From: a virus
Lineage: Duplodnaviria > Caudoviricetes
Virus record (IMG/VR): IMGVR_UViG_3300036851_000137
Coordinates: 1 to 51,037 of that record
DNA length: 51,037 nucleotides
Direction: 5' to 3' (one strand)
This document shows, piece after piece, positions 1 to 51,037 of the stretch. Below the pieces are notes generated by a model that saw only the letters and a list, made by a program, of their open reading frames with translations, was not told the origin of the DNA and ran no database searches. Numbering within the stretch: position 1 is the first letter of the stretch; the number at the start of each line of letters is the position of its first letter. The translations under genes were made by a program, and so were the position numbers.

Positions 1-150
1 CGAGGTCTCGTCCTTGATCTCGATCATCGCCGACTGACTCTTGCCGGTGAAGCGCATCATGTAGGTTTCGTGAAGCACCTCGACCGAGAGGCGCTTACTC
101 CACAACTTGACCGCCATGGCGTGATTCACGCCGTATGTGGTTACTGCCAC
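1..150 (-). CDS. Major capsid protein, N4-gp56/DUF4043 type (5' end; runs off the window)
   Basis: Not in the ORF track. GTG start at 150 with GGAG RBS; reads MAVTTYGVNHAMAVKLWSKRLSVEVLHETYMMRFTGKSQSAMIEIKDETS, the typical N-terminus of this family; lies downstream of the scaffold gene. Confidence 0.8.
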   Translation of the reverse strand, partial: MAVTTYGVNHAMAVKLWSKRLSVEVLHETYMMRFTGKSQSAMIEIKDETS

Positions 151-339
151 GATCTGTCTCCTGCATTTAAGGGGAATGCGCGCAAATGCACGCGGTGGTT
201 TCGACTTCGCCCCATAACGCTGAGGCCCAGCGAAACCGCCCGATAACGCAGGACGGATAGCGTAGCCCGAATAACGGCTCGGGAGACCGGAAGCAGCAAT
301 TTAATAGACCGGCTTGCCGCTATGCCGGAACGCAGAAGA

Positions 340-1332
340 TTAAGCCCCCATAAGGTTCCGCATCTCCGTTGGATTCTTCGCCCACTTTTCGGCGAATTCA
401 TCGTCACTCAACTCAAGCAACCGCGCCGCAGTCAGCGGCGCAGGCACAGATCCCGGCATCGAACCGACCGTGCGCGCCTGCTGCTGGCCTGCCGCAATCG
501 TGCGAAGCTGCGCCTCACCCCCCGGTGGCGTGGTGCCATTGGCCGCCCCGTTACCGCTCTCTGCCGCAGGCGGCACATACCCCCTGAGTTTCGCCAACTG
601 GTACACCACCTCCGCCGGGTTCCGCCCCTGCTGTATGGCACGCGCCGCCAACCCGGTCGCCTCGTTCGCCATCATCGTCTGAATCTCGGCCGGATCGGTC
701 CACCCCGCTGCCATCAATTCCTGCCGGCGCATCTCGAACAGATGAGACGATGCCTTGTCGTAATCCGGGTTTGCGGTCGCAAATTCCCGCTCCATTGCCG
801 CCGCGCGCACCGTCAGTTGCTGGACACCCTGCGACGCCTCACTCTGCCGCGCTTGTCCAGTAACAGCCTGAACCAGCTCGCCGAGGATAGCCCCCTGCTG
901 CCGGACCTGCCCGAGAATGTGCCCCGCAGGGTCTTCCTCAAACGAGGGGATCGCTGGCGCTTGAGGCGCTGGCTGCGTTGGTACTGCTGGCGGGGCCGTG
1001 AACCGTTGCAGTATGAGGTTCGTCCGTTCCTCAAGCAGCCGCTCCTTGCGCTCCGCCTCAGCCGCGCGCGCTTCCGCCGACTTCAGTTTCTCCCGCGCCT
1101 CGTGCAATGCGGCATGCGGCACCATCCCTTGGCGCGCGGCCGGCTGCCCATCGGTTGCCGGCTCGGTCTCGCCGCCATCAGCTGGGAGCGTACCTTCGTT
1201 CGGCAGTGACGGCACATCCTCCGCCGCTGCTGTGCCCTCAGCCGCGCGGTCGGCATCCATCGCCGCTTGCTCGTCTGCCGTTAACGTCTCCGGCTCGATC
1301 CCTTCCTGGATCGCCGCAGATGACCTAGCCAT
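340..1332 (-). CDS. Capsid scaffolding protein (putative)
   Basis: Acidic N-terminus, VPHAALHEAR motif then coiled coil; sits between portal and capsid; GAGGAGG RBS. Confidence 0.7.
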   Translation of the reverse strand: MARSSAAIQEGIEPETLTADEQAAMDADRAAEGTAAAEDVPSLPNEGTLPADGGETEPATDGQPAARQGMVPHAALHEAREKLKSAEARAAEAERKERLLEERTNLILQRFTAPPAVPTQPAPQAPAIPSFEEDPAGHILGQVRQQGAILGELVQAVTGQARQSEASQGVQQLTVRAAAMEREFATANPDYDKASSHLFEMRRQELMAAGWTDPAEIQTMMANEATGLAARAIQQGRNPAEVVYQLAKLRGYVPPAAESGNGAANGTTPPGGEAQLRTIAAGQQQARTVGSMPGSVPAPLTAARLLELSDDEFAEKWAKNPTEMRNLMGA

Positions 1333-1373
1333 AAATCCTCCTCATTGCGCTTCGCTCTCTCTGCGCTTGCGGA

Positions 1374-1642
1374 TCATAACCACCGGAAAAGCCGATCCAG
1401 AGCATCTTCAAGCGATATATTGACGTGACGATAGAACTTGTAGCTTTTTGCCGGCGTCCGCATCAATTCCAGCTTATAATCAGCTGTCTTAATTGTTGCT
1501 TTTGCTGAAATATCGTTAATATTGCCCGACATTAATGGTATCTGTTCCTTAACGATCAATTGCAAATGCCACAAGCCTTCCGCAACGTTGTGCCACTCTC
1601 CGTCGTGAGGGCCGCCTACAATAAGTATATTTCCTGACTCAT
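1374..1642 (-). pseudogene. Small AT-rich moron gene, apparently frameshifted near its 5' end
   Basis: ATG at 1642 (MSQEIYLL*) stops early; the neighbouring frame reads ILIVGGPHDGEWHNVAEGLWHLQ... into track ORF 1374..1574. GGPxDG is a common small phage-protein motif. Confidence 0.45.
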
Positions 1643-1689
1643 TACACCGCCGCCCCCTGCGCCTGTGACCTAGCCATCACTTATCCCCG

Positions 1690-2004
1690 TTATTCAATTC
1701 CGCCGCCAATATCGTCGAGAAGCGCAGCGCCGTCGGCGCGCAGCTTGCGGATATAGGCGCGGACATCAGCCATCAGTGCCGGATTTGCCCTGATCTGCCG
1801 GGCCTGTTCCAGCACATAGATAGCTTGCTGCGCGGCGCATTCGCGGGTGTGCTTCGCCATTTCCTCATTCGTCATAGCCCGAGGCTGACCAGCCGCGCCG
1901 CTCGCGTGTATGCCGTACGGGGTTAGCGGCAGCGGACATGCGTATTGCTGTGCCGCCCACCCAGAATCGCATGCCTGCTCGGTTTCAAAATAGTCACTAG
2001 CCAT
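1690..2004 (-). CDS. Hypothetical protein
   Basis: ORF with GGAGG RBS before the ATG at 2004; same strand as the operon. Confidence 0.6.
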   Translation of the reverse strand: MASDYFETEQACDSGWAAQQYACPLPLTPYGIHASGAAGQPRAMTNEEMAKHTRECAAQQAIYVLEQARQIRANPALMADVRAYIRKLRADGAALLDDIGGGIE

Positions 2005-2020
2005 TTTCACCCTCCATGAA

Positions 2021-4150
2021 TTATTGAACCGCCATCCCTTGCGCTTGCGCCGTCTGCGCCTCGTGCCAACTCGCGAGCGTGTCTAACACGTCGATAATCG
2101 CCAGATACCGCTCGGTCTGCTGCCCGGCCTCGGCCGCTTCGGCCTTAGCAATGTTCAGCATCGCCGCCGAGCGCATCTGCTCGATCTTCGCCCGCGTCTC
2201 CTCGCCCGACATCGCCAACTTCGTCGCCTGCAACTGCGTCTCAGCATTCTCCGCCCGCGCTGTATGACTACCCAACACCGTATCCGCCTCAGCCTTTGCG
2301 GCCTGCGCATGCGCAAGATGCGCTTTCGCCTCGTTCAGCGGCACCAAACTCTGCGCTACCGCCATCTCTGGTGTCGGTTGCGGCGGCTTCAGCTGCGCCT
2401 GTTCGATGATCGCCCCAATCTTCGCCGTCACGCTCGCCGGCAACGGCGAGTATTTCAACAGCTCAAGGTAAACTTCCGGCGGAACCGGCATCTTGCCAAG
2501 CAATGGCATCATCTGAATCAGCGTTTCCCACGCCCGTTCCTTGATGTTCGGGCTGGTCGGCGTGTCGTCAACGATCACGTCGTACTCAGCAACGCCTTCC
2601 TGATGGACCAATGGCACATATTTTGCCCGATCCGCGCCACCAATGCGTATCAGCCGCCCATCAGACAAGAAATTCGTCATGTACCAGAGCATAAGCCGGC
2701 CCTGATCCTTGCGGTATCGACGCAAAGCATCGAAAAATCCCGCCAAAACGGTCATTCCAGCCTGTTTTCGCGCATGCTCAACGATGCCAGGCTGATCCCG
2801 CTCGACAAGCCCTAAAAGCTCCAAATTGATGCCCGTCCCGTCGCGGATCGTCGATAACGCCAGCGTCATCATCTCGCTAAGGGCTGGCGGCATCGGTGTT
2901 TGAGGCCGAGGCATGATCTTGCTGCCCGAAATTGCCCCCGGCGACACGTAAACGATCGCCTGCGGGTCGGCCCAATCATCCTCAGCCTTCCGAACATCAT
3001 CAAAAGCCGTCGTCTCGGCCATAATGCCGCCCTTGGCGCCCGTGTTCATGATGTGCATCATCTGCGAGAGCCACTTGTTGGCCCATCGCTGCGGATCGAC
3101 CATGCACCGCACGATCCCAAACCAGAAACCCTTGTTGCGATCCCGTTCCCCGGTCATCGCCTTCCAGGTAAACCCGCCCTCATCCGGCCCACGCCACACT
3201 TCCAGTACCTTCGACCCGAGCATCGCCCGCCAATAGCAGCGCTTCTTCTGACAAACTGCGAACGGCTCCGGTATCCCCATCATCTCGAAGCGTTCAAGCA
3301 GCTTGCGCCACTCTGCCTCGGAAAATGTCGCCTGTACCCCGGTAAACGGGTCAACCGCGCGGTAGGTAACCTGCCGCTCCCACCATTGTACCTCGACCAT
3401 GCGAACGGTCGTGTTCTCATGACCTAAATCCGGCTGCCCGTCCGCACGATAGAACCGCGCCTCATCCTGGTTCTCGGGCTTCTTCCCGCTGAGCGAGTCC
3501 TTCGCCCATCCGGCATTCAACTCGTCGCGCGTCGCGTCCGGGTACATCTCCTCCGCGTCGTAGCACGGCACGTCGCGTACCCGCCAAAGCCGGCGCGCAT
3601 CGCTCAAATTCTTCTTCGTCGCGTTCGCATCCCAGAACATCTCAAGCGGATCAATCCGCATGATCGTCAGCTTTCCATCCGGGTTCTCATCGTATGTCAA
3701 GGCTGAATCGCACCAACCCATGCCGGTCACTACAAGATCAAAGAACGCGTCCGACTCCTCATCCTCGGCGTCGCTCTCGTCCCTGATCCACCGTGCCGCC
3801 TCGGTCAGCAGCTCGTTGACCTCCACGTCCCCTTGCTCGCGCGGGATATACCTCACTTCCTGCCGATTACCGACCTCCAGGCCACAGACAATCTTGACCA
3901 TCGGCCCGATCCGGCTGAACGTCGCGTGCGGGCGGTTCTGCTCATCGAGATACGCCTTGTCCTCATCCGACCACTGCCGCCCAGCCACGAAGTCGTAGAC
4001 CTCAATCGTTTCGACCTCCCAATCGTGCCGGTGATCACGGTCGGTACGGAACCACGACTTGAAACGCTCAAGCAAGTCTTCTTCGTCGGCGGCTTCGTAT
4101 GTTGCTGGCTGCTGATACCCGGCGCTGCCGCCGTCAGCCATCGGTGGCAC
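2021..4150 (-). CDS. Portal protein, P22-like
   Basis: 709 aa; YDFVAGRQW, RIGPMVKIVCGLE, FFDLVVTGMGW, YDVIVDDTPTSP motifs and a C-terminal coiled-coil barrel. The true start may be the ATG at 4141. Confidence 0.92.
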   Translation of the reverse strand: MPPMADGGSAGYQQPATYEAADEEDLLERFKSWFRTDRDHRHDWEVETIEVYDFVAGRQWSDEDKAYLDEQNRPHATFSRIGPMVKIVCGLEVGNRQEVRYIPREQGDVEVNELLTEAARWIRDESDAEDEESDAFFDLVVTGMGWCDSALTYDENPDGKLTIMRIDPLEMFWDANATKKNLSDARRLWRVRDVPCYDAEEMYPDATRDELNAGWAKDSLSGKKPENQDEARFYRADGQPDLGHENTTVRMVEVQWWERQVTYRAVDPFTGVQATFSEAEWRKLLERFEMMGIPEPFAVCQKKRCYWRAMLGSKVLEVWRGPDEGGFTWKAMTGERDRNKGFWFGIVRCMVDPQRWANKWLSQMMHIMNTGAKGGIMAETTAFDDVRKAEDDWADPQAIVYVSPGAISGSKIMPRPQTPMPPALSEMMTLALSTIRDGTGINLELLGLVERDQPGIVEHARKQAGMTVLAGFFDALRRYRKDQGRLMLWYMTNFLSDGRLIRIGGADRAKYVPLVHQEGVAEYDVIVDDTPTSPNIKERAWETLIQMMPLLGKMPVPPEVYLELLKYSPLPASVTAKIGAIIEQAQLKPPQPTPEMAVAQSLVPLNEAKAHLAHAQAAKAEADTVLGSHTARAENAETQLQATKLAMSGEETRAKIEQMRSAAMLNIAKAEAAEAGQQTERYLAIIDVLDTLASWHEAQTAQAQGMAVQ

Positions 4151-4367
4151 TCACCAATTTCCGCGTAGCGAATGCGACCGCTGGAGAGAGTTGGTTGACG
4201 CGAACATCGCGCGGCAGGCGCACCCTCTCAATATCACCGTGACAATGCGCCACAAAGGTCAACTCATCCTCCGCTTCGTTTCTATAAGCAACCAACTCAT
4301 CAACCGGACGGTCACAGATTGCGCAACGCGGACGAAGGGCATTTAAAATCGCCAGATGGTCAGCCAT
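4134..4367 (-). CDS. Hypothetical protein (CxxC ... HCHG, possibly Zn-binding)
   Basis: Coupled to its neighbours through ATGGCTGA overlaps. Confidence 0.6.
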   Translation of the reverse strand: MADHLAILNALRPRCAICDRPVDELVAYRNEAEDELTFVAHCHGDIERVRLPRDVRVNQLSPAVAFATRKLVSATDG

Positions 4368-4584
4368 CGGCGCCATCACGTATCAAAAATTCGCGAAACG
4401 AGCGTTCTAAATCAGCTTCCGCCTTGTCGAAATCGCTATCAAATCGCTTATCCGCAATCATCCCGTCTTGCAGGTTCTCGTAAAGCGCCGACACACAAAG
4501 GAGAACGTCGCCGTCAGCCATCGGACCACCAGCACTGCGTTGCCTGCCCTGGACGCGACCGCCAATGTGTCGGCCGCTCATCAT
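4360..4584 (-). CDS. Hypothetical protein (start may be the ATG at 4521)
   Basis: ORF track; overlap coupling at both ends. Confidence 0.5.
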   Translation of the reverse strand: MMSGRHIGGRVQGRQRSAGGPMADGDVLLCVSALYENLQDGMIADKRFDSDFDKAEADLERSFREFLIRDGADG

Positions 4585-4587
4585 CCC

Positions 4588-4761
4588 CTAAATATCTACC
4601 CGCTGCGATTTCCACCCACTGACCATGAGATCTTCAACCCAGCAGCAAGCAGACGCCAAGCGACTAGTGCCTAGCCGCTCGTCAATCACGAAAAGATCGA
4701 TCACCGTCCCATCGGCTGGCGCTGCCTCGATTGGCCACCGACGCTGCACCACGTCAGCCAT
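4588..4761 (-). CDS. Small DUF551-like protein
   Basis: Translated by hand: MADVVQRRWPIEAAPADGTVIDLFV..., matching WxPIExAPxDGT. Confidence 0.55.
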   Translation of the reverse strand: MADVVQRRWPIEAAPADGTVIDLFVIDERLGTSRLASACCWVEDLMVSGWKSQRVDI

Positions 4762-4927
4762 TCGGCAGCCTCAAGTCCGGGCCGCGCCACCCTTCGTTGT
4801 AGAGACGTTTCCATGCCTCCCAATAATCGATGCCGCGATCGCGATACATTTCTACAATTATGTCGCGATACTGCGCACGACCAACAGGGAGATAGAAATC
4901 ACCAGCCGGCAGAACGAACTCAGCCAT
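4754..4927 (-). CDS. Hypothetical protein (57 aa)
   Basis: Translated by hand: MAEFVLPAGDFYLPVGRAQYRD...PNG*; overlap-coupled on both sides. Confidence 0.5.
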   Translation of the reverse strand: MAEFVLPAGDFYLPVGRAQYRDIIVEMYRDRGIDYWEAWKRLYNEGWRGPDLRLPNG

Positions 4928-5273
4928 CTTTCATCCCATACCGCGCCCAGCGCCCGCGCAACCCCGTCCCCTGAAGCTGCCGCTCCGGCGTCAGGATCAG
5001 CCCGCTACCGTTCCCGAAATGCGCCTTCCGCGCCGCTTTGAACTGCTCGGCAATCTCGTCGATCTCCTCGATCAAATGCCCATGCTCAAACGGGATCGGC
5101 AGATCAAACCGACTCATCGTGATCGGGCCATCGTCGATCGTCGCCACCAGTCCGACCGCGATATGATGCAGCCCCTTACCGAACTTGATGTCACAAATCT
5201 TAACGCCCAGCTCAAGATCGAGCCGTTTCATGATCGCATTTCTGATTGTCGGGGTATCTTCGTCAGTCAGCAT
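4920..5273 (-). CDS. Hypothetical protein
   Basis: ATG at 5273 immediately follows the terL stop (MLTDEDTPTIRNAIMKRL...). Confidence 0.65.
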   Translation of the reverse strand: MLTDEDTPTIRNAIMKRLDLELGVKICDIKFGKGLHHIAVGLVATIDDGPITMSRFDLPIPFEHGHLIEEIDEIAEQFKAARKAHFGNGSGLILTPERQLQGTGLRGRWARYGMKDG

Positions 5274-5274
5274 G

Positions 5275-7548
5275 CTACGCCGCCCACTGCGACCGCCCTC
5301 GGCGCGGCGGATGCGCCCGCGTATACCGATCCCCCGCCTGCACCGCAGCGCGGGGCCACACCGTCTCAATATCGAATATCCGCGACAGCATATCGAGCAT
5401 GTCATCGTGCGCCGGCACCGGGAACGCCCGATACTCATCGTTCAGGAACGACTGCACCAGATCATACCACTTCCCCTCATAGTCCACCTTACCGCACGTT
5501 TCCGGCAAGTACATCCGCCCCTGCTCGAACGTCGGCACCAGCCGCTTGATCCGATCCGGCTTCGGCATCTGCCCGCCAACCTTCGTGATCTCGAAATGGT
5601 AGTTTTCGCGCCGCATCCGATCCCGGAAATATTCGATATCCGCCATCAAACCATACGACTCGTACCCAACCCCCATCGGCTTCCACCGACGATGCAGAGC
5701 GAACAACGCATCGCCTCGTTCGGTCAGGTTCAACCGATCCCGCACTAGATCAAGAATGTAATAATTGTTGTCTGACCCCAACCCCACAACCCCAAGCGCC
5801 GTATAATCGCTATTCTTCTTTTTCTCGCTCGCCGCATCGCCGAGAATGTACTTGTTCATCGCCGAGCCATCGCCCGGCTCTTGATGATACCGCAGCCAGT
5901 CTTCCTTGAAACCCTGCGCGTGGCCGGCGGTCGGATTTAGGAGCATTTGGCTGTTCTTCGATAGCAGTCCATACGCGATATAATTCCCCGTTCCCGTTTC
6001 TATCCCAAAAACCGGGACGGTTGACTTCGCTTCCGCCGCCACCACCCTCACATGCCTTGACCGACGACCACGCAGCACGACGCGCTCCATGATCCGCCGT
6101 GCCTTTACCGGGCGACAAAAGCGCACGAAATCTATTTTCGCTTGGCGGCCGTCGTTGAGGTAGTAAGTTCTCCCCGCCTTATGGTTGCGACCAGCATAAA
6201 CCCCAGCCGCTCGTTCGTGTGTCCCATAAGGTAAATTGAGAACATCAAAGGCGTTTTCTATCGCTTCGCATATCTCGGGGTTATGCTCAGGGGATTGCGA
6301 GATACAAAGCGCCCCACCTGATGTCGTGCCTTCGCCATCGTATATTCCGCCCAACCATGCAGCAGAGCGCTCATCAGGGCACGGACGCGGTTCATACAGG
6401 CGATTTACGATTTTACGCCCGTGGTAATTACTCAACCCAAGTGCAGAATACAGCGACCGGCCATCCTCTTTCCGCCCGGTAAACCATTTGTGATCGACGG
6501 TGCATTCTATCTTGAAGCCGTCCGCCAGTTCGTATGCGACAATCTGCTTTTCCCCGATACAACCTGCCGCCTTCACCTCAGTAGCAATATATTTCCCGCG
6601 AGCCGGATAGTCGCAAATAGTAAACCCCACCACCCGATCACCCGCCTCAATTTTACCAATTGGCTTTTCACTGCCATCAGCCATCAGAATTGGCGCGTCA
6701 GCCGGCAAACATCCAAACGTATACGGCCCCATCATCCTGCGTTTCTCCGCGAGTGATTCCCGCGTCAAAAATACAGGTTCGCCGTCTTCAGTGCCATCAA
6801 TCGTTGCCGCATGCCGTCGCTCAATCGCAGCGCCTCGCTCGATAATTGTTTTGTACAAGTCCGCGTGGTGCCATCTCGTGCCCGTATAGCCGCGCTCGCC
6901 GCCCTCCGCCAACAACGCCAGCGAAGTCTCCCATGACCGTACCACCTTCGCTATCATCTCGGGTGTCGTGACACTCTCGGCAGTCACCGCGTCGTCGTAC
7001 TTGATCTTGCGAAAATGCTTCGATGTAGGCTGGGCATCGACCAATCCCCACGCCTCGATAGTGGACTCTTTCGGATTGCCTCTACGATTAACTATGATGC
7101 CATCATCCTCTGACCATTTCGGCGCATCGCGCTGCGGATTCTCCCATATGGTCTCGGGGAATAGTACGCGCAGCTTCGCGTTAGCTTCAAATTCACGTTT
7201 GATTTGGCGTAAGAACTGTTTGGCAATCGGTCGAGTGACCGACATTATGCAAAGCGTATCCTCGGGATCGCGCAGAATTTCTTGAATTGTATGGCCGAAG
7301 GTCGCGATGGTCGATTTGTAGTGGTCACGCGCCCATAGGTCCACATACCCATATGGGTCTTTTTCAAATTCTCGGCACCGCGCAAACAACCAATCGTGAT
7401 TAACATCAACCCGCCCGAGCGCCACCGTCAGCAGGTAGAACAAATCTCTGCGACACAGCGTCCGTTCGGCTTCCCACTCCAACCCCTCGCGCGCCGCTGA
7501 CCCGAGATAGAGTTTGTACCACGCGATTGCGTGCTCACGCGGCGTCAA
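5275..7548 (-). CDS. terL: Terminase large subunit containing an intein
   Basis: Variant Walker A (LWARDHYKST), Walker B (KIKYDD), GTRWH coupling motif, RNase H-like nuclease (ILGDAA...SDYTA...HDDMLD). Confidence 0.93.
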   Translation of the reverse strand: MTPREHAIAWYKLYLGSAAREGLEWEAERTLCRRDLFYLLTVALGRVDVNHDWLFARCREFEKDPYGYVDLWARDHYKSTIATFGHTIQEILRDPEDTLCIMSVTRPIAKQFLRQIKREFEANAKLRVLFPETIWENPQRDAPKWSEDDGIIVNRRGNPKESTIEAWGLVDAQPTSKHFRKIKYDDAVTAESVTTPEMIAKVVRSWETSLALLAEGGERGYTGTRWHHADLYKTIIERGAAIERRHAATIDGTEDGEPVFLTRESLAEKRRMMGPYTFGCLPADAPILMADGSEKPIGKIEAGDRVVGFTICDYPARGKYIATEVKAAGCIGEKQIVAYELADGFKIECTVDHKWFTGRKEDGRSLYSALGLSNYHGRKIVNRLYEPRPCPDERSAAWLGGIYDGEGTTSGGALCISQSPEHNPEICEAIENAFDVLNLPYGTHERAAGVYAGRNHKAGRTYYLNDGRQAKIDFVRFCRPVKARRIMERVVLRGRRSRHVRVVAAEAKSTVPVFGIETGTGNYIAYGLLSKNSQMLLNPTAGHAQGFKEDWLRYHQEPGDGSAMNKYILGDAASEKKKNSDYTALGVVGLGSDNNYYILDLVRDRLNLTERGDALFALHRRWKPMGVGYESYGLMADIEYFRDRMRRENYHFEITKVGGQMPKPDRIKRLVPTFEQGRMYLPETCGKVDYEGKWYDLVQSFLNDEYRAFPVPAHDDMLDMLSRIFDIETVWPRAAVQAGDRYTRAHPPRRGRSQWAA
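5953..6711 (-). mobile_element. Intein (253 aa) with a LAGLIDADG endonuclease motif, within TerL
   Basis: Begins CLPADAPILMADGSEKPI; block B CTVDHKWF; WLGGIYDGEG; ends VFGIETGTGNYIAYGLLSKN followed by Ser+1. The exteins join as MGPYTFG|SQMLLNP. Confidence 0.9.
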
Positions 7549-7973
7549 CCTCGCGGCGCCTCCGCGCTCTGCTCCTGCTGCGCCTTCGCCGTCTCGATCT
7601 CGTCCATCAGCCGCCGCTCGCGCCAGCGCAGATCAACGTCAATCCCCAAATCCTGTGCTTGATCGCGAAGATCATTGAGCGCTGGCAGGGCGTCAACCTC
7701 GTGCCGTAACGCCTCACTCTCGGCTAATGCTCGCGCCGACGCCGTGCCACCGGCCGGCGACGCTACCGCTGCCTGAGGTGCTGGCAACGGCGGGATCTGC
7801 TTAACCGGAGGCGGCGTCAAGTAAGCATGAGCCTCCACCACGGCGAGGATGATTTCGTCAAAGCTCGCCCCGACCACGTTGCGACGCACCGCCGACGACC
7901 CGCCCCCGCCCTCGACCTCGGCAACCCACTTGCCGGGGCCAATCTGCTCGATTTCGACACGGGTTAGCGGCAT
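7545..7973 (-). CDS. Hypothetical protein with a C-terminal HeH-like motif
   Basis: LRDQAQDLGIDVDLRWRERRL; stop overlaps the terL start. Confidence 0.6.
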   Translation of the reverse strand: MPLTRVEIEQIGPGKWVAEVEGGGGSSAVRRNVVGASFDEIILAVVEAHAYLTPPPVKQIPPLPAPQAAVASPAGGTASARALAESEALRHEVDALPALNDLRDQAQDLGIDVDLRWRERRLMDEIETAKAQQEQSAEAPRG

Positions 7974-8164
7974 CAGGCATCTCCCCACCGCTCCGGGGCG
8001 CACATCGATTGCCCCTCAAGAAATGCGATCTCGCGTTTGTCACGCATCACCGCCTCGGTGTAGACGCGCCATGTGCTATATGTCACATCTTCAGGCAGGG
8101 GTACGTTGTGCAAACGCAGATATTCGTCCACCTGCTTCTGCGACACGGATGCCCAATAACTCAT
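7973..8164 (-). CDS. Hypothetical protein
   Basis: MSYWASVSQKQVDEYL...; fills the operon gap. Confidence 0.5.
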   Translation of the reverse strand: MSYWASVSQKQVDEYLRLHNVPLPEDVTYSTWRVYTEAVMRDKREIAFLEGQSMCAPERWGDA

Positions 8165-8168
8165 GGCT

Positions 8169-8345
8169 TTAGCGACCCCTCTTCTTGCTCGCCAGCATCC
8201 GCTTCGGCTTGATGATCCCGGTTCCCGCATCTGCACGGTTGAACTCCTGCGCCGTCTTTACCGGCACGCCAACCCGCTTCGCGAACTTTGGATCATGGGC
8301 AGCGGTAGCCATCATACGCGCCATCTTCGGGGATTTGGACGGCAT
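8169..8345 (-). CDS. Small basic conserved phage protein
   Basis: Not in track. MPSKSPKMARMMATAAHDPKFAKRVGVPVKTAQEFNRAD..., a family often found near packaging genes. Confidence 0.7.
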   Translation of the reverse strand: MPSKSPKMARMMATAAHDPKFAKRVGVPVKTAQEFNRADAGTGIIKPKRMLASKKRGR

Positions 8346-8400
8346 TGCTCACCCACCTATTCCATCGCAGCATTCCGTGTCCGCTTTTGTATTTCGTTTG

Positions 8401-8904
8401 TCAAGCGGAAACGCGCCGAGCCAGCACTCCAAGCGCGGCAATCAGCACACCCGACGCCTCGTTGACCGAGCCGCGCCGGAACTCCATCACCCACCGCCGC
8501 AGCGACCATTCTTCCCCCAGCACATGCCACGCGCAACTCGCCGCCGGTGCCCGTCCACCTCCGAGCGCATCAATTGCCGCCATCACCGCCTTGCGCGCCG
8601 CTTCGTTGCCGTTGACGTGCGCGATATTCGACCCACCGCCTGCCCCCATCAGCGACGCCGCCTGCAGCCCATCGAGTTGCGCCAGCCGGAACCGATCGTG
8701 AAATTCCTCTCCCGCCGAGCGCATCTCCAGCGTGATCGCCCCACGCCGTCGCATCCCCTCCAGCAGCGGCACCACCCGCCACGGTGTGGCGACCTGGCCC
8801 GCGTCGTCGATCAACTCGCGACCCTCGACGCGCTCAATCAGATCATGCCGATAGCGCGCCCGTGTCGGCGCAATCGCCAGCGGATCACCGCGCGCCGCCC
8901 TCAC
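8401..8904 (-). CDS. DUF6456-domain protein, putative late-transcription regulator (Q-like)
   Basis: PLLEGMRRRGAIT..AGEEF...ARKAVMAAIDALG...VLIAALGVLA pattern; located upstream of the late genes. Confidence 0.65.
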   Translation of the reverse strand: MRAARGDPLAIAPTRARYRHDLIERVEGRELIDDAGQVATPWRVVPLLEGMRRRGAITLEMRSAGEEFHDRFRLAQLDGLQAASLMGAGGGSNIAHVNGNEAARKAVMAAIDALGGGRAPAASCAWHVLGEEWSLRRWVMEFRRGSVNEASGVLIAALGVLARRVSA

Positions 8905-9443
8905 TTCGACACATCCTCCGGCTTCGGCAGCGCCTTGAACGCATCATCGATCAGCGCCTCCGCACGAGCCTGGCGCTCGGCCCGCTCCGCTGGCGTCAGC
9001 ACCGCAAGCTCGACAGGACCGCCGCCCGCGCCGACATGCTCGTTTACAAGTCTATCCCCGTATTTCTTCGGCAGCATCTTGGACATCAGCCATTTGCGGG
9101 TGTCTGCCCGAAGCCTTGAACGCTGTATATGCTCGTGATCGGGAAGTTCTATTCCCTCCCGCTCGTACCAATCATTTGCGCCGTCATCAGCGATTTCTAC
9201 AAGCTCGTCCGCGAATTTCTCTGCCTGCACTTCGCGCGCGCGTGCGTACTGTGCGGCGAAGTCGTTGCTATGTCGCACCCAATCAGTAATCGCGCTGGCT
9301 TCACAGTCCAGTTCTTTGGCGATCTGGCGCAACGTGAAGCCATCTGCGATTTTGGAGCAGATAAACTCAGCGGTGGCTGGGTTGCGAATACGGGCAGTAG
9401 CGGGGTTTGGTGGGCGGCTCATTGCGACGTTGGGCAATTTCAC
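8901..9443 (-). CDS. terS: Terminase small subunit (Sf6 gp1-like)
   Basis: HTH (ICSKIADGFTLRQIA), FAAQYARAREVQA, RLRADTRKWLMSKMLPKKYGD. Confidence 0.88.
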   Translation of the reverse strand: MKLPNVAMSRPPNPATARIRNPATAEFICSKIADGFTLRQIAKELDCEASAITDWVRHSNDFAAQYARAREVQAEKFADELVEIADDGANDWYEREGIELPDHEHIQRSRLRADTRKWLMSKMLPKKYGDRLVNEHVGAGGGPVELAVLTPAERAERQARAEALIDDAFKALPKPEDVSK

Positions 9444-9534
9444 ATTTCGGGTCCGGTGTCAAGGGGGTTGAGCGGGTGCCATTACAGGTTGCACCGGCGG
9501 ATGGGTTCGCAGTCCTCTGTACAAAAAATCCGGC

Positions 9535-9642
9535 TGGGTGACATGGGTGACATGGGTGACATGGATTTCGGTATTTTGTCTATAACGCGCATATAAAGCG
9601 AGTTTTGAAGATATCATGTCACCTCATGTCACCTTGTCACCC
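9535..9642. repeat. Iteron-like repeats, probable replication origin
   Basis: (TGGGTGACA)x3 at 9535-9561 faces three inverted TGTCACC copies at 9615-9642 across an AT-richer spacer, directly downstream of the primase-helicase. Confidence 0.7.
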
Positions 9643-9653
9643 GTCAGCATTGC

Positions 9654-11570
9654 TTACCTATTATAGGGGTCAGAGTAGGGGTCGCTGGTCTCGGGTTTAG
9701 GTTTCCATTCTTCCTTTAAATCCAAGCCCAAGCGGGACCAAACACCCTTCGCGCCACGGTGTGTTGCGAAGCCTTTTTCGTTCAGTTTTCCGCCGAATGT
9801 AGAACGCGATAGTTGTGTTTGCCCGGTCTCTGTACACCACTTTGTGTACACATCATACAGAGTATCCACACGGCACGAATAGGTATTTTGTATTTCTGTA
9901 CAGTCGGAGAGGAACCCGGCGACCAAATCCTGCTCGTAACGATACTGGCTCGTAGCGTTTTCTACGGCAACCGGCAGTTGTAATCCAATATCTTGCCAGT
10001 CGAGGCAGCCGCGCACGATCCATGCAAGGATTCCCGGCAATTCGGTCTGTAGGGTGTCTTTGAGGAGATCATCCTTGACTGGCTGCCCGAGGAGCGCCTT
10101 GTCGGGATCTAGGAATGTAACGAGGAAGGGGAGGAGGCGGATGCGGCGCCAGATGCCGTGATCGGTGCCGCGGATTTGCGGCTTGTGATTGGTCGCGAGC
10201 CAGAGCTTGAACTTTGGTGTGAATTCGAAAAATTCGTGGTGTAGGTAGCGGGCTGCCATCCGATCGCCGCCGGTAGCCTGCTTGATCAGGCTTTCGGCAA
10301 GGCGGTGTTCCTGATCGGTCTCGACGACGGAGACGAGGCGAGCGCCAGCGAGGCGTGCAATGTCGTTGGATATACCGCTACCGCCCTTGTCCTTTGCCGT
10401 GAAGGTATCGGATGGGCATTGGCGGGTGTAGTCGTCGAGTATGGCAGCGACGGTTTCGAGAAGGACGGATTTGCCGTTCGAGCCGGAGCCATGAAGGATA
10501 AAAATCACATGCTCGCGCGTGATGCCGGTCATTGAATAGCCGAGGGCGCGCTGGGTGAACGCGACCATTTCTGGATCATCGGCGAAGATCCCCGCGACGA
10601 AGCTATCCCAGGTCGGGCATAGCGCATCGGGATTGAAGACGACGGGCGACAGCTTGGTTATCAGATCGACTTGGGCATGGGCGCGGATGTTGCCGGAGCG
10701 TAGGTCGATTGTCCCGTTCAAGACGTTGAACAGCCACGGATCTTTATCGAGATCGTCGGCGGTGAGTGCCAAGTGTGGTTCAGCTTGGGACATCATCCCA
10801 GCGATACGGGCTGAATACCCCGAGCTGATCGCCCATTTTGCGCGAGCTTCTTGGGCTTTTGGATCAGCGAGAAATGCGACCTCGGCGAAGATGGCTTTCG
10901 CAGTTAGATGAGCGAAGCGTTTGACCGCGACCTCACCCTCATCAATCTTCCAGCGGCGCCCATCCCATGCATACCACCCGACGTTGACGACGTAGCGGAG
11001 CCGATCACCGAATTGATTGATGAGCCGCTGCGCGTTGCCGATGTCGTTCTGCTCGAATTGAGCCAGGTCGATCGCGGCTTCGGCGTTGTCTGGCAGGATT
11101 TCGCCGGTTTCTTGATCGTAGTGTCCGCTACCATTAGGGCGATGTTCATCGCGACGGCCGATGCGGGATATATCGAATGGCTGGGCTATGCCTGCAGTTA
11201 GGCCGCTGGCGATCGTCGCGCGGACCGCCTGCGGACCTTCGCGCCATAGCCCACAATCGGCACTTGCAGCCTCAAGAGTTTGCTCGACGGCGGCACGGGA
11301 GAGCACGCCGGCCCCGACGAAATGCCCGAGCGCCAGGGCTGCATTGTTGAGCGTCGCGTTGCGCGACCCTTCTCTCGCTGCGGCTACGCGTCGCTGCTCG
11401 TTTCGCAGGGCTGCGTCAACGTATCTGCCGATCAACTCGCTGTTATCACGATTGGTCTGGCGTGTAGGCGATGGCGGAGGTGCAGGAGGGTCTGGCCTCT
11501 TGACGATCAGGTCAATCAGCCATTCGGCGCAGGGTTGCGGCTTGTCAGTGGATTCCCGTTCCGCTGACAT
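9654..11570 (-). CDS. P4-family primase/SF3 helicase (PriCT, D5_N, ATPase)
   Basis: EGSRNATLN, NDIGNAQRL, WYAWDGRRW, Walker A GSGSNGKS, KQATGGD, ATNHKPQI, GIWRRI. Confidence 0.9.
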   Translation of the reverse strand: MSAERESTDKPQPCAEWLIDLIVKRPDPPAPPPSPTRQTNRDNSELIGRYVDAALRNEQRRVAAAREGSRNATLNNAALALGHFVGAGVLSRAAVEQTLEAASADCGLWREGPQAVRATIASGLTAGIAQPFDISRIGRRDEHRPNGSGHYDQETGEILPDNAEAAIDLAQFEQNDIGNAQRLINQFGDRLRYVVNVGWYAWDGRRWKIDEGEVAVKRFAHLTAKAIFAEVAFLADPKAQEARAKWAISSGYSARIAGMMSQAEPHLALTADDLDKDPWLFNVLNGTIDLRSGNIRAHAQVDLITKLSPVVFNPDALCPTWDSFVAGIFADDPEMVAFTQRALGYSMTGITREHVIFILHGSGSNGKSVLLETVAAILDDYTRQCPSDTFTAKDKGGSGISNDIARLAGARLVSVVETDQEHRLAESLIKQATGGDRMAARYLHHEFFEFTPKFKLWLATNHKPQIRGTDHGIWRRIRLLPFLVTFLDPDKALLGQPVKDDLLKDTLQTELPGILAWIVRGCLDWQDIGLQLPVAVENATSQYRYEQDLVAGFLSDCTEIQNTYSCRVDTLYDVYTKWCTETGQTQLSRSTFGGKLNEKGFATHRGAKGVWSRLGLDLKEEWKPKPETSDPYSDPYNR

Positions 11571-12066
11571 AGCACCGTCCTGATATGTGATTGCTCGGGG
11601 GGGCGATGACGTATCCGCCCTCACCCCGCACGTCTAAGCCTGGCCCGAGCGCATCGCTGCTGTTGGGGATTACGCGCCCATCAGTAGGCCAAGCGAAATA
11701 ATAATGCCAGCCCTGCCCACCAGTGCTAACCATCAAGGTAGTGGGAAGCCGGCTATGCGTGGCCTCAAGCTCGGCGAGGGCCGCAAGCCCACCCTTTGCT
11801 GGGTCGATGTCCAGCACCCATAGGCCGGATTTAGACCCGCACGCTATGGCAATGTTGGAGCGGGGCCAGCGCCGCCACCAACCCTTGATCTTGTTGATAT
11901 CGGTCGTGGCCGCTGATCCCCAGCGGACGCGCGGATGTTTACCTGCATTCTTGATGCATGTCGGATCGCCGCAGGCGCAACTGCGATCGGGCTTGACCTC
12001 GAAGGCTGGGAAGACGAGCCAACCATTCGCCGCATATGCCAGCGCGGCATCGAGAAGCGCGGACAC
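11545..12066 (-). CDS. Bifunctional primase-polymerase (Prim-Pol) domain; probably the frameshifted N-terminus of the helicase
   Basis: AALAYAANGWLVFP, GKHP, NIAIACG, VLDID, STGGQGWHYYF, LDVRGEGGYVIAPPS. Confidence 0.88.
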   Translation of the reverse strand: MSALLDAALAYAANGWLVFPAFEVKPDRSCACGDPTCIKNAGKHPRVRWGSAATTDINKIKGWWRRWPRSNIAIACGSKSGLWVLDIDPAKGGLAALAELEATHSRLPTTLMVSTGGQGWHYYFAWPTDGRVIPNSSDALGPGLDVRGEGGYVIAPPSNHISGRCYVSGTGIH

Positions 12067-12078
12067 CGCGCCGCGTCC

Positions 12079-12381
12079 TTAGTTTAGTGCTCCGGGGTGT
12101 TCGGTTGAGACAAGCCCCACGAGGGCATCCGAAAAGCGATCAGCGAGCGCCCGGTCCTTCCATTGCAGGATCGAGAGGTATTGCGCCTTGCCGTCTTTCA
12201 TCACAGGCGACCCGTCCTTTGCAATGTGCGGCTTTGCTGGCAAGGAAGCCCAAGACTTCCCATTGCTGGTGTGGAGCGAGATATCTTTGACGATGAGCCC
12301 GCTGGGCAACTCAACGGTCGCAAACCCTCGGAGGGAGTTTTTCGAGAGGGGGCGGAATTCGCGGAGGATCATGCCGGCCAT
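12079..12381 (-). CDS. SpoVG-like nucleic-acid-binding protein (putative SSB)
   Basis: LRGFATVELPSGLIVKDISL...WASLPAKP pattern. Confidence 0.6.
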   Translation of the reverse strand: MAGMILREFRPLSKNSLRGFATVELPSGLIVKDISLHTSNGKSWASLPAKPHIAKDGSPVMKDGKAQYLSILQWKDRALADRFSDALVGLVSTEHPGALN

Positions 12382-12384
12382 CGG

Positions 12385-12693
12385 CTATTCCTCCCACCTT
12401 ATGAAGGTTATGCCCTTGTGTTGCCAGATTTGCAGCTTGAGGGTTTCATGATCGGGGCCGCTCTCCGCCTCGCAGGTCTCGCACCAAAAGCCGACACTCA
12501 AGCCTTGTCGACGGTCTGAGGGATTCCGGTTCGGATCGCCAGTTTTTGGCCCATAGCCAGGCCGTACCAGGACGGCGAGCGATAAAGCATCCTCTTGGGG
12601 GCGATTGAACACCTCGACGGTGCCCTGGTGCAGATTTTCGCCCCGGCATTTCGGGCAGCATAGAATATTGTCGGAATTGATTGCGACGTTCAC
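12385..12693 (-). CDS. Hypothetical Zn-ribbon protein
   Basis: GGAGGAG RBS before the GTG at 12693; CPKC, FWCETC, NPS.RR and QHKG.T motifs. Confidence 0.65.
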   Translation of the reverse strand: MNVAINSDNILCCPKCRGENLHQGTVEVFNRPQEDALSLAVLVRPGYGPKTGDPNRNPSDRRQGLSVGFWCETCEAESGPDHETLKLQIWQHKGITFIRWEE

Positions 12694-12857
12694 GCGACTC
12701 CTCCCAACCTCCCCCAAAGAATAGAAAGAGCGCGGGCCTGCCCAGATGATACCGGCCGGGGAGGCTTCGGCGATGTAGCGGGCTAGTCGCTCGGTTAGCT
12801 AGACCGAACGGGCCCGCGCTCGCGGCCATCATACGCGGTACGGCAGCGGACGCAATC

Positions 12858-13028
12858 CTAATCTGGCGGCAGGATCGCCCGGTTCATCAGCACCCGAAGC
12901 CGCGTCCGCTCGTAAAGCGAAAGGATGCCCGTGTCACGCTTGTGCAGCAGCGCCTCGCGCTCCATAACCTCGGCCATCGTGTTGTGGTTCCACGGGAACG
13001 AGTGGCGCCGGCAGGCCCATCCGGTCAT
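12858..13028 (-). CDS. Hypothetical protein (56 aa)
   Basis: Translated by hand; ATGA overlap with the exonuclease stop. Confidence 0.45.
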   Translation of the reverse strand: MTGWACRRHSFPWNHNTMAEVMEREALLHKRDTGILSLYERTRLRVLMNRAILPPD

Positions 13029-13708
13029 TGCTGCGCCTGAAACTGCGCGGCGAGTTGGTCAAGCGCGAGTTGCCCCATCGCAATCCGCTCATCGAAGAAG
13101 CCGGTTGTGCGGGCGCGGCGCTCAATCTCGTCTTTCATGTCGTTGAATTCATCGAGCGCATGGCTGAGATCCGCGATAAAGCCGTCGTCGCGATCGGTCT
13201 TGACGAGGCGGGGCGGCATCTCGGGATGGAATGACCAACGCGCGACCCACTCGGCCTCCCCGACCATAATCTGGCCCTGTGCCTGTGCCATGTAGTCGGC
13301 TCCGAACCCATCAATGAGGTATTCAAGGTGGACCCACGGCGTTGGACATTTGCACTCCAGAAACGCTGGCATCCCAACGATGCGCCGATCAGGCGTGGCA
13401 CCGGCGCGCATATCATCCGTTGTCAGAAAGCCCACGGGCGCGGTCTCTACATCCTCGCAAGCCTCGTACATCCGAACCGCCATCGACTCCAAATCCTTGC
13501 CACGCTGGATGTGTTCGATGTGGTCGAGGCTATCGAGCGAGTAGTTGAGCAGCTTTTCGGCAACGAGCCGGAAGGCATAGCCACGCGCCTGTTTCGAGAA
13601 CTTGCGCGTGGCGGGGGTCAGTATTCGGTGGAAATTGCTTGCCGTGGCGATGCCGAGCCTGACTTGTAACCAGTCGCCAGATCCTGGAGAGACATTCCAT
13701 TCCTTCAT
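13025..13708 (-). CDS. YqaJ / lambda-exonuclease-like recombination nuclease
   Basis: WLQVRLGIATAS, RGKDLE, GATPD, LECKCP, QAQGQI. Confidence 0.9.
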   Translation of the reverse strand: MKEWNVSPGSGDWLQVRLGIATASNFHRILTPATRKFSKQARGYAFRLVAEKLLNYSLDSLDHIEHIQRGKDLESMAVRMYEACEDVETAPVGFLTTDDMRAGATPDRRIVGMPAFLECKCPTPWVHLEYLIDGFGADYMAQAQGQIMVGEAEWVARWSFHPEMPPRLVKTDRDDGFIADLSHALDEFNDMKDEIERRARTTGFFDERIAMGQLALDQLAAQFQAQQ

Positions 13709-14472
13709 TCTGATTTCTCCTTCGCCCGGCGGCGGCGCATATTGATGGCGTTGCGCGCGATGGCAAGTTGATCTTTGCGGACCTCCGGCAAGCCGGGCAC
13801 GCCGAGCAAATCGAGCATCCCTTGAAGAGGGAACCCCACGCCCGCCATTTCGCGGCTTAGCTCGGCGACCTGAACATCGGTGATCGTCTCTTGCCCACCG
13901 CGCAGACCGTCGTCGTCGTCGCCCTCGCGCACGATGTTGAGCAGCATTTCAGCCGTATAGCGCTTCCCATAACTGAGGGTCGAACCCATCGCCTGGAGAT
14001 TGTTGCGGCCGGGTCCGGTGTCGAGCGCAAGCGGCAGCGAGGCCGATTTACTATGCCCGTCGCGGTGGAGCAGCGTTCCGGTGACAACGAGGCCCCCGCC
14101 CTCGCCCTGGCGCGGCGCGCTGTCGAATATGAGGCGGAACCCGGCCGCCTGGAGCATCGGAGAGATGATGAGGTCAATATCCTCCCACCGTGCGAATGGA
14201 TAGGTGCCGCCATCCGTGCCGTCCTTGCGGATCAGCGTCACCCGCCCATTCTTCTTCACGCGGATGGGCGGTAGCCCGGCGAGCGCCCGGTTAAACTCGA
14301 TCTCGCCTTGCCGCGCCATCATGCGCTCTTGTAGTTCGAGCAGCGCCATCATCTTGGCCGGATCTATCGCCGGGTTTGCGGCGGCTCGCTCGATCACGGC
14401 GAGCATATTGCCAGCACCGTTCGGCTGCGGTTCCAGCGTGTCATCGCGGCCAGTACCTATAGCGTCGCTCAT
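13705..14472 (-). CDS. ERF-family single-strand annealing protein
   Basis: VTGTLLHRDGHS, QAMGSTLSYGKRY, DDDG; start at ATG 14472 with GGAG RBS. Confidence 0.88.
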   Translation of the reverse strand: MSDAIGTGRDDTLEPQPNGAGNMLAVIERAAANPAIDPAKMMALLELQERMMARQGEIEFNRALAGLPPIRVKKNGRVTLIRKDGTDGGTYPFARWEDIDLIISPMLQAAGFRLIFDSAPRQGEGGGLVVTGTLLHRDGHSKSASLPLALDTGPGRNNLQAMGSTLSYGKRYTAEMLLNIVREGDDDDGLRGGQETITDVQVAELSREMAGVGFPLQGMLDLLGVPGLPEVRKDQLAIARNAINMRRRRAKEKSE

Positions 14473-14687
14473 GGATTCTCCCCATAGATATCCGGCCGCA
14501 GCGCATGCCGCGAGATGCCGGTAAGCCGCTCGACCTCGAGCACGCGCGTCGCCGGCACCCGGCCACGCAGGCGCCAGCTGGAGAGCGCTTGCGGCGTAAT
14601 CTCTAAGAGGCGAGCTAACCTGCCCAGCCCCCCGAGAGTGGCGGCGGCACGATCCAAAGCCTCGCGGCTGTTTTCTGTAACCATCAT
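14469..14687 (-). CDS. Cro-like HTH regulator (YdaS-like)
   Basis: GGLGRLARLLEITPQALSSW...VP...VERLTGISRHALRPDIY. Confidence 0.88.
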   Translation of the reverse strand: MMVTENSREALDRAAATLGGLGRLARLLEITPQALSSWRLRGRVPATRVLEVERLTGISRHALRPDIYGENP

Positions 14688-14902
14688 GCGGCCCGATTAT
14701 CGACAATGCGAAACCCGCTCTCATGGCACAGCGTGCTGCAGCGTTTTTCGCCGTCGTACTTAACAGGCCACCAGCCGTCGCCGGGGAGCGGAAGCATGTC
14801 GGGCATGATCCGGCAGACCTTGGCCGGATACCAAACCGTCTCGTTGCTCATGCTGAACCCGCTGACTTCGATGCGTGTCCCGGCTTTGATCTTGCGTGCC
14901 AT
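14684..14902 (-). CDS. Hypothetical protein
   Basis: First gene after the leftward promoter; ATGA overlap with cro. Confidence 0.55.
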   Translation of the reverse strand: MARKIKAGTRIEVSGFSMSNETVWYPAKVCRIMPDMLPLPGDGWWPVKYDGEKRCSTLCHESGFRIVDNRAA

Positions 14903-14935
14903 GTCGCGTCCCCTCGGTGTCTGATCCATATCTGC

Positions 14936-15007
14936 ACCGTATCACAGGCAAAATCGTACCGCAAGCGAAAATTGATGGTTGACACCCTCGCCGCGCCTCG
15001 CTATGTT
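14936..15007. promoter_or_regulatory. Back-to-back sigma70-type promoters
   Basis: Plus strand: TTGACA(14979)-17 nt-TATGTT. Minus strand: TTGCGG(14964)-17 nt-TACGGT. Both lie at the strand switch. Confidence 0.6.
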
Positions 15008-15032
15008 CGGTGTCGAGAGAACGGAGGACGCC

Positions 15033-15383
15033 ATGAGCATCACATATAGCAACCCGCGCATGGAAGCCGCGATCGATGGGTGGCCGATCGGCAACAAGCG
15101 GACCACGGCACATTTCGCGATCGAGACCGACGCGAAGCGCGGCCAGCGCGGCACCCGGTTCACGATCGACCCAAGGACGGGCAAACCGAGCGCGACCAAG
15201 AAGCTTACCTATGGGCGGCAAGCGCGGATCGTGGACGGCAGCGACGGCAAGACATACATAGTCACGCATACCGGAATGTATGACTTCTATTACGTCATGC
15301 AGAGCAACATGCAGTACACGGCCGAAAGCATCATGGGCGACGATCCACGTTTCGCTGATATGCGCGCATTGTTCGCAGCCTGA
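15033..15383 (+). CDS. Hypothetical protein
   Basis: GGAGG RBS before the ATG at 15033. Confidence 0.7.
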   Translation: MSITYSNPRMEAAIDGWPIGNKRTTAHFAIETDAKRGQRGTRFTIDPRTGKPSATKKLTYGRQARIVDGSDGKTYIVTHTGMYDFYYVMQSNMQYTAESIMGDDPRFADMRALFAA

Positions 15384-15490
15384 CCCGCAACGCAACCGAG
15401 GGGATGAGACGATGAACTGGCCCGCTACCACGTAATCCGCGAACCAATGCACCGTACCTACAGCTCGGGCTGTCGCCGCGAAATACGCGC

Positions 15491-15694
15491 GTGATGTGCC
15501 ACATCGACGGCGTGTCCCTCCGCTATCGACTGTTCCGCGAGGCGGATACGTGGTTGATTGGTATTGACATCAACTGGCGCGAGACGGGCGAGCGATCCGT
15601 CTACCGCGAATTCACGAGCTACCGCGATGCGTGTCGGTTTGCCAATGCCGATTGTCGTCGCCGTCAAACGTTTCGCATCGTTGGCGCTGCGTAG
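15491..15694 (+). CDS. Hypothetical protein
   Basis: ORF track; within the plus-strand operon. Confidence 0.45.
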   Translation: MMCHIDGVSLRYRLFREADTWLIGIDINWRETGERSVYREFTSYRDACRFANADCRRRQTFRIVGAA

Positions 15695-15732
15695 GCGAGT
15701 GCCGATAAATACCTTTATCAGCAAGGGGATGC

Positions 15733-15930
15733 ATGATGGGATATGACACCTGGAAAGCAACCAATCCAGACGACGACACGCTCGACCCCGCGCCGGAATG
15801 GCCCGAGGACATCTACGCGACCCAAGCTGAAGCGACGGCAGCGGCCCGTGATGCCGGTCTGGTTCCGCGCCAATATCGGCTTGCTCCGCTGCCCGTTGGT
15901 TGGTCGGTTGAGCCAGAGTTCTTCGGATGA
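15733..15930 (+). CDS. Hypothetical protein
   Basis: GYDTWKATNP motif; RBS present. Confidence 0.55.
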   Translation: MMGYDTWKATNPDDDTLDPAPEWPEDIYATQAEATAAARDAGLVPRQYRLAPLPVGWSVEPEFFG

Positions 15931-16142
15931 TAAGCCCCGACGACAAACGGCTGGACGTTGCCCGGCAGAGTATCATAGCAGCGGACGCGGAGTTTGAGGC
16001 GTTACGAGGCGAGGCGGTGAGCAAGCGAGCGATGATCGAGCTTGATAACTGCATGGAGCTTTGCGACTCTCTGCTCGCCCGCATCGGCACGTGCCGCGCC
16101 GCGTTGGCTAATGAGCGTGCCGATAAAATGCCTTCTGAGTAA
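15927..16142 (+). CDS. Hypothetical protein
   Basis: ATGA overlap with the upstream gene. Confidence 0.55.
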   Translation: MISPDDKRLDVARQSIIAADAEFEALRGEAVSKRAMIELDNCMELCDSLLARIGTCRAALANERADKMPSE

Positions 16143-16153
16143 GGAAACCAAAA

Positions 16154-16327
16154 ATGCAGTTCTATTTTCGTGTTCGGGTCATTCTTGAAGGGGTGACGAT
16201 CACCGTTGATGCCGAATCACGGGAAGAAGCAGAGGAAAAAGCGCGCGCTGGAAATTGGGCAGATATGGATACCGGGACAGCAGAGCTTACCGACTGGAGC
16301 TCTCTACGTTTCGCGGGGCATGAGTGA
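16154..16327 (+). CDS. Small hypothetical protein (VDAESREEAEEKA motif)
   Basis: Not in track; AAGGA RBS; bracketed by boundary sites 16120 and 16327. Confidence 0.65.
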   Translation: MQFYFRVRVILEGVTITVDAESREEAEEKARAGNWADMDTGTAELTDWSSLRFAGHE

Positions 16328-16364
16328 CCTTAAACGCGCTTATCGGTAAGGGAAGAAACGGAAA

Positions 16365-16682
16365 ATGGCAAAGCTAAAATGGGTGCCGGGACCGTGGCTG
16401 GCGCGTGATAACGGAGTATGCTGGCAGATAGATGCCGCGCAAGACGCTGTGGCAACGACGCAATTTTGCTACGCTCGCGAGACTGCTGCCAACGCCCGCC
16501 TGATCGCCGCCGCGCCCGAGCTTTACGAGGCGCTATCCAAACTGGCTAACGAGGTGGCCGGAATTTGCGAGTTGGCAGAAGCGGCGATCCGCGAGGGCGC
16601 CGGGCACACGAATTATTCGGTACTCTGGCAGCGTCAAGCCGAAGCCACGCTGGCCCTCGCCAAAGCTAGAGGCGAGCCATGA
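16365..16682 (+). CDS. Conserved phage protein (PGPW...ANARLIAAAPEL family)
   Basis: Recognisable motif; paralogous to 30245..30556. Confidence 0.75.
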   Translation: MAKLKWVPGPWLARDNGVCWQIDAAQDAVATTQFCYARETAANARLIAAAPELYEALSKLANEVAGICELAEAAIREGAGHTNYSVLWQRQAEATLALAKARGEP

Positions 16683-17185
16683 CCCGCGTCGCAACCGCGA
16701 TCCTCGCCGTGCTCATAGCCGCCGGCACGGTCGGCGCGCTGGCTGTCGCCGAGCCGTCGCCCGCGACGTTCAGCGGGGATGCTGTCGTGGTAGATGGGGA
16801 CAGCCTCCGCGTGGGAGGCGTGCGCGTGCGCCTCGCTTACATCGACGCGCCTGAGAGCGGACAGACCTGCTACGACGCTCAGCGGACGCCCTGGCGTTGC
16901 GGAGAGGCAGCTACACGGGCGCTGCAACGGATGATCGCCCTCGATTTGCGCGTGACGTGCCAAGCGAAGGCGACCGACCGCTACCAGCGCACGATCGCGG
17001 TTTGTCGCAATGGAGACGGGGATCTCGGCAAGCGCATGGTCGCGCTCGGCATGGCGGTTCGCTACGAGCGCTACGCCGACGACGCCTACCGCGACGAGCA
17101 GGCTGCGGCGAAGACCGAGCGGCTCGGGTTGTGGAACGGCGACTTTATGATGCCCGAGCAATGGCGCCGTAACGTACTCAGATAG
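16679..17185 (+). CDS. Thermonuclease (SNase) with signal peptide
   Basis: VVDGDSL, VRLAYIDAPE, DRYQRTIA, ERLGLW. Confidence 0.9.
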   Translation: MTRVATAILAVLIAAGTVGALAVAEPSPATFSGDAVVVDGDSLRVGGVRVRLAYIDAPESGQTCYDAQRTPWRCGEAATRALQRMIALDLRVTCQAKATDRYQRTIAVCRNGDGDLGKRMVALGMAVRYERYADDAYRDEQAAAKTERLGLWNGDFMMPEQWRRNVLR

Positions 17186-17194
17186 GATAGGGCG

Positions 17195-17377
17195 ATGATT
17201 TGGGAACGTATGTGCTACAATTTGCACAAACAAGGTATGCCGCGCACCGCCATCGCGGCCCGGCTGGCTGATACCTATGGCGGCACAACCCACGAATGGC
17301 TGCTAGAGGATTTCGATTACGCGATCGAACTCTGCGAGCGTGGCCCGGTTCCCGGCTATGAACACCCTGACTGTTAA
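17195..17377 (+). CDS. Hypothetical protein
   Basis: ORF track; stop lies inside a boundary site. Confidence 0.5.
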   Translation: MIWERMCYNLHKQGMPRTAIAARLADTYGGTTHEWLLEDFDYAIELCERGPVPGYEHPDC

Positions 17378-17398
17378 TCCCTCTTAAGGACACGCAAA

Positions 17399-17608
17399 AT
17401 GAATTGTCCGATAAAGTATCGCTCGCCGTTTGGTGAAAACTATTGTCTAGCATGGCTCATTTATCACGGGGCATTCACGATAATAGGCGCGGCCATGTTG
17501 ACTATCACGCTCGGGTGGTCGTGTGCTCCGATCGGAATGATCCCTGGTGTTGTTGCCGGCATAGGCAATTTCTTGATAGATCGGTCGTTTGACCGGCGTC
17601 GCTCATAA
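17399..17608 (+). CDS. Small membrane protein
   Basis: Two hydrophobic segments; bracketed by sites 17371 and 17602. Confidence 0.55.
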   Translation: MNCPIKYRSPFGENYCLAWLIYHGAFTIIGAAMLTITLGWSCAPIGMIPGVVAGIGNFLIDRSFDRRRS

Positions 17609-17636
17609 TCGCTTTTAACAGCAAGGAGTAGGAAGG

Positions 17637-18239
17637 ATGGCAAAGGATGCAGTCGCGACGATGGGAAGTGTACTGCCAGACGATGCCGGCGGTCGCGACG
17701 CCGTGCATGTTGCGGTATTCTCGGCTACGTCGCCAGCGCGGTTACTGCCGGGACAGGCGGTCGGTATAGTTGAACCCGAGCCGAATGATCTCGGCGATAC
17801 GGTCGTGACGGGCAGCGGCGCGTCGGCGCCGGTCGGCATCGTTGATCCATTCATCGCTGGGGCGATCCCGGCGGGCGAACGGTTCTGGGTTTACCTGTTC
17901 CCGCGGACGATCACGGCGCTGTCGCACCGCTGGAGCCATCCGGCGTTTGAGGATACGGGCGGCAATGCCTACGCGACGCCAGGCAGCAAGGCTGCGTCTG
18001 AGAAGTGGCTACAGGATTTCTGCGAAGGTGCCGACTGCCCTGGCTATCACGCCGTCATGGGCAAGGCTGAGCACATCGCCAACGGCGGGTCTGGCTCGCA
18101 ATATGACGACGAATATATGCACTTTGACGGGCAGGATGCGCACGGCGAAATCCCGCCGGAGTTCTGGGATCATGTCGAGGTCGTGCTTGGGCGGAAGATC
18201 GCCGGAACGAAATCCAGCTATTTCAGCTGCTCGTGCTGA
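17637..18239 (+). CDS. Conserved phage hypothetical protein
   Basis: RDAVHVAV, GIVDPF, P.TIT.L.H.WSHPAF motifs, C-terminal FSCSC. Confidence 0.75.
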   Translation: MAKDAVATMGSVLPDDAGGRDAVHVAVFSATSPARLLPGQAVGIVEPEPNDLGDTVVTGSGASAPVGIVDPFIAGAIPAGERFWVYLFPRTITALSHRWSHPAFEDTGGNAYATPGSKAASEKWLQDFCEGADCPGYHAVMGKAEHIANGGSGSQYDDEYMHFDGQDAHGEIPPEFWDHVEVVLGRKIAGTKSSYFSCSC

Positions 18240-18267
18240 TAACGTCACTTAACGGTAAGGGGAACCC

Positions 18268-19026
18268 ATGCGCGCTGTGATATTCGATATAGACGGTACC
18301 CTCGCGGATGCTAGCCATCGGCTGCACCACGTCACCGGTGGCAACCGAAATTGGGATGCGTTCTTCGCTGCGATGGGCGATGATCCTGTTGTTGAGCCGA
18401 TCCGAGACCTGTTGAATAGCATCACGCGCGGAAGTGATAACCCTATCGTCTTGTGTTCGGGGCGCCCCGAGAATTATCGGGACATAACTGAGGACTGGCT
18501 GCGCCGCCATCAGATCTCGTGGGCTGCTCTCTATATGCGTCCCGAAGGTGATCATCGCGCCGATCACATTGTTAAGGCCCAGTTGCTCACGGGGATGCGC
18601 GGGGATGGATTTGAGCCTTGGATCGCCGTTGATGATCGCCCGAGCATCGTAGCGATGTGGCGCGAGAACGGTATCACCTGCCTGCAATGTCGCGATTGGG
18701 ATGACCGCCACGCGAACCCGGCCAAGACCACGCCTGGACTTTTGACAATAATGGTCGGCCCTAGCGGCGGCGGGAAGACGACGTGGCTGCGCAGTGCGCA
18801 CGCGCTATTCCGAGGAATCGAGCCTCGACACGTCGTCAGCAGCGACGAAATCCGCGAAGATCTGTGCGGCGATTTCCGGTCGCAGGAACGCAACGATGAG
18901 GTGTTTGCCGCACTTCACGCGATCGTGAAGACGCGCCTCGCACGAGGAGATCATTTGTTGCGATTGTCTCAGCAAAGGCGACTGACGTTAATACGCTTTC
19001 TGAGTAAGGAATCGCCCATTGACTGA
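18268..19026 (+). pseudogene. Polynucleotide kinase-phosphatase (HAD plus P-loop), kinase domain truncated
   Basis: FDIDGTL, SGR and DDR HAD motifs; GPSGGGKTT and SSDEIR; similarity stops after KTRLARG, before the expected DATN motif. Confidence 0.7.
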
Positions 19027-19228
19027 TAGCGAGCAAATCAAGCTGTACGCCGAATTGCTGTGGTGGGTGCTCGCCCTATTGGCAGCGTTCTCACCCTTGG
19101 CGTTGGCCGGCATTATCGCTATGGCGCGACCGCCGTTTGGGAGCGCCTTGATGCAACCCCGATCACCGCCGCCAACATTCGAGAAATGGTTAGCTGCAAG
19201 AGACGATAAGGAGAAAGCCAAGTCGTGA
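19019..19228 (+). CDS. Small membrane protein
   Basis: TTG start after AAGGA; hydrophobic helix. Confidence 0.45.
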   Translation: MTDSEQIKLYAELLWWVLALLAAFSPLALAGIIAMARPPFGSALMQPRSPPPTFEKWLAARDDKEKAKS

Positions 19229-19319
19229 GTGGCTTGAAAACCGCGACCGCCGATGGGAGGTCAATCGCCCGCGCTGTTTGCGCCTTTCCGCGCCGGCTCC
19301 CCGCTTCCGCGATCGGCAA

Positions 19320-19850
19320 CTACGCTTTCATCCTCCGCTTGCGCTGGCCGACCAAATCGCTCATAGGAAAGTTAGGGGAGTTATCCGGAGACGCTAAGCT
19401 CCCCTCGAACCCGCGCCGGATGCGCTCGGTGCTCAGCTTCGCAACTGATAGGTCGAATGCCCATTCAGTGAGTTGTGCCTTCACCTCGTCGAGCGAGCGG
19501 CAGACGGCCACAGCATCACCCCACGACCGCAGGATATCGTGCATCTCAAGTTGGCTCGTTGGCACCGGCCGCTTTGGAATCTTCAACTCGATCCAGAACG
19601 TTGGCCATACCGCCCCGCTCAGGGCTGATGTTCCCCGAGGGCGCCGAAAGTAGAGGTCCGGCAAGTCGCGCTTAACTCCCATGTCTTTCGCTAGCACGCC
19701 GCGCAGGAACCCCGCATCGCCACCGCCCCTGCTACCATGTCCTATGGCGCTGAAGAACGCGGGCGGCCGCAGATGGCTGCGAAGATAGCCGGCGATCTTC
19801 GCTTGTAGTACAGCTTCGGGGTTCAGCGGCACGAATACCCAACGATACAA
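19320..19850 (-). CDS. VRR-NUC-like PD-(D/E)XK nuclease
   Basis: E..LQ..I, MGVKRDLPDL, WIELK, VCRSLDEV. Confidence 0.75.
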   Translation of the reverse strand: MYRWVFVPLNPEAVLQAKIAGYLRSHLRPPAFFSAIGHGSRGGGDAGFLRGVLAKDMGVKRDLPDLYFRRPRGTSALSGAVWPTFWIELKIPKRPVPTSQLEMHDILRSWGDAVAVCRSLDEVKAQLTEWAFDLSVAKLSTERIRRGFEGSLASPDNSPNFPMSDLVGQRKRRMKA

Positions 19851-20089
19851 TTCGACCGCGCGCTAAAGCATCCGGCCGGCCTCGGTTCGCACCGCATCTC
19901 GACGATGCGCAGGTCGACAAACAGCCCAAAGTCGCGAACGGCGGTCATGGCCTCACGGCATGTCGATAGGGACTTTGCGCAGATCGGCTCGGGTGCTGGC
20001 GGGGTAGTTATTAATTCATAATCCCCCGACCCCGCTGCCGCAACAACAAATGGAACGATGATTGATAGAAGGATAATTCTAAACAACAT
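19823..20089 (-). CDS. Small secreted Cys-rich protein
   Basis: Signal-like N-terminus MLFRIILLSIIVPFVVAAA; six Cys. Confidence 0.45.
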   Translation of the reverse strand: MLFRIILLSIIVPFVVAAAGSGDYELITTPPAPEPICAKSLSTCREAMTAVRDFGLFVDLRIVEMRCEPRPAGCFSARSNCIVGYSCR

Positions 20090-20666
20090 GGTGCCACTTC
20101 GTCCCATTGATGACACCCCAAACAGTGCCTTGGCAGACCCCAAATAGTTTTGCTATTTCACGTTGCGTTGCTTTAGTATTAGCAAGAATGCGTATCTTTC
20201 TCACGTCGTCGTCAGTGAGTTTTGCTTCTCCATGAGCCATACCTTTGCGACCGTCTCGCCCAAAATTAGGGTGCCGATTGCCCAACAACACGGTCCCATG
20301 TCGGTATCTGTCTGCCGTATTTTCTTTTGCTGTACCCCACCTGAGATTGGAAGGTGTGTTGTTTGCGCGCGCCCCATCATTGTGACACGCTTGGTGAGCG
20401 GGCGACGGACACGGACCAACAAATGCCTCTAAAACCAACGCGTGCACAGGGCGACGCTTTACTGTGGAGATCAGTCCGCTATAGATTTTGACATAAAGGT
20501 ATCCACCTCGACCTTTTGTGGGGCGCATCATTAGGCCGGGACGCGCTCCTCTTGGTAGCGAGCGAACACGTCCCAAATCGGAAACTTCATAGCGTCCATC
20601 ATGCCCAACGACAGATCGCCAATTTTCGGCGGTGCCGATCGCGGCGTAGGACGGGAGTGCGATCAT
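20079..20666 (-). CDS. NUMOD4/HNH homing endonuclease
   Basis: ENWRSVVG...YEVSDLGRVRS, VHALVLEAFVG, CHNDG...NNTPSNLRW, C-terminal HTH. Confidence 0.92.
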   Translation of the reverse strand: MIALPSYAAIGTAENWRSVVGHDGRYEVSDLGRVRSLPRGARPGLMMRPTKGRGGYLYVKIYSGLISTVKRRPVHALVLEAFVGPCPSPAHQACHNDGARANNTPSNLRWGTAKENTADRYRHGTVLLGNRHPNFGRDGRKGMAHGEAKLTDDDVRKIRILANTKATQREIAKLFGVCQGTVWGVINGTKWHHVV

Positions 20667-20808
20667 CGGGGTGCCAGGAATGCATTGCCGCGCGCCACTT
20701 GGCCCTTGGTCGGGCGGCGCGGTGGTACGTGTTTCGCCGGCTTGCGCGGCGGCTTCTTCGGGGATTTCATCAGTGTAGCACCTGACCCTTAATGTTTGTT
20801 ATGAGCAA

Positions 20809-21631
20809 TTATACGCCGCAGATGCCTTCGCACTCGTTGTTGAACAAATCGCCTTGCCCGCGCTCCGCATCTGACCTGATGTCGGCGTGTTCGAGAGGGA
20901 CAAGACTGCGGTGCAAAAACAATTCGCTCCGCGTCTTGCTGAAACCGGGGCGGGATAAGGCGATCAACCGCAATGGCGTCCTCCCACTCCGCAGGATTCT
21001 GGCGGATCTGTCGCCAATGCTCATTCGAGTGGTACGGGCAACCGATGCACGAGCTTTTGGCTGGCGTGGGGAACCCGTTGCGCTCCATCCAAAGGAGGCA
21101 GTCGCTGCGGCTTAGGCGTTTCTCAATAAGCGGCCAGCGTCGCTCAATCCACGCGAGCGGCCCTGGCTTGACGCGGTAGATTTCATCCATCGAAATGCCG
21201 ATCCACATTTCGATCTGCGGTGTTTTCGGTTGCCGTTGGCGCGGCTTGATCCCGAGCTTTTCCTTCATCCGGCGCTCGATGGGTTCGATCTTGTAATGAC
21301 CCGTGCATTGCCTTCGGAGCGGAGCCGCAACCCCTCCCTTTCCCGCGACGAAGAATGGCGCCGTCGCCGCTCGGCCTTGCCCTCGGATAGCCTCGCCACG
21401 GGCCAATTTGTCGATGTCCTCGCGAATGTTGCCCTGCCTGACGATTTCAATGGGGAACGGTAGGACATTTGGCGACATGAGCCAGCGGAGGTGATCGTAA
21501 ACCGTCGCGGGTTCCCATCCCGTATCGGCGAAGATGGCGCAATCCGGCATTGGTCCTATCTCACCCGCCGCCGCCATGAGGGCAAGCGTGGTCGATTGGA
21601 CGCCGGCGCCTAGCGATAGGATGCGGAGCAT
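20809..21631 (-). pseudogene. PAPS-reductase-like phage protein with a frameshift near 20950
   Basis: SLGAGVQST, FADTGWE, RQCT..YKI, KSSCIGCPYH; the expected C-terminus LFLHRSLVPL...NNECEGICGV is in another frame ending at 20809. Confidence 0.75.
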
Positions 21632-21650
21632 GGTCTGCCCTTAATCTTTT

Positions 21651-22235
21651 TTAACGGCCAGCGGCGGCGATGGCCGCTCGATATCGGCGCGCCGCCGCAC
21701 CGCGAGAGAACCTTGAAGGCGCAGGGATGTCGCGATTCGCACTCCAAGCGACCATGCTCATGCGACCTACTGCTGGCGCAATCTCGGCAGCTGGGATCAG
21801 GAACGGGACGAGATCCTTCCGCCACACATTGATTTGACGAGACCGCCTCCCGCCTCCCTGCTGCTGTGCGATGCAGCGATAGCCAAGCGCTCGCCAGAAA
21901 TCATTAGCATCGATGTCGAACGCGCATCGAAGCTGAATGGCCTCCGAGCCATCCGCGTCCGCCTCAAGCACCCGGATAAGTCCCTCGCCATACAGTCGCC
22001 GCCGCGCGTCGTATTGGATGCAAACCTGATGGCAAGAAACGATACCGCCGAAGGCTCCATGCCAGACGTAGCCGCACGGCTCGCCGCCGAGCAGCCCGAG
22101 CAAGATACGCCCGGCGCTCAGTTCGCGCTCAAACGTGACCCGTGGGTAGAATGACAACGCTGTGGCATTCTTCCGTTGAAGGCTATCCACATAGGTCAGC
22201 AGGTCCGGGTGCGCTCTGACGGCCACGAAATCCAT
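21651..22235 (-). CDS. GNAT-family acetyltransferase
   Basis: QYDARRRLYGEGL (acetyl-CoA motif A) and ANDFWRALGY. Confidence 0.75.
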   Translation of the reverse strand: MDFVAVRAHPDLLTYVDSLQRKNATALSFYPRVTFERELSAGRILLGLLGGEPCGYVWHGAFGGIVSCHQVCIQYDARRRLYGEGLIRVLEADADGSEAIQLRCAFDIDANDFWRALGYRCIAQQQGGGRRSRQINVWRKDLVPFLIPAAEIAPAVGRMSMVAWSANRDIPAPSRFSRGAAARRYRAAIAAAGR

Positions 22236-22240
22236 GACTG

Positions 22241-22540
22241 TTAATGATCTTTATCAGTAGGCGCAATTATTGGGTTCCTATACGACATCTCGGCGTACTT
22301 ACTCCATAACCCCTCCGCAACAATGAAACTCTCTGCCATAACAGCTCTAGTTTCAGCCATTTGATAATAGGGCATCTTGCGTCCGTTTAATAACTCGCGA
22401 ACAGCGACGACATACTCGTGCCCGTCCGGCGAGTCCCGCACTCCAAGCAACGAGCCGATATCCTCAATGATCGACCTAAGAATACGCTCTTGCGGCGGCA
22501 TTGTCGGATCTAGCAAATCAACGGATTTCATATTCCCCAT
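22241..22540 (-). CDS. Hypothetical protein
   Basis: Bracketed by boundary sites 22238 and 22548. Confidence 0.55.
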   Translation of the reverse strand: MGNMKSVDLLDPTMPPQERILRSIIEDIGSLLGVRDSPDGHEYVVAVRELLNGRKMPYYQMAETRAVMAESFIVAEGLWSKYAEMSYRNPIIAPTDKDH

Positions 22541-22563
22541 ACCTTTACCGAGAAGGATACTTA

Positions 22564-22776
22564 TCAACTAATTGGAACGTGAACGGCCTTGCGTGGGTCG
22601 CCCATCAATCGGCGCAATTCATCATTCGGATGATCCGCAGGTTCTGCTAACCCCCGTTCGATCAGATACCGCATCGCTGCCGCCCGCGTCGGAGGCACCG
22701 TCTGCCGCTGCCGCCACTCATCCACGCGGGCTAGAAGCTCCGGCGCAATCAGCATCTCAAAACGATTTTCTCTCAT
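22564..22776 (-). CDS. Ribbon-helix-helix regulator divergent from the RAMP-like operon
   Basis: MRENRFEMLIAPELLARVDEWRQRQ..PTRAAAMRYLIERGL. Confidence 0.8.
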   Translation of the reverse strand: MRENRFEMLIAPELLARVDEWRQRQTVPPTRAAAMRYLIERGLAEPADHPNDELRRLMGDPRKAVHVPIS

Positions 22777-22802
22777 GCCCGGCATGATACGGAATTTTCC
22801 GG

Positions 22803-22830
22803 TTGACGCAAGCCAAAAATCTGCTACGGT
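22803..22830 (+). promoter_or_regulatory. Putative promoter of the RAMP-like/guide operon
   Basis: TTGACG-16 nt-TACGGT; same -10 hexamer as the leftward promoter at 14936. Confidence 0.55.
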
Positions 22831-22843
22831 ACATTCCGTAACG

Positions 22844-22913
22844 TCATCAGAATGGCACGGCACACACGGGAGTAGCCTTGCACTGAATGGCATAGACTTC
22901 AGCGGAAAGGCTC
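22844..22913 (+). ncRNA. 5-nt-periodic leader tract (putative gapped guide RNA)
   Basis: 14 consecutive pentamers, all N[GA/CA/GC]NN: tcatc agaat ggcac ggcac acacg ggagt agcct tgcac tgaat ggcat agact tcagc ggaaa ggctc. Confidence 0.75.
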
Positions 22914-22917
22914 AACG

Positions 22918-23493
22918 ATGGACACGATAAAATTCCATTTCAAAGGCTCGGCGCCAGCAATGATGCAGAGCGAACGGTTGGCAAACCCAATCGACCCGTT
23001 GACGAAAACGCTCAAGGCGATCACTGGCAAGCGGAAAAAGACCGACGCTGATTACGAGGAAATCGCCCGCATCAAGTTTCTGGGGAGCCTCTACTATGAC
23101 GAAAGGCTCGGTCCATATTGGCCGGCTCAGAACGTTGACCGCATGTTCTACGATGCGGCGAAACTGTCAAGGCGTGGCCCGGACGTGAAGCGGGCATTCA
23201 TGACGCTCGATGACAAGATCCCCATTATCTACGAAGGTCCACGCACCCCCGAAGCCATGTATGCTGTGCGGGATCGCTTCGTCGATGAACGCTCGGTCGT
23301 AGTGCAAAAGTCGCGCATTATGATGACGCGGCCCATTTTCCGAGAATGGGAAATCAAATTTGAGGCAGCATATGATCCCGAGGTTATCAATCGGGATGAC
23401 GTGATCGCTTTCGCACAGTTGGCGGGGCAGATGATCGGTCTCTCGACCTATCGCCCCCGGTTCGGCCGGTTTCAAGTTGTGTCTGCGGAATAG
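22918..23493 (+). CDS. RAMP/Cas7-like RNA-binding protein (VIPR-like effector)
   Basis: N-terminal strand plus G.APAMM, YWPAQNV, TRPIFREWEI, and C-terminal Gly-rich loop GQMIGLSTYRPRFGRFQV; flanked on both sides by periodic non-coding arrays. Confidence 0.7.
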   Translation: MDTIKFHFKGSAPAMMQSERLANPIDPLTKTLKAITGKRKKTDADYEEIARIKFLGSLYYDERLGPYWPAQNVDRMFYDAAKLSRRGPDVKRAFMTLDDKIPIIYEGPRTPEAMYAVRDRFVDERSVVVQKSRIMMTRPIFREWEIKFEAAYDPEVINRDDVIAFAQLAGQMIGLSTYRPRFGRFQVVSAE

Positions 23494-23819
23494 CCGTGGC
23501 GAGGAATTGATAACCGAGGCACAGATAACATACAGGCGAGGGTAAAACAGCGGATTGGTTCATTACATAGGCGCGCACATGCGATGAATGCAGCCGATGA
23601 CACGGGCGACGAGATCATACGACGCCACGAGAGTCGATCAGCAATCAGGACAACGGATTGGTTTATCAAATTGGCGGTGATTACATTTGAGCCGACACGA
23701 AGCTACCGGACCCGATCACAGAGGATTGGTTTATTACATCGGAGCGGACCAGCAATGAGCAGTCGCATCTGCACTCAGCAGATCGCAAGTGATAACCGCA
23801 GAGTGGAAAGGAATGGGTT
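23493..23819 (+). ncRNA. Array of four 5-nt-periodic tracts separated by GGATTGGTTYATY
   Basis: Separators at 23552, 23655 and 23723, with a variant GGAATGGGTTAT at 23810; the pentamers between them fit N[GA/CA/GC]NN, with 17 of 17 at 23570-23654. Confidence 0.85.
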
Positions 23820-24323
23820 ATGTCAGAACACCTTTTGCAGCAATATCCGGCATGGCGCGAAGCGATCAAGGCATTCATGCAGGAGCGTTTCGCGGCTGGA
23901 GATACCGTAACGTTCGATTGGCTCTATGAACATTTCCTGATCCAGCGCCCCGCTGGCTCGACCTTGCTCGCCGATGCGCAGAAGGCCGAGTTGCAATTCC
24001 TTAGCCAGTTCAAGAACTTTGAGGATGCTCTTCTAACCGAACATCAAATCGCGTTGACCAACGTGCGCGGCGTCGGATACCGCATCGTGCCGGCGGCAGA
24101 GCAAACGCGATGGGCCGAAGAGGAGGGCGTCGGCCAAGTTAAGAAGGCGATCCGCAAACTCGGCGATCGGCTTACCAACGTTGATCTCGTGCAGATCACC
24201 AACGAGCAACGCAAGGAGAACGCCGACGCTCTCGCTCGCCTAGCAATGCTGTCAGGAATGGTCAAGAGCGCGGTAGAACGGAAGTCCGCGCTTGAAATCA
24301 AGAAGCCAAAAGGTGACTGTTAA
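23820..24323 (+). CDS. Accessory protein of the RAMP-like operon (possible winged helix plus helical tail)
   Basis: GGAAAGGA RBS; LTNVRGVGYRIV wing-like motif; stop lies in boundary site 24317. Confidence 0.75.
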   Translation: MSEHLLQQYPAWREAIKAFMQERFAAGDTVTFDWLYEHFLIQRPAGSTLLADAQKAELQFLSQFKNFEDALLTEHQIALTNVRGVGYRIVPAAEQTRWAEEEGVGQVKKAIRKLGDRLTNVDLVQITNEQRKENADALARLAMLSGMVKSAVERKSALEIKKPKGDC

Positions 24324-24724
24324 GTGTTCTTATCGGCAATCTGCCCTGTAATCCATGCATGCATTCGCGTAAAGCGATCCTCGGGTGTTTCTCGGGAGTA
24401 CCACTCATCGTTCAGCCACATGATTTCCGCAGCCAATGCCGGGGCAATGCCGAATCTGTCGGCAATCGTTTCTAGATCCTCGGGGTCAATCTCGCGCATG
24501 TTGACGCCGCGCGCCTTCCCGACCGCACCGATTGAGCATACTTCGCCTTCTTGTTCTAGTTCATTTTGGATAAGGCACTTGCGCTCCATGCCATCAAAGG
24601 CAACCAACATCTCTCGTAGGAACGCCTGTCCCTTTCTTCCTTTGATGGCGCTAGCAACAGCGCCCCGCCACCGGATCAGCGACCATTGATCGTCGTAATC
24701 TTCGCTATATCCCGACCGGCTCAT
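24320..24724 (-). CDS. Conserved phage hypothetical protein
   Basis: MSRSGYSED...WRGAVASAIKGRKGQAFLREM; bracketed by sites 24317 and 24732. Confidence 0.75.
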   Translation of the reverse strand: MSRSGYSEDYDDQWSLIRWRGAVASAIKGRKGQAFLREMLVAFDGMERKCLIQNELEQEGEVCSIGAVGKARGVNMREIDPEDLETIADRFGIAPALAAEIMWLNDEWYSRETPEDRFTRMHAWITGQIADKNT

Positions 24725-24751
24725 TGGCGTGTCCTTAAAGTTTATTAACAG

Positions 24752-25882
24752 TCAATCAGCCGCCACATCGGCAAACAAGGGGCACTCGTCCTTGATCCGC
24801 CGCCGCGCCATCTCAGCATAAATGGGGTTTAGTTCGATGCCTATTGCATTGCACACTAAGCGATCGGCAACGAGTAGCGTAGTCCCGGCTCCGGCGAATG
24901 GATCCAGCACCGTCCCGCCTGATGGCGAACCCGCACGAATGCACGGCTCAACCAAGGCCGGCGGGAATGTAGCGAAATGCGCCTCCGGAAACGGTTGCGC
25001 TCCCACAGTCCAAACCGACCGCTTATTGCGCGTCCCGAGAACGGTGTATTCCGATTCTAGGAAGATCGCTGTACGCCGATCATTGACATCGCTCACATCA
25101 TCCCTTGCCGCAGCCGAATGAGCACCCACAATGCGCCCCTCGGAGACAGTCGGCTCGGCAATCGCCGCCGCATCAAAATAGTACCGATCGCTCTTGCTCA
25201 GCAAGAATAGGTACTCGTGCGCCTTCGTGCAGCGGTCGGTGACACTTTCCGGCATCGGATTCGGCTTCGCCCAAATAATGTCCTGCCGGAGCCACCAGCC
25301 ATCGGCGCGCAACGCGAAGGCTAGCATCCACGGGATGCCGATCAGATCCTTGCCTTTGATGTCGCCGCCTACCGGACCAACGCCATCACGGTTGCGCTGC
25401 CCGCGTTCGTCAACGATTCCGTCAGCTGTGTTCGTCGCCTGCTTGCCTGCGTCAGGATTGCCACCCTTGCCGCTCCCCGCGTAGCTGTCGCCAATGTTGA
25501 GCCAGAGCGTGCCGTCACTCCGCAGCACGCGGCGGACCTCGTGGAACACTGCGACCATTGCCGCCACGTATTCGTCGGGCGTCGATTCGAGACCGAGTTG
25601 CGCGTCAATTCGGACGGCACCGCATTTCGCGCACGTCTGACCCTGAGGCATCGTGTGTGTTCTAACTTTCACGGTTTCGCTAGTGTAGCCCGCTAACGAA
25701 GACGACGACGACGCAAGAGCCATACCTTTATGATCGCACGCCGGGTCGCCGCCCTCCCACGAGGCGGTGCCGTAATCCCTCAACCCATAATACGGCGGCG
25801 AGGTCACACAGCAATGCACGCTCTCGGCCGGCAGCTTCGCCAGCTCGGTTAGCGCGTCGCCTGTGATGACGCGAACGGTCAT
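24752..25882 (-). CDS. DNA methyltransferase, beta class (N4-C/N6-A), SPPY
   Basis: VTSPPY, IIWAKPNPMPESV, HFATFP, VLDPFAGAGTT. Confidence 0.93.
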   Translation of the reverse strand: MTVRVITGDALTELAKLPAESVHCCVTSPPYYGLRDYGTASWEGGDPACDHKGMALASSSSSLAGYTSETVKVRTHTMPQGQTCAKCGAVRIDAQLGLESTPDEYVAAMVAVFHEVRRVLRSDGTLWLNIGDSYAGSGKGGNPDAGKQATNTADGIVDERGQRNRDGVGPVGGDIKGKDLIGIPWMLAFALRADGWWLRQDIIWAKPNPMPESVTDRCTKAHEYLFLLSKSDRYYFDAAAIAEPTVSEGRIVGAHSAAARDDVSDVNDRRTAIFLESEYTVLGTRNKRSVWTVGAQPFPEAHFATFPPALVEPCIRAGSPSGGTVLDPFAGAGTTLLVADRLVCNAIGIELNPIYAEMARRRIKDECPLFADVAAD

Positions 25883-27093
25883 AAGCCTTTGTCGCTTAGG
25901 AAAAAATCCGGCACCGGAGCGCCCGCTTTGACGCGCTCGCCAATCGCTTGGACGGCCAGATCATAGGACTCCTTGGAGTCGATCGCTTCGTCGAATGGGC
26001 GATGCTCAAACAGCGGTAATTTTGCGCGTTCCTGAGAGACGGCGGCAGTCCTGCCGCCGTCTCTCAGGGCACCAATGCCCTCTGGCTGATGCCGGTTCTT
26101 GGCGACAACGCTATGCCGCCCCTCCCCCTTATAGTGCGCCATGCGCTCGCGGATGTCGGCGACATAGGCATCCTCGCGCTCGATCAGGATCGCGTTACGT
26201 CCAGTCGCGAGTGCAGCAACTCCGGTCGTACCGCTGCCGGCGAACGGGTCGAGCAACAGGCCGCCAGGAGGACAGACCAGCGCGGCGAGCCACTTCATCA
26301 ACTCGACCGGCTTCACAGTCGGATGGCGGCTGCCCCAGCGGTCTTGCCGCCCAGCCTTAGCCGAGAAGAAGAAGCGAGCGGCCGATCCGCCGTCGTCTTT
26401 TCCGTTTCGCTTGGCTGCGACACTGGCCGCGCTATCGGGGAACGCCACCAGCACCTCGTCGGAACCGTCGTGACAGATGTTCGCGGGCCAGCGGCCGACG
26501 TTAGGATCGAGGTCGGCATTGACGCCAACCATTCGAGAAAACGGCGCATTGCCGTTTGGGGTTTTGTCCTTCGACAAACTCGCTGGCACGCCTCGGGACA
26601 CGCCGATCCGGCACTCATCGATCTGCATCATCCGCTTGCCGCCCGGCTTGTAGGCGAGAACCAGTGGCTCGTAGGCGGGTTTTAGCATGTCCCGACGCTT
26701 GGGAAACCCGGTCGCGAATAGCCACATAATGCAATCCTGAATGACGAACCCGCCATCCTCGATCGCACACGCCAGCCGGTGATAGGTGCGGGTGCCGCCG
26801 AACGCGACAAGGAACGCGCCAGGGCGCAGGATCGTCGCTACCGTGGCCCATGTCTCAGGGCGGAAGGCGATGTCGCCACCGTCCCATTGCTGACCCATGA
26901 AGCCGCCTGAGAGGCGTACCATAGCGCCATCGCGACCGTGCTGAGCCGGAGCCGCATCGACCGCGCCAAAGCGCTTCTGCGTTGCCGTCAAGTGATAGGG
27001 TGGATCTGTCACGATCGCATCGCACGCCACGCCCTCTACGACGAGACGCGGGATCGCTTCTAGCATGTCGGCATGTTCGATGCGGATGGTCAT
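25879..27093 (-). CDS. DNA methyltransferase, beta class (N6-A), DPPY
   Basis: VTDPPY, GRWPAN, HPTVKP, LLDPFAGSGTT. Confidence 0.92.
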   Translation of the reverse strand: MTIRIEHADMLEAIPRLVVEGVACDAIVTDPPYHLTATQKRFGAVDAAPAQHGRDGAMVRLSGGFMGQQWDGGDIAFRPETWATVATILRPGAFLVAFGGTRTYHRLACAIEDGGFVIQDCIMWLFATGFPKRRDMLKPAYEPLVLAYKPGGKRMMQIDECRIGVSRGVPASLSKDKTPNGNAPFSRMVGVNADLDPNVGRWPANICHDGSDEVLVAFPDSAASVAAKRNGKDDGGSAARFFFSAKAGRQDRWGSRHPTVKPVELMKWLAALVCPPGGLLLDPFAGSGTTGVAALATGRNAILIEREDAYVADIRERMAHYKGEGRHSVVAKNRHQPEGIGALRDGGRTAAVSQERAKLPLFEHRPFDEAIDSKESYDLAVQAIGERVKAGAPVPDFFLSDKGL

Positions 27094-27363
27094 TTACCGA
27101 GAACTACCCTTCTGAACACTTCTTGGCAACGCCGGAAGTGGCCTCCAATGGGTTGGTGGATCGTCGCGCCCAACGCAATCGAGCATAGACGATCGCTCAT
27201 AGTCGCTCCCGTAATAGACATCCTCATCCATACATAGATACCAACACCAGCACGTTTTCGGTTTATCTATCGAAACACACTTGGCGATGTTAATGAACTG
27301 CCCGTTAGATACCAACACGGCGGTATCCTTCGGGGCGCTCGCAATTGGTAGCCATGCGCTCAT
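27094..27363 (-). CDS. DUF551-like protein
   Basis: WLPIASAPKD...PTHWRPLP; bracketed by sites 27097 and 27359. Confidence 0.8.
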   Translation of the reverse strand: MSAWLPIASAPKDTAVLVSNGQFINIAKCVSIDKPKTCWCWYLCMDEDVYYGSDYERSSMLDCVGRDDPPTHWRPLPALPRSVQKGSSR

Positions 27364-27381
27364 AATTTACATTCTCGGCGG

Positions 27382-27720
27382 TCAATGCTTCACGTCGGCA
27401 ATCCGTTCGTCCCAATCGAATAGCTCGAACTGCACCGCCCGCCCGATGCGCTCTAGCGCCTCAAGCTGGTCGCGCGCATCACTTCGCTGATCTTTGAGCC
27501 AGATGCGGGCAATCTTCTTCATCGCCTTGATATCATGCGGGCCGAACTCAGCCTCGGTCGCGTCGGCGCAGACCTGTTTCAGATCATCGGCGGCCACCTG
27601 TTGCTGGCGCAGGCATTCTTCCATGCGATCGACGAAGCTCTTGGTGAGCGTCGAGCGATCAAGGTCAAACATCTTGTCGAATTCGCCGGTCGGCTTGCCG
27701 TCTTCGTGCAACGATTCCAT
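27382..27720 (-). CDS. GapR/DUF2312-like DNA-binding protein
   Basis: KSFVDRMEE...AADDLKQVCADA..AEF...KAMKKIAR resembles the GapR pattern. Confidence 0.55.
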   Translation of the reverse strand: MESLHEDGKPTGEFDKMFDLDRSTLTKSFVDRMEECLRQQQVAADDLKQVCADATEAEFGPHDIKAMKKIARIWLKDQRSDARDQLEALERIGRAVQFELFDWDERIADVKH

Positions 27721-27854
27721 CTTCAATCTCCTGTGCGGGGCTTCATTGTTTTCTCGACGAGCTACCCCCGCTCTCTCCCGTCAAAGCCGGGTACTGCCGT
27801 GGGATTAGCACGGTGGAGCCCGGTCTACCTCGTACTCAGAATAGGCATTAACGG

Positions 27855-28397
27855 TTAGCGCTTGATACCGAAATCACGACCTTTGATCTTTGCCATTCGA
27901 CCATCGGGATGATGCCATACCACCCCTTCGTAATCGTGCCAAGCAAGCCACGCTGCCAAACCATCGTAATCCCGAGGAACATTAGTCAATCGCAAACCAA
28001 AAGAATCATGTGCAACCAACTGATGCGTATCCCACTTCTCGGGGTTGCCCTGCACTTTGGGGCCGACCAATTCATAAGTCCCATCAAGAATCGGCAACGA
28101 TGCCTCGCGATGATACCGATCCTCTGGGCCATCACCGACTGGCACCCAGCCAACTGTATTCTTCGTTTCCTCATCGAGCCCAGCAGGCTCAAAGCCCACA
28201 GGGGGAACCTCGCCAGCGCGCAACTCACGCCGCTTGAACAGCTTATTATCGCGAATTAAGCAGCAAGTGCCGTCCAACTTTCGTGTTGGGGCACCTTCAC
28301 CGGCGATTACCCATTCACATCCTTCATGCACAGAGCGCGTAACACGGCTACGGTCGCCGTTCCAGTCGCGTTCAAAAAGTGTCGGGATTTTTTGCAT
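27855..28397 (-). CDS. ATP-dependent RNA ligase-like protein (DUF5565/RLIG1 type)
   Basis: MQKIPTLFER, motif I RKLDGT, TYELVGPKVQGNP, EGVVW, MAKIK. Confidence 0.75.
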   Translation of the reverse strand: MQKIPTLFERDWNGDRSRVTRSVHEGCEWVIAGEGAPTRKLDGTCCLIRDNKLFKRRELRAGEVPPVGFEPAGLDEETKNTVGWVPVGDGPEDRYHREASLPILDGTYELVGPKVQGNPEKWDTHQLVAHDSFGLRLTNVPRDYDGLAAWLAWHDYEGVVWHHPDGRMAKIKGRDFGIKR

Positions 28398-28411
28398 CTT
28401 TCAGAATGTCC

Positions 28412-28600
28412 TTAATGGCTGTTCTGATCAGCAATGATCTGCCGCCCGAGCACCACCATCGCCTCGCCGAGACGGATCGCTACATCCGGGGTTAAGACAG
28501 TCTCGCGCAGGGTATCTCCCCACTCGCCGCCTGGTTCAGCGTCAACGAGCAGAACGTAACCCCCGTCACGCTTGACTGACATCGTGTAAACACCGCGCAT
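28412..28600 (-). CDS. Hypothetical protein
   Basis: ORF track; TGATG overlap with the upstream gene. Confidence 0.5.
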   Translation of the reverse strand: MRGVYTMSVKRDGGYVLLVDAEPGGEWGDTLRETVLTPDVAIRLGEAMVVLGRQIIADQNSH

Positions 28601-28878
28601 CAGTGCGCTCCCATGCTGGCGCGAATTCTGGCTTTCATATCGGGAAGCAGTTTCTCCCAGCGAGCCCGCAGTTCGCCAGGATCGCTTTCGTGTCCCATTT
28701 CGTGTGGTTTTGCGGGCGCATCGTGATAATCAGCGATACCAGCCTCTTCCAGTACCCGGATAACCGACCTTGATTGCAGCAATTGTTTGGTGTCTCTGGC
28801 GATGATCCGTTTGATCATGTCGACAGAAAAGCCACGATTGCCTAGAGCGGTAATCGCGAGAGCTAGGTCTTTGTTCAT
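28600..28878 (-). CDS. Hypothetical protein
   Basis: Likely start MNKDLAL at 28878, overlapping the upstream stop. Confidence 0.55.
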   Translation of the reverse strand: MNKDLALAITALGNRGFSVDMIKRIIARDTKQLLQSRSVIRVLEEAGIADYHDAPAKPHEMGHESDPGELRARWEKLLPDMKARIRASMGAH

Positions 28879-29354
28879 CACGCCACCCCCGCCGTGTATG
28901 CCGCCGAGCAGCCGGTGTAACTGCGAGCGTCGGCTCGAACGATCTTGAACCCGAAGCCGCCATCGCGCGGGGTAATCTCGTGCGCCGAGAAGTCGGCCTC
29001 GATCGGCCCCATCACCTTGGGCCATTGCAACTCGCGCTCGCCGTCGAAATACCCGTCGCACTTCATCGCTGCCGAGAAGCCACGGCACTGACGCCGGCCG
29101 CATGTCTTGCGCCGGGAGCGGTTCGCTGCAATGTGGACCGGCTTGCCGCAAGCGCACAAGCCAGCGGCGGCGCGACGGCTCAGCTCGGCCTCGTCGATCC
29201 CGTAGATCCGCATCGCGCGCTCGACTAGGCGTTTATGCCCCAGCTTCACACCGCAGGATACGTCGCAAGTCTCGCGGGCGTTGAACTTGCCTGCCCGCTC
29301 CCCCTCGCGTTGGACGAGCGGCTTGCCGCAATTGGCGCAGAGGCGGGCGGTCAT
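28878..29354 (-). CDS. Cys-rich Zn-binding hypothetical protein
   Basis: Several CxxC/CxxxC motifs; ATGA overlap with cro. Confidence 0.6.
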   Translation of the reverse strand: MTARLCANCGKPLVQREGERAGKFNARETCDVSCGVKLGHKRLVERAMRIYGIDEAELSRRAAAGLCACGKPVHIAANRSRRKTCGRRQCRGFSAAMKCDGYFDGERELQWPKVMGPIEADFSAHEITPRDGGFGFKIVRADARSYTGCSAAYTAGVA

Positions 29355-29602
29355 GCGGCCTCTCCCGGCGGCTGGGGATCAGTGGAGATGGTGCGTTTCG
29401 CGCGTATAAGACGGCCCAGAACATCGAAGCTGATGCCATCAATGCCTCGGCGCTGTGCGCCATCAACGACCCAATTCCAATAGGCGGCTGGAATCGTATC
29501 GCGGCTTTTCCACACAGCAACCAAAGCCGGGCTGACGCCGCAATCCTCAGCCAGTTTGGAGGGATGCGGCCATGCGTTGATGATTTCGGTGAAGCTCTGC
29601 AT
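29351..29602 (-). CDS. Cro-like HTH regulator
   Basis: MQSFTEIINAW...LAEDCGVS...VWKSRDTIPAAYW. Confidence 0.8.
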   Translation of the reverse strand: MQSFTEIINAWPHPSKLAEDCGVSPALVAVWKSRDTIPAAYWNWVVDGAQRRGIDGISFDVLGRLIRAKRTISTDPQPPGEAA

Positions 29603-29612
29603 GGACACTATA

Positions 29613-29666
29613 TTGCACGGTGCAAAAAAAGATTGCAACGTGAAAAATATCTCTTGCAATCTGCAA
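29613..29666. promoter_or_regulatory. Three operator-like sites TTGCA-N3-TGCAA
   Basis: TTGCACGGTGCAA (29613), TTGCAACGTGAAA (29633) and TTGCAATCTGCAA (29654), spaced 20-21 bp at a divergence point. Confidence 0.65.
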
Positions 29667-29772
29667 TGCCCCGTGGCATCGTCTCCCCCGCCGCCGGTTC
29701 CGCCTTACCCTCCCAAGTGGGCGTCGCCGGTTCCCCTTTCCGGCAAGAGCCGGCGGCGACGGGAGAGAGATA

Positions 29773-30000
29773 ATGTCGATAGCCGATGATCTGGTCGCCA
29801 ACATCCGCGCCGGCAACGAGCTTTTCCTTGCCGGTGTCCAGGCAGCCGACGAGAACAGCCCGAGCGCGCGGAAGCTGGCGGCATTGATCGCCGACATTGA
29901 AGAAATATCAACCGATATTACGGCAGCAACTAAGAACCCCGCCATGATAGCACTGCGCAATCGATTGCGCTTCGCCATCGCCGAGGCTCGCAAGTCATGA
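29773..30000 (+). CDS. Hypothetical protein
   Basis: GGAG RBS; ATGA overlap with the next gene. Confidence 0.6.
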   Translation: MSIADDLVANIRAGNELFLAGVQAADENSPSARKLAALIADIEEISTDITAATKNPAMIALRNRLRFAIAEARKS

Positions 30001-30248
30001 CCAGCGACCGCCTCCGGGACGAGCGCGACTCAATCCAAGCGAAGATCGAAGCGCTGATGCTCCGGCGAGCGGCCCTCTCCGACGCGCTTATAACAGCGAC
30101 CACGCACGAACAAATTGACCGTGTGACGGAAGCCTTCGATGCGGATGGAGATAGGATCGCCGCGCTCGAAGCCGTGCTGGACGAGGCCGACGCTGCCGTT
30201 GCGCGGGACGATCCTGAGCGGCGTCTGTGGGGGCATGACGGGATATGA
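29997..30248 (+). CDS. Hypothetical coiled-coil protein
   Basis: Coupled overlaps at both ends. Confidence 0.6.
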   Translation: MTSDRLRDERDSIQAKIEALMLRRAALSDALITATTHEQIDRVTEAFDADGDRIAALEAVLDEADAAVARDDPERRLWGHDGI

Positions 30249-30556
30249 GCAAACCAAAATGGACACCTGGGCCTTGGCCGGTTGTGCGAGAAGATTTGCG
30301 CGGCGGCTGCTATTGGTGCGGCGTCGTGATCCCTGGTCTGGAAGAGGGGTTTGCCCTGCACGCAGACGATAACGGCGAAGCCAATGCTCACCTGATCGCC
30401 GCCGCCCCGGATCTCTACGATGCACTACACAAGATCATCGAAGGGTCAGTTACGGTCGCAGCATCACCAGATACGGTGTCAGCTATTGAGGATCTGATGG
30501 AGCTGTTTCGCACTATTGGTCAACCCGCTCTTGCCAAAGCCCGAGGTGAGCCATGA
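30245..30556 (+). CDS. Conserved phage protein (TPGPW...ANAHLIAAAPDL family)
   Basis: Motif; paralogous to 16365..16682. Confidence 0.75.
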   Translation: MSKPKWTPGPWPVVREDLRGGCYWCGVVIPGLEEGFALHADDNGEANAHLIAAAPDLYDALHKIIEGSVTVAASPDTVSAIEDLMELFRTIGQPALAKARGEP

Positions 30557-30616
30557 CCTACCGTTTCCCGCGAAGGGCGCGACGAGATTTATCCAAACGC
30601 ACGAGGTCGCCACAAA

Positions 30617-30793
30617 ATGCCAGAACCTAAGGTCTGGACGAAAGCTGAAATCATGCATGTTATGATGACGGAATGGGAGGAGGCGATGAACGATGCGATT
30701 GCTCGCGGTATTAAGCGACCAGTAGCAGTTGAGTTGATCGAATTGATGTATCTCGCGCTTGAGGAACGCGGGTTGATCCAAGAGCAGCCATGA
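30617..30793 (+). CDS. Hypothetical protein (58 aa)
   Basis: Translated by hand: MPEPKVWTKAEIMHVMM...; ATGA overlap with the HNH gene. Confidence 0.45.
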   Translation: MPEPKVWTKAEIMHVMMTEWEEAMNDAIARGIKRPVAVELIELMYLALEERGLIQEQP

Positions 30794-31452
30794 CCGCCAA
30801 CGAGAAGGCGCCCTACGATTGGGAGAACGAGATATCGACATTAACCGGTCCCGATCGCCGCAAAAGAAATAGGCTGGTAATAGAGTTACGGCGGCAGGGC
30901 AAACCGCCCACGTGCGAACATTGTGAGAAAGCCATACCTGCCCGCAACCGTTTTTGCTCTATGAGATGTCGCGTTGATTTCGCAGCAAGCCCCGAACGCA
31001 TCGTTGAGCGCTTTTGGCACGGGTTCAAAACGGGTGCGCCAGAAGATTGTTGGTCATGGCAGGGGATGATAAGCCACGGCGGCTATGGCATACTTTCGCA
31101 ACCCCCTCGTCGATTGTGGGTAGCCTCGCGAGTAAGCTGGGAAATACATTTCGGCGTAATTCCCACCGGATTATTCGTTTGTCATCATTGCGATAACCGC
31201 CGATGCGTTAATCCCTCTCATTTATTTTTAGGCACGGCAAAAGACAATACGCAAGATATGTTGAGGAAAGGACGGCATCGAGCGCCAATGACGCGCGGTG
31301 AAAAAATAGGTCTCGCGAAATTGACGGAAGCACAGATCCCATTAATACGTTCTGATCCCCGATCATCTCGTAAAATAGCGCCAGAATACGGCGTTAGCTA
31401 TAGAACGATTGTTTCAGTCAAAAGCCGGGAGACATGGGGCCACGTGCCGTGA
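30790..31452 (+). CDS. HNH homing endonuclease with Zn finger
   Basis: CWSWQG...GYG, ASRVSW, VCHHCDNRRCVNPSHLFLGT..DN. Confidence 0.92.
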   Translation: MTANEKAPYDWENEISTLTGPDRRKRNRLVIELRRQGKPPTCEHCEKAIPARNRFCSMRCRVDFAASPERIVERFWHGFKTGAPEDCWSWQGMISHGGYGILSQPPRRLWVASRVSWEIHFGVIPTGLFVCHHCDNRRCVNPSHLFLGTAKDNTQDMLRKGRHRAPMTRGEKIGLAKLTEAQIPLIRSDPRSSRKIAPEYGVSYRTIVSVKSRETWGHVP

Positions 31453-31667
31453 CGAAAATTGATTGGAACGAGGAAATGAAAATCCTAGAAGCCCGCCTCG
31501 CGGGCCATCTAACCGACGAAGAGACAGCCGCGCGGCTGGCGGCGATCGACCGGCTGACCGCGCCGCTGCATCGCATACATCGCGAGCGTGTATGGCAATC
31601 GGTCCTCGGGCTGATCGGCTCCGGTGTGATCGCGGTCCTCACCGTGCTCGCGTTCGTGGCGCTATAA
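31449..31667 (+). CDS. Small membrane-anchored protein
   Basis: GTGA overlap; C-terminal TM helix. Confidence 0.55.
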   Translation: MTKIDWNEEMKILEARLAGHLTDEETAARLAAIDRLTAPLHRIHRERVWQSVLGLIGSGVIAVLTVLAFVAL

Positions 31668-31773
31668 GCGAATTCAAGTATGCCTGATATTTTTTCGCGA
31701 TGTTACGGTTGCGGCCGAAAATTGAGTTGGTGGTCTCACTATATCAGTCCCAACATCTATTGTGAGGAATGTA

Positions 31774-31905
31774 ATGGCAGACATCGGAAAGCCGATCAAG
31801 CGTTACACGGTAGTTCCGCTATCGGAGCCAGTACCGGAAACTAAGGAACCACAGCAAGCGCCGGCCCCGGAGCGCGAACGGCAGCCAGAACGGCAGCCAG
31901 CATGA
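31774..31905 (+). CDS. Small Pro/Glu-rich peptide (43 aa)
   Basis: GAGGA RBS; MADIGKPIKRYTVVPLSEPVPETKEP...; ATGA-coupled to the next gene. Confidence 0.6.
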   Translation: MADIGKPIKRYTVVPLSEPVPETKEPQQAPAPERERQPERQPA

Positions 31906-32405
31906 CACCGGAACAATTATACGCACAATATCTAGCACTACAACACACGCAAGCCTTTGGCATTCCCTCTGCACAGCTTGCGCAATCTGCGCAAAATACG
32001 CCAGCCATACCTTTGCCGCGCGTCGATATGCAAGTGCTTGATCTGATCGGCTGGCGCGCATGGCGGATCACGCCGACCGGCTACCTTCAAAGCGCCGTTG
32101 TCGAAACGATCTGGCTGCCAGGCTCACCAATGATCGGCGAGGTCGGTGATCACAATGGGAAGGGCGTTCACGCTTACAAGACGCGAAACGATGCCCTCGC
32201 CTACGCTATGAGTGGCGCACGTGTGGCTCTAGGTTCTGTGCTGCTTTGGGGAGAAGTCGTCGAGCATGAACGCGGCTATCGCGCGGCGCGGGCCAAAATT
32301 CATTCAATCGATGACATAACATGGGATACCGAACCACCGTGGAGCGATACTGTGGGAAAGGCGCTCGCTTTTCTACGGAAGCGTTACGTCGTATCCGGCG
32401 AGTGA
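31902..32405 (+). CDS. Conserved hypothetical protein (GWRAW...GVHAY...LWGEVVEHERGYRA)
   Basis: Recurrent motif set in uncharacterised phage and actinobacterial proteins. Confidence 0.7.
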   Translation: MTPEQLYAQYLALQHTQAFGIPSAQLAQSAQNTPAIPLPRVDMQVLDLIGWRAWRITPTGYLQSAVVETIWLPGSPMIGEVGDHNGKGVHAYKTRNDALAYAMSGARVALGSVLLWGEVVEHERGYRAARAKIHSIDDITWDTEPPWSDTVGKALAFLRKRYVVSGE

Positions 32406-32436
32406 CGATAAGCGGTATTAAGGACACCTATTCCTA

Positions 32437-32733
32437 ATGGCCACATGTACTACCGAATCGATTGCTATATGGTTCAATCAATGGTTAGCGCGACCTATTG
32501 ACGATAGGGATCGGGTTATTATACAGGGGACCCTGCATTGTCTTGACCACCCCGAAGATGTAGAACGTGCTAACGACAGATATAGGCCAGAAACTGCGGT
32601 CGTTAGACTTCTGTCTGTAATTTGCACCTGCGGTCGCATCGTTCATGTCGGGGAAGTTCTGGAGAATACCCGCGAAGTTGATTGTATATGCGGACGGCGG
32701 TATCAGGTCACACCCGCTCATAATCAACGCTAA
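32437..32733 (+). CDS. Hypothetical protein (Zn ribbon)
   Basis: CTCG and CICG; between sites 32405 and 32717. Confidence 0.55.
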   Translation: MATCTTESIAIWFNQWLARPIDDRDRVIIQGTLHCLDHPEDVERANDRYRPETAVVRLLSVICTCGRIVHVGEVLENTREVDCICGRRYQVTPAHNQR

Positions 32734-32839
32734 GAGCACGATACCGAGATGAGCATCCGAGAAGCGCAGGACGAACGGGGTTCCTACCTGATTGTTCGAT
32801 GCCCGAACTCGCGGTGAAGCTGGGCGAGGCGCGGAGTCG

Positions 32840-33019
32840 TCAGGACGCCTGAAGCGCCTTGTGAGCCTCGTCGAGCGCGGCGTCAAACGCGGCCCGTTCC
32901 TCGGGCGTCGGCGCGGTCTCGCTGCTGAAGAGATCCCAAATCTGTTTGACGGCCTCGATTGTCTGTGGCATCGCGGCGAGGATCTGGAGCAGAAGCGGCA
33001 GGAGCACGGCGATAGGCAT
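32840..33019 (-). CDS. Small amphipathic protein downstream of the lipoprotein (lysis accessory?)
   Basis: Not in track: MPIAVLLPLLLQILAAMPQTIEAVKQIW...HKALQAS. Confidence 0.6.
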   Translation of the reverse strand: MPIAVLLPLLLQILAAMPQTIEAVKQIWDLFSSETAPTPEERAAFDAALDEAHKALQAS

Positions 33020-33025
33020 GGCTGA

Positions 33026-33346
33026 TTACCTCACAGGAATAACGGATTGAAGGTTCTTGATCGCGGTGAGCGCGGACCCTAGCATGGCCTCGTTCTGTTC
33101 GGCGGCCTTGACCGCAGCATATGCCTGGTTATCAGCGTCCTTGATCCGCTGGACAGTCGCCGGATCGGAACACGGCGGCGGCGCAACCGTGCAGCGCGGC
33201 TGGCTGGTGTAGATCAAAGCCAACCGCTCGGCGGTCGTAAGACTGACGACGGCGGCCGCGACCTTGGAGCTGACGCTACCGCCGCCCGTACCGGCACAGT
33301 TTGCCAGAATGAACAATACAGGGAGCATAACGGCAAGGCGTTTCAT
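33026..33346 (-). CDS. Lipoprotein (possible spanin-like lysis protein)
   Basis: Signal peptide with lipobox ILANC; lies in the lysis region. Confidence 0.7.
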   Translation of the reverse strand: MKRLAVMLPVLFILANCAGTGGGSVSSKVAAAVVSLTTAERLALIYTSQPRCTVAPPPCSDPATVQRIKDADNQAYAAVKAAEQNEAMLGSALTAIKNLQSVIPVR

Positions 33347-33394
33347 GTGCGCGGACTCCCATCGGGATTGCGGGTGACCGCGATGTTGATAAGT

Positions 33395-33820
33395 TCAGGC
33401 TGCTTCATTATCGGTGCCCCTTCGGTTGTGGTGCCGAATTTGCTGTGCTAGAGCACCGCGATACGCGACGATGTTCTCCGGCACAACCTTTCGAGTAGTT
33501 GTGGATGTCGCTGCGTGCGCGATAAAAAGCTCGGCCTGCAAACTCTTGATTTTCAGGTAGGGAAGGCAGGCAGCCAAAATAATGGCCCCAGCCTGTGGCC
33601 CCACCTTCCAGACAAATTCCTGCTTCCATCGCAGCGGGCGCTTCCCCACTCTATGCACGCGGCCACCAAATGTCTGCTGTATCCAAAGCAACGCGCCCTC
33701 ATGGCTGTTGTAGACACAGCAAATCGGATGATCCCGGCCCCTGTGGGAAACGATCGTAACGGACCCCTCGCCGTCTATTAAGCCGGCCAAGTAGGCAAGG
33801 TCCGTCTCGGCCCAGTTCAT
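33395..33820 (-). CDS. Free-standing single-motif LAGLIDADG homing endonuclease
   Basis: DLAYLAGLIDGEGSV, FGG, LPYLKIK. Confidence 0.9.
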   Translation of the reverse strand: MNWAETDLAYLAGLIDGEGSVTIVSHRGRDHPICCVYNSHEGALLWIQQTFGGRVHRVGKRPLRWKQEFVWKVGPQAGAIILAACLPYLKIKSLQAELFIAHAATSTTTRKVVPENIVAYRGALAQQIRHHNRRGTDNEAA

Positions 33821-34038
33821 GATCTCGGAGACCCGTCAGGGTTCCTCGTAATTGCTTGGTTTGCCCACATACCGCAGTCGCGAAGCTGGCGCAGCAGGTA
33901 GGTTTTGTCGGGGCCGTCTGGTATCCAAGGTTCGATCGTGTCCGTAAACGCTTTGAATGCATCGCGTATTGCACCCATTGTGTTCATCTGTTCATCGGTG
34001 GGCTTGAGATATTGGAATGTCGAGTGATGCAGGGCCAT
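33817..34038 (-). CDS. Acb2/Tad1-like hairpin protein (putative cyclic-nucleotide sponge)
   Basis: FQYLKPTDEQ...IRDAFK...PDGPDKT...L...MWANQAITR pattern. Confidence 0.65.
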   Translation of the reverse strand: MALHHSTFQYLKPTDEQMNTMGAIRDAFKAFTDTIEPWIPDGPDKTYLLRQLRDCGMWANQAITRNPDGSPRS

Positions 34039-34153
34039 CGGATCTCCTTTCAGTTTCCATAGAGAGCGAGCGGCCCGCCAGCGGCGAACACCAGCAGCAG
34101 CACGAGCACGACGGCGAGGCCGATGAGGACGTAAAGCCAGTAAGGGCGCTGGT

Positions 34154-34312
34154 TCACCGGATCGGCGCTCCGAAGACCCCCCAGCCGAGTAGCCCGAGCA
34201 GAATGTAAATCAGTAGCCAAGGCGCGTGCCCCTGATTGAGCGGCCAATTCCAGAATCCGGTGAACACTAGCGAGATCACGTACAAGATCCAGAACCATAT
34301 GCCTGCGGTCAT
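34154..34312 (-). CDS. Small two-TM membrane protein
   Basis: Not in track: MTAGIWFWILYVISLVF...LLGLLGWGVFGAPIR; GGAG RBS. Confidence 0.6.
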   Translation of the reverse strand: MTAGIWFWILYVISLVFTGFWNWPLNQGHAPWLLIYILLGLLGWGVFGAPIR

Positions 34313-34322
34313 AGCGGTTCTC

Positions 34323-34733
34323 CTATGGGGTCACGGGCGCTGGTTGCGGTCGCACGTCAACCGGCACGGACGGTGCGGCAGCGGCCTCGGTCGCCGGCAC
34401 TCGCGTCGCGATGTTGTCTAGCCCCTTAGCCGTGACCGTGACCGTGACCGGCATCGGCGTTCCCGCCTTCATGGTGGCCTCAGCCGACGCCTTTGCCGCC
34501 GCGACCTCCGCAAGCCGTGCTGCCTTGATCGCGGCGATTTTCTGCCAGGCCGACCATACCAGCGTCGCGAGCATGGCGGCAGCCGTGACGGCCATCTGGA
34601 TCTGGTCCCCGCTCACCGTCAGTGCCCAGGTGAACCCGAGCCCGCTCGCGATCTGGAGAAGACCTCGGACGACCGCCCCCATGATCGGTAGATAGGGCTT
34701 GATCCAATCGGCGATCGTCAGGTCGTTACCCAT
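34323..34733 (-). CDS. Putative holin
   Basis: GAVVRGLL and LVWSAWQK, two TM segments; near the endolysin. Confidence 0.6.
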   Translation of the reverse strand: MGNDLTIADWIKPYLPIMGAVVRGLLQIASGLGFTWALTVSGDQIQMAVTAAAMLATLVWSAWQKIAAIKAARLAEVAAAKASAEATMKAGTPMPVTVTVTAKGLDNIATRVPATEAAAAPSVPVDVRPQPAPVTP

Positions 34734-35089
34734 TTCCGTTCTCCAGAAAGGTTCAAACACCAAACGCGAGCCCACGGCAGCCAAATCGGGTAGAAGACGA
34801 TATACCGCATCGACCAGATTGCCCATGCAATCGCCACCCAGCACAGCACGTCAGCCTGAGCGTCAAGAACGGCAGGGTCATGGAGCCAGCGACGGATCAT
34901 CGTCCCTCGCAATAGATCGGCCCGATAGGCTGCACTCGCTCGCAGGAGCAGCCGGACAGGATGAGTAGAAGACTTAGGATGGCTGCGAGGCGGATCATCT
35001 CAGCCGTGGGAACACGACGAAGATCATCAGGATCTCCGCACCTACGATAGACAGGGACACGGCCGCGATGAGCAGATCGTAGGCCATGA

Positions 35090-35347
35090 CTATTCGCTCG
35101 TCCCGTTACGCTCGGAGGTGAACTGCGGCGGGTGCAGCTCGGGGAACGCCTCGACGATTGCGTGGGCTACCTCGCGATAATGGTCGGCCTGACATTTTGA
35201 GCACGTATATGAGTGGGGATCGCTGACGAAGGGGCAATCGCCGGAATGCTCGATCGCGGCCAGGATTGCGTCGGCGTTGCCGCCATCATCTGCGATTATC
35301 AACAAGCGAGCGATCTTTTCGGCGTTGATCTCGGCTACGGTCTTCAT
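35090..35347 (-). CDS. Hypothetical protein
   Basis: Likely start MKTVAEIN. Confidence 0.45.
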   Translation of the reverse strand: MKTVAEINAEKIARLLIIADDGGNADAILAAIEHSGDCPFVSDPHSYTCSKCQADHYREVAHAIVEAFPELHPPQFTSERNGTSE

Positions 35348-35357
35348 CTCACTGTCC

Positions 35358-35588
35358 TCACTCCCTCGGCGGATTCCTGGCCCCGGCAAACAGTGCCAAT
35401 GCAGCGGCCAGGGCTGCCGCCAACGCCTCGGACAGGCGATTCTCGGCATCGCACTTCCGTCCGGCCTCGATCATCGCCGACAGGTTCCACCAACAGGTGA
35501 CGACGCTGCCGACGACGATCACCACGTAGGCCAGGATAACCGCCGCCACCAGATAGAACGACCAGCGGAGAAGGTCGAAGGGCGGCAT
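35358..35588 (-). CDS. Small membrane protein
   Basis: Two hydrophobic helices; follows the endolysin. Confidence 0.55.
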   Translation of the reverse strand: MPPFDLLRWSFYLVAAVILAYVVIVVGSVVTCWWNLSAMIEAGRKCDAENRLSEALAAALAAALALFAGARNPPRE

Positions 35589-35600
35589 CGGTTGCCACGG

Positions 35601-36329
35601 CTATTTCTTCGCGAGGTCAGCGGGTGGCAGGAACCCTGCAGCGGCATCAATCATCCGTTTCAGCAGTTCGACCTGCTCTCGGGTCCGCACGACCATGTAG
35701 ACGACGAAGTGGTCCTCGTGGAGAGAGATGATCGGATCAATCACTGGTGGAAACAGCGGAGTCGGTTCTGGAGGAACAGGAACCGGGACAGGCACGAGAG
35801 GTGGTTCTGGCAACGGCGCTGGTTCCTGCACGATCGGGAGTGCGGCAAGCCCTGCCGCGTACCGGGCCGGGAATGTCTTGTCGGACAGGGAGGTCCAGGT
35901 CGGCTGAAGAATACCGCCGATATCATCCAACCGACCGGCGATCAACTCCGCCCGCAGCGACAATCCCGTTCGCGCTCGGAAGTCACTCTGGGCCAGCAGC
36001 CAGCAGCCCCAATCCTGATCCCCAGGATTGCGAAAATTCGGCACCGAGCCGGTTGGGAACATCGCCACGGTGCCCTTCCAGGTTCTCGGCTGGAATTGGT
36101 AGCGACCCGAAGCATGCGAGTTGTCTTTGCCAGCCCAATCAGGAAAGCCGAAATGTCCCTTCAGGTCAGGAAATTTCTCGAACGATCCACCGCCATAGAA
36201 GATGAAGTAGGGCGAGATGCCCTCTGCCTTCGCGGACGGATCGCTCTCTCCTCTCGCGATGGCGATCAGAAGTGCCCGCGCCTCACGCGGGAGATTGGCC
36301 GCCGGCAGGATGATACCTGGATCACTCAT
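35601..36329 (-). CDS. Endolysin, lambda-R/GH104-like lytic transglycosylase
   Basis: ALLIAIARGES (catalytic Glu), ASGRYQF..TW, QD, L..TWTSL; Pro-rich tail. Confidence 0.85.
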   Translation of the reverse strand: MSDPGIILPAANLPREARALLIAIARGESDPSAKAEGISPYFIFYGGGSFEKFPDLKGHFGFPDWAGKDNSHASGRYQFQPRTWKGTVAMFPTGSVPNFRNPGDQDWGCWLLAQSDFRARTGLSLRAELIAGRLDDIGGILQPTWTSLSDKTFPARYAAGLAALPIVQEPAPLPEPPLVPVPVPVPPEPTPLFPPVIDPIISLHEDHFVVYMVVRTREQVELLKRMIDAAAGFLPPADLAKK

Positions 36330-36664
36330 TTAGTGTCCTCTTCGCGAGCGACTGAACACATTATTTCAAAAATTTCCCCGGCTCCGCTTTCATATGAATC
36401 AAAACGGTTATCGTACCTGATAAGCTCTAACGCCCCTGCCTTGATCATCGGCGGGGTTGGCTTACGAGGCACGATTTCATAGCCCGCCTCGGCCAGCGCT
36501 GCCTCATATGCGTCAATTGCTGCACAACTCAGATACGGCCAAGCATCACCCAGCGATCCGACAAGTACGCGCTCCAAAGAATGTAAGTTAAAGAAAGGTT
36601 GTGCCGCACGTATCTTCATTGCCTTCGTCACTTTTTGCGCGATCATGCTTTCTGGATCACTCAT
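36326..36664 (-). CDS. Hypothetical protein
   Basis: VPRKPTPPMIKAG motif common in phage accessory proteins. Confidence 0.55.
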   Translation of the reverse strand: MSDPESMIAQKVTKAMKIRAAQPFFNLHSLERVLVGSLGDAWPYLSCAAIDAYEAALAEAGYEIVPRKPTPPMIKAGALELIRYDNRFDSYESGAGEIFEIMCSVAREEDTK

Positions 36665-36733
36665 CTTCCGAACACCGCAATTGCAACGATAAGCGCAAGC
36701 AGAAAGCCGACTCCGAGCACGGTTGCGTAGCCG

Positions 36734-36907
36734 TCACTCATCGTCAACCTCGAAAATCGGCACCGCTGTCGCAGCCATGCCCGCTTCCAGTAGGCACCGG
36801 ATCGCGGACGCTTTCGATGGCGGCACCAATTGCCCCGATCGCCACTCGTCAATCCGACGCAGCAGATCTTCGGGCACGCGCACGTCCAAGCGTTTGTCGT
36901 GTCTCAT
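36734..36907 (-). CDS. Ribbon-helix-helix regulator
   Basis: RLDVRVPEDLLRRIDEWR...PPSKASAIRCLLEAG; paralogue of 22564..22776. Confidence 0.75.
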   Translation of the reverse strand: MRHDKRLDVRVPEDLLRRIDEWRSGQLVPPSKASAIRCLLEAGMAATAVPIFEVDDE

Positions 36908-36938
36908 TCCGACATTGTACGACAAACGCAGGGCCGCA

Positions 36939-37232
36939 TCAATCCTTCTCAATCAACGGAGCCTCGCCCGGCGCATCCCGCAGCGCCCGCTCGGGGAACG
37001 ACTTGATCGGAGCCGGACAGGCCACCTTAACGGGCGGACCCAGCTTTTGGAACCCGAAGAACTTGTCTACTTGACGGCCGATCTCGTGCTCGGTCTCGCC
37101 GTGCTGCTGCTGGATGCGGTCACGGACATCCTGCTCAGTCTCGGTCATAAAGGTCTCCCGCTCTAAGTATGCCCGCCATTGCCTATCCAGAAACGCCCGC
37201 CACGCCGGACCTGAAAAATCCCCTTCCATCAC
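36939..37232 (-). CDS. Hypothetical protein
   Basis: ORF track; coupled overlap. Confidence 0.45.
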   Translation of the reverse strand: MMEGDFSGPAWRAFLDRQWRAYLERETFMTETEQDVRDRIQQQHGETEHEIGRQVDKFFGFQKLGPPVKVACPAPIKSFPERALRDAPGEAPLIEKD

Positions 37233-37483
37233 CCGGCACCCCCGGTGAGAACCTGCTGCTCGACATAATCCGCCATCTCCGGTGGAACCCGGCAGCGCGC
37301 GACGGTTGCCGCCTTGCGGCGCTCATCCATGCGCGCCTCCTCGATCATCATGTACAGTTGACCGAATTGCGGATCCGAGCCGGTGTGCCGCGCATCATCC
37401 AGCCGCCGAAACAAGAATGCCGTATCGACGTTCCTGATCCACCTGTTATTGCGAACAAATGTCTCGCGCGCGTCGTCGGTCAT
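37229..37483 (-). CDS. Hypothetical protein
   Basis: AAGGAG RBS. Confidence 0.5.
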   Translation of the reverse strand: MTDDARETFVRNNRWIRNVDTAFLFRRLDDARHTGSDPQFGQLYMMIEEARMDERRKAATVARCRVPPEMADYVEQQVLTGGAG

Positions 37484-37636
37484 CGCGCTCTCCTTATTGC
37501 AGGGCGATTCTCTCGTATTGCGCCAGGGCCAGCACCCCGAACGCGATCGCCGGGGTACAGTACGCCGTCAGCGACGCCGTTACCACCTGCGGGCATACGG
37601 CCGCTAGGAGGGGAAGCGCGACCGCGACAACAAGGG

Positions 37637-38170
37637 TCATGGCTTCTGTATCTCCGCCTCGGCGAGCCTGAACTGTGTCATCCGATCGGCGATGATCGCC
37701 TCAAGCTCCGCGATCCGCTGTTCCGTGCGCTCAATCTCCGACAATTCCGCCGATGTTATATCACGTCCCGCTGCCTCGGTCAGCGCCACGATCCGGCGCA
37801 GCATGACCAGCGTTAGCCTAGCCTGGTTAAGTTCCCCCTGCCGCGCCGCCGTCATGTCGCTGTTGACCAGGGTATGGATCTGCTTCAGCTGGGCGTGCGT
37901 CTCCGAGACATCGGCCTTGGTCGCCGCCGCGACTGATCGAGCTACCTGAGCCGCCACAGCCGCCACCTCGTCAGCCTTCTCGATAGTCAGCCGCTGTGAC
38001 GCTTGAAGCAGACTCGCCGTCTCATCCGCCTTTCTCGCCACCTGATCCTGCCGGGCGATGTCCTCGGCCCTCTCCCTGGCCCTAGTCCGTCGCTCGATAA
38101 GCGCGACGATGATCGCTGGCGCAGGCGCCAGAACCCAGATAACAAAAATGCCAATCCAAACGGGGTCCAC
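37637..38170 (-). CDS. Membrane-anchored coiled-coil protein
   Basis: N-terminal TM; IHTLVNS motif. Confidence 0.65.
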   Translation of the reverse strand: MDPVWIGIFVIWVLAPAPAIIVALIERRTRARERAEDIARQDQVARKADETASLLQASQRLTIEKADEVAAVAAQVARSVAAATKADVSETHAQLKQIHTLVNSDMTAARQGELNQARLTLVMLRRIVALTEAAGRDITSAELSEIERTEQRIAELEAIIADRMTQFRLAEAEIQKP

Positions 38171-38171
38171 T

Positions 38172-38501
38172 CTACCTGCTCTCCAGCCGCTCTTTCATCC
38201 ATTGCACCTGCCCAGGAATATCGGGGTTGGGCTTCTGCTTGTCGATATCTCGCAACTCTGGCCGATGATTGACTGGTGCCCGTAGAGTTGGCGGCGGCGG
38301 CGCAGGCAGATATCTCTGATGCGATGTGTAGTATGACGCGGGAACCACACATAGCGACGGTGGCCCATCCGGGCACGCGGATGCGCATCCACTTAGGATC
38401 ACCAAGAGTATCAAACCGACGAAATAGAGTCCTAGAGATACGCAAGCACCTTGAAGACAGGTTAAAGTGCATTCTACCAATTCAGACTTAATGCGACTCA
38501 T
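38172..38501 (-). CDS. Hypothetical membrane protein or lipoprotein
   Basis: Hydrophobic segment ending LSGC. Confidence 0.45.
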   Translation of the reverse strand: MSRIKSELVECTLTCLQGACVSLGLYFVGLILLVILSGCASACPDGPPSLCVVPASYYTSHQRYLPAPPPPTLRAPVNHRPELRDIDKQKPNPDIPGQVQWMKERLESR

Positions 38502-38797
38502 TTCTTCCCTCCCGGCTGAGCTGCCCGGATCGCATTCGACACCGCCAAGTCAGTCTGGAGCCGGGCAAGCGCAGTCCGCATCTCGGTGGTGAACAGCTTG
38601 TCGTCGGTCTTCGCCTGCACGAACTGCGCCGTCAGATCATCGAACTTCGTCGACAGCAAAACCTGCTTGGTAGATAGTTCGTTGAGGGTTCGCAGATCCT
38701 CGTTGCGCATGACGACTAGGCCGACCGCCGCCGACCCGATGATTGCGACGAGCGTGCCAATGGTCGCGAGGTTCAGAGTGGTGTCTACTTTCAGCAT
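38498..38797 (-). CDS. Membrane-anchored coiled-coil protein
   Basis: TTLNLATIGTL TM followed by coiled coil. Confidence 0.65.
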   Translation of the reverse strand: MLKVDTTLNLATIGTLVAIIGSAAVGLVVMRNEDLRTLNELSTKQVLLSTKFDDLTAQFVQAKTDDKLFTTEMRTALARLQTDLAVSNAIRAAQPGGKK

Positions 38798-38806
38798 CGG
38801 CTGCGT

Positions 38807-41554
38807 TCATGCTGTATTCTGTAACGCCCAGCCGACACCATCGTCAAAGTCTCCGGTGAATTTCGCCATCGCCGCCGTATAGGCCGCATCGCTATTTGCT
38901 GCCCCGCCAAGGGCGACGGACGACAGGGCCATCGCCGCAATCGCGTTCGCCACATAGCCATCTGTCGCACTTGCATTATCCGCGCTGCCCGCCACCCCGG
39001 ATGAGGGACAGGAGGTATCGTGCCACACACCGCCGACCCCCGAGGGACTGGTGGCATAGGTAATCGCCGTTCCACCTGGAGTCGTCGCGATTTTGAACGT
39101 TTTGGCCCCGATATTCAGATCCCGGACATAATACCGCCGTCCCTGCGTCAACTCAGCCGGGGGTGTCGTCGCGGCAACCCCCGACTGCGTAAGGCGATCG
39201 TAGGCATAGAAGTGATCGCCATCGACAAGGGTAAAGAGCGCATCCGAGCCCGACCATGTAATCGTCCCGTCAGTCGCGAACGCATACGAGGTATTGCTGC
39301 CGGGTACATTGCCAACATCGTCCCAGGAGGCTGCGTAATCGCTCTCGGTAAAGAGCGGCCCATACTCGTATCCTGTCCCAAAGAACGGGCAAAAGGTGCT
39401 GTAGATGTTCGCCATCCATGTATCGCAGAAGTTCGACAGAAACGTGTTGAGCGGGGTCGCAAGGTCCGGGTCGTCTCCGAGCAGCATCCCGGTATAGCCC
39501 AGCGTCGCCGCCGCGTACCAGCTCATGTAGTTCGACATGATTGTCAGATCGCGCCGGGTTGACGGAATGTCCGCGTCGAACACATAAAATCCCATCGTCT
39601 GGTAGTTGGTCCCTTTCGCCGCCCGGTCAGCGACATACCAGTCGAGGATATTCTTCAGCACTTGAATGAGGTACGCCTTCTCGTCCGACCCGTCCGGCGC
39701 GACGAAGGCGGCATAGGCGATATCCCGCAAGGCCCAGAACGCAATACGGAGATTCAACCCCCCTTCGGTGATGACCAGCGCGTAATAGGTCGTGCCGGTT
39801 CCCCCGACCTGCCTATTGCGATTGGCAAGAAAGGACTTTTGCAAAATCCCGGCGTTCCCCGCGAAGTAAAGCATCTCCCGCAGATAATCCCCGCCCTCCA
39901 TCAGCCACGTTGCGAAGATCGGGGCCGGTGTATGACTCGTATTCGGCGTGAAACTCTGCGTGAATTGGCCGCCGCCCCCGGTGAATGTCCCGGTCCCCGC
40001 CCCGATCTGCGTCGAACAGCTACCCCCAAGCGCGAACGCCGTTTCCAGTCCCGTCCCAAGTCCCGCCGGGAGTTGCGCGGTCGGCAGCAGACCAGGAATC
40101 TTTCCCGTCGCGCTATTCCTCCAAGCCCGCCCTATTGCCCCCATGCCATAGGCCGAAACCCGCGCCCAGCGTTGCGCCGCCTGGTCGTTCTTGACCAGCA
40201 TCGCGGAGGACCATTCGGTCAGAAGGCCGATATCGTCTCTGTTTCCCGTGGCACCAAGATCACGGCAGATGCTCGCCCGCGCCAAGGGGCCACAGCAGAG
40301 CCGCACGAAAACGCTCGTCCCGGCACCGGTCGGGACTAACTTGCCGGTAGCGCCCCCCGCGATCGCGTTGGGCAGCGTGTCATAGAGTTGGAATGTGTTC
40401 GCGTCGATGAAATCCGCCCAATACACGTTACCGTCTGCGAACCCCGTACCTGACGGCAGCACCGTCCCTCGGAAGTCTATCGCGGTCGGGAACGCGGTCG
40501 AGTTCGCCCCGAAGATCGCCGTCATGTTCCCGGTAGAGGTCACGATCCCGGTGCTGGTGCTGATCGTACATGCCCACTCGGCCGCCTGCGTGTACACGAG
40601 CCCGGTCTTGAATGGCGGGATCTTCTTGGTCGCTCGAACGAGATTGTAGTCCTGAGTGACGACCAGCGACGGCTCGTTTGTTGACCAATCGCCCTGCCCG
40701 TCCACCCGGCATCCCGCCGCGATCGCGCCACAATGCAACTCGACCCCGACCCGAGTCCGCTGCGCCGCGCCACCACGCTTCCAGGTCATATCGAAGTTGA
40801 ATCGGCTCGGATCGGTCAGATCCATCAGGGTGTTCTCGATAAACGGTCCCCTCGAACGAACAGGGCCGAGGCTGGTGTCTGCCTTCTGGCAAACCCAATA
40901 CTCCATGACCGCCTGGAGGAAGCGGTGCGTCGATCCGGTGTTGACGAAGGCAGCGCGGACCAGAACCTTGAGCCCACGCGGCCCCTGTCCCGTGATCGTG
41001 ATCGTGTTGGTGCCGCCAGCATCAAAAGCCGCCGTATACGTCCCCGCCTTGTCCATGTTGTTGCCGCTGGTGCCGGTCGTTGTCATGTTCGTCAGCTCGA
41101 CCGTATCGACGAGCCCGGTCCAATCCGCATTGGTCCGCGCAGTCGTCGTGCTCCAGCTTCCGGCGGTCGATGTCAACACCAGATCGGAGCTTGCCGCAGC
41201 GGCCAGCGAGATGCCCGACAAGTCCACCAGCAACTCGGTCCAGGCGAGGGAGCCATCCGCGTGGGTGATCGACCCGACGCCCTGCACTGGCACCGAGACG
41301 CCGCCAACCGTACCCGTAACGATGCTCCCACTCGGCACCTCGCCCTCGATGAACGGGTGCCCAATCGACCAGAACGCCGTCGCCGGCAGGGCCGACCCCG
41401 AGACGTTGGTAAATGTCCGTTCCAACGGGATCGTCGCCGGCGGCGGAGCGCTTCCGGCGGCCCCGCCACGCCAAAACAGCCGCGCACCAGCATCCGCTTG
41501 ATACAGCGCCGCCCCCGCGACACCCCCAAGAAGCGCTCTCCGACGAGAAATCAC
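38807..41554 (-). CDS. Large protein with twin-arginine-like signal; possibly a polysaccharide-lyase-like or receptor-binding protein
   Basis: MISRRRALLGG; GHPF..GEVP...VPVQ...HADGS N-terminal barrel pattern; TGNRDDIG; two tail-fibre-like YYV...TF.(L/I)A inserts. Confidence 0.6.
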   Translation of the reverse strand: MISRRRALLGGVAGAALYQADAGARLFWRGGAAGSAPPPATIPLERTFTNVSGSALPATAFWSIGHPFIEGEVPSGSIVTGTVGGVSVPVQGVGSITHADGSLAWTELLVDLSGISLAAAASSDLVLTSTAGSWSTTTARTNADWTGLVDTVELTNMTTTGTSGNNMDKAGTYTAAFDAGGTNTITITGQGPRGLKVLVRAAFVNTGSTHRFLQAVMEYWVCQKADTSLGPVRSRGPFIENTLMDLTDPSRFNFDMTWKRGGAAQRTRVGVELHCGAIAAGCRVDGQGDWSTNEPSLVVTQDYNLVRATKKIPPFKTGLVYTQAAEWACTISTSTGIVTSTGNMTAIFGANSTAFPTAIDFRGTVLPSGTGFADGNVYWADFIDANTFQLYDTLPNAIAGGATGKLVPTGAGTSVFVRLCCGPLARASICRDLGATGNRDDIGLLTEWSSAMLVKNDQAAQRWARVSAYGMGAIGRAWRNSATGKIPGLLPTAQLPAGLGTGLETAFALGGSCSTQIGAGTGTFTGGGGQFTQSFTPNTSHTPAPIFATWLMEGGDYLREMLYFAGNAGILQKSFLANRNRQVGGTGTTYYALVITEGGLNLRIAFWALRDIAYAAFVAPDGSDEKAYLIQVLKNILDWYVADRAAKGTNYQTMGFYVFDADIPSTRRDLTIMSNYMSWYAAATLGYTGMLLGDDPDLATPLNTFLSNFCDTWMANIYSTFCPFFGTGYEYGPLFTESDYAASWDDVGNVPGSNTSYAFATDGTITWSGSDALFTLVDGDHFYAYDRLTQSGVAATTPPAELTQGRRYYVRDLNIGAKTFKIATTPGGTAITYATSPSGVGGVWHDTSCPSSGVAGSADNASATDGYVANAIAAMALSSVALGGAANSDAAYTAAMAKFTGDFDDGVGWALQNTA

Positions 41555-42705
41555 TGCGGGTCGATCTCGAATGACCAGCGCATCCCGCGTGCGGTAGGAG
41601 TGTTGGAGGGCACGGAACGTACCGCCACAAGATCGCCAGCAGCAACATTCATCGCGTTTGCGCCGTTGGTGTCGTTACAGGCAGTCGCCGCATCAGCGAC
41701 GGTGCAAGTCAGGAGCGTGCCCGGCGTGGCCGCATTGACTCGGATACTGAAGGCCCAGCTCGTCCCTGCCCCGGGCGATCCGCTGTTCAAGCCGATGTAG
41801 AGGTTCTTGAGCGTTGCGGCATACGGAATGATGATCTGGGTGACCGCCTCCGTCGCGCTGATCGTCATAATCCCGGTATAGTTCGTTGCCGAATTCGAGA
41901 GCGTTGTGGCGCCTGTGGCACCCGAGAGGGCCGCCTTGGACGTGCCACTCGTCCCGTTGCTGGCCGCCGTGATGCGGCCCTGCTGATCGACCGTAAGGTT
42001 CGTGCTCGTATAACTCCCCGGCGTGACCGCCGTATTGGCAAGGGCCGGTGCTGCGTCCGACCGCATGAACGTCGCGGCCGATCCGTTGACCGCGCTGCCG
42101 CTCACGGTGGCGCTTGGGTTTGCCGTCGCCACCGTTGGCAGACCGATTGCACAGTGATAATTGGCTCCGTCCGACCAGCAATCGACGGTCTGCTGCGGAC
42201 CGATCGCGATCCCTGTGGCCCCGGCAATTCCGTTGATGAGACTCGTCGTGGCGGTGAGCGTATTGCCAACACTCCGAGTCTTGTAGGTAAACCCGAACCC
42301 GGCCCCGAATCCTGGATCAGTCGCGACCGGGATAACATCGGTCTGCGTGATCGAGTTCGCCCGATCAATAATATTGCCAGCGTCTGTCGTTTGAATCGTG
42401 TAGGCGCTATTCGCACTCTGAAGTGCAGAAGCTGCCTTCGTCCCGACCGTGAACGTGCCAGTGCCTGGCGTCGGGTCAATGACGATATTCGGAGTCGCCG
42501 CTGTCACGCTGACCGAGCCACCCGCTCCCCCCGCGCCACCTGAGACCAATTGTGCATATGCTGGTGCCCCCAAAAAACAACTCGTGAGGCATGCGAGTAC
42601 GATCGCAATATGATATATCTTTATGCGCATATTATTTCTCACTGGCCCAAAAATGTCAGCATGGCGCATCATCGCATCAACTCCGTCTATGCGCGCTCCG
42701 GTCAC
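41551..42705 (-). CDS. Tail-fibre-like Gly/Thr/Ala-rich protein (start may be 42630)
   Basis: VTPGSYT...TVDQQGRITAASNG fibre motif; signal-like N-terminus. Confidence 0.65.
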   Translation of the reverse strand: MTGARIDGVDAMMRHADIFGPVRNNMRIKIYHIAIVLACLTSCFLGAPAYAQLVSGGAGGAGGSVSVTAATPNIVIDPTPGTGTFTVGTKAASALQSANSAYTIQTTDAGNIIDRANSITQTDVIPVATDPGFGAGFGFTYKTRSVGNTLTATTSLINGIAGATGIAIGPQQTVDCWSDGANYHCAIGLPTVATANPSATVSGSAVNGSAATFMRSDAAPALANTAVTPGSYTSTNLTVDQQGRITAASNGTSGTSKAALSGATGATTLSNSATNYTGIMTISATEAVTQIIIPYAATLKNLYIGLNSGSPGAGTSWAFSIRVNAATPGTLLTCTVADAATACNDTNGANAMNVAAGDLVAVRSVPSNTPTARGMRWSFEIDPQ

Positions 42706-43574
42706 TTGTATATAAACGTCATGTTGCCACCATTCGCCGTAGCTGTTACAACAGTTAATCCAGTCGCAAATGCCAACCCCGTAGTACCGAACGATAGCGT
42801 GACCGGGATCGTCGCCGTCGTAACCGCCGGGATGGCGATCACTGTCCCTGACCCAGCCGTATTGTCGTAAACGGTCGTGACGTTAGTTGCGGTTGCAGCC
42901 GAGTTGAGCACGATGGCATAGAGCGTCCCGGCACCTGATTTAACGACGGTGGTTGCCTGCCCCGCCACAACATTCAGAAAACTCGCACCAGCTCCCGTTG
43001 ATGCCGTTGGAATGGCATTGACACCAGAGGTATTGCCGCGAAGCCGATCCCAGGTAGTTCCGTTGAAGACTATTGGTGCGACCGATAGCGACAGCGTGGA
43101 GTATCCACCAGCATTCGCCACCGCCGCCAATGCGGTATTTGCGACGGCATCGGCTCCTGTGAGCGTGCTTCCCACAAGGCGCACGCGAAAATTTGCGTTG
43201 GCATCAAGTTGTGCATCCCCGCGCTGCCCCGTCGTTATCGTCGGAGGCGACGTGGTAAAGACACCACCAATCTTCAGCGGATTGCCACTATCCGTCGCTC
43301 CCGATGCAACATTGCCGATCGCGACAACCGCGTTCGTCGTGCCCGGCGTGGTCTGATCGATCGCGACGGTGCCACCAGAGGCGCCGGCCGCATCCGTTCT
43401 TAGCCTGCCATCAACGGTTAGCGTGAGAGGATGCTGCCCCCCATTTGCTATGGTCGGCGCCGTGCTGAGATACCGGCCTGAAACCAGAGTTTGCGCAGCA
43501 ACCGGACCGGATGTGGCCGCGATCAGCAGCGCGGCTGCCCAAACGCCAGTCGCGGCGACATGACGCCTTGTCAT
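42702..43574 (-). CDS. Virion-associated or secreted beta-rich protein
   Basis: Signal-like N-terminus; FNGTTWDR and VVKSGAGTL motifs. Confidence 0.6.
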   Translation of the reverse strand: MTRRHVAATGVWAAALLIAATSGPVAAQTLVSGRYLSTAPTIANGGQHPLTLTVDGRLRTDAAGASGGTVAIDQTTPGTTNAVVAIGNVASGATDSGNPLKIGGVFTTSPPTITTGQRGDAQLDANANFRVRLVGSTLTGADAVANTALAAVANAGGYSTLSLSVAPIVFNGTTWDRLRGNTSGVNAIPTASTGAGASFLNVVAGQATTVVKSGAGTLYAIVLNSAATATNVTTVYDNTAGSGTVIAIPAVTTATIPVTLSFGTTGLAFATGLTVVTATANGGNMTFIYK

Positions 43575-43576
43575 TA

Positions 43577-43948
43577 TTACCTAATCCCTTCCCGAATTGT
43601 CATCGGTTGAGACCCAGAGGCAGAGATAAAACAAAACCCGTCACGCGGCGCGGACTCTGCCGGCCAAAAGTGCAAAGTGCCTAAAGCAAGCGTCGTTGTG
43701 CCGGTGACTCCTATCGCAGCAGTACATGTAGCCCCCTGGCAATACCCGATATTAGCAGCTGACCCCGTCGCATCCAACGTAAGGGATGAGCGCGCGGTAC
43801 GCGCGGCCAGACAATTGCCGGATGTTACAGTAATTGTTGCTGCTGTCGTAATAATGCTTACGCCAGCCGCTATCCCCGGCAACGCCACCAACGTCAGCAT
43901 TACTACAGCGAGCAGCCCTTCCACCAATAGTTTTCTCATATTGCTCAT
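43577..43948 (-). CDS. Small secreted beta-rich protein
   Basis: Signal peptide; AAGGA RBS. Confidence 0.6.
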   Translation of the reverse strand: MSNMRKLLVEGLLAVVMLTLVALPGIAAGVSIITTAATITVTSGNCLAARTARSSLTLDATGSAANIGYCQGATCTAAIGVTGTTTLALGTLHFWPAESAPRDGFCFISASGSQPMTIREGIR

Positions 43949-43954
43949 TCCTTT

Positions 43955-44215
43955 TTACCCTCCGAACGGATGCCAAAGCCGCCAATCGCGCAGCATACAC
44001 CGCCCGTTACGCGGCTTCCAGCGGCCCACCTCTTGCCCATTCCGATCCTGATCGACAGCGACGCACTCGGTGCCGTTCCTCGCCACCATGAGGCTCGATG
44101 CCATGTAGGACGAGATGTAAACCCCTCCGACGACCCCCGCTATAAAGAGTCCCGCACCGAGCAGAAGAATGCGACCTATATCTCTTGCTCCGGCATATAA
44201 AGCCCAATCGCTCAT
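43955..44215 (-). CDS. Small membrane protein
   Basis: One TM helix; ATGA overlap. Confidence 0.5.
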   Translation of the reverse strand: MSDWALYAGARDIGRILLLGAGLFIAGVVGGVYISSYMASSLMVARNGTECVAVDQDRNGQEVGRWKPRNGRCMLRDWRLWHPFGG

Positions 44216-46206
44216 CGGATCTGATACCTCCCGAACAGATCAACTCTCATATCCGTCGTACTCGCCGGGAAACTGGCAACCCCCATGAGGCCGCTCGCGG
44301 CTCCCGAGACAAAGGTTGGGAAGGTCCAGTCTACCGTTCCAGCCGTTCCCGCGATATGACACATAGCTTGCACCGCACCCGCCAATGACACTTTGCTGAA
44401 CAGGCTCGGAGTACAGCCCGAGTGCATGGTTGCCGGGTTGCTCGGGCTTGGTAATGCGGTACTCAGCGTAAACGTGCCCGCCGCCGTTGTGTAAGCGTTG
44501 GTATCAAATTCGTAAGACAGCTTGTATTCGGCATGGTCCCCGCGCAACCACCATCGGCCAGCCGATACGATGTTTGCCGGTACAAAGTCGCCCAGCGTCC
44601 CGAAGGACGGGGTAATCGTCCCCATCGTGAACGGGACATCCGGGAGGTCATAAAACCCATCCGTTGTCGTGTAGCACCATCCCCCGGTCGTGGCGCCACA
44701 CCCCAGCGAAACCGGCCATCCACCAAACTTATTACCGGTGATCCAGTTTCCAGCTGAATCCAGGGTTGTCTCCAAGACGACGCCTGTCTGTCCAGCGTTG
44801 GTAGTCACAGAATTGTTCTGGAAAACTAGGTTCCCGCCAGTTTGCTTAACTACCGCGATCGTTCTATTTGTGCCTCCTGTTGCAAAGTTGACATTCCGTA
44901 TCCGCGCAGTGCCGCTTGTCACCAATACACTCGCAACGTCTACGCCGGGGCTTGATATACTGCCCCCTTGGAGATTTAAAACGCCGCCGCTGACACCTAT
45001 AGCCGGCACCGCTGTTATATGATTCGGTCCAACGTTGGAGAGATTGAGCAGACCCCCCTGGACATCAATCAGGTGAGGATACGCCGGAGTAGGCCCCGCC
45101 GAACCGCTGAAGTTGCTGATCTCAAGATGATCGGTGTCTTCGATAATTAGGCTGCCGTGGTCGAGGCTGACATTCGACCACTCTCCGACCAACGCGAATG
45201 GCGCCAACGCCTCATTCAAAAACTGCGAGGAAACTGTGCGGATCGCCGTGTCATGACAGAAGATATTGGTAAACAACGAACCGTCCTGCCGACCGATATT
45301 GATGCAGTCAGTATCGCCGTCCGCCATAATCGTCATCAGGCCGAGATGCGTTCCGTTCATGCCGAATGTCCAGAAATGGAACCCGGAGATCATCGACTGA
45401 TCGGCTACGCCATCAATCCAGAGTCCTTTATTGAGCGCCGAGATTTCCAGGTTGTAGATTTGATAAATCTGATTACCAAACCCATTGGGGCTGTTCACAG
45501 TCCCGACAGCATCGCCCGCAATCCCGTCCCAGGCCCGCTCGATCCGTAGATCATTAAACGTATTCCGGCCGCCCGACCCCGCCGCCGTGCCAAGCATCAA
45601 GATGGCCGGCGGATACTTGCATCCCGGCCCACCCGTAATGCTACATCCTGTAGTAACATTTACAAATCCCGCCCGTCCGCCGGATGGCGTGGGCGGCTGG
45701 TCAAAAGTGATATACAAATCGCGAATGGTTTCTCCAACCCCATAGTGCATGGCGGTAGTTCCAAGAACGAACACGCCACGAGCGGTTGGACTGAATGTAT
45801 CTCGCACCCGAATACCTGTTAAGCCGCGCCCATCTCCGGCGAAAACCTGTGATCTGTCCAGCAGGGTTTCGTTCGTGACGTAATAAAGTCCTGCTTGAAG
45901 GCGCACCTCGGGGGCCGCACCATTGACAATGACCGCAGCCGCAAGGTTGATCGCCGTCGTGCAATCGTGCGCGATCGGCGGGGTAAGCGCGATTTCCGCC
46001 TCGGTCGTCTGACCGCCACATAGCGCATCGTAATCGACGGGGGCCACGATGTTGCCCGAACCGCCCAGCGCCTTGTTCAGCTCAGCCGCCGGCAGTGGGC
46101 AATTCGCCTCGAATGGATAGGTATTGGTTGCAGGGCAGACCGCACGGGCCGGCGATGCCAGGACCAGCAACGCAGCGGCGAGGATCGACACGGCGACATT
46201 TCTCAT
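44212..46206 (-). CDS. Tailspike-like right-handed beta-helix (pectate_lyase_3-like) with signal peptide
   Basis: DCTTAINLA..V...AGLYYV...GDG; Asn/Gly-rich repeats; MRNVAVSILAAALLVLASPARA. Confidence 0.7.
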   Translation of the reverse strand: MRNVAVSILAAALLVLASPARAVCPATNTYPFEANCPLPAAELNKALGGSGNIVAPVDYDALCGGQTTEAEIALTPPIAHDCTTAINLAAAVIVNGAAPEVRLQAGLYYVTNETLLDRSQVFAGDGRGLTGIRVRDTFSPTARGVFVLGTTAMHYGVGETIRDLYITFDQPPTPSGGRAGFVNVTTGCSITGGPGCKYPPAILMLGTAAGSGGRNTFNDLRIERAWDGIAGDAVGTVNSPNGFGNQIYQIYNLEISALNKGLWIDGVADQSMISGFHFWTFGMNGTHLGLMTIMADGDTDCINIGRQDGSLFTNIFCHDTAIRTVSSQFLNEALAPFALVGEWSNVSLDHGSLIIEDTDHLEISNFSGSAGPTPAYPHLIDVQGGLLNLSNVGPNHITAVPAIGVSGGVLNLQGGSISSPGVDVASVLVTSGTARIRNVNFATGGTNRTIAVVKQTGGNLVFQNNSVTTNAGQTGVVLETTLDSAGNWITGNKFGGWPVSLGCGATTGGWCYTTTDGFYDLPDVPFTMGTITPSFGTLGDFVPANIVSAGRWWLRGDHAEYKLSYEFDTNAYTTAAGTFTLSTALPSPSNPATMHSGCTPSLFSKVSLAGAVQAMCHIAGTAGTVDWTFPTFVSGAASGLMGVASFPASTTDMRVDLFGRYQIR

Positions 46207-46481
46207 GATCGGAAGACTCCTGTCATCGCCGAATTAACCATATCGCAGGCTTGCGCCGCCGCCCAAGGCGACGTATCTAAAATTAAATTTACCGTTGAGC
46301 GGAGCCGCCGATGATCTGGGCAGACCGAGTTGGCGTCATGTGGATGATCTTCGCCGCAATTGCCTCCCTCGGGGTCGGCAATCCGCCCTTCCGTGGCGAC
46401 GCCGTCTTCTGGATAGGCTTCGGCCCATGGATGGCGATGCGTGCCCTCGATTGGATTTTCAGCGGCGAGTTCCGACACCAT
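46203..46481 (-). CDS. Hypothetical protein
   Basis: ORF track; ATGA overlap with the downstream gene. Confidence 0.35.
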   Translation of the reverse strand: MVSELAAENPIEGTHRHPWAEAYPEDGVATEGRIADPEGGNCGEDHPHDANSVCPDHRRLRSTVNLILDTSPWAAAQACDMVNSAMTGVFRS

Positions 46482-46495
46482 TTTTGGTGATCGCG

Positions 46496-48019
46496 CTAGA
46501 ATGCGCCGAACGACCGCTGCGGCTGCTGTTGGTTCGCCATCAGCCCAGGCAACAGCGCGCGCAGCATAGCCACGTCGCGGGCGTTTAGGCCATTTGCCGC
46601 CTGCTCCTGATAGAGCGGCGAGCGCTGACGAACCATCGTATCAACCCCGCGCATGTCGCGACGCGCCAGGGCGTTTTCGAGTGCCTTCGCCGCCGTGCCG
46701 ACGACGATCGGCGCGACCATTGCGGCTCCCACCTTGGGGCTCCCGGCCCCCGCCACAGCTGCTCCGCCACCCGCAGACATCGCAGAGAATAGTTGCGCGA
46801 ACCCCCCGCCGCCACCCAGGAAATTGCCAACTTTCCGAGCGGCGTTTCGCGCAGGGCCGCCCTTACGGAGACCTTCCAGCGCAGCAATCTCGGCGTCGGA
46901 GAAGCCGAACACATTTTTGTCCTGCTCCAGAAACGACGCTACTTTTTGCCGGAGTAGGTTATCAAAGTTGCGACCGGAATTTGAGGCTTCTGATCTGGCT
47001 TCGGCGCGCCCGAAGATCCCTGTATTGCCCCGGTCGAGTTCCCCGGTGAGATCGTTCGATCGCTGCGCCGCGGCCCAATTCCCTCGCGCCTGGCGATAGG
47101 TGTCCGCGACGGCCGCCACGTCTCCTGGCGTGCCCGCCAAGACGTGCTTCGGCTGGAGGTCGTCAAAAAATTTATCAATGCTACGAACAGCGAGGCCAGC
47201 AGCCTTGCGCTCCGCCTTAGGTTGGCCGAAGTCCGAACGGACCTCGTTAAGACGGACACGCATCGCCTCAATTTGAGGGATGGTAACCATCTTGATCGCG
47301 CCGGCGGGAGGAGGAGTGGCGGCATCCTTGGCGACCTCACTCAAAATATCGTATGTGACGGGCGCAGCTTTGTTGAGAATAAGGGTTTTTTGCAGGTCCG
47401 CAACGATGCCGTTCGCCATGTCGGCAACAGCCTCGGGCCTCACATCGATCTTGAAACCCTGCGCGGTTTGGTAGGCTTCTGTACCAGCATCCTTTATCTG
47501 TTTTGCCGATGGCGCCGACGCGCCTCTCATGGCGGAAATAGCCAAACCAGGAGTAAATCCGGCAGCCGCAGCAAGGCGCTCGGTGTTCTCCGATAGAGGC
47601 AGCAACTCCCTGACGGCTTGTGCCGCGCCGCCGCCTGCCGCAGATGCCGCAGCGCCCAAAGGCCCCAGAGGTAGACCAGCGACACCCCCCGTTGCCGCGT
47701 TCAACCCTATACGCCCAAGCGGCGACGTCGGCTTGTATTCCAGCACACCGGTTGCCCCGAACAGGGCGCCGCCTGGATCCGCAGAACCACTCTCGATCCG
47801 CTCAAGTGACGGACTGATCATGTGCCGCAGGGGTGCGAGCGGATCAGCGACAGCGCCAACAAACCCCGTCGCGCCGCGCACCCCCATCGTCATAGCTGCG
47901 CGAAGCGCCTGATTGAGTGCGCTTTCCTGCGGCTCAAGATTAAAGTCGGGCGGTAAATTCGATGCATCCACACGCGGGGTGGCCGGCTCAAGAACAAAGC
48001 CAGGAGGCAGATCACTCAT
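46496..48019 (-). CDS. Internal virion / DNA-ejection protein
   Basis: MSDLPPGFVLE start; Ala/Gly-rich helical; follows the other ejection genes. Confidence 0.65.
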   Translation of the reverse strand: MSDLPPGFVLEPATPRVDASNLPPDFNLEPQESALNQALRAAMTMGVRGATGFVGAVADPLAPLRHMISPSLERIESGSADPGGALFGATGVLEYKPTSPLGRIGLNAATGGVAGLPLGPLGAAASAAGGGAAQAVRELLPLSENTERLAAAAGFTPGLAISAMRGASAPSAKQIKDAGTEAYQTAQGFKIDVRPEAVADMANGIVADLQKTLILNKAAPVTYDILSEVAKDAATPPPAGAIKMVTIPQIEAMRVRLNEVRSDFGQPKAERKAAGLAVRSIDKFFDDLQPKHVLAGTPGDVAAVADTYRQARGNWAAAQRSNDLTGELDRGNTGIFGRAEARSEASNSGRNFDNLLRQKVASFLEQDKNVFGFSDAEIAALEGLRKGGPARNAARKVGNFLGGGGGFAQLFSAMSAGGGAAVAGAGSPKVGAAMVAPIVVGTAAKALENALARRDMRGVDTMVRQRSPLYQEQAANGLNARDVAMLRALLPGLMANQQQPQRSFGAF

Positions 48020-50013
48020 CGCACAGGCTCCCATTTGCCGTTGCGCAGGATCAATCTCTCATTGGTACTGGGGTTGATGGCAGTCCGCCCATCCTCGATA
48101 GCAGGCACCTCATCCACATCGGAATAACGATTTTTCTCACGCCGAGCTATCGCGGCGTCAAACTGTGACCTACTAAGTTTCCCCTCTTTCACCGCCTTTT
48201 CCAGGTCAGCAGGAGCGCCATTGATGACATCCTGGAAGAGATTGGAAAGCCGCTTGAGCGTCGTTTCAAATTGCGCGCGGCTCTGCGATTGCTCAAGGCT
48301 GCCCATCGTTGATTGCAGCAGATTGATATCCCGGTCTGACACCGCACCGAGCGCAGCACCAGTCTGATTGGAGTTTCGCATTTGCGTAATGCGATCAAAC
48401 GCTGTATTTGCCTTGATCGAGTCAAGCATTAGCCGCAAATCATATGCAGCCGTACCGGGAACACCTTGAAACAAGGCCCCCTGCACGCCGGTAGACCTGA
48501 ACATTCCACCTGCGTTATTAGAGAGAGTCAGCGCCCGGCTAATATCCTGTTTCATGATATCGGCAGCCTGCTGCCGTTCCCCCTGCGCCTGCTCTCCAGC
48601 CTGTGCCGCTGGGCTGCCAGGGATCCGCTCTTGCCGGGTGCCCCCACCACCCGGCGGCGTCACCAATTGATAACCCTCTGGCGTCGGACCTATCCCAACA
48701 GGTTTCCCGAAGATGCCAGTGCCAAACGGCGTCGGCTGTGCGCTCGGAACTGTTGGTGTTGCGCCCGCCCCGAGTTGCGGTGCCGGAGCGACCCGCCCCG
48801 CCAATTCCGCGCGGGTAATCGGCCGCTCGACCATACTGCCACCAGGCAGCCGCTCGGTAACAGTCGTCACGTCAAGCGTTGCTGCAAGACGCTGCTTCTG
48901 ATCATCGTTCGCCCGATCAAGCATCGCCTGCTTCTCTTTCAGAGAAAGGTCGATGCCGCCTTGCACCTGCTTCAACTGCGTCTGCGTGAATAACTCCGGC
49001 GCGACCTTCGCCCACCCCTTCGTCGCCTCGATCGCGGCGATATACTCTGGCGACATCGAGCCGCCGGGCGCCATCTTGACGCCCTCCTCGGCCCACGTCG
49101 GCATCTTCTTGCCGAGAATGCCGTACACGTTCTCCATACTGCGGGCACGAGCAAGAGAGGCATCGTCGAGGCGTGGCATACCGCCCGCCAACCCTTGCGG
49201 CACAGCCGGCATGGACGGCGGCATACCCGGAGCAAGCGACATAGGGGCGCCGCCGACCGGCGCACCGCCGATAACGGCATCCGGCCCTCGCACGACATCG
49301 GCAGTCAGATGCTCGCCGCGCGCTAGCGCCGCCGCCAGCTTCGGATTGTATGGCGCCCACGGCTTGACGCCCTGATCAAGATACGCCGCACGCGCCACCG
49401 CATCCTGTGACTCTTTCGAGAAATCCTTGATCCCGAGCGGGGCCGCATATTGCCGCCATGTCGCGGGCTGGAACTGGTAGGCGCCAGCCGCGTGGCTGTT
49501 CCCTTTGCCCTCCCAAATCGGGAAACCGAATTCATCACGAGGTGCCCTGGAAAGGTCGGTTCCCCCGGTTCCGACATTGTAATCGTCACCGCTCTCATAT
49601 TTCCTGATCGTCGAGAATATGCCGCCGCCTGACGGATTAATGTCTGGCCCCTCTGCCGGGGACGGCCCGGCGAGTGATCCCCATGCACTCGGCGCCGCCG
49701 GCGGTGCCGCTCCGCCCGTGGTGTAAGTCGGCCCCGTGCCGCCCAACTCCACTGCCGTCTTGAACAACCCCGCCGTTGCCCGCGCCTGTTCCGCCTGCGC
49801 CTCGCGAAGCTGGTTCTCATACCGCGCATTACCGATCGCGGTCAGCGCGTTCATCAGCTCGGCGGGGCTCGACAACGGCTGCCCCTTCGGCGGCGCCACA
49901 CCTGGAATGCCAGTAGATGTCGCATTGCTCTGCGCCTTCGGCAAAATCGGGATCGTTGGTCCACCGAACATCGGCTGAACGATGTACCCGAGCATTTCGG
50001 CGAGAGAGGGCAT
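48016..50013 (-). CDS. Internal virion / ejection protein with a lysozyme-like domain
   Basis: IRKYESG...AAGAYQFQPATW...SQD; LGAVSDRD and terminal NGKWEP motifs. Confidence 0.75.
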   Translation of the reverse strand: MPSLAEMLGYIVQPMFGGPTIPILPKAQSNATSTGIPGVAPPKGQPLSSPAELMNALTAIGNARYENQLREAQAEQARATAGLFKTAVELGGTGPTYTTGGAAPPAAPSAWGSLAGPSPAEGPDINPSGGGIFSTIRKYESGDDYNVGTGGTDLSRAPRDEFGFPIWEGKGNSHAAGAYQFQPATWRQYAAPLGIKDFSKESQDAVARAAYLDQGVKPWAPYNPKLAAALARGEHLTADVVRGPDAVIGGAPVGGAPMSLAPGMPPSMPAVPQGLAGGMPRLDDASLARARSMENVYGILGKKMPTWAEEGVKMAPGGSMSPEYIAAIEATKGWAKVAPELFTQTQLKQVQGGIDLSLKEKQAMLDRANDDQKQRLAATLDVTTVTERLPGGSMVERPITRAELAGRVAPAPQLGAGATPTVPSAQPTPFGTGIFGKPVGIGPTPEGYQLVTPPGGGGTRQERIPGSPAAQAGEQAQGERQQAADIMKQDISRALTLSNNAGGMFRSTGVQGALFQGVPGTAAYDLRLMLDSIKANTAFDRITQMRNSNQTGAALGAVSDRDINLLQSTMGSLEQSQSRAQFETTLKRLSNLFQDVINGAPADLEKAVKEGKLSRSQFDAAIARREKNRYSDVDEVPAIEDGRTAINPSTNERLILRNGKWEPVR

Positions 50014-50025
50014 CGGCGTTATCCC

Positions 50026-51036
50026 CTAAGCCGTCGCGCGGCCGTAATCAACGACCTTCATCCCGGCGAGATGCCCGAACGCCGGCGGCAGCGTCGCCAC
50101 AGCCTCGGGATGCACGTCCTCAACCTCATCCGCCATCACACCAATATGCTTCATCTCGCCAGGATCATCCTTGTAGCGGTAAGAGTAGACCATCAACCCG
50201 TTATCAAGCTTCCCGACCTTGCGAATATCGTCCTTCATCCGCCGATCGGAGCCTCCGAACAATCCGAACAGCGACGACAACACCCCGACACCCTGCCCAA
50301 TCTGACTGAGTGGGGAAGCGGACGGCGGAGCAAAATACGGCTGCGTCAATTGCGAGTTGCCGCCATAATTGCCGCTCACCGCGCCGAGGTACTGATTGAG
50401 TTTCTGGTAAGGCAACTCCTGCCCAAAATTCCACCGGGCAACGGCATCGTTAATCGCCTGCTGTTGCCATTGTTGATGAGCGCCACCCGCAGCGAGTTGC
50501 CGATCATAAGGCGCATAGGCTGCCGCATCCGTCGCTGGAGCCAATGCGAGCGCTCGCAGCATATCGTTCGTGTCACCGGCCCACGTCGTTTGCAGCCCCG
50601 TCCCAGCCGCCTGTCGTCTCTGTCCACTTTGCTGAGCCGCCGCGATCTGGTTCTGCTCTTCCTGCTGCTGTTGAGCGAACAGCAACGGCGCCAGCGCCGA
50701 CGTAGCACCCGCCGCCGTTGCGCGTGCTGCCTCCGGACTCGACAGTGTACCACCACTGATGAATTTTGATTGTATGCCCGGCACCACCCGCGATATCACG
50801 CTCTGGCTTAACGCATCGGTATAAGGATTTCCCGCGCCCCCAAGCCGCTCGCCGCTCATATATGATTTTAACGCCTGCCCTTCCGGGCTTGCATCAGATG
50901 CCAATGAGCCGAACGTCGCGTATGCCGGATTATATTTGAACCAGTCGCCACGGAGAAGCCCGGCACTCGTATTGCTAGCAATTCCCGGTAGAGCGTCTTG
51001 CTCCGGCCGCATCATTATATCTGTGGCAGCTAACTG
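50026..51036 (-). CDS. Internal virion protein with C-terminal S74/ICA chaperone-like domain (5' end outside the window)
   Basis: PYQKLNQY, SDRRMKDDI...YSYRYK...GVMADEV...PEAV...VDYG; frame is open to the window edge. Confidence 0.75.
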   Translation of the reverse strand, partial: QLAATDIMMRPEQDALPGIASNTSAGLLRGDWFKYNPAYATFGSLASDASPEGQALKSYMSGERLGGAGNPYTDALSQSVISRVVPGIQSKFISGGTLSSPEAARATAAGATSALAPLLFAQQQQEEQNQIAAAQQSGQRRQAAGTGLQTTWAGDTNDMLRALALAPATDAAAYAPYDRQLAAGGAHQQWQQQAINDAVARWNFGQELPYQKLNQYLGAVSGNYGGNSQLTQPYFAPPSASPLSQIGQGVGVLSSLFGLFGGSDRRMKDDIRKVGKLDNGLMVYSYRYKDDPGEMKHIGVMADEVEDVHPEAVATLPPAFGHLAGMKVVDYGRATA

Positions 51037-51037
51037 T

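What the first reader, a model, noticed from the sequence alone, without database searches (positions are those of the whole stretch)
22548..24336. The RAMP/guide system is itself exactly one cassette
Seen: site 22548-22567 overlaps the RHH stop, site 24317-24336 contains the stop of the 167-aa gene, and I found no site between them. This defines the functional unit as RHH regulator, leader tract, RAMP-like gene, array and accessory gene, and explains its inverted orientation. Inference: it moves as a self-contained module and the 167-aa protein is a real component.
Basis: partly seen in the sequence, partly recalled or inferred. Interest (0 to 1): 0.7.

Follow-up and report, generated by a model that had tools for sequence, protein, structure and literature searches.

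The report
VIPR module between phage junction motifs
This stretch of a phage genome holds a recently described RNA-guided gene-silencing system (VIPR) with an unusual repeat pattern, lying backwards between two copies of a short motif that the phage carries at most junctions of its accessory genes, so the flanking motifs belong to the phage and not to the system.

Summary
A motif copy overlaps the RHH stop (core 22550-22565), a second holds the stop of the 167-aa gene (core 24319-24334), and none lies between. The left copy is the weakest of 15.

The content is a VIPR system, described in 2026 preprints. The 191-aa protein is a Vipr (PDB 'SUSP1 Vipr protein', E 1.6e-61). The 167-aa protein is the vap partner, found beside vipr in 72 of 80 related loci. 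The "leader" and "array" are five vrRNA-like tracts of 5-nt repeats. Their fixed triplet is N-G/C-A, not the canonical GGY. The two closest loci with DNA share this variant.

The cassette reading is only partly supported. The motif is this phage's general gene-junction element: stop, GWTAA-N6-TTAWC, ribosome site, start. It occurs 15 times here and almost never in 131 other VIPR loci. Homology with relatives covers only vipr, the array and vap. The RHH gene is not linked to VIPR in any of the 131 loci, and its relatives are TacA-like antitoxins. No empty site could be tested.

The parts
22550..22565 (-). Left junction motif (weak copy). It overlaps the RHH stop codon and lies 9 nt before the ATG (22540) of the next - strand gene (99 aa).
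22564..22788 (-). Small ribbon-helix-helix-like gene. It is 74 aa from ATG 22788; the listed ORF runs on to 22893. Its N-terminal domain is shared with TacA-like antitoxins and the C-terminal part is shortened. It is not a conserved VIPR part.
   Evidence: low-confidence model
22789..22848 (.). Divergent control region between the RHH gene and vipr. It has an 8-nt inverted repeat, TACGGAAT (22788-22795) and ATTCCGTA (22833-22840), around a -35-like TTGACG (22803-22808). The promoter and operator roles are inferred.
   Evidence: (I12); the scan found no consensus promoter
22849..22913 (+). Leader unit U0. It is a vrRNA-like tract of 13 pentamers ending GGAAA GGCTC just before the vipr ATG, and its last repeats serve as the ribosome-binding site.
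   Evidence: rank 5 of period-5 tracts
22918..23493 (+). vipr, a 191-aa RAMP homologue (Vipr).
23496..23561 (+). Array unit U1. It is poorly periodic and ends GGATT GGTTC.
23595..23664 (+). Array unit U2. It has 12 N-G/C-A-NN pentamers and ends GGATT GGTTT.
   Evidence: rank 3
23688..23732 (+). Array unit U3. It has 7 pentamers and ends GGATT GGTTT. A small hairpin plus T-rich tail was flagged as terminator-like.
   Evidence: rank 1, above all 20 shuffles
23770..23819 (+). Array unit U4. It ends GGAAT GGGTT directly before the vap ATG, so it doubles as the ribosome-binding site.
   Evidence: rank 10
23820..24323 (+). vap, the 167-aa vipr-accessory protein (vap1-like). Its last codons and its stop are encoded by the junction motif.
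24319..24334 (-). Right junction motif (strong copy). It holds the stops of both vap and the convergent 134-aa gene. Of the 13 copies whose flanking genes were read, it is the one followed by the antisense of a gene instead of a gene start.

Best explanation
The interval holds a VIPR (Viral Interference Programmable Repeat) system of the SUSP1 / P. fulva kind.

Components:
- vipr (22918-23493).
- A vap1-like accessory gene (23820-24323).
- Five vrRNA-like tracts of 5-nt repeats: one as the leader of vipr and four between the two genes.

Proposed mechanism (inferred):
- A promoter in 22789-22848 drives one + strand transcript.
- Vipr protomers bind one per pentamer. They hold the fixed triplet and expose the variable bases.
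- The variable bases guide the filament to double-stranded DNA of a competing mobile element, where transcription is blocked. Vap enhances the effect.
- This mechanism is taken from the published SUSP1 work. It was not shown for this locus.

Two departures from the canonical system:
- The fixed triplet is N-G/C-A instead of GGY. The two closest loci with DNA share this.
- The last repeats of a tract double as the ribosome-binding sites of vipr and vap.

The two 'sites':
- They are the nearest copies of a roughly 30-nt junction element that this phage places between accessory genes.
- The element reads: upstream stop codon, GWTAA-N6-TTAWC, ribosome-binding site, start codon.
- They are backbone features. 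The VIPR block landed, inverted, in a - strand run of such genes. Its right end fuses with a resident junction copy.

The RHH gene:
- It is a local addition of TacA-antitoxin ancestry.
- It is transcribed divergently from vipr and leads into the downstream - strand genes through an ordinary, weak junction copy.
- It may co-regulate vipr, but it is not a VIPR component.
For: Vipr identity:
- The family profile hits PDB 36pp_D 'SUSP1 Vipr protein' at E 1.6e-61. The single sequence hits at 9.3e-35 over residues 5-187.
- It matches phrog_4652 at 3.7e-51.
- The AF2 model has pLDDT 95.3. Its best PDB folds are Csm3/Cmr4-type RAMPs (E 1.1e-5, TM about 0.5).

Vap:
- It is homologous to the gene right after vipr in LESphi2 (32%), Medea1 (40%) and ESCO56 (28%).
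- A vap hit lies beside vipr in 72 of 80 loci.

Repeats:
- In an unbiased period-5 scan of the whole window, 4 of the 10 best tracts lie in the about 470 nt of non-coding DNA of this locus. Rank 1 exceeds all 20 shuffles.
- L215 and L216 (Vipr 64% and 66% identical) have the same pentamers and the same GGATTGGTTT ending, both upstream of vipr and between vipr and vap.
- At 104 pentamers in L215 plus L216, position 2 is G in 83 and position 3 is A in 84. In the window (40 pentamers) position 2 is G in 22 and C in 13, and position 3 is A in 30.

Published mechanism:
- PMC13142463, Results and Discussion read.
- 10.64898/2026.04.26.720927, section 5 read.
- Non-canonical fixed triplets (GAC, CAC, WGT, TGH) are reported in 10.64898/2026.10.21.760802, passages read.

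Sites:
- There are 15 copies in the window, 2.9 per 10 kb.
- The same matrix gives 0 to 0.23 per 10 kb in about 2.5 Mb of other viral loci.
- At 12 of the 15 copies an upstream open frame (60 codons or more) ends from 12 nt before to 18 nt after the core start. At 11 of 15 a start codon opening an ORF of 40 codons or more follows 4-20 nt after the core.

Module limits:
- blastn and tblastx homology to L215, L216 and L217 covers only 22900/22918-23490, 23685-23750 and 23826-24284.

RHH:
- No hit in 131 loci.
- Only 6 relatives were found, and 3 of the 7 family members match PF08681 TacA1.
Against: - No canonical GGY/NN tract (6 or more of 9) exists anywhere in the window. By contrast, 45 of 51 and 76 of 80 related loci have one beside vipr.
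- The window's own pentamers are more degenerate than those of L215 and L216, and unit U1 is barely periodic. The guides could be decaying.
- No RNA data exist. The one run that holds this DNA is a DNA run and is probably the source sample.
- No target was found with the 1-nt-skip rule. Nothing scored above shuffled guides in about 2.6 Mb held locally, and there were 0 exact matches in the viral collection.
- Two residues that read the first G in SUSP1 are changed: H17 to Q and D177 to T. The paper reports that D177A abolishes silencing.
- What the junction motif does was not shown. Its core is dyad-symmetric, which would also fit a dimeric DNA-binding protein.
- The close relatives of this phage (Vipr 67-89% identical: P0002-P0012) are known to me only as proteins. 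RHH linkage and flanking motifs in the nearest kin are untested.
- Supplementary figures of the VIPR papers (types, consensus variants) could not be seen.
Confidence: 0.75

Rival explanations
1. First reader's reading. RHH, leader, vipr, array and vap form one self-contained cassette. Its ends are dedicated recombination sites, and it is inserted, inverted and lost as a unit by exchange at those sites, as in integron cassettes or PeSL-bounded cassettes of T4-type phages.
For: - Two same-orientation motif copies bracket exactly this block, with none inside.
- The right copy has no gene start after it. The vap C-terminus diverges from relatives only over the last ~12 residues before the motif, and its last codons and stop are encoded by the motif and its flank, as expected at a recombination joint.
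- The genes between other motif copies are found in other phages with no shared neighbours: the 134-aa gene in 44 loci and the GNAT gene in 39 loci. So the units between motifs are individually mobile.
- The phage encodes an Erf-like annealing protein and an exonuclease.
- PeSL-mediated shuffling is a precedent (abstracts of PMC2839356 and PMC4122927).
Against: - The motif does not travel with VIPR: 0 to 3 copies in 131 VIPR loci, none flanking vipr.
- RHH is not linked to VIPR elsewhere.
- The two copies share only 11 of 16 core positions, too little for homologous exchange.
- The left copy is not significant on its own.
- The motif forms no stable hairpin: mean z +0.38 against shuffles. No sigma-70-like promoter was found in 21500-25200, which holds 5 of the 15 copies. 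So it is neither attC-like nor PeSL-like.
- No joint skipping the block appears in the contigs of the one run that holds it. That run is probably the source, so this is weak evidence.
Confidence: 0.12
2. The locus is a decaying VIPR. Vipr and vap are intact, but the repeat tracts have drifted away from a functional consensus and no longer guide anything.
For: - Position 2 of the window's pentamers is G in only 22 of 40, against 83 of 104 in L215 plus L216.
- U1 is barely periodic.
- There are only 7-13 repeats per unit.
- No target was found.
Against: - Position 3 is A in 30 of 40 pentamers. The tract endings GGATT GGTTY are kept in three units, and the two remaining units end in variants that serve as ribosome-binding sites.
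- 4 of the 10 best period-5 tracts of the window are here.
- Vipr is full length, with R138 and the G-loop RPRFGRF kept.
- 34 of 120 family representatives share the same Q17/S176 signature, so it is a stable clade.
Confidence: 0.12
3. The three 27-nt direct repeats are DNA sites (iterons or operators) for the vap DNA-binding protein or for replication. They are not RNA guides.
For: - Three direct repeats at 23547, 23650 and 23718 are 81-85% alike.
- vap-type proteins are predicted DNA binders (PMC13142463, Results).
Against: - The repeats are only the ends of longer period-5 tracts.
- The same tracts occur 5 to 8 times per locus in L215 and L216, also upstream of vipr.
- They sit where canonical vrRNA arrays sit in other loci, for example between vipr and vap in L217, L225, L235 and L276.
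Confidence: 0.05

Closest known systems
VIPR systems, type II (Escherichia phage SUSP1, Pseudomonas fulva prophage); PMC13142463
   Same: - Vipr homologue with a solved relative.
- vap1-like partner gene.
- Phage-borne.
- Tandem 5-nt repeat tracts on the coding strand beside vipr.
- One tract upstream of vipr and several downstream.
   Different: - The fixed triplet is N-G/C-A, not GGY.
- H17 is Q and D177 is T.
- The array lies between vipr and vap.
- Tract ends double as ribosome-binding sites.
- The tail is a short hairpin plus T-run, with no long pseudoknot tail seen.
- Type assignment could not be checked, because it rests on supplementary data I could not see.
Non-canonical VIPR arrays (GAC/NN, CAC/NN, WGT/NN, TGH/NN) found by entropy periodicity; 10.64898/2026.10.21.760802
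   Same: 5-nt period, a fixed triplet that is not GGY, and a Vipr-like fold next to the array (passages read).
   Different: I cannot tell whether N-G-A/NN is one of their 21 clusters. TGH/NN is the nearest named pattern, and the logos are in a supplementary figure not held.
PeSL regulatory cassettes of T4-type phages; PMC2839356, PMC4122927 (abstracts read)
   Same: A short conserved motif repeated between non-essential genes of a plastic genome region. The units between copies are found in other phages in other contexts.
   Different: - No sigma-70-like promoter and no stem-loop.
- The motif is an intercistronic stop / ribosome-site element.
- Exchange at the motif is not shown, because no close relative was available.
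Integron gene cassettes with attC sites (recalled knowledge)
   Same: Genes bounded by imperfect palindromic sites, with the stop codon often inside the site.
   Different: The core is 16 nt, not 57-141 nt. It has no folded structure. No integron integrase was looked for or seen beside the array, and the motif orientation follows the gene orientation on both strands.
Class 1 CRISPR backbone RAMPs (Csm3, Cmr4, Cas7)
   Same: The fold matches: best PDB hits at E 1.1e-5 to 1e-3, TM 0.43-0.56.
   Different: About 10% sequence identity, no CRISPR array, no other cas genes, and no Rfam or repeat-spacer structure.

Membership tests
VIPR system | Vipr protein (minimal RAMP homologue, about 20 kDa) | tested here: met
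   PDB 'SUSP1 Vipr protein' at E 1.6e-61 with the profile and 9.3e-35 with the single sequence. The fold matches Csm3/Cmr4.
VIPR system | vipr-accessory gene (vap) adjacent on the same strand | tested here: met
   The 167-aa protein is homologous to the gene after vipr in three annotated phages. It lies beside vipr in 72 of 80 loci.
VIPR system | vrRNA of 9-16 YNNGG (GGY/NN) tandem repeats | tested here: not met
   There is no tract with GGY in 6 or more of 9 successive pentamers anywhere in the window. The same scan finds them in 45 of 51 and 76 of 80 related loci.
VIPR system | 'or a related consensus': 5-nt period with a fixed triplet and variable dinucleotide, beside vipr | tested here: met
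   N-G/C-A/NN tracts are present: 4 of the 10 best period-5 tracts of the window. The same consensus occurs in L215 and L216.
VIPR system | Conserved 3' tail after the repeat tract | tested here: inconclusive
   A shared ending GGATTGGTTT(A)TT is seen, with a small hairpin in U2 and U3 and in most L215 and L216 units. No covariation test was made.
VIPR system | vrRNAs are expressed and bind Vipr; the complex silences DNA targets by the 1-nt-skip rule | not testable with these tools
   There is no RNA run. Target searches were empty.
VIPR system | Residues that read GGY in SUSP1 (H17, D177, R138, W178) | tested here: inconclusive
   R138 is kept and W178 is Y, but H17 is Q and D177 is T. Q17 never goes with D/E177 (0 of 42), while H17 does in 74 of 76. 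L217 has Q17/T177 and still has GGY tracts.
PeSL-type regulatory cassette | Strong sigma-70-like early promoter in the motif | tested here: not met
   0 promoter-like sites in 21500-25200, which holds five motif copies.
PeSL-type regulatory cassette | Stem-loop terminator in the motif | tested here: not met
   The 15 motif copies fold no better than shuffles, mean z +0.38.
PeSL-type regulatory cassette | Indels between close relatives bounded by the motif | not testable with these tools
   No backbone relative could be fetched.
Integron cassette / attC | Long imperfect palindrome that folds, with an integron integrase nearby | tested here: not met
   The core is 16 nt and has no stable fold. 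An integrase was not searched for.
TacA-like RHH antitoxin (PF08681) | Match to the family model, including the C-terminal toxin-binding part | tested here: not met
   The window's copy has no Pfam match at E <= 0.01. Three of its six relatives do match (best E 2.8e-5). The alignment shows the window's copy lacks about 25 residues after the RHH domain.

The most novel reading that the evidence does not exclude
The Q17/S176/T177 clade of Vipr proteins (34 of 120 family representatives) may read a different fixed triplet, N-G-A. That would leave three variable bases per pentamer instead of two. Its guides might then follow a recognition code other than the published NN / 1-nt-skip rule, for example three read bases per repeat. 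The guide tracts also lie in the leaders of vipr and vap, where their last repeats act as ribosome-binding sites. Vipr binding to its own transcript could therefore couple guide loading to translation of the system.
Probability: 0.15. Interest if true: 0.75.

Novelty: new member of a known kind. Interest (0 to 1): 0.45.

Why it matters
VIPR was described only in 2026, as a minimal RNA-guided DNA-silencing system of phages and a proposed forerunner of CRISPR.

This locus adds three things:
- A natural system whose repeat keeps the 5-nt period but not the GGY triplet.
- A matching change in the residues that read the first G in the solved structure. This gives a concrete pair of proteins and RNAs for testing how Vipr chooses its repeat, and whether orthogonal systems can be built.
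- A view of how such a system sits in a phage. It is a foreign, inverted block in a run of individually mobile accessory genes: kinase, RNA ligase, methylases, nucleases. These genes are joined by one repeated junction element.

The cassette idea itself is a modest point. The flanking motifs are backbone junctions, so they say where the block landed, not how it moves.

Tried and rejected
- **Tail motif scan.** The GGATTGGTTYATYAMAT scan of viral contigs gave 118 or more single matches, one per contig. These are chance hits and were not used.
- **Searches for close relatives.** Single-protein searches in three collections gave loci of at most 44% identity. The closest relatives (P0002-P0012, 67-89%) are known to me only as proteins. 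In a sample of 401 genomes of one bacterial class, 2 had a match and neither was close.
- **Empty-site test.** Homologues of the 134-aa gene (44 loci) and of the GNAT gene (39 loci) have no shared neighbours with the window. The 99-aa gene and the RHH gene have no relatives in viral contigs.
- **Public runs.** One DNA run holds the stretch and is probably its source. Its contigs show no joint across 22566-24319. This says nothing about mobility.
- **Guide targets by the 1-nt-skip rule.** For 18 units from the window, L215 and L216, best matches equalled those of shuffled guides. The U2 pattern had 0 exact matches in viral contigs.
- **Q17/T177 as the cause of the non-GGY triplet.** Rejected in that simple form, because L217 has Q17/T177 with GGC/NN tracts. 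S176 is what remains specific to the three N-G-A loci, and three loci are few.
- **RHH structure.** The AF2 model had pLDDT 62, with two helices at the expected places. It was too weak for a fold search.
- **Negative or uninformative scans.** Rfam gave no family and ARAGORN no tRNA. The PADLOC, NCBIfam and Pfam scans of Vipr, vap, the RHH gene (109-aa ORF) and both neighbours gave nothing above curated cut-offs. GC content of the block (51-56%) differs little from the 134-aa neighbour (54%).
- **CtrA box (TTAA-N7-TTAAC, recalled).** The spacing here is N6, so this was not pursued.
Full report
**What is at the coordinates**

The window is a 51,037-nt virus record with 59% G+C. Between 20079 and 27093 the plausible genes run on the - strand:
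- an HNH endonuclease
- a PAPS-reductase-like gene
- a GNAT-like gene
- a 99-aa gene
- a small RHH-like gene
- a 134-aa gene
- two DNA methyltransferases

The exceptions are two + strand genes of 191 aa (22918-23493) and 167 aa (23820-24323). They are separated by 326 nt that hold three direct repeats.

**The sites**

A 16-nt core GWTAA-N6-TTAWC with conserved flanks recurs in the window.
- A weight matrix built from 11 copies, leaving out the two under test, scores 24319 at 24.1 bits and 22550 at 15.9 bits. The maxima of 10 shuffles were 7.3-16.4.
- With leave-one-out scoring, 14 copies score 17.3-33.2 and 22550 scores 12.9.
- With the matrix of the other 13, 24319 scores 24.7 (0 of 100 shuffles reach it) and 22550 scores 11.9 (35 of 100 shuffles have such a position somewhere).
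- The best score inside 22567-24318 is 1.0.

It is credible only because of where it lies.

**What the sites are**

All 15 copies lie between 15.7 and 32.4 kb, in the region of accessory genes (polynucleotide kinase, RNA ligase, nucleases, methylases). Their orientation follows that of the genes.
- At 12 of the 15 copies an upstream open frame (60 codons or more) ends from 12 nt before to 18 nt after the core start, in many of them within the TGA or TAA of the motif. At 11 of 15 a start codon opening an ORF of 40 codons or more follows 4-20 nt after the core, in several of them behind an AAGGA/AAGGG (at 17373 the start was read by eye in the + orientation).
- Only three further copies lack a start codon opening an ORF of 40 codons or more after the core (17373 as scanned on the - strand, 20788, 27837). 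At 24319 the only such frame, an 85-codon TTG ORF, is the antisense of the vap 3' end. The vap stop and the stop of the convergent 134-aa gene share one TTAA.
- The motif folds no better than shuffled sequence (mean z +0.38).
- No consensus promoter is found in 21500-25200.
- The same matrix finds 2.9 copies per 10 kb here. It finds 0 in 51 VIPR loci, 3 in 80 VIPR loci, 4 in 44 loci with the 134-aa homologue and 25 in 118 unrelated viral loci.
- A second version of the matrix finds 1 in all 131 VIPR loci, 1.7 kb from vipr, and 5 in 39 loci with the GNAT homologue.

The motif is thus a junction element of this phage's own accessory genes. Its exact role is not shown. It could keep the translation start region open, or be a protein-binding dyad. 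I favour an expression role and treat recombination at it as a by-product.

**What lies between the sites**

The 191-aa protein:
- It has no Pfam, NCBIfam or PADLOC match. It belongs to phrog_4652.
- A profile of 42 relatives hits the PDB chain named 'SUSP1 Vipr protein' at E 1.6e-61. The single sequence hits at 9.3e-35.
- Its model (pLDDT 95.3) resembles Csm3/Cmr4 RAMPs.

The literature search led to three preprints on VIPR systems. I read:
- the Results, Discussion and legends of PMC13142463
- section 5 of 10.64898/2026.04.26.720927
- sections 8 and 29 of 10.64898/2026.10.15.759431

According to these, a VIPR locus has vipr, a vap gene and vrRNAs made of 9-16 YNNGG repeats followed by a tail. 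Vipr protomers hold each GGY and present the NN bases. The NN bases pair with double-stranded DNA, skipping every third base, and silence transcription of competing phages and satellites. vap1 enhances protection.

The 167-aa protein is homologous to the gene that follows vipr in LESphi2, Medea1 and ESCO56. With MakoManhole the match is marginal. A vap hit lies beside vipr in 72 of 80 loci and in 4 of 51 more distant or short loci.

**The guide tracts**

My scan for GGY at a 5-nt period finds tracts beside vipr in 45 of 51 and 76 of 80 related loci. It finds none anywhere in the window.

An unbiased scan for any 5-nt periodicity nevertheless places 4 of the window's 10 best tracts in this locus:
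- 23685-23729 (rank 1, above all 20 shuffles)
- 23596-23640 (rank 3)
- 22866-22910 (rank 5)
- 23768-23812 (rank 10)

The closest loci for which DNA could be fetched are L215 and L216, with Vipr 64% and 66% identical. They have long tracts of the same kind, upstream of vipr and between vipr and vap, each ending GGATT GGTTT.
- In the register set by that ending, position 2 is G in 83 and position 3 is A in 84 of 104 pentamers. Positions 1, 4 and 5 vary.
- In the window's 40 pentamers, position 2 is G in 22 and C in 13, and position 3 is A in 30.
- The last repeats before vipr and before vap (GGAAA GGCTC, GGAAT GGGTT) lie where a ribosome-binding site is expected, as in L215 and L216.
- One tract end was flagged as a terminator-like hairpin with a T-rich tail.

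Non-canonical triplets beside Vipr-like folds have been reported (GAC, CAC, WGT, TGH; 10.64898/2026.10.21.760802, passages). I could not see the figure that lists them.

**Protein changes that go with it**

In SUSP1 the first G is read by H17 and D177, and the second by R138 and W178. The window has Q17, T177, R138 and Y178.

Among 120 family representatives:
- Q17 occurs in 42 and never with D/E177.
- H17 occurs in 76, and with D/E177 in 74 of them.
- 34 have Q17 with S176.
- R138 is kept in 119.

The window, L215 and L216 all have Q17/S176/T177 and the N-G-A triplet. L217 and five other loci have Q17/G176/T177. In L217, L236 and L242, whose tracts I read, the GGY-type repeats are kept. Q17/T177 alone therefore does not explain the change. 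Three loci are too few to assign it to S176.

**Where the module ends**

Similarity between the window and L215, L216 and L217 covers 22900/22918-23490, 23685-23750 and 23826-24284, and nothing else.
- Upstream of vipr, L215 and L216 have a co-directional PD-(D/E)XK nuclease gene. L217 has co-directional small ORFs.
- The four annotated phages have yet other neighbours.
- The shared, mobile unit is therefore leader units, vipr, array and vap.
- The vap C-terminus differs from L215 and L216 over its last 12 residues, and its end is encoded by the motif flank. This places one joint between 24284 and 24319.

**The RHH gene**

The RHH gene (74 aa from 22788) has only six relatives in the large protein collection. 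Three of the seven family members match the TacA antitoxin family. The window's copy lacks about 25 residues after the RHH domain. It gave no hit in 131 VIPR loci and none in viral contigs.

It starts about 130 nt from vipr on the other strand, across a region with an 8-nt inverted repeat. Shared control is possible, but this is inferred only.

**What could not be settled**

No relative of the phage backbone was available, so there was no empty-site test. There are no RNA data. No target of the guides was found.

**Verdict**

The identification as a RAMP-and-guide system with a real accessory protein is right, and it matches a system now in print. The claim that RHH and the two sites define its functional and mobile unit is not borne out by the relatives that could be examined.

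Noticed in passing
L215:7833-8152: A long canonical GGY/NN array (6 overlapping tracts, up to 9 of 9) lies directly after the vap of a VIPR locus whose own tracts are N-G-A/NN. In L216 a 342-aa gene sits at that place. The two loci share the first residues of that gene (MAxTxRPQLV). It could be a set of solo guides for another phage's Vipr, as described for satellites and VIPR-null phages.
   Followed up: partly
window 21651-22788 (- strand): The RHH gene's relatives are TacA-like antitoxins, whose usual partner is a GNAT toxin. A GNAT-like gene (194 aa, weak Acetyltransf_7 hit, E 0.003) lies two genes downstream, separated by the 99-aa gene and two junction motifs. This may be the remnant of a toxin-antitoxin pair split by cassette exchange. 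The GNAT had no NCBIfam match.
   Followed up: partly
window 9591-9635: This is the second-best period-5 tract of the window. It is really a tandem CATGTCACCT-type 10-nt repeat (ATGTC ACCTC ATGTC ACCTT) in an A+T-rich spot. It is not VIPR-like and is unexplained.
   Followed up: no
window 16365-16684 and 30245-30558: Two paralogous genes of about 105 aa (phrog_1273 for the first) share stretches of 53 nt at 79% and 32 nt at 84%, up to the overlapping start of the next gene. This is a duplicated small gene in both halves of the accessory region.
   Followed up: no
window 18268-19026 and 27855-28397: There is a polynucleotide kinase (phrog_415, 5e-44) and an RNA ligase (phrog_14301, 3e-54). Together with two DNA methyltransferases, two HNH endonucleases, a PAPS-reductase-like gene and an Erf-like/exonuclease pair (13025-14724), the junction motifs mark a counter-defence and recombination region.
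   Followed up: partly
window 17368, 22235, 24314 (+) and 24745-24754 (-): The exact 10-mer TGACTGTTAA occurs four times (0.87 expected; 3 of 100 shuffles reach 4), always as the flank plus first half of a junction motif. The copies at 22240 and 24319 share 16 of 21 positions. The copy at 22240 runs straight into a start codon, whereas 24319 runs into the antisense of vap.
   Followed up: partly
window 23820-24323: The vap protein gives a weak PADLOC hit to candidate defence family PDC-M05B (E 9e-4, residues 45-88).
   Followed up: no
Loci L217, L225, L227, L235, L261, L276, L283: In these loci the canonical vrRNA array also lies between vipr and vap. The vipr-array-vap order of the window is therefore a recurrent architecture, not a peculiarity.
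   Followed up: partly

Follow-up and report, generated by a model that had tools for sequence, protein, structure and literature searches.

A phage VIPR locus with a variant repeat scaffold and predicted guides against IS1595-family transposase genes

The segment at positions 23493-23551 of this phage genome is probably the variable region of the first vrRNA in a VIPR array, targeting IS1595 transposase genes; on this reading, rival mobile DNA is the apparent object of a CRISPR-like gene silencer carried by the phage. The window, by which we mean the whole stretch of DNA analyzed, is a complete IMG/VR virus record of 51,037 nt, and the segment lies within it between the gene for a Vipr protein and a gene that we call vap. 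A first-pass annotation had read every fourth and fifth base of the segment and recognized in the result the first catalytic motif of IS1595 transposases, a claim now supported by a published skip rule, by the VIPR locus in which the segment resides, and by a search for its targets.

VIPR (Viral Interference Programmable Repeat) was first described in 2026 (10.64898/2026.04.26.720920; 10.64898/2026.04.26.720927; 10.64898/2026.10.15.759431). Its protein, Vipr, is characterized in the 2026 VIPR preprints as a minimal RAMP of ~20 kDa with an RRM core, a G-loop, and a thumb, and polymerizes on a vrRNA composed of 9 to 16 repeats of the form G1-G2-Y3-N4-N5 plus a 3′ tail (10.64898/2026.04.26.720920). 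Within the polymer, Vipr withholds GGY and presents NN, such that the NN pair with DNA and one target base in three, usually the codon wobble, is skipped (10.64898/2026.04.26.720920; 10.64898/2026.04.26.720927). Because VIPR vrRNAs are thus read at two of every five bases, the decoding applied in the first-pass annotation is the published rule. Natural targets, as called by the discoverers at ≥80% NN match, lie in competing mobile elements (10.64898/2026.04.26.720920), and those described so far are satellites, prophages or prophage regulators, and other VIPRs (10.64898/2026.04.26.720920; 10.64898/2026.10.15.759431). Insertion-sequence or transposon targets are absent from the main texts of 10.64898/2026.04.26.720920 and 10.64898/2026.10.15.759431; the word “transposase” occurs once in the main text of the former, for a Cas1-like transposase.

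Layout of the locus and its two proteins

The locus is ordered vipr–array–vap, with the 326-nt array filling the gap from the stop of the open reading frame (ORF) at 22918..23493 to the ORF at 23820..24323, and with tract 1 at the start of that gap (the TAG stop of vipr ends at position 23493). The features, all on the plus strand, are as follows.

22844..22913 (+): tract 0, a candidate upstream vrRNA tract of 14 consecutive units N-[G/C]-[A/C]-NN
22918..23493 (+): vipr, 191 aa, a predicted Cas7-like RAMP, from its profile match to SUSP1 Vipr
23493..23551 (+): tract 1, probable vrRNA variable region of 12 units, from scaffold register, targets, recurrence, and a shuffled-guide null
23528..23531 (+): the 4-nt unit ACAT, its scaffold one base short and the register moved by 1
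23551..23587 (+): first copy of the conserved repeat (CGGATTGGTTCATTACAT...), from the repeat family, and a candidate for the 3′ tail of vrRNA 1
23570..23654 (+): tract 2, 17 units (20 when 23560 is taken as the start) in unbroken register, from scaffold fit and the IS1595 match
23654..23690 (+): conserved repeat copy 2, from the repeat family
23673..23722 (+): tract 3, 10 units, 9 of which fit the scaffold, overlapping repeat copy 2
23722..23758 (+): conserved repeat copy 3, from the repeat family
23760..23809 (+): tract 4, 10 units, from scaffold fit, running into the vap ribosome-binding region
23820..24323 (+): vap, 167 aa, predicted winged helix then long helices, from homology to the gene adjoining vipr in SUSP1

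We assign the locus to VIPR because it combines a Vipr gene, a vap1-like gene, and tracts of 5-nt period with a conserved repeat after them; it is a real member of that group, with a variant scaffold and a target class not encountered in the main texts searched. The lag-5 self-identity of the entire 326-nt gap is 0.352 (z 3.7), a value reached by none of 1,000 shuffles, and the gap is the top-scoring 326-nt stretch of the phage by this measure. The units of the array (12, 17 to 20, 10, and 10 in tracts 1 through 4, the 12 of tract 1 falling within the published 9 to 16) are built on the scaffold N-[G/C]-[A/C], which we defined from tract 2 and to which background sequence fits at a rate of 0.32. 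This is not GGY and is also outside the alternatives NNNGG, YNNNG, and NNNNG listed in the Methods of 10.64898/2026.04.26.720920.

Other computational screens of the locus returned nothing: no sigma-70-like promoter was found, the RNA fold of 23480-23830 was no better in energy than shuffles (z +0.41), Rfam gave no family at E values up to 5, Tandem Repeats Finder gave no period-5 row, and blastn of the locus against phages gave no match. Two other identities were considered and rejected. The array is not a CRISPR array, which would have near-identical direct repeats (24 to 48 nt) and evenly sized unique spacers alongside cas genes; here, the repeats share 63 to 80% identity, the intervals between them are 103 and 68 nt, and the sole RAMP is Vipr. 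Nor is it a piece of an IS1595 element: PF12762 is absent from all six frames of the 51-kb record, so that tract 1 is to be read as a guide against IS1595 and not as a fragment of it.

A profile of the phage Vipr matches the PDB entry 36pp_D (“SUSP1 Vipr protein”) over its full length (residues 1-188) at an E value of 4.7e-61, with 34.6% identity to the Vipr of phage SUSP1. Its predicted model (pLDDT 94.7) retrieves Cmr4 and Csm3 with Foldseek (E values from 3.9e-5 upward; 29 matches at E ≤ 1e-3), and VIA compares the model with Cmr4 at Z 10.4, all of which is consistent with a predicted Cas7-family RAMP fold. The phage protein retains the SUSP1 residues K33, R39, K82, R138, and R179, and R138 is conserved along with the RPRFGRF G-loop; in SUSP1 Vipr, alanine substitution of K33, K82, or R138 abolishes silencing and that of R39 reduces it (10.64898/2026.04.26.720927). 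Three positions have changed (H17 to Q, D177 to T, and W178 to Y), of which H17 and D177 are the G1-reading residues of SUSP1. The Vipr of a related locus, L038, has H17 and D177 replaced as in the phage protein and yet is accompanied by GGC scaffolds; hence, these residue changes do not explain the scaffold. The Vipr proteins of the closest relatives are 86 to 89% identical to that of the phage.

The product of vap shares 28% identity over 116 aa (E 2e-12) with that of the gene adjoining vipr in SUSP1, which we infer to be vap1 from its position and from the description of the locus in the VIPR work. Its model (pLDDT 88.6) gives weak matches to OmpR/PhoB-type DNA-binding domains (E about 0.04, probability 0.96), from which Vap is predicted to be a winged-helix DNA binder. 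The two genes are linked in all 26 loci holding both, abutting in 17 and lying 100 to 750 nt apart in the other 9. In each of these nine gaps of at least 100 nt (which include two near-duplicates of two others), lag-5 identity lies beyond all 1,000 shuffles, with z values of 6 to 12 in the relatives. The 5-nt units of the relatives take the form GGC/GGT+NN in L038, L053, and L064 and xGA+NN in L036, L037, L057, and L060, and in both forms they are anchored on the tail in a register matching that of the phage array. In the GGATTGG-type arrays (L036, L057, L037, and L060), each tract leads into a conserved repeat, and the last copy of that repeat supplies the downstream gene with its actual ribosome-binding site and start codon ATG. 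No IS1595 match was found among 33 tail-anchored tracts of these relatives (including 5 duplicates from L057), the maximum being 7 of 12 units.

Register and targets of tract 1

Tract 1 consists of eleven 5-nt units and one 4-nt unit (GCCGT GGCGA GGAAT TGATA ACCGA GGCAC AGATA ACAT ACAGG CGAGG GTAAA ACAGC), whose NN pairs (GT GA AT TA GA AC TA AT GG GG AA GC) read V-E-I-(Y)-E-T-Y-I-G-G-K-A. The letters, the division into units, and the position of ACAT at 23528 given in the first-pass annotation proved exact on re-reading. The same sequence is found over 23300-23900 in a second assembly (a Logan contig from run X1, depth 12.4, possibly the source sample itself); neither the short unit nor the mismatch is thus a peculiarity of the IMG/VR record, and both are real in the assembled DNA.

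The register of tract 1 can be set from the scaffold, independently of what the NN pairs spell. In the register of the first-pass annotation, the scaffold is matched by all 7 units that precede the short one and by 3 of the 4 that follow; no other register reaches more than 2 of 6 before it and 1 of 4 beyond it. The fit requires the register to slip at ACAT. Its phase is kept on entering GGA-TT GGT-TC, which is also the case in the relatives. Triplets conforming to GGY occupy only 2 of the 12 units, and position 2 of the scaffold can be C. Allowing one unit off and one 1-nt slip, we expect 2.5e-5 matches per window to VE(I/V)DETY(I/V)GGK at period 5, and the sole match is at 23496. Taken by itself, tract 1 has a lag-5 self-identity of 0.346 that is not significant (127 of 1,000 shuffles reach it), and the strict period-5 pattern with no slip has no match in the window even at 3 mismatches. 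Across the window, IS1595-like decodings of two bases in five number 13 at 9 of 11 units, versus 16.0 ± 5.8 in 70 shuffles; there is no general excess of them over the phage, and the IS1595 signal is restricted to the array.

As for the motif itself, E-DESYFG is described as the first block of a predicted catalytic-site signature in the IS1016 subgroup of IS1595 (PMC12561309), and it is from this literature that the D of VE(I/V)DETY(I/V)GGK is predicted to be catalytic. The motif given in the first-pass annotation does occur in the family: [VT][EQ]xDE[TS][YFM]xGG[KL] is present in 11 of 15 PF12762 loci, all drawn from one bacterial order.

When the NN letters of tract 1 were searched under the 1-nt-skip rule at ≤3 mismatches of 24, 2 matches were recovered in a set of 121 genomes, and 24 matches in 19 genomes of a set of 401. 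All 24 read VExDET[YFC]xGGKx, and the three best match at 22/24; all 10 of the ORFs tested among them carry both PF12762 and PF12760. Controls on the 401 genomes, namely the pattern written backwards and the NN letters with a 2-nt skip, yielded 0 matches each. The gapped search that the first-pass annotation had proposed, with a lack of enrichment over controls as the outcome that would count against its decoding, thus gave 24 matches versus 0. Among viral contigs, 51 match 11 units of tract 1 exactly when unit 4 is allowed to be G or T, and every one of these matches lies in frame within an IS1595-like ORF. Three of the targets also match unit 12, raising the match to 23/24. Unit 4 was reported in the first-pass annotation to read TA in place of an expected GA; the targets bear this out, with GA in 51 of 51, which leaves the guide mismatched at the Asp codon.

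The skipped base of the targets is the codon wobble on the coding strand of IS1595-family transposase genes, and the targets match at more than the 80% of NN positions that the discoverers require. The phage itself contains no self-target of the tract 1 guide. Against 15 IS1595 loci picked by Pfam score alone, tract 1 reaches 20/24, whereas none of 1,000 permuted guides does so (maximum 19).

The guide also recurs in other VIPR loci. A strict, 5-nt-spaced version of the tract 1 guide is found in two viral contigs, L142 and L143, where we estimate about 0.1 to be expected. Both guides keep an unbroken 5-nt register on xGC/xTC scaffolds, their NN pairs read VEVDETY[VI]GGK with GA at the Asp codon position, and both adjoin Vipr homologues (hhalign probability 96.1 and 97.6) as well as winged-helix-like ORFs. 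These loci resemble that of the phage in joining an IS1595 motif-1 guide to a Vipr homologue and a winged-helix-like ORF, although their Vipr proteins are only distantly related to that of the phage (hhalign E values of 3.5e-9 and 3.5e-12 to the profile) and the gene order in L143, vap–array–vipr, is unlike the vipr–array–vap of the phage.

Tract 2, the repeats, and the remaining tracts

In tract 2 (23570-23654), the scaffold fits 16 of 16 units in a single register, with no other register exceeding 6 of 16, against a background fit of 0.32. Its NN pairs read A-[HQ]-[DE]-[IM]-A-[CW*]-R-[DE]-[DE]-[Y*]-R-R-V-S-[KN]-G-T and match a C-terminal motif of IS1595 transposases, AQExxWREDxRRVSNG, at 28 to 30 of 34 NN positions. 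That two separate tracts point to the same transposase family, as proposed in the first-pass annotation, is upheld by this match. The 12 tail-proximal units alone give one match in the 121 genomes, inside a PF12762 ORF, and none in the control; the full 17-unit tract matches G088/L144 at 28/34, in frame, in a target that reads AQEASWREDNRRVSNG. Other loci are matched at 28/34 (L027), 26/34 (L028), and 25/34 (L035), and six viral contigs at 28 to 30 of 34, one of which has the guide's own Y. An exact search with 10 units of tract 2 gave 0 matches in viral contigs, and matches appear once the TA unit is relaxed. PF12762 is present in 6 of the 7 ORFs matched by tract 2, and no permutation out of 1,000 in the shuffled-guide null reaches 28/34.

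The two tracts fit different subgroups of IS1595. Four of the 15 Pfam-chosen loci (L027, L028, L034, and L035) lack the motif-1 regular expression, and three of these four carry the tract 2 motif; among the ORFs examined, none is matched by both guides at ≥80%.

Tracts 1, 2, and 3 are each followed by a conserved repeat, the copies of which form a 41-nt family with 63 to 80% identity and overlap units that conform to the scaffold. Its 18-nt core occurs in 3 copies in the window, all in the array, versus 0.19 expected, and 0 of 100 shuffles reach 3. A 17-nt core of the repeat has 7 single matches in viral contigs, which we take as chance.

The remaining tracts fit the scaffold and are without a recognized target. 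Tract 0, for which we estimate that ~0.01 runs of 14 scaffold-fitting units would be expected in the window at a background of 0.32, runs into the Shine-Dalgarno sequence and ATG of vipr; it overlaps the first 50 nt of a minus-strand ORF (22564..22893) whose family match begins at residue 44. Against IS1595, tract 0 matches at 5 to 6 of 14 units, which is inside the range of permuted controls. No target was found for tract 3. Tract 4 runs into GGAAT GGGTT ATG, the ribosome-binding region of vap, and a search with its 10 units found 0 exact matches in viral contigs and no target.

Interpretation and relation to known systems

On the reading that we consider probable, each unit of the array would consist of a 3-nt scaffold, N-[G/C]-[A/C], followed by two guide bases. 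If the solved SUSP1 complex is taken as the model, each Vipr protomer would engage a single unit, retaining its scaffold bases and presenting its NN. The NN pairs would base-pair with one strand of DNA, with every third target base flipped out. The 12 NN of tract 1 would thereby be directed to the coding strand of IS1595 genes at VE(I/V)DETY(I/V)GGK, which is the initial block of the catalytic signature, skipping the wobble, and the vrRNA of tract 2 to a second conserved block, AQExxWREDxRRVSNG, in another IS1595 subgroup. The likely effect would be transcriptional silencing of the IS1595 transposases of host or rival prophages, irrespective of synonymous differences among them. This mechanism would entail that the RNA is transcribed, processed, and bound by Vipr, that silencing follows, and that the phage benefits. 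A point against it is that the 4-nt unit breaks the 5-nt register required for one-protomer-per-repeat binding.

This irregularity lies at the heart of the alternative that tract 1 derives from an IS1595-directed vrRNA but is now inactive, which we consider unlikely though well above the other rivals. Such a history would have a 1-nt scaffold deletion, after which the seven units upstream of it and the four downstream no longer share a phase, together with a G-to-T change at the Asp codon, and the 4-nt unit and the T-for-G may indeed weaken or disable the guide. In keeping with this, L142 and L143 have an unbroken register and GA at unit 4, the viral-contig targets have GA in all 51 cases, and tract 2 in the same array is regular over 20 units, so that irregularity is not the local norm. 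Set against decay are the 23 of 24 NN positions that still fit the consensus motif, by which any decay would be very recent; the acceptance of natural targets at 80% NN match by the discoverers (10.64898/2026.04.26.720920); and the intactness of both vipr and vap. Moreover, seven in-phase units might still bind, given that 7-subunit intermediates were seen with RNA targets (10.64898/2026.04.26.720927).

That the match arises by coincidence, in ordinary intergenic DNA and from a free choice of period, offset, slip, and motif, is already close to refuted, and we give it almost no credence. It draws on the need to allow one slip and one mismatch (the strict pattern matching nothing), on the IS1595-like decodings being no commoner window-wide than in shuffles, and on the absence of lag-5 periodicity from tract 1 taken alone. 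However, the expectation of 2.5e-5 matches is low and the register is fixed independently by the scaffold; the segment adjoins a Vipr gene and follows a decoding rule that has been published; and tract 2 also matches IS1595, the tract 1 guide occurs in two other VIPR loci, and the controls gave 0. An initial view of the decoding as numerology within an unremarkable intergenic spacer was abandoned in light of the period-5 arrays in relatives, Vipr, and the published rule. It is also very improbable that the three GGATTGGTT repeats and the periodic tracts serve regulation at the DNA level, as operators or iterons for vap or as vap translation leaders. The predicted winged-helix fold of Vap would suit such a role, as would the resemblance of the repeat to the vap ribosome-binding region, the last copy of which is a real Shine-Dalgarno sequence and ATG in relatives, and the fact that vipr and vap abut with no array between them in most relatives. 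Nevertheless, DNA-level regulation would leave unexplained both the units of three scaffold and two variable bases, which are common to experimentally demonstrated vrRNAs, and the NN matches to transposase genes, which are seen under the 1-nt-skip rule only; as for the abutting genes, the arrays of SUSP1-type loci simply sit outside the gene pair.

VIPR is a known kind of system, from which this locus departs in three ways: its scaffold, an array located between vipr and vap, and its predicted class of target. Like the type II VIPR of SUSP1, it has a homologous Vipr and neighbor gene, tandem 5-nt repeats with two variable bases, and a conserved segment after them; in both, the NN match genes for mobile-element proteins by a 1-nt skip, with the wobble skipped and no self-target. 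In SUSP1, however, the array lies outside the gene pair and the scaffold is G-G-Y, as opposed to N-[G/C]-[A/C] here, where the G1 readers H17 and D177 are replaced; furthermore, unlike that of SUSP1, the repeat after the tracts in the phage lacks an evident hairpin and reproduces the sequence around the vap ribosome-binding site. The predicted target, an insertion-sequence transposase, also differs. A further parallel is the SUSP1 VIPR directed at the F5 satellite, likewise described as a guide against a mobility enzyme of a competitor, codon-periodic and closed to synonymous escape (10.64898/2026.10.15.759431). There, the target is the excision recombinase of one satellite, whereas the guides of the phage correspond to catalytic-domain motifs across an insertion-sequence family (19 of 401 genomes and 51 viral contigs). 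Beyond VIPR, the system resembles the crRNA-Cas7 backbone of Class 1 CRISPR systems in its Cas7/Csm3/Cmr4 RAMP fold, in having one protomer per fixed step of the guide, and in periodic base flipping. VIPR takes a 5-nt step with 3 bases withheld, as against a 6-nt step with 1 withheld in Class 1 CRISPR, and, unlike the latter, the locus is devoid of a repeat-spacer array, adaptation genes, and other cas genes and holds its guide information noncontiguously.

We tentatively suggest, as a reading slightly less likely than not, that phage VIPRs can act as family-wide anti-transposon silencers, with two guides here against catalytic-domain motifs of two IS1595 subgroups, the motif-1 guide present in at least three distantly related VIPR lineages, and a non-GGY scaffold. 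With the wobble base skipped, a single guide is matched to a conserved protein motif instead of to one DNA sequence, and such a guide can cover a protein family (in this case, 24 sites in 19 of 401 genomes plus the 51 viral contigs). If the family-wide reading is true, the N-[G/C]-[A/C] scaffold implies that this Vipr recognizes its scaffold differently and perhaps tolerates a 4-nt unit. A natural non-GGY scaffold alongside changed G1-reading residues would help in charting scaffold recognition by Vipr and in engineering. Overall, a decoding that resembled numerology can be the correct use of a new code, and the locus provides a testable case of phage guides against the catalytic motifs of insertion sequences, one that would extend VIPR from phage-phage to phage-transposon conflict.

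Surroundings of the VIPR locus

The VIPR locus lies in a part of the window (20079-27093) in which transcription runs mostly from the opposite strand and which is an early or accessory region. Its neighbors include an HNH/NUMOD4 endonuclease, a PAPS-reductase-like gene, a GNAT-like ORF, a ribbon-helix-helix repressor-like ORF, and an N6/N4 DNA methylase with a second ORF alongside. A 108-aa ORF spanning the array (23584-23910) matches no family and is best treated as spurious.

Immediately 5′ of the vipr ATG is a tract of 14 scaffold-conforming units (22844-22913), which shares the first 50 nt of an annotated minus-strand ORF (22564..22893). The match of this ORF to a repressor family begins only at residue 44, and internal Met codons are present; its true start is therefore probably further inside the annotated frame, in which case the tract would lie in a divergent intergenic region holding an additional candidate vrRNA.

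Scaffold-conforming runs of 9 to 10 units also occur outside the VIPR locus:

Scaffold-conforming runs elsewhere in the window
28425-28474, scaffold-conforming run
41361-41405 (+), scaffold-conforming run
25325-25369 (-), scaffold-conforming run

Because about 3 to 4 runs of this length are expected per window by chance, these are probably not vrRNAs.

Two further repeats lie at 9535-9564 and 9614-9641. TGGGTGACA is present in 3.3 copies, and a nearby TCATGTCACC tandem repeat, 50 nt distant, contains the GGTGACA core of TGGGTGACA in reverse complement. The repeats sit at a low-GC spot where GC skew switches sign, a candidate site for an operator or origin.

Arrays of related and distant loci

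In the related phage locus L038 (1733-2485), the array comprises about eight to nine GGC/NN modules, with six of seven spacings (102, 92, 82, 87, 112, and 87) equal to 2 modulo 5. One tract ends in three copies of GGCTT GGCAC, which suggests growth by 10-nt slippage. The distant VIPR loci L142 (2056-3480) and L143 (1084-1423) have the G-loop GIGRFRP(Q/R)N and also differ in gene order (vap–array–vipr in L143); each of the three tracts of L143 ends in GG(G)TT(A/T)CTACC.

Post-tract repeats and the vap start

A conserved repeat follows each tract, both in the window and in four related loci (L036, L037, L057, and L060), and nearly copies the translation-initiation region of vap.

Copies of the post-tract repeat and the vap initiation region in the window
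23551-23568, conserved repeat
23654-23671, conserved repeat
23722-23739, conserved repeat
23805-23822, vap translation-initiation region

Among these relatives, the repeat reads AGAGGATTGGTTTATTGGA, and its final copy, AGAGGATTGGTTTGATGG, serves as the real Shine-Dalgarno sequence and ATG, whereas ATT stands at the ATG position in inner copies. The arrays may have grown by duplication of a tract together with the gene start.

What the first reader, a model, noticed from the sequence alone, without database searches (positions are those of the whole stretch)
23565..23654. Tract 2 decodes to an IS1595-family transposase motif when the wobble base is skipped
Seen: the NN pairs of the 18 pentamers are TA GC CA GA AT GC TG CG GA GA TA CG CG GT TC AA GG AC. 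Taken as codon positions 1-2 they read Y-A-(H/Q)-E-(M/I)-A-W-R-E-D-Y-R-R-V-S-N-G-T. Knowledge (recalled): YAxExAWREDxRRxSNG is the C-terminal catalytic-Glu region of IS1595/ISXO2-type transposases. The base after each NN cannot serve as codon position 3, since it would give TAG and TGA. Inference: the guide reads two of every three target bases and ignores the wobble position, so synonymous mutation would not let the target escape.
Basis: partly seen in the sequence, partly recalled or inferred. Interest (0 to 1): 0.93.

Follow-up and report, generated by a model that had tools for sequence, protein, structure and literature searches.

The report
Phage VIPR guide aimed at IS1595 transposases
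This stretch is one guide RNA of a phage-borne VIPR system, an RNA-guided DNA-silencing system first described in 2026, and its variable bases spell, two of every three letters, a conserved motif of IS1595 jumping-gene enzymes.

Summary
From 23568 to 23654 there are 18 five-base units, each two variable bases plus a scaffold triplet N-[G/C]-[A/C].

The tract is one of five in a compact module:
- a 191-aa Cas7-like RAMP gene;
- the pentamer arrays;
- a 167-aa partner gene.

This is a VIPR system, described in four 2026 bioRxiv preprints. In them the variable dinucleotides read double-stranded DNA while skipping every third (wobble) base.

The specific claim also holds:
- A 10-unit version of the gapped pattern (1-5 chance hits expected) found at least 120 loci in bacterial genomes.
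- 113 of the 120 lie in frame in IS1595-family transposase genes.
- The 8 unsearched units matched 4-5 more times in 101 loci.
- Best sites match 33 of 36 read bases; no perfect site was found.
- Gaps of 0, 2 or 3 bases, shuffled guides and 12 guides from other phages do not match.

The target is one subgroup of IS1595, not the whole family. Expression, binding and silencing were not tested.

This scan has noted VIPR guides spelling transposase motifs before, on other phage DNA.

Verdict: a new member of a known kind; interest moderate.

The parts
22842..22911 (+). Leader pentamer tract (14 conforming units) in the 5' region of the vipr gene; a candidate upstream vrRNA
   Evidence: Register print and scaffold triplets. 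No target was sought beyond my local loci, where it did not exceed shuffled guides.
22918..23493 (+). vipr gene: 191-aa Cas7-like RAMP protein
   Evidence: phrog_4652, no Pfam family. AlphaFold2 pLDDT 95.1. Foldseek top hits are Csm3/Cmr4/Cas7 chains, best E 1.6e-5, with 42 hits at E<=1e-3. 35% identical, E 2e-34, to a protein of E. coli Ounavirinae phages that is flanked by GGY/NN arrays.
23496..23551 (+). Tract 1 (12 units, one 4-nt unit): guide whose dinucleotides match the first DDE motif of classical IS1595 transposases
   Evidence: Up to 22 of 24 bases at gap 1 only, in loci chosen by Pfam. 21 of 24 in viral contig L138.
23552..23567 (+). Conserved junction, copy 1 (GGATTGGTTCATTACA); a short tail or punctuation between guides
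   Evidence: Three copies of GGATTGGTTYATYA, all on the + strand.
23568..23654 (+). Tract 2, the finding: 18 pentamer units whose variable dinucleotides read an IS1595-subgroup transposase motif with a one-base skip
23655..23670 (+). Conserved junction, copy 2
23671..23722 (+). Tract 3 (11 units); target unknown
   Evidence: Register. No match above shuffled guides in my loci.
23723..23738 (+). Conserved junction, copy 3
   Evidence: Together with the last units of tract 3 it forms a terminator-like hairpin, 23712-23729.
23739..23812 (+). Tract 4 (15 units, one 4-nt unit), running into the ribosome-binding region of the next gene; target not tested here beyond my loci
   Evidence: No match above shuffled guides in IS1595 loci.
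23820..24323 (+). vap-like accessory gene (167 aa)
   Evidence: phrog_5926. 28% identical over 116 aa, E 1e-12, to the gene just downstream of vipr in the Ounavirinae phage. Its homologs' longest-contig lengths coincide with those of Vipr homologs, e.g. 34,809, 87,763 and 42,370 b. Model pLDDT 91.1; only weak winged-helix-type fold hits, best E 0.09.

Best explanation
Tract 2 is the variable region of one VIPR guide RNA (vrRNA) of a soil phage.

By analogy with the published SUSP1 system, the 191-aa Vipr protein should polymerise along the RNA, one protomer per pentamer. It buries each scaffold triplet and presents the two variable bases. The filament then pairs with one strand of double-stranded DNA, reading two bases and skipping one.

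Read this way, the 18 dinucleotides equal codon positions 1 and 2 of an 18-codon stretch. That stretch sits at the C-terminal end of the DDE domain of one subgroup of IS1595-family transposase genes, which are common in Alphaproteobacteria. The guide has the sense of the coding strand, so it would pair with the template strand.

The expected outcome is binding within the transposase gene and transcriptional silencing that synonymous changes cannot escape.

Shown here:
- the anatomy of the tracts;
- the RAMP fold and the homology to canonical VIPR loci;
- the in-silico match and its gap specificity.

Inferred, not shown: transcription and processing of the tract, filament formation, DNA binding, silencing, and the benefit to the phage.
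For: Family and fold:
- The module's protein is a Cas7-like RAMP.
- It is homologous to the Vipr of E. coli Ounavirinae phages, whose locus shows GGY/NN arrays.
- That Ounavirinae protein carries 9 of the 10 RNA- and DNA-contacting residues named in the cryo-EM preprint at the same numbers (V instead of T at 175).
- Relatives at 29-39% identity carry clean GGC-NN arrays beside the gene.

Target match:
- The 10-unit pattern has 1.1-5.0 chance hits expected.
- About 73 of the 80 rows shown are labelled as Alphaproteobacteria.
- 113 of 120 sites lie in ORFs with blastp E<1e-5 to Pfam-verified IS1595 transposases. The 7 others have 0-2 matches at the free units.
- The 8 free units match 4.1 times on average against 0.5 expected.
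- 104 of 120 loci reach the published cut-off of 80% of read bases, i.e. at least 29 of 36. 57 reach 31 of 36, where 0.02 chance sites are expected in the whole collection.
- Five metagenome sites match 16 of 18 units, 32-33 of 36 bases.

Controls:
- Gaps of 0, 2 and 3 give at most 23 of 36. Twenty shuffled guides give at most 25 of 36.
- In 30 loci chosen by Pfam alone, only gap 1 gives a hit (29 of 36). That locus also shows the subgroup's variant of the first DDE motif.
- 12 guides from five other VIPR loci do not beat shuffles on the same loci.
- There is no self-target and no IS1595 gene in the phage.
- The neighbouring tract 1 independently matches another IS1595 motif, again at gap 1 only.
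- The tract has no predicted structure of its own, z = -0.54.
Against: - No perfect target was found in viral, genome or metagenome collections.
- With at most 3 mismatches, the pattern hit 1 of 3 chosen genomes and 0 of 401 sampled genomes of the class.
- Units 3, 11 and 18 rarely agree with known genes: 18, 5 and 3 of 120.
- The host is unknown, so I cannot say that the phage ever meets such an element.
- The footprint is not the most conserved part of the protein. Among 120 close homologs its mean column identity is 0.830 against 0.832 for the whole protein, rank 149 of 301 windows.
- The scaffold is not the published GGY, and the tract has 18 units against the published 9-16. The one-base skip rule is therefore carried over from a 35%-identical protein.
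- No RNA data exist for this phage.
- The 120 loci were chosen with part of the pattern, so only the free units, the Pfam-chosen set and the other controls are unbiased.
Confidence: 0.8

Rival explanations
1. The guide is real, but its biological target is not free insertion sequences. It is a competing mobile element (prophage, satellite or plasmid) that carries or depends on an IS1595-type transposase gene. The published SUSP1 guides target a satellite's recombinase in the same way.
For: - Published natural VIPR targets are satellites, prophages and rival VIPR loci.
- Three viral contigs hold ORFs with the motif, at 28-31 of 36 bases. One of them holds two IS1595-family ORFs.
- The genomes of L049 and L037 each hold only one PF12762 match.
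- I found no clear terminal inverted repeats around four of the best ORFs.
Against: - The family is multi-copy in several genomes, with 20-28 or more matches in G009, G067 and G090.
- NCBI names these proteins IS1595 family transposases.
- The viral-contig matches are weaker than the chromosomal ones.
Confidence: 0.12
2. The guide uses the many IS1595 copies only as abundant landing sites on the host chromosome. They would act as a decoy, a store for the complex, or a means of general interference with the host. Silencing transposition would not be the purpose. This resembles the REP-targeting solo vrRNAs of satellites.
For: A satellite's solo vrRNAs are reported to redirect VIPR to repetitive REP elements (abstract and introduction). 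IS1595 is repetitive in some genomes.
Against: - Here the guides sit in the phage's own VIPR locus, next to vipr.
- Two guides read in-frame coding motifs of two subgroups. That fits selection for constrained codons rather than for copy number.
Confidence: 0.05
3. The pentamer tract is only a periodic protein-binding RNA or DNA. It would serve, for instance, as an autoregulatory or packaging array read like the triplet repeats bound by TRAP. Its variable bases would carry no information, and the IS1595 match would be chance.
For: - A similar tract lies in the gene's own leader.
- In relatives the variable dinucleotides look compositionally biased, from my reading.
Against: - Chance expectation for at least 31 of 36 bases is 0.02 sites in the whole collection, yet 57 loci reach it.
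- The matches are in frame and in one gene family.
- They occur at one gap size only.
Confidence: 0.02

Closest known systems
Type II VIPR system of Escherichia phage SUSP1 and the Pseudomonas fulva prophage (bioRxiv 10.64898/2026.04.26.720920; 10.64898/2026.04.26.720927; 10.64898/2026.10.15.759431)
   Same: - A small RAMP protein of about 190 aa with a G-loop.
- An adjacent vap1-like gene.
- Several guide RNAs made of tandem pentamers with two variable bases.
- In silico, target matches appear only with a one-base skip that falls on the wobble position of coding sequence.
- The system is phage-borne.
   Different: - The scaffold is N-[G/C]-[A/C], not GGY.
- Both residues reported to read the first G (H17, D177) are replaced, by Q17 and T177.
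- Tract 2 has 18 units, against the reported 9-16.
- Four guides lie between vipr and vap, separated only by 16-nt junctions, with no long structured tail.
- The predicted targets are transposase genes rather than satellites, prophages or rival VIPR loci.
- Nothing here was tested at the bench.
Non-canonical VIPR arrays reported by the Evo-PIN survey (bioRxiv 10.64898/2026.10.21.760802; passages only)
   Same: Five-base period, a scaffold other than GGY, and a Vipr-like fold next door.
   Different: The motifs named there (GAC, CAC, WGT, TGH plus NN) fix or nearly fix all three scaffold bases and repeat 10 times. Here the first scaffold base is free, and the tracts have 11-18 units.
Cas7 backbone of class 1 CRISPR effectors (Csm3, Cmr4, type VII Cas7)
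   Same: The fold is the same. By the literature, a thumb breaks the guide-target duplex periodically.
   Different: CRISPR guides are contiguous spacers with one flipped base in six, and they need no sequence scaffold. The window holds no CRISPR repeats and no other cas genes near this module.

Membership tests
VIPR system | Vipr protein with a RAMP fold (RRM core, glycine-rich loop, thumb) | tested here: met
   AlphaFold2 pLDDT 95.1, pTM 0.87. Foldseek against the PDB gave 42 hits at E<=1e-3, the top ones Csm3/Cmr4/Cas7 chains with TM about 0.5. The C-terminal G-loop is conserved (G174, R179, P180, G183, R184, F185).
VIPR system | Sequence homology to a characterised Vipr | tested here: met
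   tblastn hit 131 phage records, with Ounavirinae E. coli and Salmonella phages at 35% identity, E 2e-34. The ESCO56 protein has H17, K33, E71, M72, R138, C173, D177, W178 and R179 at the numbers given for SUSP1 Vipr. The SUSP1 record itself was not fetched.
VIPR system | Guide RNAs of tandem pentamers: a fixed trinucleotide alternating with a variable dinucleotide | tested here: met
   Five tracts, 71 units. Relatives carry GGC-NN arrays.
VIPR system | Canonical GGY scaffold | tested here: not met
   Scaffold position 1 is G25 A21 T15 C10; position 2 is G48 C20; position 3 is A52 C18. The literature admits related consensus motifs, so this does not exclude membership.
VIPR system | Conserved 3' tail after the repeat tract | tested here: inconclusive
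   A conserved 14-16-nt junction follows tracts 1-3. No significant fold was predicted, z = -0.54. RNA ends are unknown.
VIPR system | Adjacent vap accessory gene | tested here: met
   The 167-aa gene is homologous to the gene downstream of vipr in the Ounavirinae phage, E 1e-12. DNA-binding fold support is only weak.
VIPR system | One-base skip rule for targets | tested here: met
   In silico only. Tract 2 and tract 1 match IS1595 genes at gap 1 and not at gaps 0, 2 or 3.
VIPR system | vrRNA expressed, bound by Vipr, silences its target | not testable with these tools
   No RNA run holds this DNA.
IS1595 family transposase (the target) | ISXO2-like DDE domain plus N-terminal zinc ribbon | tested here: met
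   PF12762 (E 5e-40 to 5e-44) and PF12760 in 6 of 6 ORFs. NF033547 in 6 of 6. 113 of 120 ORFs are homologous to these. NCBI names them so.
IS1595 family transposase (the target) | A mobile, multi-copy element with terminal inverted repeats | tested here: inconclusive
   The family is multi-copy in some sampled genomes. There is only one copy each in G002 and G003. No clear terminal inverted repeats were found around four ORFs.

The most novel reading that the evidence does not exclude
Soil phages use VIPR guides to police insertion sequences. [quoted passage not shown] The guides would silence transposition in the infected cell or lysogen and so protect the phage genome from insertion. Transposases would then be a target class of VIPR that the preprints' main texts do not mention. 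Together with this scan's notes on other phages, it would be a recurrent one.
Probability: 0.45. Interest if true: 0.6.

Novelty: new member of a known kind. Interest (0 to 1): 0.5.

Why it matters
The finding shows that the published VIPR code can be read directly from raw sequence, in a divergent system whose scaffold is not GGY. It also gives a testable natural target.

If the target is real, RNA-guided conflict among mobile elements extends from phage against satellite or prophage to phage against insertion sequence.

The replaced G1-reading residues (Q17, T177) alongside a free first scaffold base offer a simple handle on how Vipr proteins set their RNA scaffold specificity.

Tried and rejected
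- Rfam and Tandem Repeats Finder list nothing at the tract.
- blastn of the module against phage records found no match.
- The full 18-unit pattern found 0 exact matches in viral, genome and metagenome collections.
- The full pattern with at most 3 mismatches found 0 of 401 sampled genomes of the class of G001. The reversed-pattern control was also 0.
- **Third variable base.** I tested whether the first scaffold base is read against the skipped target base. Identity was 0.285 against 0.261 +/- 0.055 for shuffles, so I rejected the idea.
- **Most conserved window.** I asked whether the footprint is the most conserved part of the transposase. It is not: rank 149 of 301 windows.
A scan for the junction motif gave 15 loci with no vipr or vap, all chance hits. 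A scan with a 72%-identical vap homolog found nothing. I therefore could not test whether the variable dinucleotides change between close relatives.
- No RNA holder is listed for this DNA.
- **Source run.** Laying the one DNA run, a possible source of the window, on an IS1595 gene (L137) gave only short contig pieces at 80-95% likeness, 13 laid. It did not show a better target.
- No sigma-70-like promoter was found in 22500-24500.
- The vap model has no PDB match at E<=1e-3.
- pdb_via_wide was not on the machine.
- Terminal inverted repeats of the target elements were not found by a simple scan.
- I considered a TRAP-like, non-informational binding array before the literature search. The family-specific matches ruled it out.
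- **Print status.** 'Transposase' and 'insertion sequence' do not occur as targets in the main text of 10.64898/2026.04.26.720920 or 10.64898/2026.10.15.759431. A full-text search for vrRNA, Vipr, transposase, insertion sequence and RAMP listed no other VIPR paper on this point. The six 'transposase' occurrences in 10.64898/2026.10.21.760802 were not read in context. Supplements, such as data S3 with the natural targets, are closed and may list such targets.

Full report
**What is there.** The window is a complete 51,037-base virus record. An intergenic stretch lies between a 191-aa ORF (22918-23493, +) and a 167-aa ORF (23820-24323, +). It holds three copies of GGATTGGTTYATYA. Read in fives from 23568, the bases after the first copy form 18 units of two variable bases plus a triplet N-[G/C]-[A/C]. 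The only correction is that the register starts at 23568, not 23565.

[G/C][A/C] recurs at 20 consecutive 5-nt steps, against a background of 0.32. Nowhere else on the + strand reaches 15 of 17.

Four more tracts follow the same rule: one in the leader of the 191-aa gene and three more in the intergenic stretch. Of 71 units, scaffold position 2 is G or C in 68 and position 3 is A or C in 70. Position 1 and the two variable positions take all four bases. Tandem Repeats Finder and Rfam see nothing here.

**What kind of thing it is.** Neither ORF has a Pfam family. They fall in phrog_4652 and phrog_5926, both of unknown function.

Nine relatives of the 191-aa protein in viral contigs (29-39% identity) were fetched. 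L004, L005 and L009 show much cleaner arrays of GGC-NN pentamers beside the gene, and L012 is flagged by the same scan.

A full-text search then found four 2026 bioRxiv preprints on VIPR systems. I read:
- 10.64898/2026.04.26.720920: abstract, Results, Discussion and three Methods sections;
- 10.64898/2026.04.26.720927: abstract and two Results sections;
- 10.64898/2026.10.15.759431: abstract, Introduction, one Methods section and passages;
- 10.64898/2026.10.21.760802: passages only.

They describe a roughly 20-kDa RAMP protein (Vipr), an accessory gene (vap), and guide RNAs of 9-16 YNNGG units with a 3' tail. The protein forms a filament that buries each GGY. The NN bases pair with a DNA strand while every third target base is skipped. 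In natural targets the skipped base is usually the codon wobble position. A match of at least 80% of read bases was used to call natural targets. Non-GGY scaffolds are reported.

**Membership.**
- An AlphaFold2 model of the 191-aa protein (pLDDT 95.1) matches Csm3/Cmr4/Cas7 chains of type III and VII CRISPR complexes. The best E is 1.6e-5, with 42 hits at E<=1e-3.
- By tblastn it hits 131 phage records, among them Ounavirinae phages of E. coli and Salmonella at 35% identity.
- In one of these, OM386665, the homolog is followed by a 146-aa gene and flanked by GGY-NN arrays.
- That protein has H17, K33, E71, M72, R138, C173, D177, W178 and R179 at the numbers the cryo-EM preprint gives for SUSP1 Vipr.
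- The window's 167-aa protein is homologous to that 146-aa gene, E 1e-12.

The module is therefore a VIPR system of the SUSP1 (type II) sort. It departs from that system in four ways:
- The scaffold is not GGY.
- Tract 2 has 18 units.
- The guides lie between vipr and vap.
- The guides are separated only by 16-nt junctions with no predicted structure, z = -0.54.

In the window's protein the two residues said to read the first G are replaced: H17 by Q and D177 by T. R138 is kept and W178 is Y. That fits a scaffold whose first base is free and whose second is mostly G. This link is my inference.

**The specific claim.** The full 18-unit pattern with one-base gaps has no exact match in the viral, genome or metagenome collections.

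A relaxed pattern of 10 units (20 bases) has 1.1-5.0 chance hits expected in 1.19e12 positions. About 73 of the 80 rows shown are labelled as Alphaproteobacteria.
- In 113 of the 120 the site lies in an ORF homologous to transposases. Of these, 6 of 6 tested carry PF12762, PF12760 and NF033547.
- The other 7 sites look like the expected chance hits, with 0-2 matches at the free units.
- The 8 units not used in the search match 4.1 times on average. Units 1, 2, 4, 5 and 14 agree in 108, 96, 115, 89 and 63 of 120 loci.
- Total unit matches are 14-15 of 18 in 101 loci.
- 104 of 120 loci reach 29 of 36 bases, 57 reach 31 of 36, and 4 reach 33 of 36. By chance, 0.02 sites at 31 or more are expected in the whole collection.

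A 16-unit pattern found five metagenome sites at 32-33 of 36 bases. The 10-unit pattern found three viral contigs at 28-31 of 36, all in IS1595-like ORFs.

**Controls.**
- On the 120 loci, gaps of 0, 2 and 3 give at most 23 of 36. Twenty unit-shuffled guides give at most 25.
- Those loci were chosen with part of the pattern. I therefore also took 30 loci chosen only by PF12762, from 31 positive genomes among 121 sampled. Tract 2 hits one of them at gap 1 (29 of 36). That locus also shows the subgroup's variant of the first DDE motif. The other 29 stay at 22 or below, as do shuffles, which reach at most 25.
- So tract 2 reads one subgroup, not the whole family.
- In the same unbiased set, tract 1 matches the first DDE motif of the classical subgroup at up to 22 of 24 bases, at gap 1 only. 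Ten loci reach 19 or more against a shuffled maximum of 19. Viral contig L138 shows both kinds of gene side by side.
- Twelve guides from five other VIPR loci do not beat shuffles on my IS1595 loci.
- The phage has no IS1595 gene and no self-target.

**Limits.**
- No perfect target is known, and the host is unknown.
- Units 3, 11 and 18 seldom agree with known genes.
- The footprint mixes ten near-invariant residues with variable ones. As a window it is no more conserved than the protein as a whole.
- Whether the site is the 'catalytic-Glu region' was not shown. It lies at the end of the Pfam domain. From the sequence printed I infer that the DDE glutamate lies some 25-30 residues upstream. 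Subgroup names from ISfinder are recalled only and were not tested.
- Expression, binding and silencing are all inferred from the SUSP1 work on a protein only 35% identical.

**Novelty.** The non-GGY scaffold has precedents. Transposase genes as natural targets are not mentioned in the main texts I could search, and supplements are closed. This scan's own notes record VIPR guides spelling IS1595 or IS1 motifs in other soil phages: e1-6223181, e1-6176482, e1-5795757 and e1-5851112. These are unchecked AI notes and I did not test them. I rate this a new member of a known kind, of moderate interest.

Noticed in passing
window 23496-23551: Tract 1 reads, at gap 1 only, the first DDE motif (VE.DETY[IV]GGK) of classical IS1595 transposases: up to 22 of 24 bases. 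This is a different subgroup from tract 2's target, whose own first motif it matches at only 17-18 of 24.
   Followed up: partly
window 22918-23493 (residues 17, 71, 72, 173, 175, 177, 178): Residues that read GGY in SUSP1 Vipr are replaced here (Q17, Q71, N72, I173, L175, T177, Y178). Close homologs P0003 and P0016 share Q17 and the S-T pair in the G-loop; P0039 has Q17 and G-T. Relatives with GGC scaffolds keep H17 and the D177 equivalent. This looks like co-variation of protein and RNA scaffold.
   Followed up: partly
L004 2580-2640, 2720-2770, 2860-2920: In this GC-rich relative the GGC-NN arrays are separated by a conserved element that ends in a tRNA T-arm-like hairpin. One copy is followed by a CCA-ending stretch. 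It may be a processing signal.
   Followed up: no
window 23712-23729: The last units of tract 3 pair with the GGATTGG of the junction, followed by a T-rich run (a terminator-like site). The junctions after tracts 1 and 2 do not form the same hairpin.
   Followed up: no
L138 876-2021 (-) and 7959-8555 (+): One viral contig carries two IS1595-family ORFs of the two subgroups. One matches tract 1 (21 of 24 bases) and the other matches tract 2 (28 of 36).
   Followed up: partly
window 24752-27093 (-): Two adjacent N6/N4 DNA methyltransferase genes (PF01555) lie just downstream of the VIPR module, on the other strand.
   Followed up: no
window 20079-21631 (-): An HNH/NUMOD4 homing-endonuclease-like gene lies next to a PAPS-reductase-like gene (phrog_424).
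   Followed up: no
window 23739-23812 and 22842-22911: Tract 4 and the leader tract both run into the ribosome-binding region of the next gene. Neither matched my IS1595 loci above shuffles.
   Followed up: no

Follow-up and report, generated by a model that had tools for sequence, protein, structure and literature searches.

A period-5 tract in a soil phage probably encodes a VIPR guide directed at IS1-family-like transposase genes

The last of four pentanucleotide tracts in a 51-kb soil phage is, with a probability of about 80%, the fourth vrRNA guide of the phage's VIPR system and would silence IS1-family-like transposase genes. Its 13 to 14 dinucleotides complement codon positions 1 and 2 of a conserved motif in these genes, and the bases skipped between them are the wobble positions. 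Judged by its sequence, the surrounding locus is a VIPR system in which four vrRNAs stand between vipr and a homologue of vap.

VIPR (Viral Interference Programmable Repeat) has been described in preprints since April 2026. Its parts are a RAMP protein of ~20 kDa (Vipr), vrRNAs and an accessory protein (Vap); each vrRNA consists of 9 to 16 YNNGG units and a 3' tail, which is a pseudoknot in the SUSP1 clade (10.64898/2026.04.26.720920). One Vipr protomer holds each unit, with GGY hidden and NN presented (10.64898/2026.04.26.720927). The target is dsDNA read as NN-x-NN-x, with the skip usually on the codon wobble; either strand can be targeted without a PAM, and the target is silenced at the level of transcription. 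Mechanism and repression are experimental for SUSP1 and P. fulva VIPR, natural targets are called at an NN match of at least 80%, and the other VIPRs are described as not targeting themselves (10.64898/2026.04.26.720920). Published VIPRs aim at the recombinases of competitors (10.64898/2026.10.15.759431). The code proposed for this DNA in the earlier note, in which dinucleotides are read, the wobble base is skipped, both strands are used and DNA is the target, is the VIPR code as given in these texts, and its rederivation from sequence alone is a useful validation of the scan approach.

The virus record is complete (51,037 bp; 59% G+C) and was analysed over its whole length, which we call the window. 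Its gene content, as seen in ORF scans, comprises a portal, a large terminase, a primase, an Erf-like annealing protein, two DNA methyltransferases and HNH endonucleases. The nearest cultured portal proteins, from Microcystis, Rhizobium and Paracoccus phages, are 38 to 45% identical. No integrase was seen among the 30 ORFs scanned. Why a phage of this kind should silence transposases is unexplained, a point that we counted against the guide reading. The features of the locus are as follows.

22918..23493, + strand: vipr, 191 aa, RAMP-like protein, phrog_4652
23494-23819: non-coding stretch of 326 nt between two + strand genes
23496..23549, + strand: vrRNA1 guide tract, about 11 units, one of them 4 nt long (TAac)
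23550..23567, + strand: tail 1, GCGGATTGGTTCATTACA, conserved 3' element
23568..23652, + strand: vrRNA2 guide tract, 17 units
23653..23670, + strand: tail 2, ACGGATTGGTTTATCAAA, direct repeat
23671..23720, + strand: vrRNA3 guide tract, about 10 units
23721..23738, + strand: tail 3, GAGGATTGGTTTATTACA, direct repeat
23739..23804, + strand: vrRNA4 guide tract, 14 units, one of them 4 nt long (GCag, 23759-23762)
23805..23825, + strand: degenerate tail 4, a reading of the sequence
23820..24323, + strand: vap, 167 aa, VIPR accessory protein homologue, phrog_5926

The locus thus combines a small RAMP homologue, an adjoining vap homologue and pentanucleotide tracts of about 10, 17, 10 and 14 units, all four of them between vipr and vap. 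Rfam returned no family at E<=1 in 22500-24500, and none at gathering score in three other loci (L123, L126 and L127). A promoter scan of 22400-24500 yielded 0 sigma-70-like sites, which we counted against the guide reading.

The 191-aa protein matched PDB entry 36pp_D ('SUSP1 Vipr protein') in a phmmer search with E 9.3e-35, over residues 5-187 of both proteins, and was 35% identical to Vipr of the Felixounavirus phage PHB11. The family is large, with 2412 cluster representatives at E<=1e-3. Published Vipr contact residues R138, R179, K33, R39 and K82 are kept here; the contacts to GGY, H17, D177 and W178, are replaced by Q, T and Y, which counted against the guide reading. The vap product was 27.6% identical to that of a 146-aa gene located directly after vipr in PHB11, where the pair is flanked on both sides by NN-GGT arrays; this gene is presumably the published vap1. 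Searches of Pfam and of PDB sequences gave no match for the vap product, and its AlphaFold2 model, made without an alignment, had a pLDDT of 45.9, too low to use.

Period-5 arrays were found alongside vipr in 89 viral loci with Vipr relatives, mostly as NN-GGC or NN-GGT and on the same strand as vipr. Two close relatives, L136 and L137 (Vipr 64-66% identical), carry NN-xGA arrays, with trinucleotides that are mostly TGA, GGA, CGA and AGA, and share the tail of the window; more distant relatives carry canonical NN-GGY arrays on the strand of vipr. Q17 and T177 were ruled out as the cause of the lost GG, since L138, L163, L165, L191 and L209 have both residues together with GGC arrays. Serine at position 176 (instead of G176) accompanies A at the third position in the window, L136 and L137, and is also present in L160, L161, L178 and L185, which have GGA/NN arrays. 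As read from these sequences, the link between S176 and the third-position A is only a correlation, over few clades.

The stretch 23494-23819 has a clear lag-5 periodicity (z = 4.3), a value reached by 0 of 2000 mononucleotide shuffles, and the 8 highest of 2029 lag-5 windows along the phage all overlap this region. Among the 46 regular units, the first two bases are variable. The constant trinucleotide that follows allows any base at its first position (A14 C10 G11 T11), and is mostly G or C at the second (G28 C16 T2) and A at the third (A38 C8). It therefore reads N-[G/C]-A, which is not the GGY of VIPR; this mismatch, which we counted against the guide reading, does not exclude membership, since the papers allow 'a related consensus'. 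The tracts are separated by three direct repeats of the form ACAnnGGATTGGTTyATyAmAT (family D1), which start at 23547, 23650 and 23718. Tails 1 to 3, of about 18 nt each, have GGATTGGTTyAT in common, and the core GGATTGGTTTAT closes every guide in L136 and L137 as well. For tail 4, GGAATGGGTTATGTCA at 23810-23825 agrees with tail 3 at 12 of 16 positions (hand count). This tail runs into the ribosome-binding region of vap and its start codon (ATG); the overlap and the degeneracy were counted against the guide reading. Only a weak hairpin, taking in guide bases, was seen. Guides 1 and 4 contain one 4-nt unit each (A-C and A-G, with the final A missing), and both keep the register of their targets across it; the one at mid-guide in guide 4 could upset a filament in which each protomer takes up 5 nt, which we counted against the guide reading. 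A second assembly, made from the likely source run (depth 12.4), was identical over 23300-24000; as the data are shared, this is not independent biological evidence.

On the + strand from 23739, tract 4 reads TCgga GCgga CCagc AAtga GCag TCgca TCtgc ACtca GCaga TCgca AGtga TAacc GCaga GTgga, that is, 14 NN pairs (first two bases of each unit) with one spacer of 2 nt, which produces AGTC at 23761-23764. Reverse-complemented, the NN series becomes AC GC TA CT GA GC GT GA GA GC TT GG GC GA; taken as bases 1 and 2 of codons, it gives T-A-Y-L-E-A-V-E-E-A-F-G-A-D. Rereading the sequence gave exactly the series and the AGTC at 23761 that had been noted earlier. We searched with the pattern GCNTANCTNGANGCNGTNGANNNNGCNTTNGG, in which ten of the dinucleotides are spaced by one base each; it specifies 20 bases and leaves one codon free. 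In genome contigs it matched at least 120 loci, where about 1 was expected by chance by our own arithmetic. Of 90 translations printed, 88 show ...RVQLTTDG(H/L)xAYL(E/D)AVExAFGxD(V/I)DYAxLxKxYG..., with a few of the genes broken; in the exceptions, L026 and L069, the match lies in an unrelated protein. A homologous ORF of ~290 aa was present at the site in 112 of the 120 matches listed.

The full 28-base pattern, allowing up to 3 mismatches, matched 15 times in 13 of 401 Alphaproteobacteria genomes; the same pattern written backwards had 0 matches in these 401 genomes. This search is not circular. In viral contigs, the pattern with 1-nt skips gave 17 matches, all 17 in the same transposase gene and with 24-26 of 28 bases, whereas the controls gave 0 (no skip), 0 (2-nt skip) and 1 (reversed) match. 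All viral and genome matches to the transposase gene are in frame, with the skip on the codon wobble. A gapped search of the kind proposed in the earlier note thus matched at least 120 genomic and 17 viral loci, nearly all of them in IS1-family-like transposases of ~300 aa. When 14 guides were compared with ~1 Mb of target loci, only guide 4 matched the transposase gene, in 126 of 126 loci; the 10 guides of L136 and L137 had 0 matches in the IS1-like gene and a single 18/20 match elsewhere, in L046.

Match quality was evaluated at 117 sites among the matches listed: 9, 21, 56, 26 and 5 sites matched at 23, 24, 25, 26 and 27 of 28 bases, respectively. This corresponds to an NN match of 82-96%, over the published 80%. 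The best sites (27/28) occur in 5 loci and 28/28 in none of the loci examined, which counted against the guide reading. In 116 of 119 sites, the second base of the unit beside the tail (GT, which pairs with AC) is mismatched, and the remaining 13 units match at 26/26 in 6 loci. At the ninth residue, the family consensus is G (GGN) where the guide reads GA, at the cost of one base. The 136 target sites comprise 136 distinct 41-mers. They share the 20 read bases because the search pattern fixes them, and their skipped positions have a mean pairwise identity of 0.39; one gapped guide can thus cover what no contiguous guide could, and the set is a clear case for the value of a gapped code. The phage itself offers no such target, in agreement with the earlier statement that the transposases are absent from the window: a search of the 51 kb that allowed 3 mismatches gave 0 matches, and no guide reaches 80% on the window.

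Against Pfam DDE_Tnp_IS1 (cut-off 24.1), the target ORFs of L005, L010 and L233 scored 30.1, 27.8 and 23.8 bits. NCBIfam transpos_IS1 was matched at E 8e-20, with 71.6 bits for L005 and 59.8 bits for L010; since these scores are below the curated cut-off of 100, we name the target 'IS1-family-like'. In the translations, TTDG comes just ahead of the AYLEAVE motif, and by comparison with IS1/IS6/IS1595 motifs its D is the putative second catalytic Asp. Genome G160 contains two copies of a real insertion sequence with this gene; they are 1947 bp long, 99.95% identical and bounded by perfect 16-bp terminal inverted repeats (GGTAGTGGTACAGTTT). The assignment of the decoded peptide to a conserved motif of an IS1-family-like DDE transposase, proposed from the phage alone, thus stands, with Pfam scores above the cut-off for L005 and L010 and an actual element. 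The G160 element also holds ~1 kb of extra, unannotated sequence, whose passenger ORFs belong to no confident Pfam family. The target gene was single-copy in 4 of 5 other genomes checked. What lies next to it differs from locus to locus, with mobile-element genes, an ImmA/IrrE-like HTH-M78 peptidase and a P63C-domain protein among the neighbours; the largest flanking cluster holds 20 of the 120 matches listed.

These surroundings bear on a different view of a working guide, in which its point is not to silence transposition and the transposase motif is an address for competing prophages, satellites, plasmids, defence islands or co-transcribed cargo. The targeted gene lies on 17 viral or proviral contigs, peptidases and P63C-domain proteins of the kinds seen next to it are typical of mobile elements, the extra kilobase in G160 could be such cargo, guide 3 of the same array matches a defence-type phospholipase gene, and competitors' recombinases are what published VIPRs target (10.64898/2026.10.15.759431). 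We give this view less than an even chance. In L005 the neighbour lies upstream of the transposase gene and on its strand, where a block within the transposase gene would not stop it; moreover, the neighbours are not conserved, as the size of the largest flanking cluster among the matches listed indicates, and a gene that is single-copy in most genomes checked also speaks against an address.

Tract 4 might instead be a decaying or inactive guide, its transposase match being a fossil of past function. This would fit the loss of 1 nt in the unit at 23759-23762, a tail that is only 12/16 like the others by hand count, a mismatched last unit and a best match that stays at 27/28. Yet guide 1 also contains a 4-nt unit of this kind and is in register with its target at 19/20, which points to tolerance of such units, not to decay. 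The two halves of guide 4 fit the same motif in one codon register, and the second assembly, although drawn from the same data, is identical at a depth of 12.4. Decay is therefore improbable in our judgement, and we retain the reading of tract 4 as a guide that would still act on transposase genes.

The other three guides were decoded in the same way. The NN series of guide 1 is the sense of E-I-(Y/D)-E-T-Y-I-G-G-K and matches AEIDETYIGGK in an IS1595-family transposase of L090 at 19/20, the sole target locus seen for this guide; the L090 protein scored 143 bits with Pfam DDE_Tnp_IS1595. Guide 2 is the sense of Y-A-x-E-(I/M)-A-W-R-E-D-Y-R-R-V-S-N-G. A search of the metagenome with 10 of its units gave 8 matches, 7 of them in IS1595-family transposases at 30-31 of 32 NN bases (Pfam DDE_Tnp_IS1595, 131 bits), and the eighth in an unrelated ORF at 22/32. 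The five genomes with perfect 13-unit guide-4 sites had no guide-2 site, which we counted against the guide reading. Guide 3 is the antisense of D-G-G-L-W-A-N-N-P. Its 9 matches in viral contigs are all in frame and in one ORF family with the DGGLWANNP motif. The three of these ORFs that were scanned are patatin-like phospholipases (Pfam Patatin, 81-106 bits) and matched the PADLOC models 'Effector, Phospholipase' at E 2e-55 to 4e-93, which we take to be models of a CBASS effector. Three of the four guides hence match DDE transposases, one IS1-like and two IS1595 groups, and the proposal that the phage aims at insertion sequences was borne out for these three. The purpose suggested along with it, to keep insertion sequences from invading or to silence their cargo, is a conjecture.

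Since guides 1 and 2 run in the sense of their targets and guides 3 and 4 in antisense, the one kind of target that all four could share is DNA. That both strands are targeted, and that this favours dsDNA, had been argued before from fewer tracts; it agrees with these orientations and has been shown experimentally for SUSP1 (10.64898/2026.04.26.720920). An action of the guides on transposase mRNA, by binding or blocking it, is very improbable. Guides 3 and 4 are indeed antisense to their mRNAs, and Vipr-vrRNA is described as able to pair with single-stranded RNA, but with RNA targets most filaments were incomplete and no triplex was formed (10.64898/2026.04.26.720927), and SUSP1 silences from either strand (10.64898/2026.04.26.720920). 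Guides 1 and 2, for their part, share the sense of the mRNA and cannot pair with it.

That the tract is a protein-binding RNA with a period of 5, resembling TRAP sites or a CsrA sponge, or else consists of DNA iterons, with the peptide match a coincidence, was dropped as hardly credible: TRAP sites look alike, with a conserved core of 2-3 nt and 2-nt spacers, and the three direct repeats could pass for iterons, but the spacer bases proved informative (at least 137 loci versus 0-1 in the skip and reversed controls, which refute such a sponge or iterons) and the neighbouring protein is Vipr.

With tract 4 read as the fourth guide, the system would operate as follows. Transcription on the + strand would cover the array 23496-23825 as well as vipr and vap. 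Each 5-nt unit would be bound by one Vipr protomer, which would hold N-[G/C]-A and leave the two variable bases exposed, and the dinucleotides along the resulting filament would pair with dsDNA while every third target base is skipped. An R-loop triplex would then form and block transcription. In this manner, one guide could cover transposase genes that differ at almost every synonymous site, and in the infected cell the complex would occupy these genes and silence them. Together with guides 1 to 3, the array would make up a cassette that shuts off host-borne mobile-element and defence genes at codons that cannot be changed.

The system as such is already known, and the locus appears to be a new member of VIPR with an unusual backbone motif. 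Its target set, insertion-sequence transposases and a defence-type phospholipase, was not found described in the main texts searched. Specifically, the term 'insertion sequence' is absent from the main texts of 10.64898/2026.04.26.720920 and 10.64898/2026.10.15.759431, and 'transposase' comes up there once, in connection with Cas1. Tentatively, all four guides would lie on hard-to-change, wobble-aligned motif codons, in DDE transposases of three families and in a patatin effector of the CBASS type, and VIPR could serve here to silence a broad range of genes borne by the host, not those of rival phages or satellites. It would then combine RNA-guided counter-defence with protection from insertion sequences, with guides that behave like degenerate primers across bacterial phyla and with N-[G/C]-A and the 4-nt units reflecting a distinct backbone reading; we regard this as possible, at less than an even chance. 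Such targets would extend VIPR from conflict between viruses to the control of host mobile elements and immunity. In addition, a SUSP1 Vipr homologue with another backbone motif is a natural experiment on the recognition of the constant trinucleotide, and 4-nt units that stay in register bear on the design rules for guide reprogramming.

The closest known system is the type II VIPR of SUSP1 and the Felixounavirus phages. It has, like the locus here, homologous Vipr and vap, several pentanucleotide vrRNAs followed by a 3' tail (conserved after three of the four tracts here), an NN code with a 1-nt skip on the wobble, use of either strand, no self-target, and targets in the (here putative) catalytic-motif codons of a mobile element's recombinase (10.64898/2026.04.26.720920, 10.64898/2026.04.26.720927, 10.64898/2026.10.15.759431). 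The differences from SUSP1, within the same texts, concern first the backbone: N-[G/C]-A instead of GGY, and Q, T and Y at H17, D177 and W178. With A in 38 of 46 units, a purine is the best-kept base here, but purines are said to be excluded from the third-base pocket of SUSP1 Vipr (10.64898/2026.04.26.720927), a discrepancy that counted against the guide reading. Furthermore, in contrast to SUSP1, the four vrRNAs here all lie between vipr and vap, two guides have 4-nt units inside them, and the tail, to judge from its letters, is about 18 nt long and without an evident pseudoknot. The targets also differ, being DDE transposases of insertion sequences and a patatin phospholipase here, and a satellite serine recombinase, prophage regulators and other VIPRs for SUSP1-type systems, as far as these texts report.

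Non-canonical VIPR arrays (NNNGG, YNNNG and NNNNG) resemble the array here in that they are period-5 and partly degenerate with a constant part other than GGY (10.64898/2026.04.26.720920), and the GAC/NN, CAC/NN, WGT/NN and TGH/NN clusters likewise lie beside a Vipr-like fold (10.64898/2026.10.21.760802). A changed trinucleotide is thus not new in kind, since non-canonical consensus strings have already been published. As written, none of these strings equals N-[G/C]-A, although some overlap is possible; the trinucleotides of L136 and L137 could come under 'TGH/NN'.

Class 1 CRISPR systems (Cas7 of Cascade, Csm/Cmr) are similar to VIPR in having RAMP protomers along a guide RNA with a thumb that interrupts pairing, as the VIPR preprints point out. 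Their guides pair 5 of 6 bases one-to-one, in contrast to the locus here, where 2 of 5 guide bases would pair with 2 of 3 target bases, and where neither spacer-acquisition genes nor CRISPR repeats are found. TRAP sites, finally, are RNA with a ~5-nt period, a conserved triplet and 2-nt spacers. In TRAP sites the spacers are uninformative and the bound protein forms a ring of 11 subunits, whereas here the spacers are the code and the protein would be a RAMP filament.

The guides of the window's VIPR locus, a CRISPR-like system, are vrRNA tracts, three of which correspond to protein motifs as follows:

Window 23496-23549: guide 1, sense of EIDETYIGGK, an IS1595-family (ISXO2-like) transposase motif
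Window 23568-23652: guide 2, sense of YAxEMAWREDYRRVSNG, likewise an IS1595-family (ISXO2-like) transposase motif
Window 23671-23720: guide 3, antisense to D-G-G-L-W-A-N-N-P, from viral-contig matches

Guides 1 and 2 carry conserved motifs from two separate groups of these transposases. For guide 3, all nine viral-contig matches were in frame and fell in a single ORF family bearing D-G-G-L-W-A-N-N-P. The target ORFs that we scanned were all patatin-like phospholipases (3/3), and they matched the PADLOC 'Effector, Phospholipase' models. Guide 3 could serve in RNA-guided silencing of a defence effector. The target family of guide 4 is represented in genome G160 by this element:

L233 1552-3498 (genome G160): IS1-like element, 1947 bp

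This element exceeds its own transposase gene by approximately 1 kb, and its extra part contains ORFs of 103 to 174 aa, for which Pfam gave no confident family.

The genes flanking the VIPR locus were located as follows:

Window 20079-22893 and 24320-27093, minus strand: flanking genes

One flank encodes a NUMOD4-HNH endonuclease, a PAPS-reductase-like protein, a weak GNAT match and a repressor-like protein, and the other two N6/N4 DNA methyltransferases side by side. Together, these genes form a cluster with probable anti-restriction and accessory roles. Elsewhere in the window, we observed repeats in the gap that precedes the primase gene:

Window 9535-9564: TGGGTGACA, 3.3 copies
Window 9614-9641: ATGTCACC, the inverted form of TGGGTGACA, 2-3 copies
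Window 9654-11624, minus strand: primase gene

The ATGTCACC copies lie 50 nt beyond the TGGGTGACA repeats, and this inverted repeat pair could represent an operator or possibly an origin.

Arrays were also observed beside Vipr relatives in other viral loci. L136, whose own VIPR locus is of the N-G-A type, has a long canonical NN-GGC array at 4330-4640, approximately 0.6 kb downstream of vap. This array may be an orphan vrRNA set for a different Vipr, of the kind that 10.64898/2026.10.15.759431 reports from other phages. In L160, L161, L178 and L185, whose Vipr proteins belong to a clade with residue S176 (key residues HENRILSDWR), NN-GGA arrays, in which the third constant base is a purine, lie on both sides of vipr. 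Downstream of vipr in L123-L128, hairpin-rich elements of approximately 60 nt with CTGATGA stand between NN-GGY tracts. An Rfam search of L123, L126 and L127 returned no family at gathering score; the CTGATGA elements are similar to the hammerhead-interspersed arrays that the first VIPR preprint mentions (10.64898/2026.04.26.720920).

Follow-up and report, generated by a model that had tools for sequence, protein, structure and literature searches.

The genes of I-CreI, I-MsoI and I-CvuI reside in group I introns within rRNA genes. Homodimeric LAGLIDADG enzymes with a single motif read pseudo-palindromic sites, and a long site of this kind together with 4-base 3′ overhangs is a trait of the I-CreI-like class. 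Acb2 (Vs.4 of phage T4) and Tad1 are cyclic-nucleotide sponges, and the traits of their family are the binding of such signals and a block of CBASS or Thoeris.

Two described systems come closest to the locus analysed here. Sections of one paper (PMC3630166) describe mORF gene hybrids of fungal mitochondria, found in atp6 of Allomyces macrogynus, in atp6, atp9, cox2 and nad3 of Glomus sp., in atp9 of Rhizopus oryzae and in cox2 of Mortierella. Sections of a review (PMC2988022) treat the free-standing seg/mob endonucleases of T4-like phages, including mobE, which splits nrdA in Aeromonas phage Aeh1.

The present locus belongs to a metagenome-derived virus (Caudoviricetes) known from the IMG/VR record IMGVR_UViG_3300036851_000137, whose 51,037 nt constitute the window. 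In it, the gene of an I-CreI-like endonuclease stands between an Acb2/Tad1-family gene and an orphan gene end that appears to be the original 3′ end of that same gene.

Results

The coordinates of the locus are compiled in Table 1. Direct reading of the DNA confirmed the initial annotation in its description of two tails with an identical TRNPDGSPR peptide and of the gene overlaps next to them. ATGA is common to the TGA of the 73-aa gene and the start of the endonuclease gene, and again to the orphan's TGA and the lipoprotein gene's start (33346). Over TRNPDGSPR, the in-gene and orphan tails differ in 7 of 9 codons and in 10 of 27 bases, all of these differences being synonymous.

Table 1. Features of the Acb2–endonuclease locus, in window coordinates
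Feature	Position	Strand	Basis or remark
Hybrid Acb2/Tad1-family gene, 73 aa	33817..34038	-	ORF list, Pfam, PHROG; C-terminal end CGMWANQAITRNPDGSPRS, then stop
Replacement 3′ end N60-S73, proposed to have arrived with the endonuclease gene	33820..33861; stop 33819..33817	-	
Codons C55-I63 of the hybrid allele, place of the candidate pseudo-palindromic target in endonuclease-free alleles	33850..33876	-	spoiled here (4/7 arm pairs)
Free-standing single-motif I-CreI-like LAGLIDADG endonuclease gene, 141 aa	33395..33820	-	N-terminal start MNWAETDLAYLAGLIDGEGS; TGA at 33397..33395
Proposed inserted element: replacement tail, endonuclease gene and the 7 bases after it, 474 bases in all	33388..33861	-	
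Mini-ORF, 21 codons (MKQPEL plus orphan)	33343..33408	-	read from sequence
Orphan Acb2 tail INIAVTRNPDGSPRT, then stop; apparent displaced native 3′ end	33343..33390	-	7 bases past endonuclease stop
GGGAG within the D-G-S codons of the orphan	33356..33360	-	9 bases 5′ of lipoprotein ATG
Putative small lipoprotein gene, product of 106 aa whose signal peptide closes with L-A-N-C	33026..33346	-	ORF list; N-terminal start MKRLAVMLPVLFILANC

The 73-aa protein matched PF24729 (Acb2_Tad1_hairpin) over residues 10–65 (34.4 bits; cut-off 27) and also matched phrog_1454 (5.6e-13); its assignment to the Acb2/Tad1 hairpin family, as originally made, holds at the sequence level. A search for the family gave 361 homologues, mostly of 71–74 aa. 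T64, G69, P71 and R72 are invariant across 45 aligned members, and the hybrid protein retains all 20 family-invariant residues. Its predicted structure (pLDDT 90) has three helices, and the best rows of a Foldseek search of the PDB with this model were T4 Vs.4 (7uq2, with cGAMP) and CbTad1, both of them weak (E 0.46–2.9, TM 0.31–0.48). An Acb2 profile compared with PDB sequences detected no solved Acb2/Tad1 structure, only a designed helical bundle. We regard the product as an Acb2-like, putative anti-defence protein.

The 141-aa protein carries the motif LAGLIDGEGS at residues 11–20 and matched phrog_5046 (5.1e-16). Taken alone, the single sequence was weak against Pfam LAGLIDADG_3 (17.2 bits, under the cut-off of 22.5). 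A profile of 20 homologues, in which the columns D16-G17-E18-G19 and K92 are invariant, matched I-MsoI, I-CreI and I-CvuI in the PDB over its full length (positions 3–144, E 1e-10 to 1e-26). The LAGLIDADG assignment of the initial annotation is thereby substantiated, and the identification of the protein as a single-motif I-CreI-like homing endonuclease, presumably acting as a homodimer, holds by these similarities. A pseudo-palindromic target is therefore to be expected. An intron-borne endonuclease was considered and rejected, since nothing in 32900–34400 matched Rfam at E ≤ 1. An intron or intein context in general was rejected as well: stop codons lie to either side, the reading frames are not the same, and the interval from the endonuclease stop to the orphan is just 7 bases.

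An Acb2-type tail ends 4 of 222 endonuclease homologues, and all four are among the 11 closest (45–57% identity). The residues of this tail match at 11/12 positions in P0124, 8/9 in P0125 and 8/8 in P0126, and at just 5/7 in P0128, which is doubtful. Judged by the protein tails of these homologues, the endonuclease clade appears to recur at Acb2 tails. No close endonuclease homologue was found in IMG/VR (best 37%) or in species-representative genomes (best 34%), and the 160 loci obtained from these two endonuclease searches contained no Acb2 gene or tail. A search for longer forms that might represent Acb2–endonuclease fusions gave two proteins, both of which were N-terminally extended Acb2, and the N-terminal extensions of 60–70 residues seen in some endonuclease homologues proved not to be Acb2.

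Two further endonuclease loci were noted. L201 is a mirror image of the window locus: upstream of the endonuclease gene it has a stranded native 5′ end with a GC3 of 0.85 and, fused to the gene, a recoded 5′ end with a GC3 of 0.37. Between these copies, 27 residues are identical, and 22 of the 27 codons have changed. L198 has a stranded terminase N-terminal fragment.

Alignment-based searches provided 160 endonuclease-free related loci. Exactly one match to the tail motif was present in 128 of them and none in the other 32, which have variant tails; the initial annotation had proposed a check for both copies in such relatives, and not one of the 160 loci has two. Only L084, L012/L085 and L090 contain homologues of the window's upstream or flanking genes, and in L084, L012 and L090 the Acb2 stop overlaps a small lipoprotein-like gene by ATGA. 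The closest endonuclease-free relatives are 66–72% identical in Acb2 and do not amount to near-isogenic empty sites. A blastn query of 2.1 kb had no match among 50,697 phage records, tblastn of Acb2 against the phage collection gave distant matches alone (at most 41% identical), and single-protein locus searches of viral contigs with Acb2, the endonuclease and the lipoprotein found no relative. The single run with the stretch showed no endonuclease-free variant and no joint across the endonuclease gene among its contigs, which are silent on absence.

The repetition of the tail is not a matter of chance, since a large family has this peptide almost unchanged at its C-terminus. Comparison of 29 distinct natural DNA versions of the same peptide showed that 127 of 406 pairs (31%) differ in at least 7 codons and 10% in at least 10 bases, so that the divergence of the two tails lies within the natural range and is by itself no sign of selection for resistance. 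The in-gene tail is an outlier all the same: it ranks 5th of 70 alleles in divergence and 4th of 70 in nearest-neighbour identity (0.73), and its best match among 159 natural gene ends amounts to 36/48 bases. Its AGG at R65 is absent from all 29 natural versions, and at Q62, a position occupied by I or V in 114 of 120 homologues, all three codon bases are changed, inside the right half of the candidate target. Q62 is also present in the allele P0003. Of the recoded 3′ end that had been claimed at the outset, the divergent in-gene tail stands, and deliberate recoding is not required.

The orphan, on the other hand, is typical of the family (divergence rank 43/70, nearest-neighbour identity 0.89). 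It agrees with the Acb2 gene ends of the loci that share flanks with the window, at 40/48 bases in L084 and L012/L085 and at 37/48 in L090, which supports the original view that it is the displaced native end of the Acb2 gene. Codons 41–59 of the hybrid gene are likewise typical (divergence rank 52/70), and together with the outlying tail this fits a breakpoint at codon 59/60. Homology to the family switches at the N60 codon on the left side of the element and resumes at the N codon of the orphan on the right, both edges being ambiguous by the common AAC codon.

The mini-ORF has its start codon within the last part of the endonuclease gene and its stop in the ATGA with which the lipoprotein gene begins, a position from which it may serve as a relay of translational coupling. 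The GGGAG of the orphan, also found in L084 and L012, is likely to be the ribosome-binding site of the lipoprotein gene and a reason why the orphan has been retained. The lipoprotein itself had no Pfam or PHROG family match, and as no similarity to the lipoproteins of L084, L012, L090 or L046 was detectable, its position is analogous to theirs, not homologous. A scan for promoters and terminators revealed nothing bearing on the element above shuffled expectation.

The cut of a free-standing phage endonuclease often lies at some distance from where its gene is inserted. In the present case, the junction of the element falls on the site that is most palindromic in the gene family. At codons 56–63, at least 6 of 7 palindromic arm pairs are formed in 36 of 105 distinct alleles and all 7 in 13, with L014 and L084 as examples of the full palindrome, against a background of 0.24% and 0.023%, respectively, in 801,051 windows; the remaining 69 alleles have at most 5. 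When 112 distinct genes were considered, 39 of the 70 windows with at least 6 arm pairs fell at the codon 56–63 offset. Many endonuclease-free alleles read GCGATGT-N6-ACATCGC at the site, as opposed to 4/7 arm pairs in the hybrid allele and 1/7 on the orphan side. The palindrome follows from the conserved peptide A-M-W-A-N-I-A and was spotted after the fact. The initial annotation had placed the cut near the MW-x-N codons, and we infer that this candidate pseudo-palindrome at the junction, centred on GGGCNA at codons 58–60, may be the cut site.

Discussion

In support of the initial annotation, we consider it quite probable that the locus arose by entry of a cassette of ∼474 bases, consisting of a tail and the endonuclease gene, into the 3′ end of Acb2 near codon 59/60. 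The incoming tail (N60–S73 plus stop) would complete the Acb2 reading frame, by which the invariant residues are kept, and the protein is therefore predicted to stay functional. The endonuclease gene would be coupled translationally to the hybrid Acb2 through ATGA, and the native tail would have been displaced downstream, becoming the orphan. During mixed infection the enzyme, presumably a homodimer, would cut endonuclease-free alleles within the conserved codons 56–63, and the break would be repaired from the endonuclease-bearing genome, the 5′ part of Acb2 serving as homology arm on the left, and the orphan together with what lies beyond it on the right. Protection of the carrier would come from the splitting of its site and from changes in either half. 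Two roles probably account for the persistence of the orphan, that of right homing arm and that of providing the lipoprotein gene with its ribosome-binding site and its ATGA junction.

A history alike in kind, which we hold to be unlikely, would be the import of the entire Acb2 gene with the endonuclease from another phage, with the left crossover upstream of Acb2 and only the last 45 resident bases surviving, so that the moved unit is gene plus endonuclease and not tail plus endonuclease. The GC content of the whole Acb2 gene (0.53) is indeed below that of its neighbours (0.60–0.64), and its 5′ part is not especially near the flank-sharing relatives, which rank 5, 28 and 39 of 105 in DNA identity over codons 5–59. 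This identity was not decisive for the left edge, and neither were GC3 and codon usage, the GC3 differences being small and the tail only 14 codons long. Entry of a foreign gene as a whole is, however, at variance with the step from typical codons 41–59 to an outlying tail, and the endonuclease ORFs of the homologues continue straight into Acb2 tails, which points to insertion within the gene. As long co-conversion tracts are expected in homing, import of the whole gene is in any case a variant of the cassette proposal rather than a true alternative.

Two copies of one peptide 471 bases apart could also have come from a tandem duplication of the Acb2 3′ end, between whose copies the endonuclease landed later and which then diverged in place. 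This we find very improbable: none of the 160 relatives shows such a duplication, and it is the non-coding orphan that fits the consensus peptide and the DNA of relatives (40/48) and the expressed copy that is divergent, the opposite of decay in place. Moreover, 10 synonymous changes in 27 bases would be slow to accumulate, and an orphan not under selection should have decayed in that time. An assembly artefact, that is, a contig chimeric between alleles of two strains, might be thought of because the record is metagenome-derived and a second strain occurs nearby in the source run (a 190-base variant contig at 34464–34653 with 22 differences), and is scarcely credible given that one contig of an independent assembly of that run spans 32674–34493 with 0 differences and no joints, that an intact endonuclease ORF flanked by two ATGA junctions is not what a chimera would leave between the copies, and that homologues show a matching endonuclease–tail junction.

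With entry of a tail-bearing cassette as the preferred explanation, the window would extend to phages a terminus replacement that has been described for fungal mitochondria; full-text literature searches found no phage report of it. It would also show how a selfish endonuclease can enter a short, tightly constrained phage gene harmlessly, by bringing along a working copy of the piece it displaces. The target being an anti-defence (Acb2-like) gene, co-conversion during homing could shuffle sponge alleles between phages. A concrete pair of enzyme and site is predicted, namely the 141-aa protein and a pseudo-palindrome of roughly 20–24 bp over codons 56–63. Annotators would have to treat three kinds of feature as footprints of insertion rather than as new genes or domains, namely the orphan, the mini-ORF of 21 codons and endonuclease ORFs continuing into host-gene tails (P0124–P0126).

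Taken jointly, the data may be read more broadly, a reading which we offer tentatively and with slightly less than even confidence: an I-CreI-like clade would have specialized on the invariant Acb2 tail of the anti-CBASS genes of soil phages and spread as a cassette, and terminus replacement, at either gene end, would perhaps be a general mode of entry into conserved genes for phage LAGLIDADG endonucleases free of introns and inteins, with the mirror-image locus L201 as an example at the 5′ end and L198 as a further case of a stranded gene fragment. If so, the cassette of replacement tail, endonuclease and orphan arm could move segments of Acb2 alleles between otherwise unrelated phages.

Among known proteins, the enzyme resembles I-CreI, I-MsoI and I-CvuI in its full-length profile similarity, its one LAGLIDADG motif and its size class (about 140–170 aa), and differs from them in being free-standing, without an intron. 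The target gene product shares with Acb2 and Tad1 a Pfam hairpin domain above threshold, but its structural scores are weak (E 0.46, TM 0.46). As portrayed in the relevant sections of the review, the seg/mob genes are likewise promoter-less cassettes on host-gene transcripts, inherited by double-strand-break repair with co-conversion of the flanks; they differ in being of the GIY-YIG or HNH type and in lying usually between genes, with no duplicated gene end (PMC2988022). The string 'duplicat' has 0 occurrences in that review, and mobE in nrdA leaves two functional gene pieces (PMC2988022), as opposed to a replaced tail and an orphan here.

The closest parallel is that with the mORF hybrids as presented in the corresponding sections of PMC3630166. 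In both, a conserved gene has an endonuclease ORF, there mostly LAGLIDADG, towards its 3′ end and is completed by a C-terminus of foreign origin that is in phase with it, and the native C-terminus is displaced downstream, where it remains nearer to relatives in its DNA with an almost unchanged peptide (PMC3630166). The window has this same architecture, with an in-phase replacement C-terminus, a displaced native end that is nearer to relatives (40/48 versus at most 36/48 bases) and ORF-less alleles with a single terminus. The present case differs in having a phage in place of an organelle as host and a 73-aa anti-defence gene in place of a respiratory one as target, in the shortness of the replaced piece (14 codons), in two junctions that are each formed by an ATGA overlap within a tightly packed operon, and in an orphan that would double as the ribosome-binding region of the next gene. 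By its architecture, the locus matches hybrids of the Allomyces atp6 type, and the enzyme may, by cutting the ORF-less allele, drive the mobility of the element.

Organization of the Acb2 locus

ORF reading of the window, which is a whole 51,037-base IMG/VR virus record, confirmed the arrangement proposed in the initial annotation, with two Acb2-type gene ends, each overlapping the following gene by ATGA. The in-gene tail (the probable replacement 3′ end of the Acb2 gene, N60–S73) and the orphan (the second Acb2 3′ end, downstream of the endonuclease gene) both encode TRNPDGSPR, with only synonymous differences between the two copies, at 7 of the 9 codons and 10 of the 27 bases.

Features of the Acb2 locus in the window
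Feature	Position	Strand	Remarks
Acb2 gene, 73 aa	34038..33817	minus	C-terminus ...MWANQAITRNPDGSPRS*
Endonuclease gene, 141 aa	33820..33395	minus	N-terminus MNWAETDLAYLAGLIDGEGS; start overlaps Acb2 stop by ATGA
Mini-ORF, 21 codons	33408..33343	minus	Starts inside endonuclease 3′ end, AGGGG before; runs via orphan to lipoprotein ATGA
Orphan codons	33390..33343	minus	INIAVTRNPDGSPRT*; 7 bases past endonuclease stop
Lipoprotein gene, 106 aa	33346..33026	minus	Signal peptide ends L-A-N-C; start overlaps orphan stop by ATGA
Upstream run	34050-35600	minus	Small membrane-protein ORFs
33-aa ORF	34998..34897		L-S-G-C lipobox; in upstream run
Variant contig	34464-34653		Within 173-aa holin-like gene

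The 73-aa protein matched Pfam Acb2_Tad1_hairpin at 34.4 bits (curated threshold 27), which bears out its Acb2/Tad1-like label, and it also matched phrog_1454. Its family gave 361 hits, mostly of 71–74 aa, with a nearly invariant C-terminus, MWANIAITRNPDGSPR(T). An AlphaFold model (45 sequences, pLDDT 90) comprised three helices, and its best PDB matches were T4 Vs.4 (Acb2) with cGAMP and Tad1; as these matches were weak (E 0.46 to 2.9), the predicted fold is compatible with the assignment and no more. The LAGLIDADG label of the 141-aa protein was likewise upheld, as a profile of 20 homologues matched I-MsoI, I-CreI and I-CvuI over the full length (E 1e-10 to 1e-26). The protein has a single LAGLIDADG motif, and D16, G17, E18 and G19 of this motif, together with K92, were invariant among the homologues. 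No intron is present at the locus, an Rfam search giving zero matches at E up to 1.

The small membrane-protein ORFs upstream of Acb2, which resemble a lysis or accessory block, include a 52-aa two-helix protein and a 173-aa protein weakly similar to holins (phrog_263, 3.4e-4). A short hydrophobic GTG-started ORF lies in the gap between the stop of the 52-aa gene and the Acb2 start. The source run contained a second contig (depth 3.3 versus 9.8) with 22 differences in 190 bases, and thus a related strain coexists in the sample.

Endonuclease-free relatives and the origin of the orphan

Alignment-based searches yielded 160 Acb2-homologue loci (80 viral and 80 metagenome, some contigs occurring in both collections), which collapsed to 112 distinct genes. 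An endonuclease homologue was present in none of the 160 loci, and none carried two tail motifs; exactly one was found in 128 and zero in 32, the latter because their tails are variants. Endonuclease-free relatives thus occur without a second tail. A homologue of the 52-aa membrane protein was found in three loci, L084, L012 and L085, the last two being a single contig, and one of the 173-aa holin-like protein in L090 alone. The gene ends closest to the orphan were those of these loci sharing upstream genes with the window, with 40/48 identical bases in L084 and L012/L085 and 37/48 in L090, and L033 (38/48) was the sole non-syntenic locus in that range. The arrangement of orphan and lipoprotein gene in the window has its counterpart in L084, L012 and L090, where the Acb2 stop likewise falls in an ATGA that starts a small lipoprotein-like gene; homology between the window lipoprotein and theirs was not detectable. 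The in-gene tail matched natural gene ends at 36/48 bases at best, the top matches being non-syntenic. The similarity of the orphan to its syntenic relatives and their common junction support the proposal that it is the displaced original end.

The orphan includes GGGAG 9 bases ahead of the lipoprotein ATG in addition to the ATGA junction, the same as in L084 and L012, and would have been kept for these elements of the lipoprotein gene. The mini-ORF could be translated, thereby relaying translational coupling to that gene. The genes downstream of Acb2 vary widely among family members, and therefore no portable homology arm for homing would be available on the right-hand side other than the conserved 45-base tail.

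The hybrid junction and a candidate target site

Segments of the locus were ranked against 70 distinct natural alleles sharing their 73-codon register, a low rank denoting divergence. By mean identity, window codons 41–59 ranked 52 of 70, the orphan 43 and the in-gene tail 5; nearest-neighbour identity, computed for the latter two, was 0.89 (rank 55) and 0.73 (rank 4), respectively. Thus, the 5′ part together with the orphan resembles an ordinary allele, whereas the hybrid allele (5′ part to codon 59 plus in-gene tail) does not. Consistent with this, R65 of the in-gene tail is encoded by AGG, used there by none of 29 natural DNA versions, and position 62 is Q, where 114 of 120 listed homologues have I or V. 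The only one of these 120 to share Q62 (ANQAIT) is P0003, a 73-aa Acb2 homologue of 82% identity on a 33,355-base contig, which may be an endonuclease-bearing allele or a former carrier. GC3 gives no placement for the left edge of the imported DNA, the codons being too few, and neither do the relatives with common flanking genes, whose ranks for the 5′ part are 5, 28 and 39 among 105.

The term 'recoded' for the tail holds as a description, but not beyond that. Natural alleles encode these nine residues by 29 distinct DNA versions; of their 406 pairs, 31% have at least 7 codons different and 10% at least 10 bases, and therefore the tail could be no more than a distant allele's 3′ end travelling with the endonuclease.

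Codons 56–63 of endonuclease-free alleles often read GCGATGT-N6-ACATCGC. In 105 distinct alleles, 7/7 arm pairs were found in 13, 6/7 in 23 and at most 5 in 69, whereas of all twenty-base windows in the loci (801,051), 0.023% reach 7/7 and 0.24% at least 6/7. The 112 distinct genes held 70 windows with at least 6/7 pairs, 39 of them at this offset. The candidate palindrome, which arises from the conserved peptide and was recognized after the fact, would fit a homodimeric enzyme. Its symmetry centre lies at codons 58–59, and thus a cut with a 4-base 3′ overhang would adjoin the A59/N60 junction, where homology switches. In the window, the hybrid allele retains 4/7 arm pairs and the orphan side 1/7. 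Within the candidate site, codon 56 has changed from GCG to GGT and codon 62 from ATC to CAA, as a resistant allele would require.

Recurrence among related endonucleases

A word-indexed search yielded 76 endonuclease homologues besides the window's own, 11 at 45–57% identity, and an exhaustive search added representatives (the best 150 of 6,717 proteins with E of 0.001 or less). An Acb2-type C-terminal tail was found in four of 222 homologues, these best 150 of 6,717 included, all four within the 11 closest: P0124 (VAITRQADGAPR, 11/12 to residues 61–72 of the Acb2 homologue P0038, beginning immediately past the N60 position), P0125 (RLPDGTPRG, 8/9 to an Acb2 tail), P0126 (RQPDGAPR, 8/8, exact in 4 of 120 listed Acb2 homologues) and, doubtfully, P0128 (SDSTPRT, 5/7). 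At the protein level, the clade of the window endonuclease thus recurs at Acb2 gene ends, and the simplest reading would be that in these contigs the endonuclease frame continues into a displaced Acb2 tail. An Acb2 gene or tail was absent from 160 loci of more distant endonucleases (at most 40% identity).

The peptides encoded immediately on either side of the endonuclease gene were also compared for similarity in 154 related-endonuclease loci and the window. With loci paired at random, the 95th percentile of the score was 36 and the maximum 114; L201 scored 153, the window 62 and L198 59. L201 (500–1870) is the mirror image of the window case, the native-looking 5′ end of a 263-aa gene being stranded upstream of a LAGLIDADG gene (633–1079) while a second copy forms the actual start of the 263-aa gene at 1079. 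Over 27 identical residues the copies use different codons at 22, and GC3 is 0.85 for the stranded copy against 0.37 for the fused one, the low value being limited to about the first 30 codons (0.8–0.9 in the rest of the gene). The 263-aa product matched no Pfam family; its upstream neighbour is a terminase nuclease domain. In L198 (2927–3493) the LAGLIDADG gene (2995–3480) has a 152-aa ORF on one side and the large terminase gene (3374–4768) on the other. Ahead of the endonuclease gene, in a different frame, is a 12-residue copy of the terminase N-terminal region (10/12 residues, 25/36 bases), which may be another stranded gene end. In L316 (~1421–1726; score 55) the peptide ahead of the endonuclease gene is similar to an endonuclease C-terminus, which points to two such genes, or their remnants, in tandem.

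Comparison with known systems

We consider it probable that the endonuclease entered the Acb2 3′ end, brought the in-gene tail and displaced the native end. Because of the L201, window and L198 cases, terminus replacement at either gene end is suggested to be a recurrent strategy of phage LAGLIDADG endonucleases. A full-text literature search found no phage example of such an insertion and no link to Acb2, and 'duplicat' is absent from a T4 mobile-element review (PMC2988022). Mobile-ORF gene hybrids are described for fungal mitochondria (Allomyces atp6; Glomus atp6, atp9, cox2 and nad3; Rhizopus atp9; Mortierella cox2), where the insertion consists of an endonuclease ORF with a foreign C-terminus in phase with the gene, and the displaced native C-terminus stays closer to relatives (PMC3630166). 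The window has the same architecture as these hybrids.
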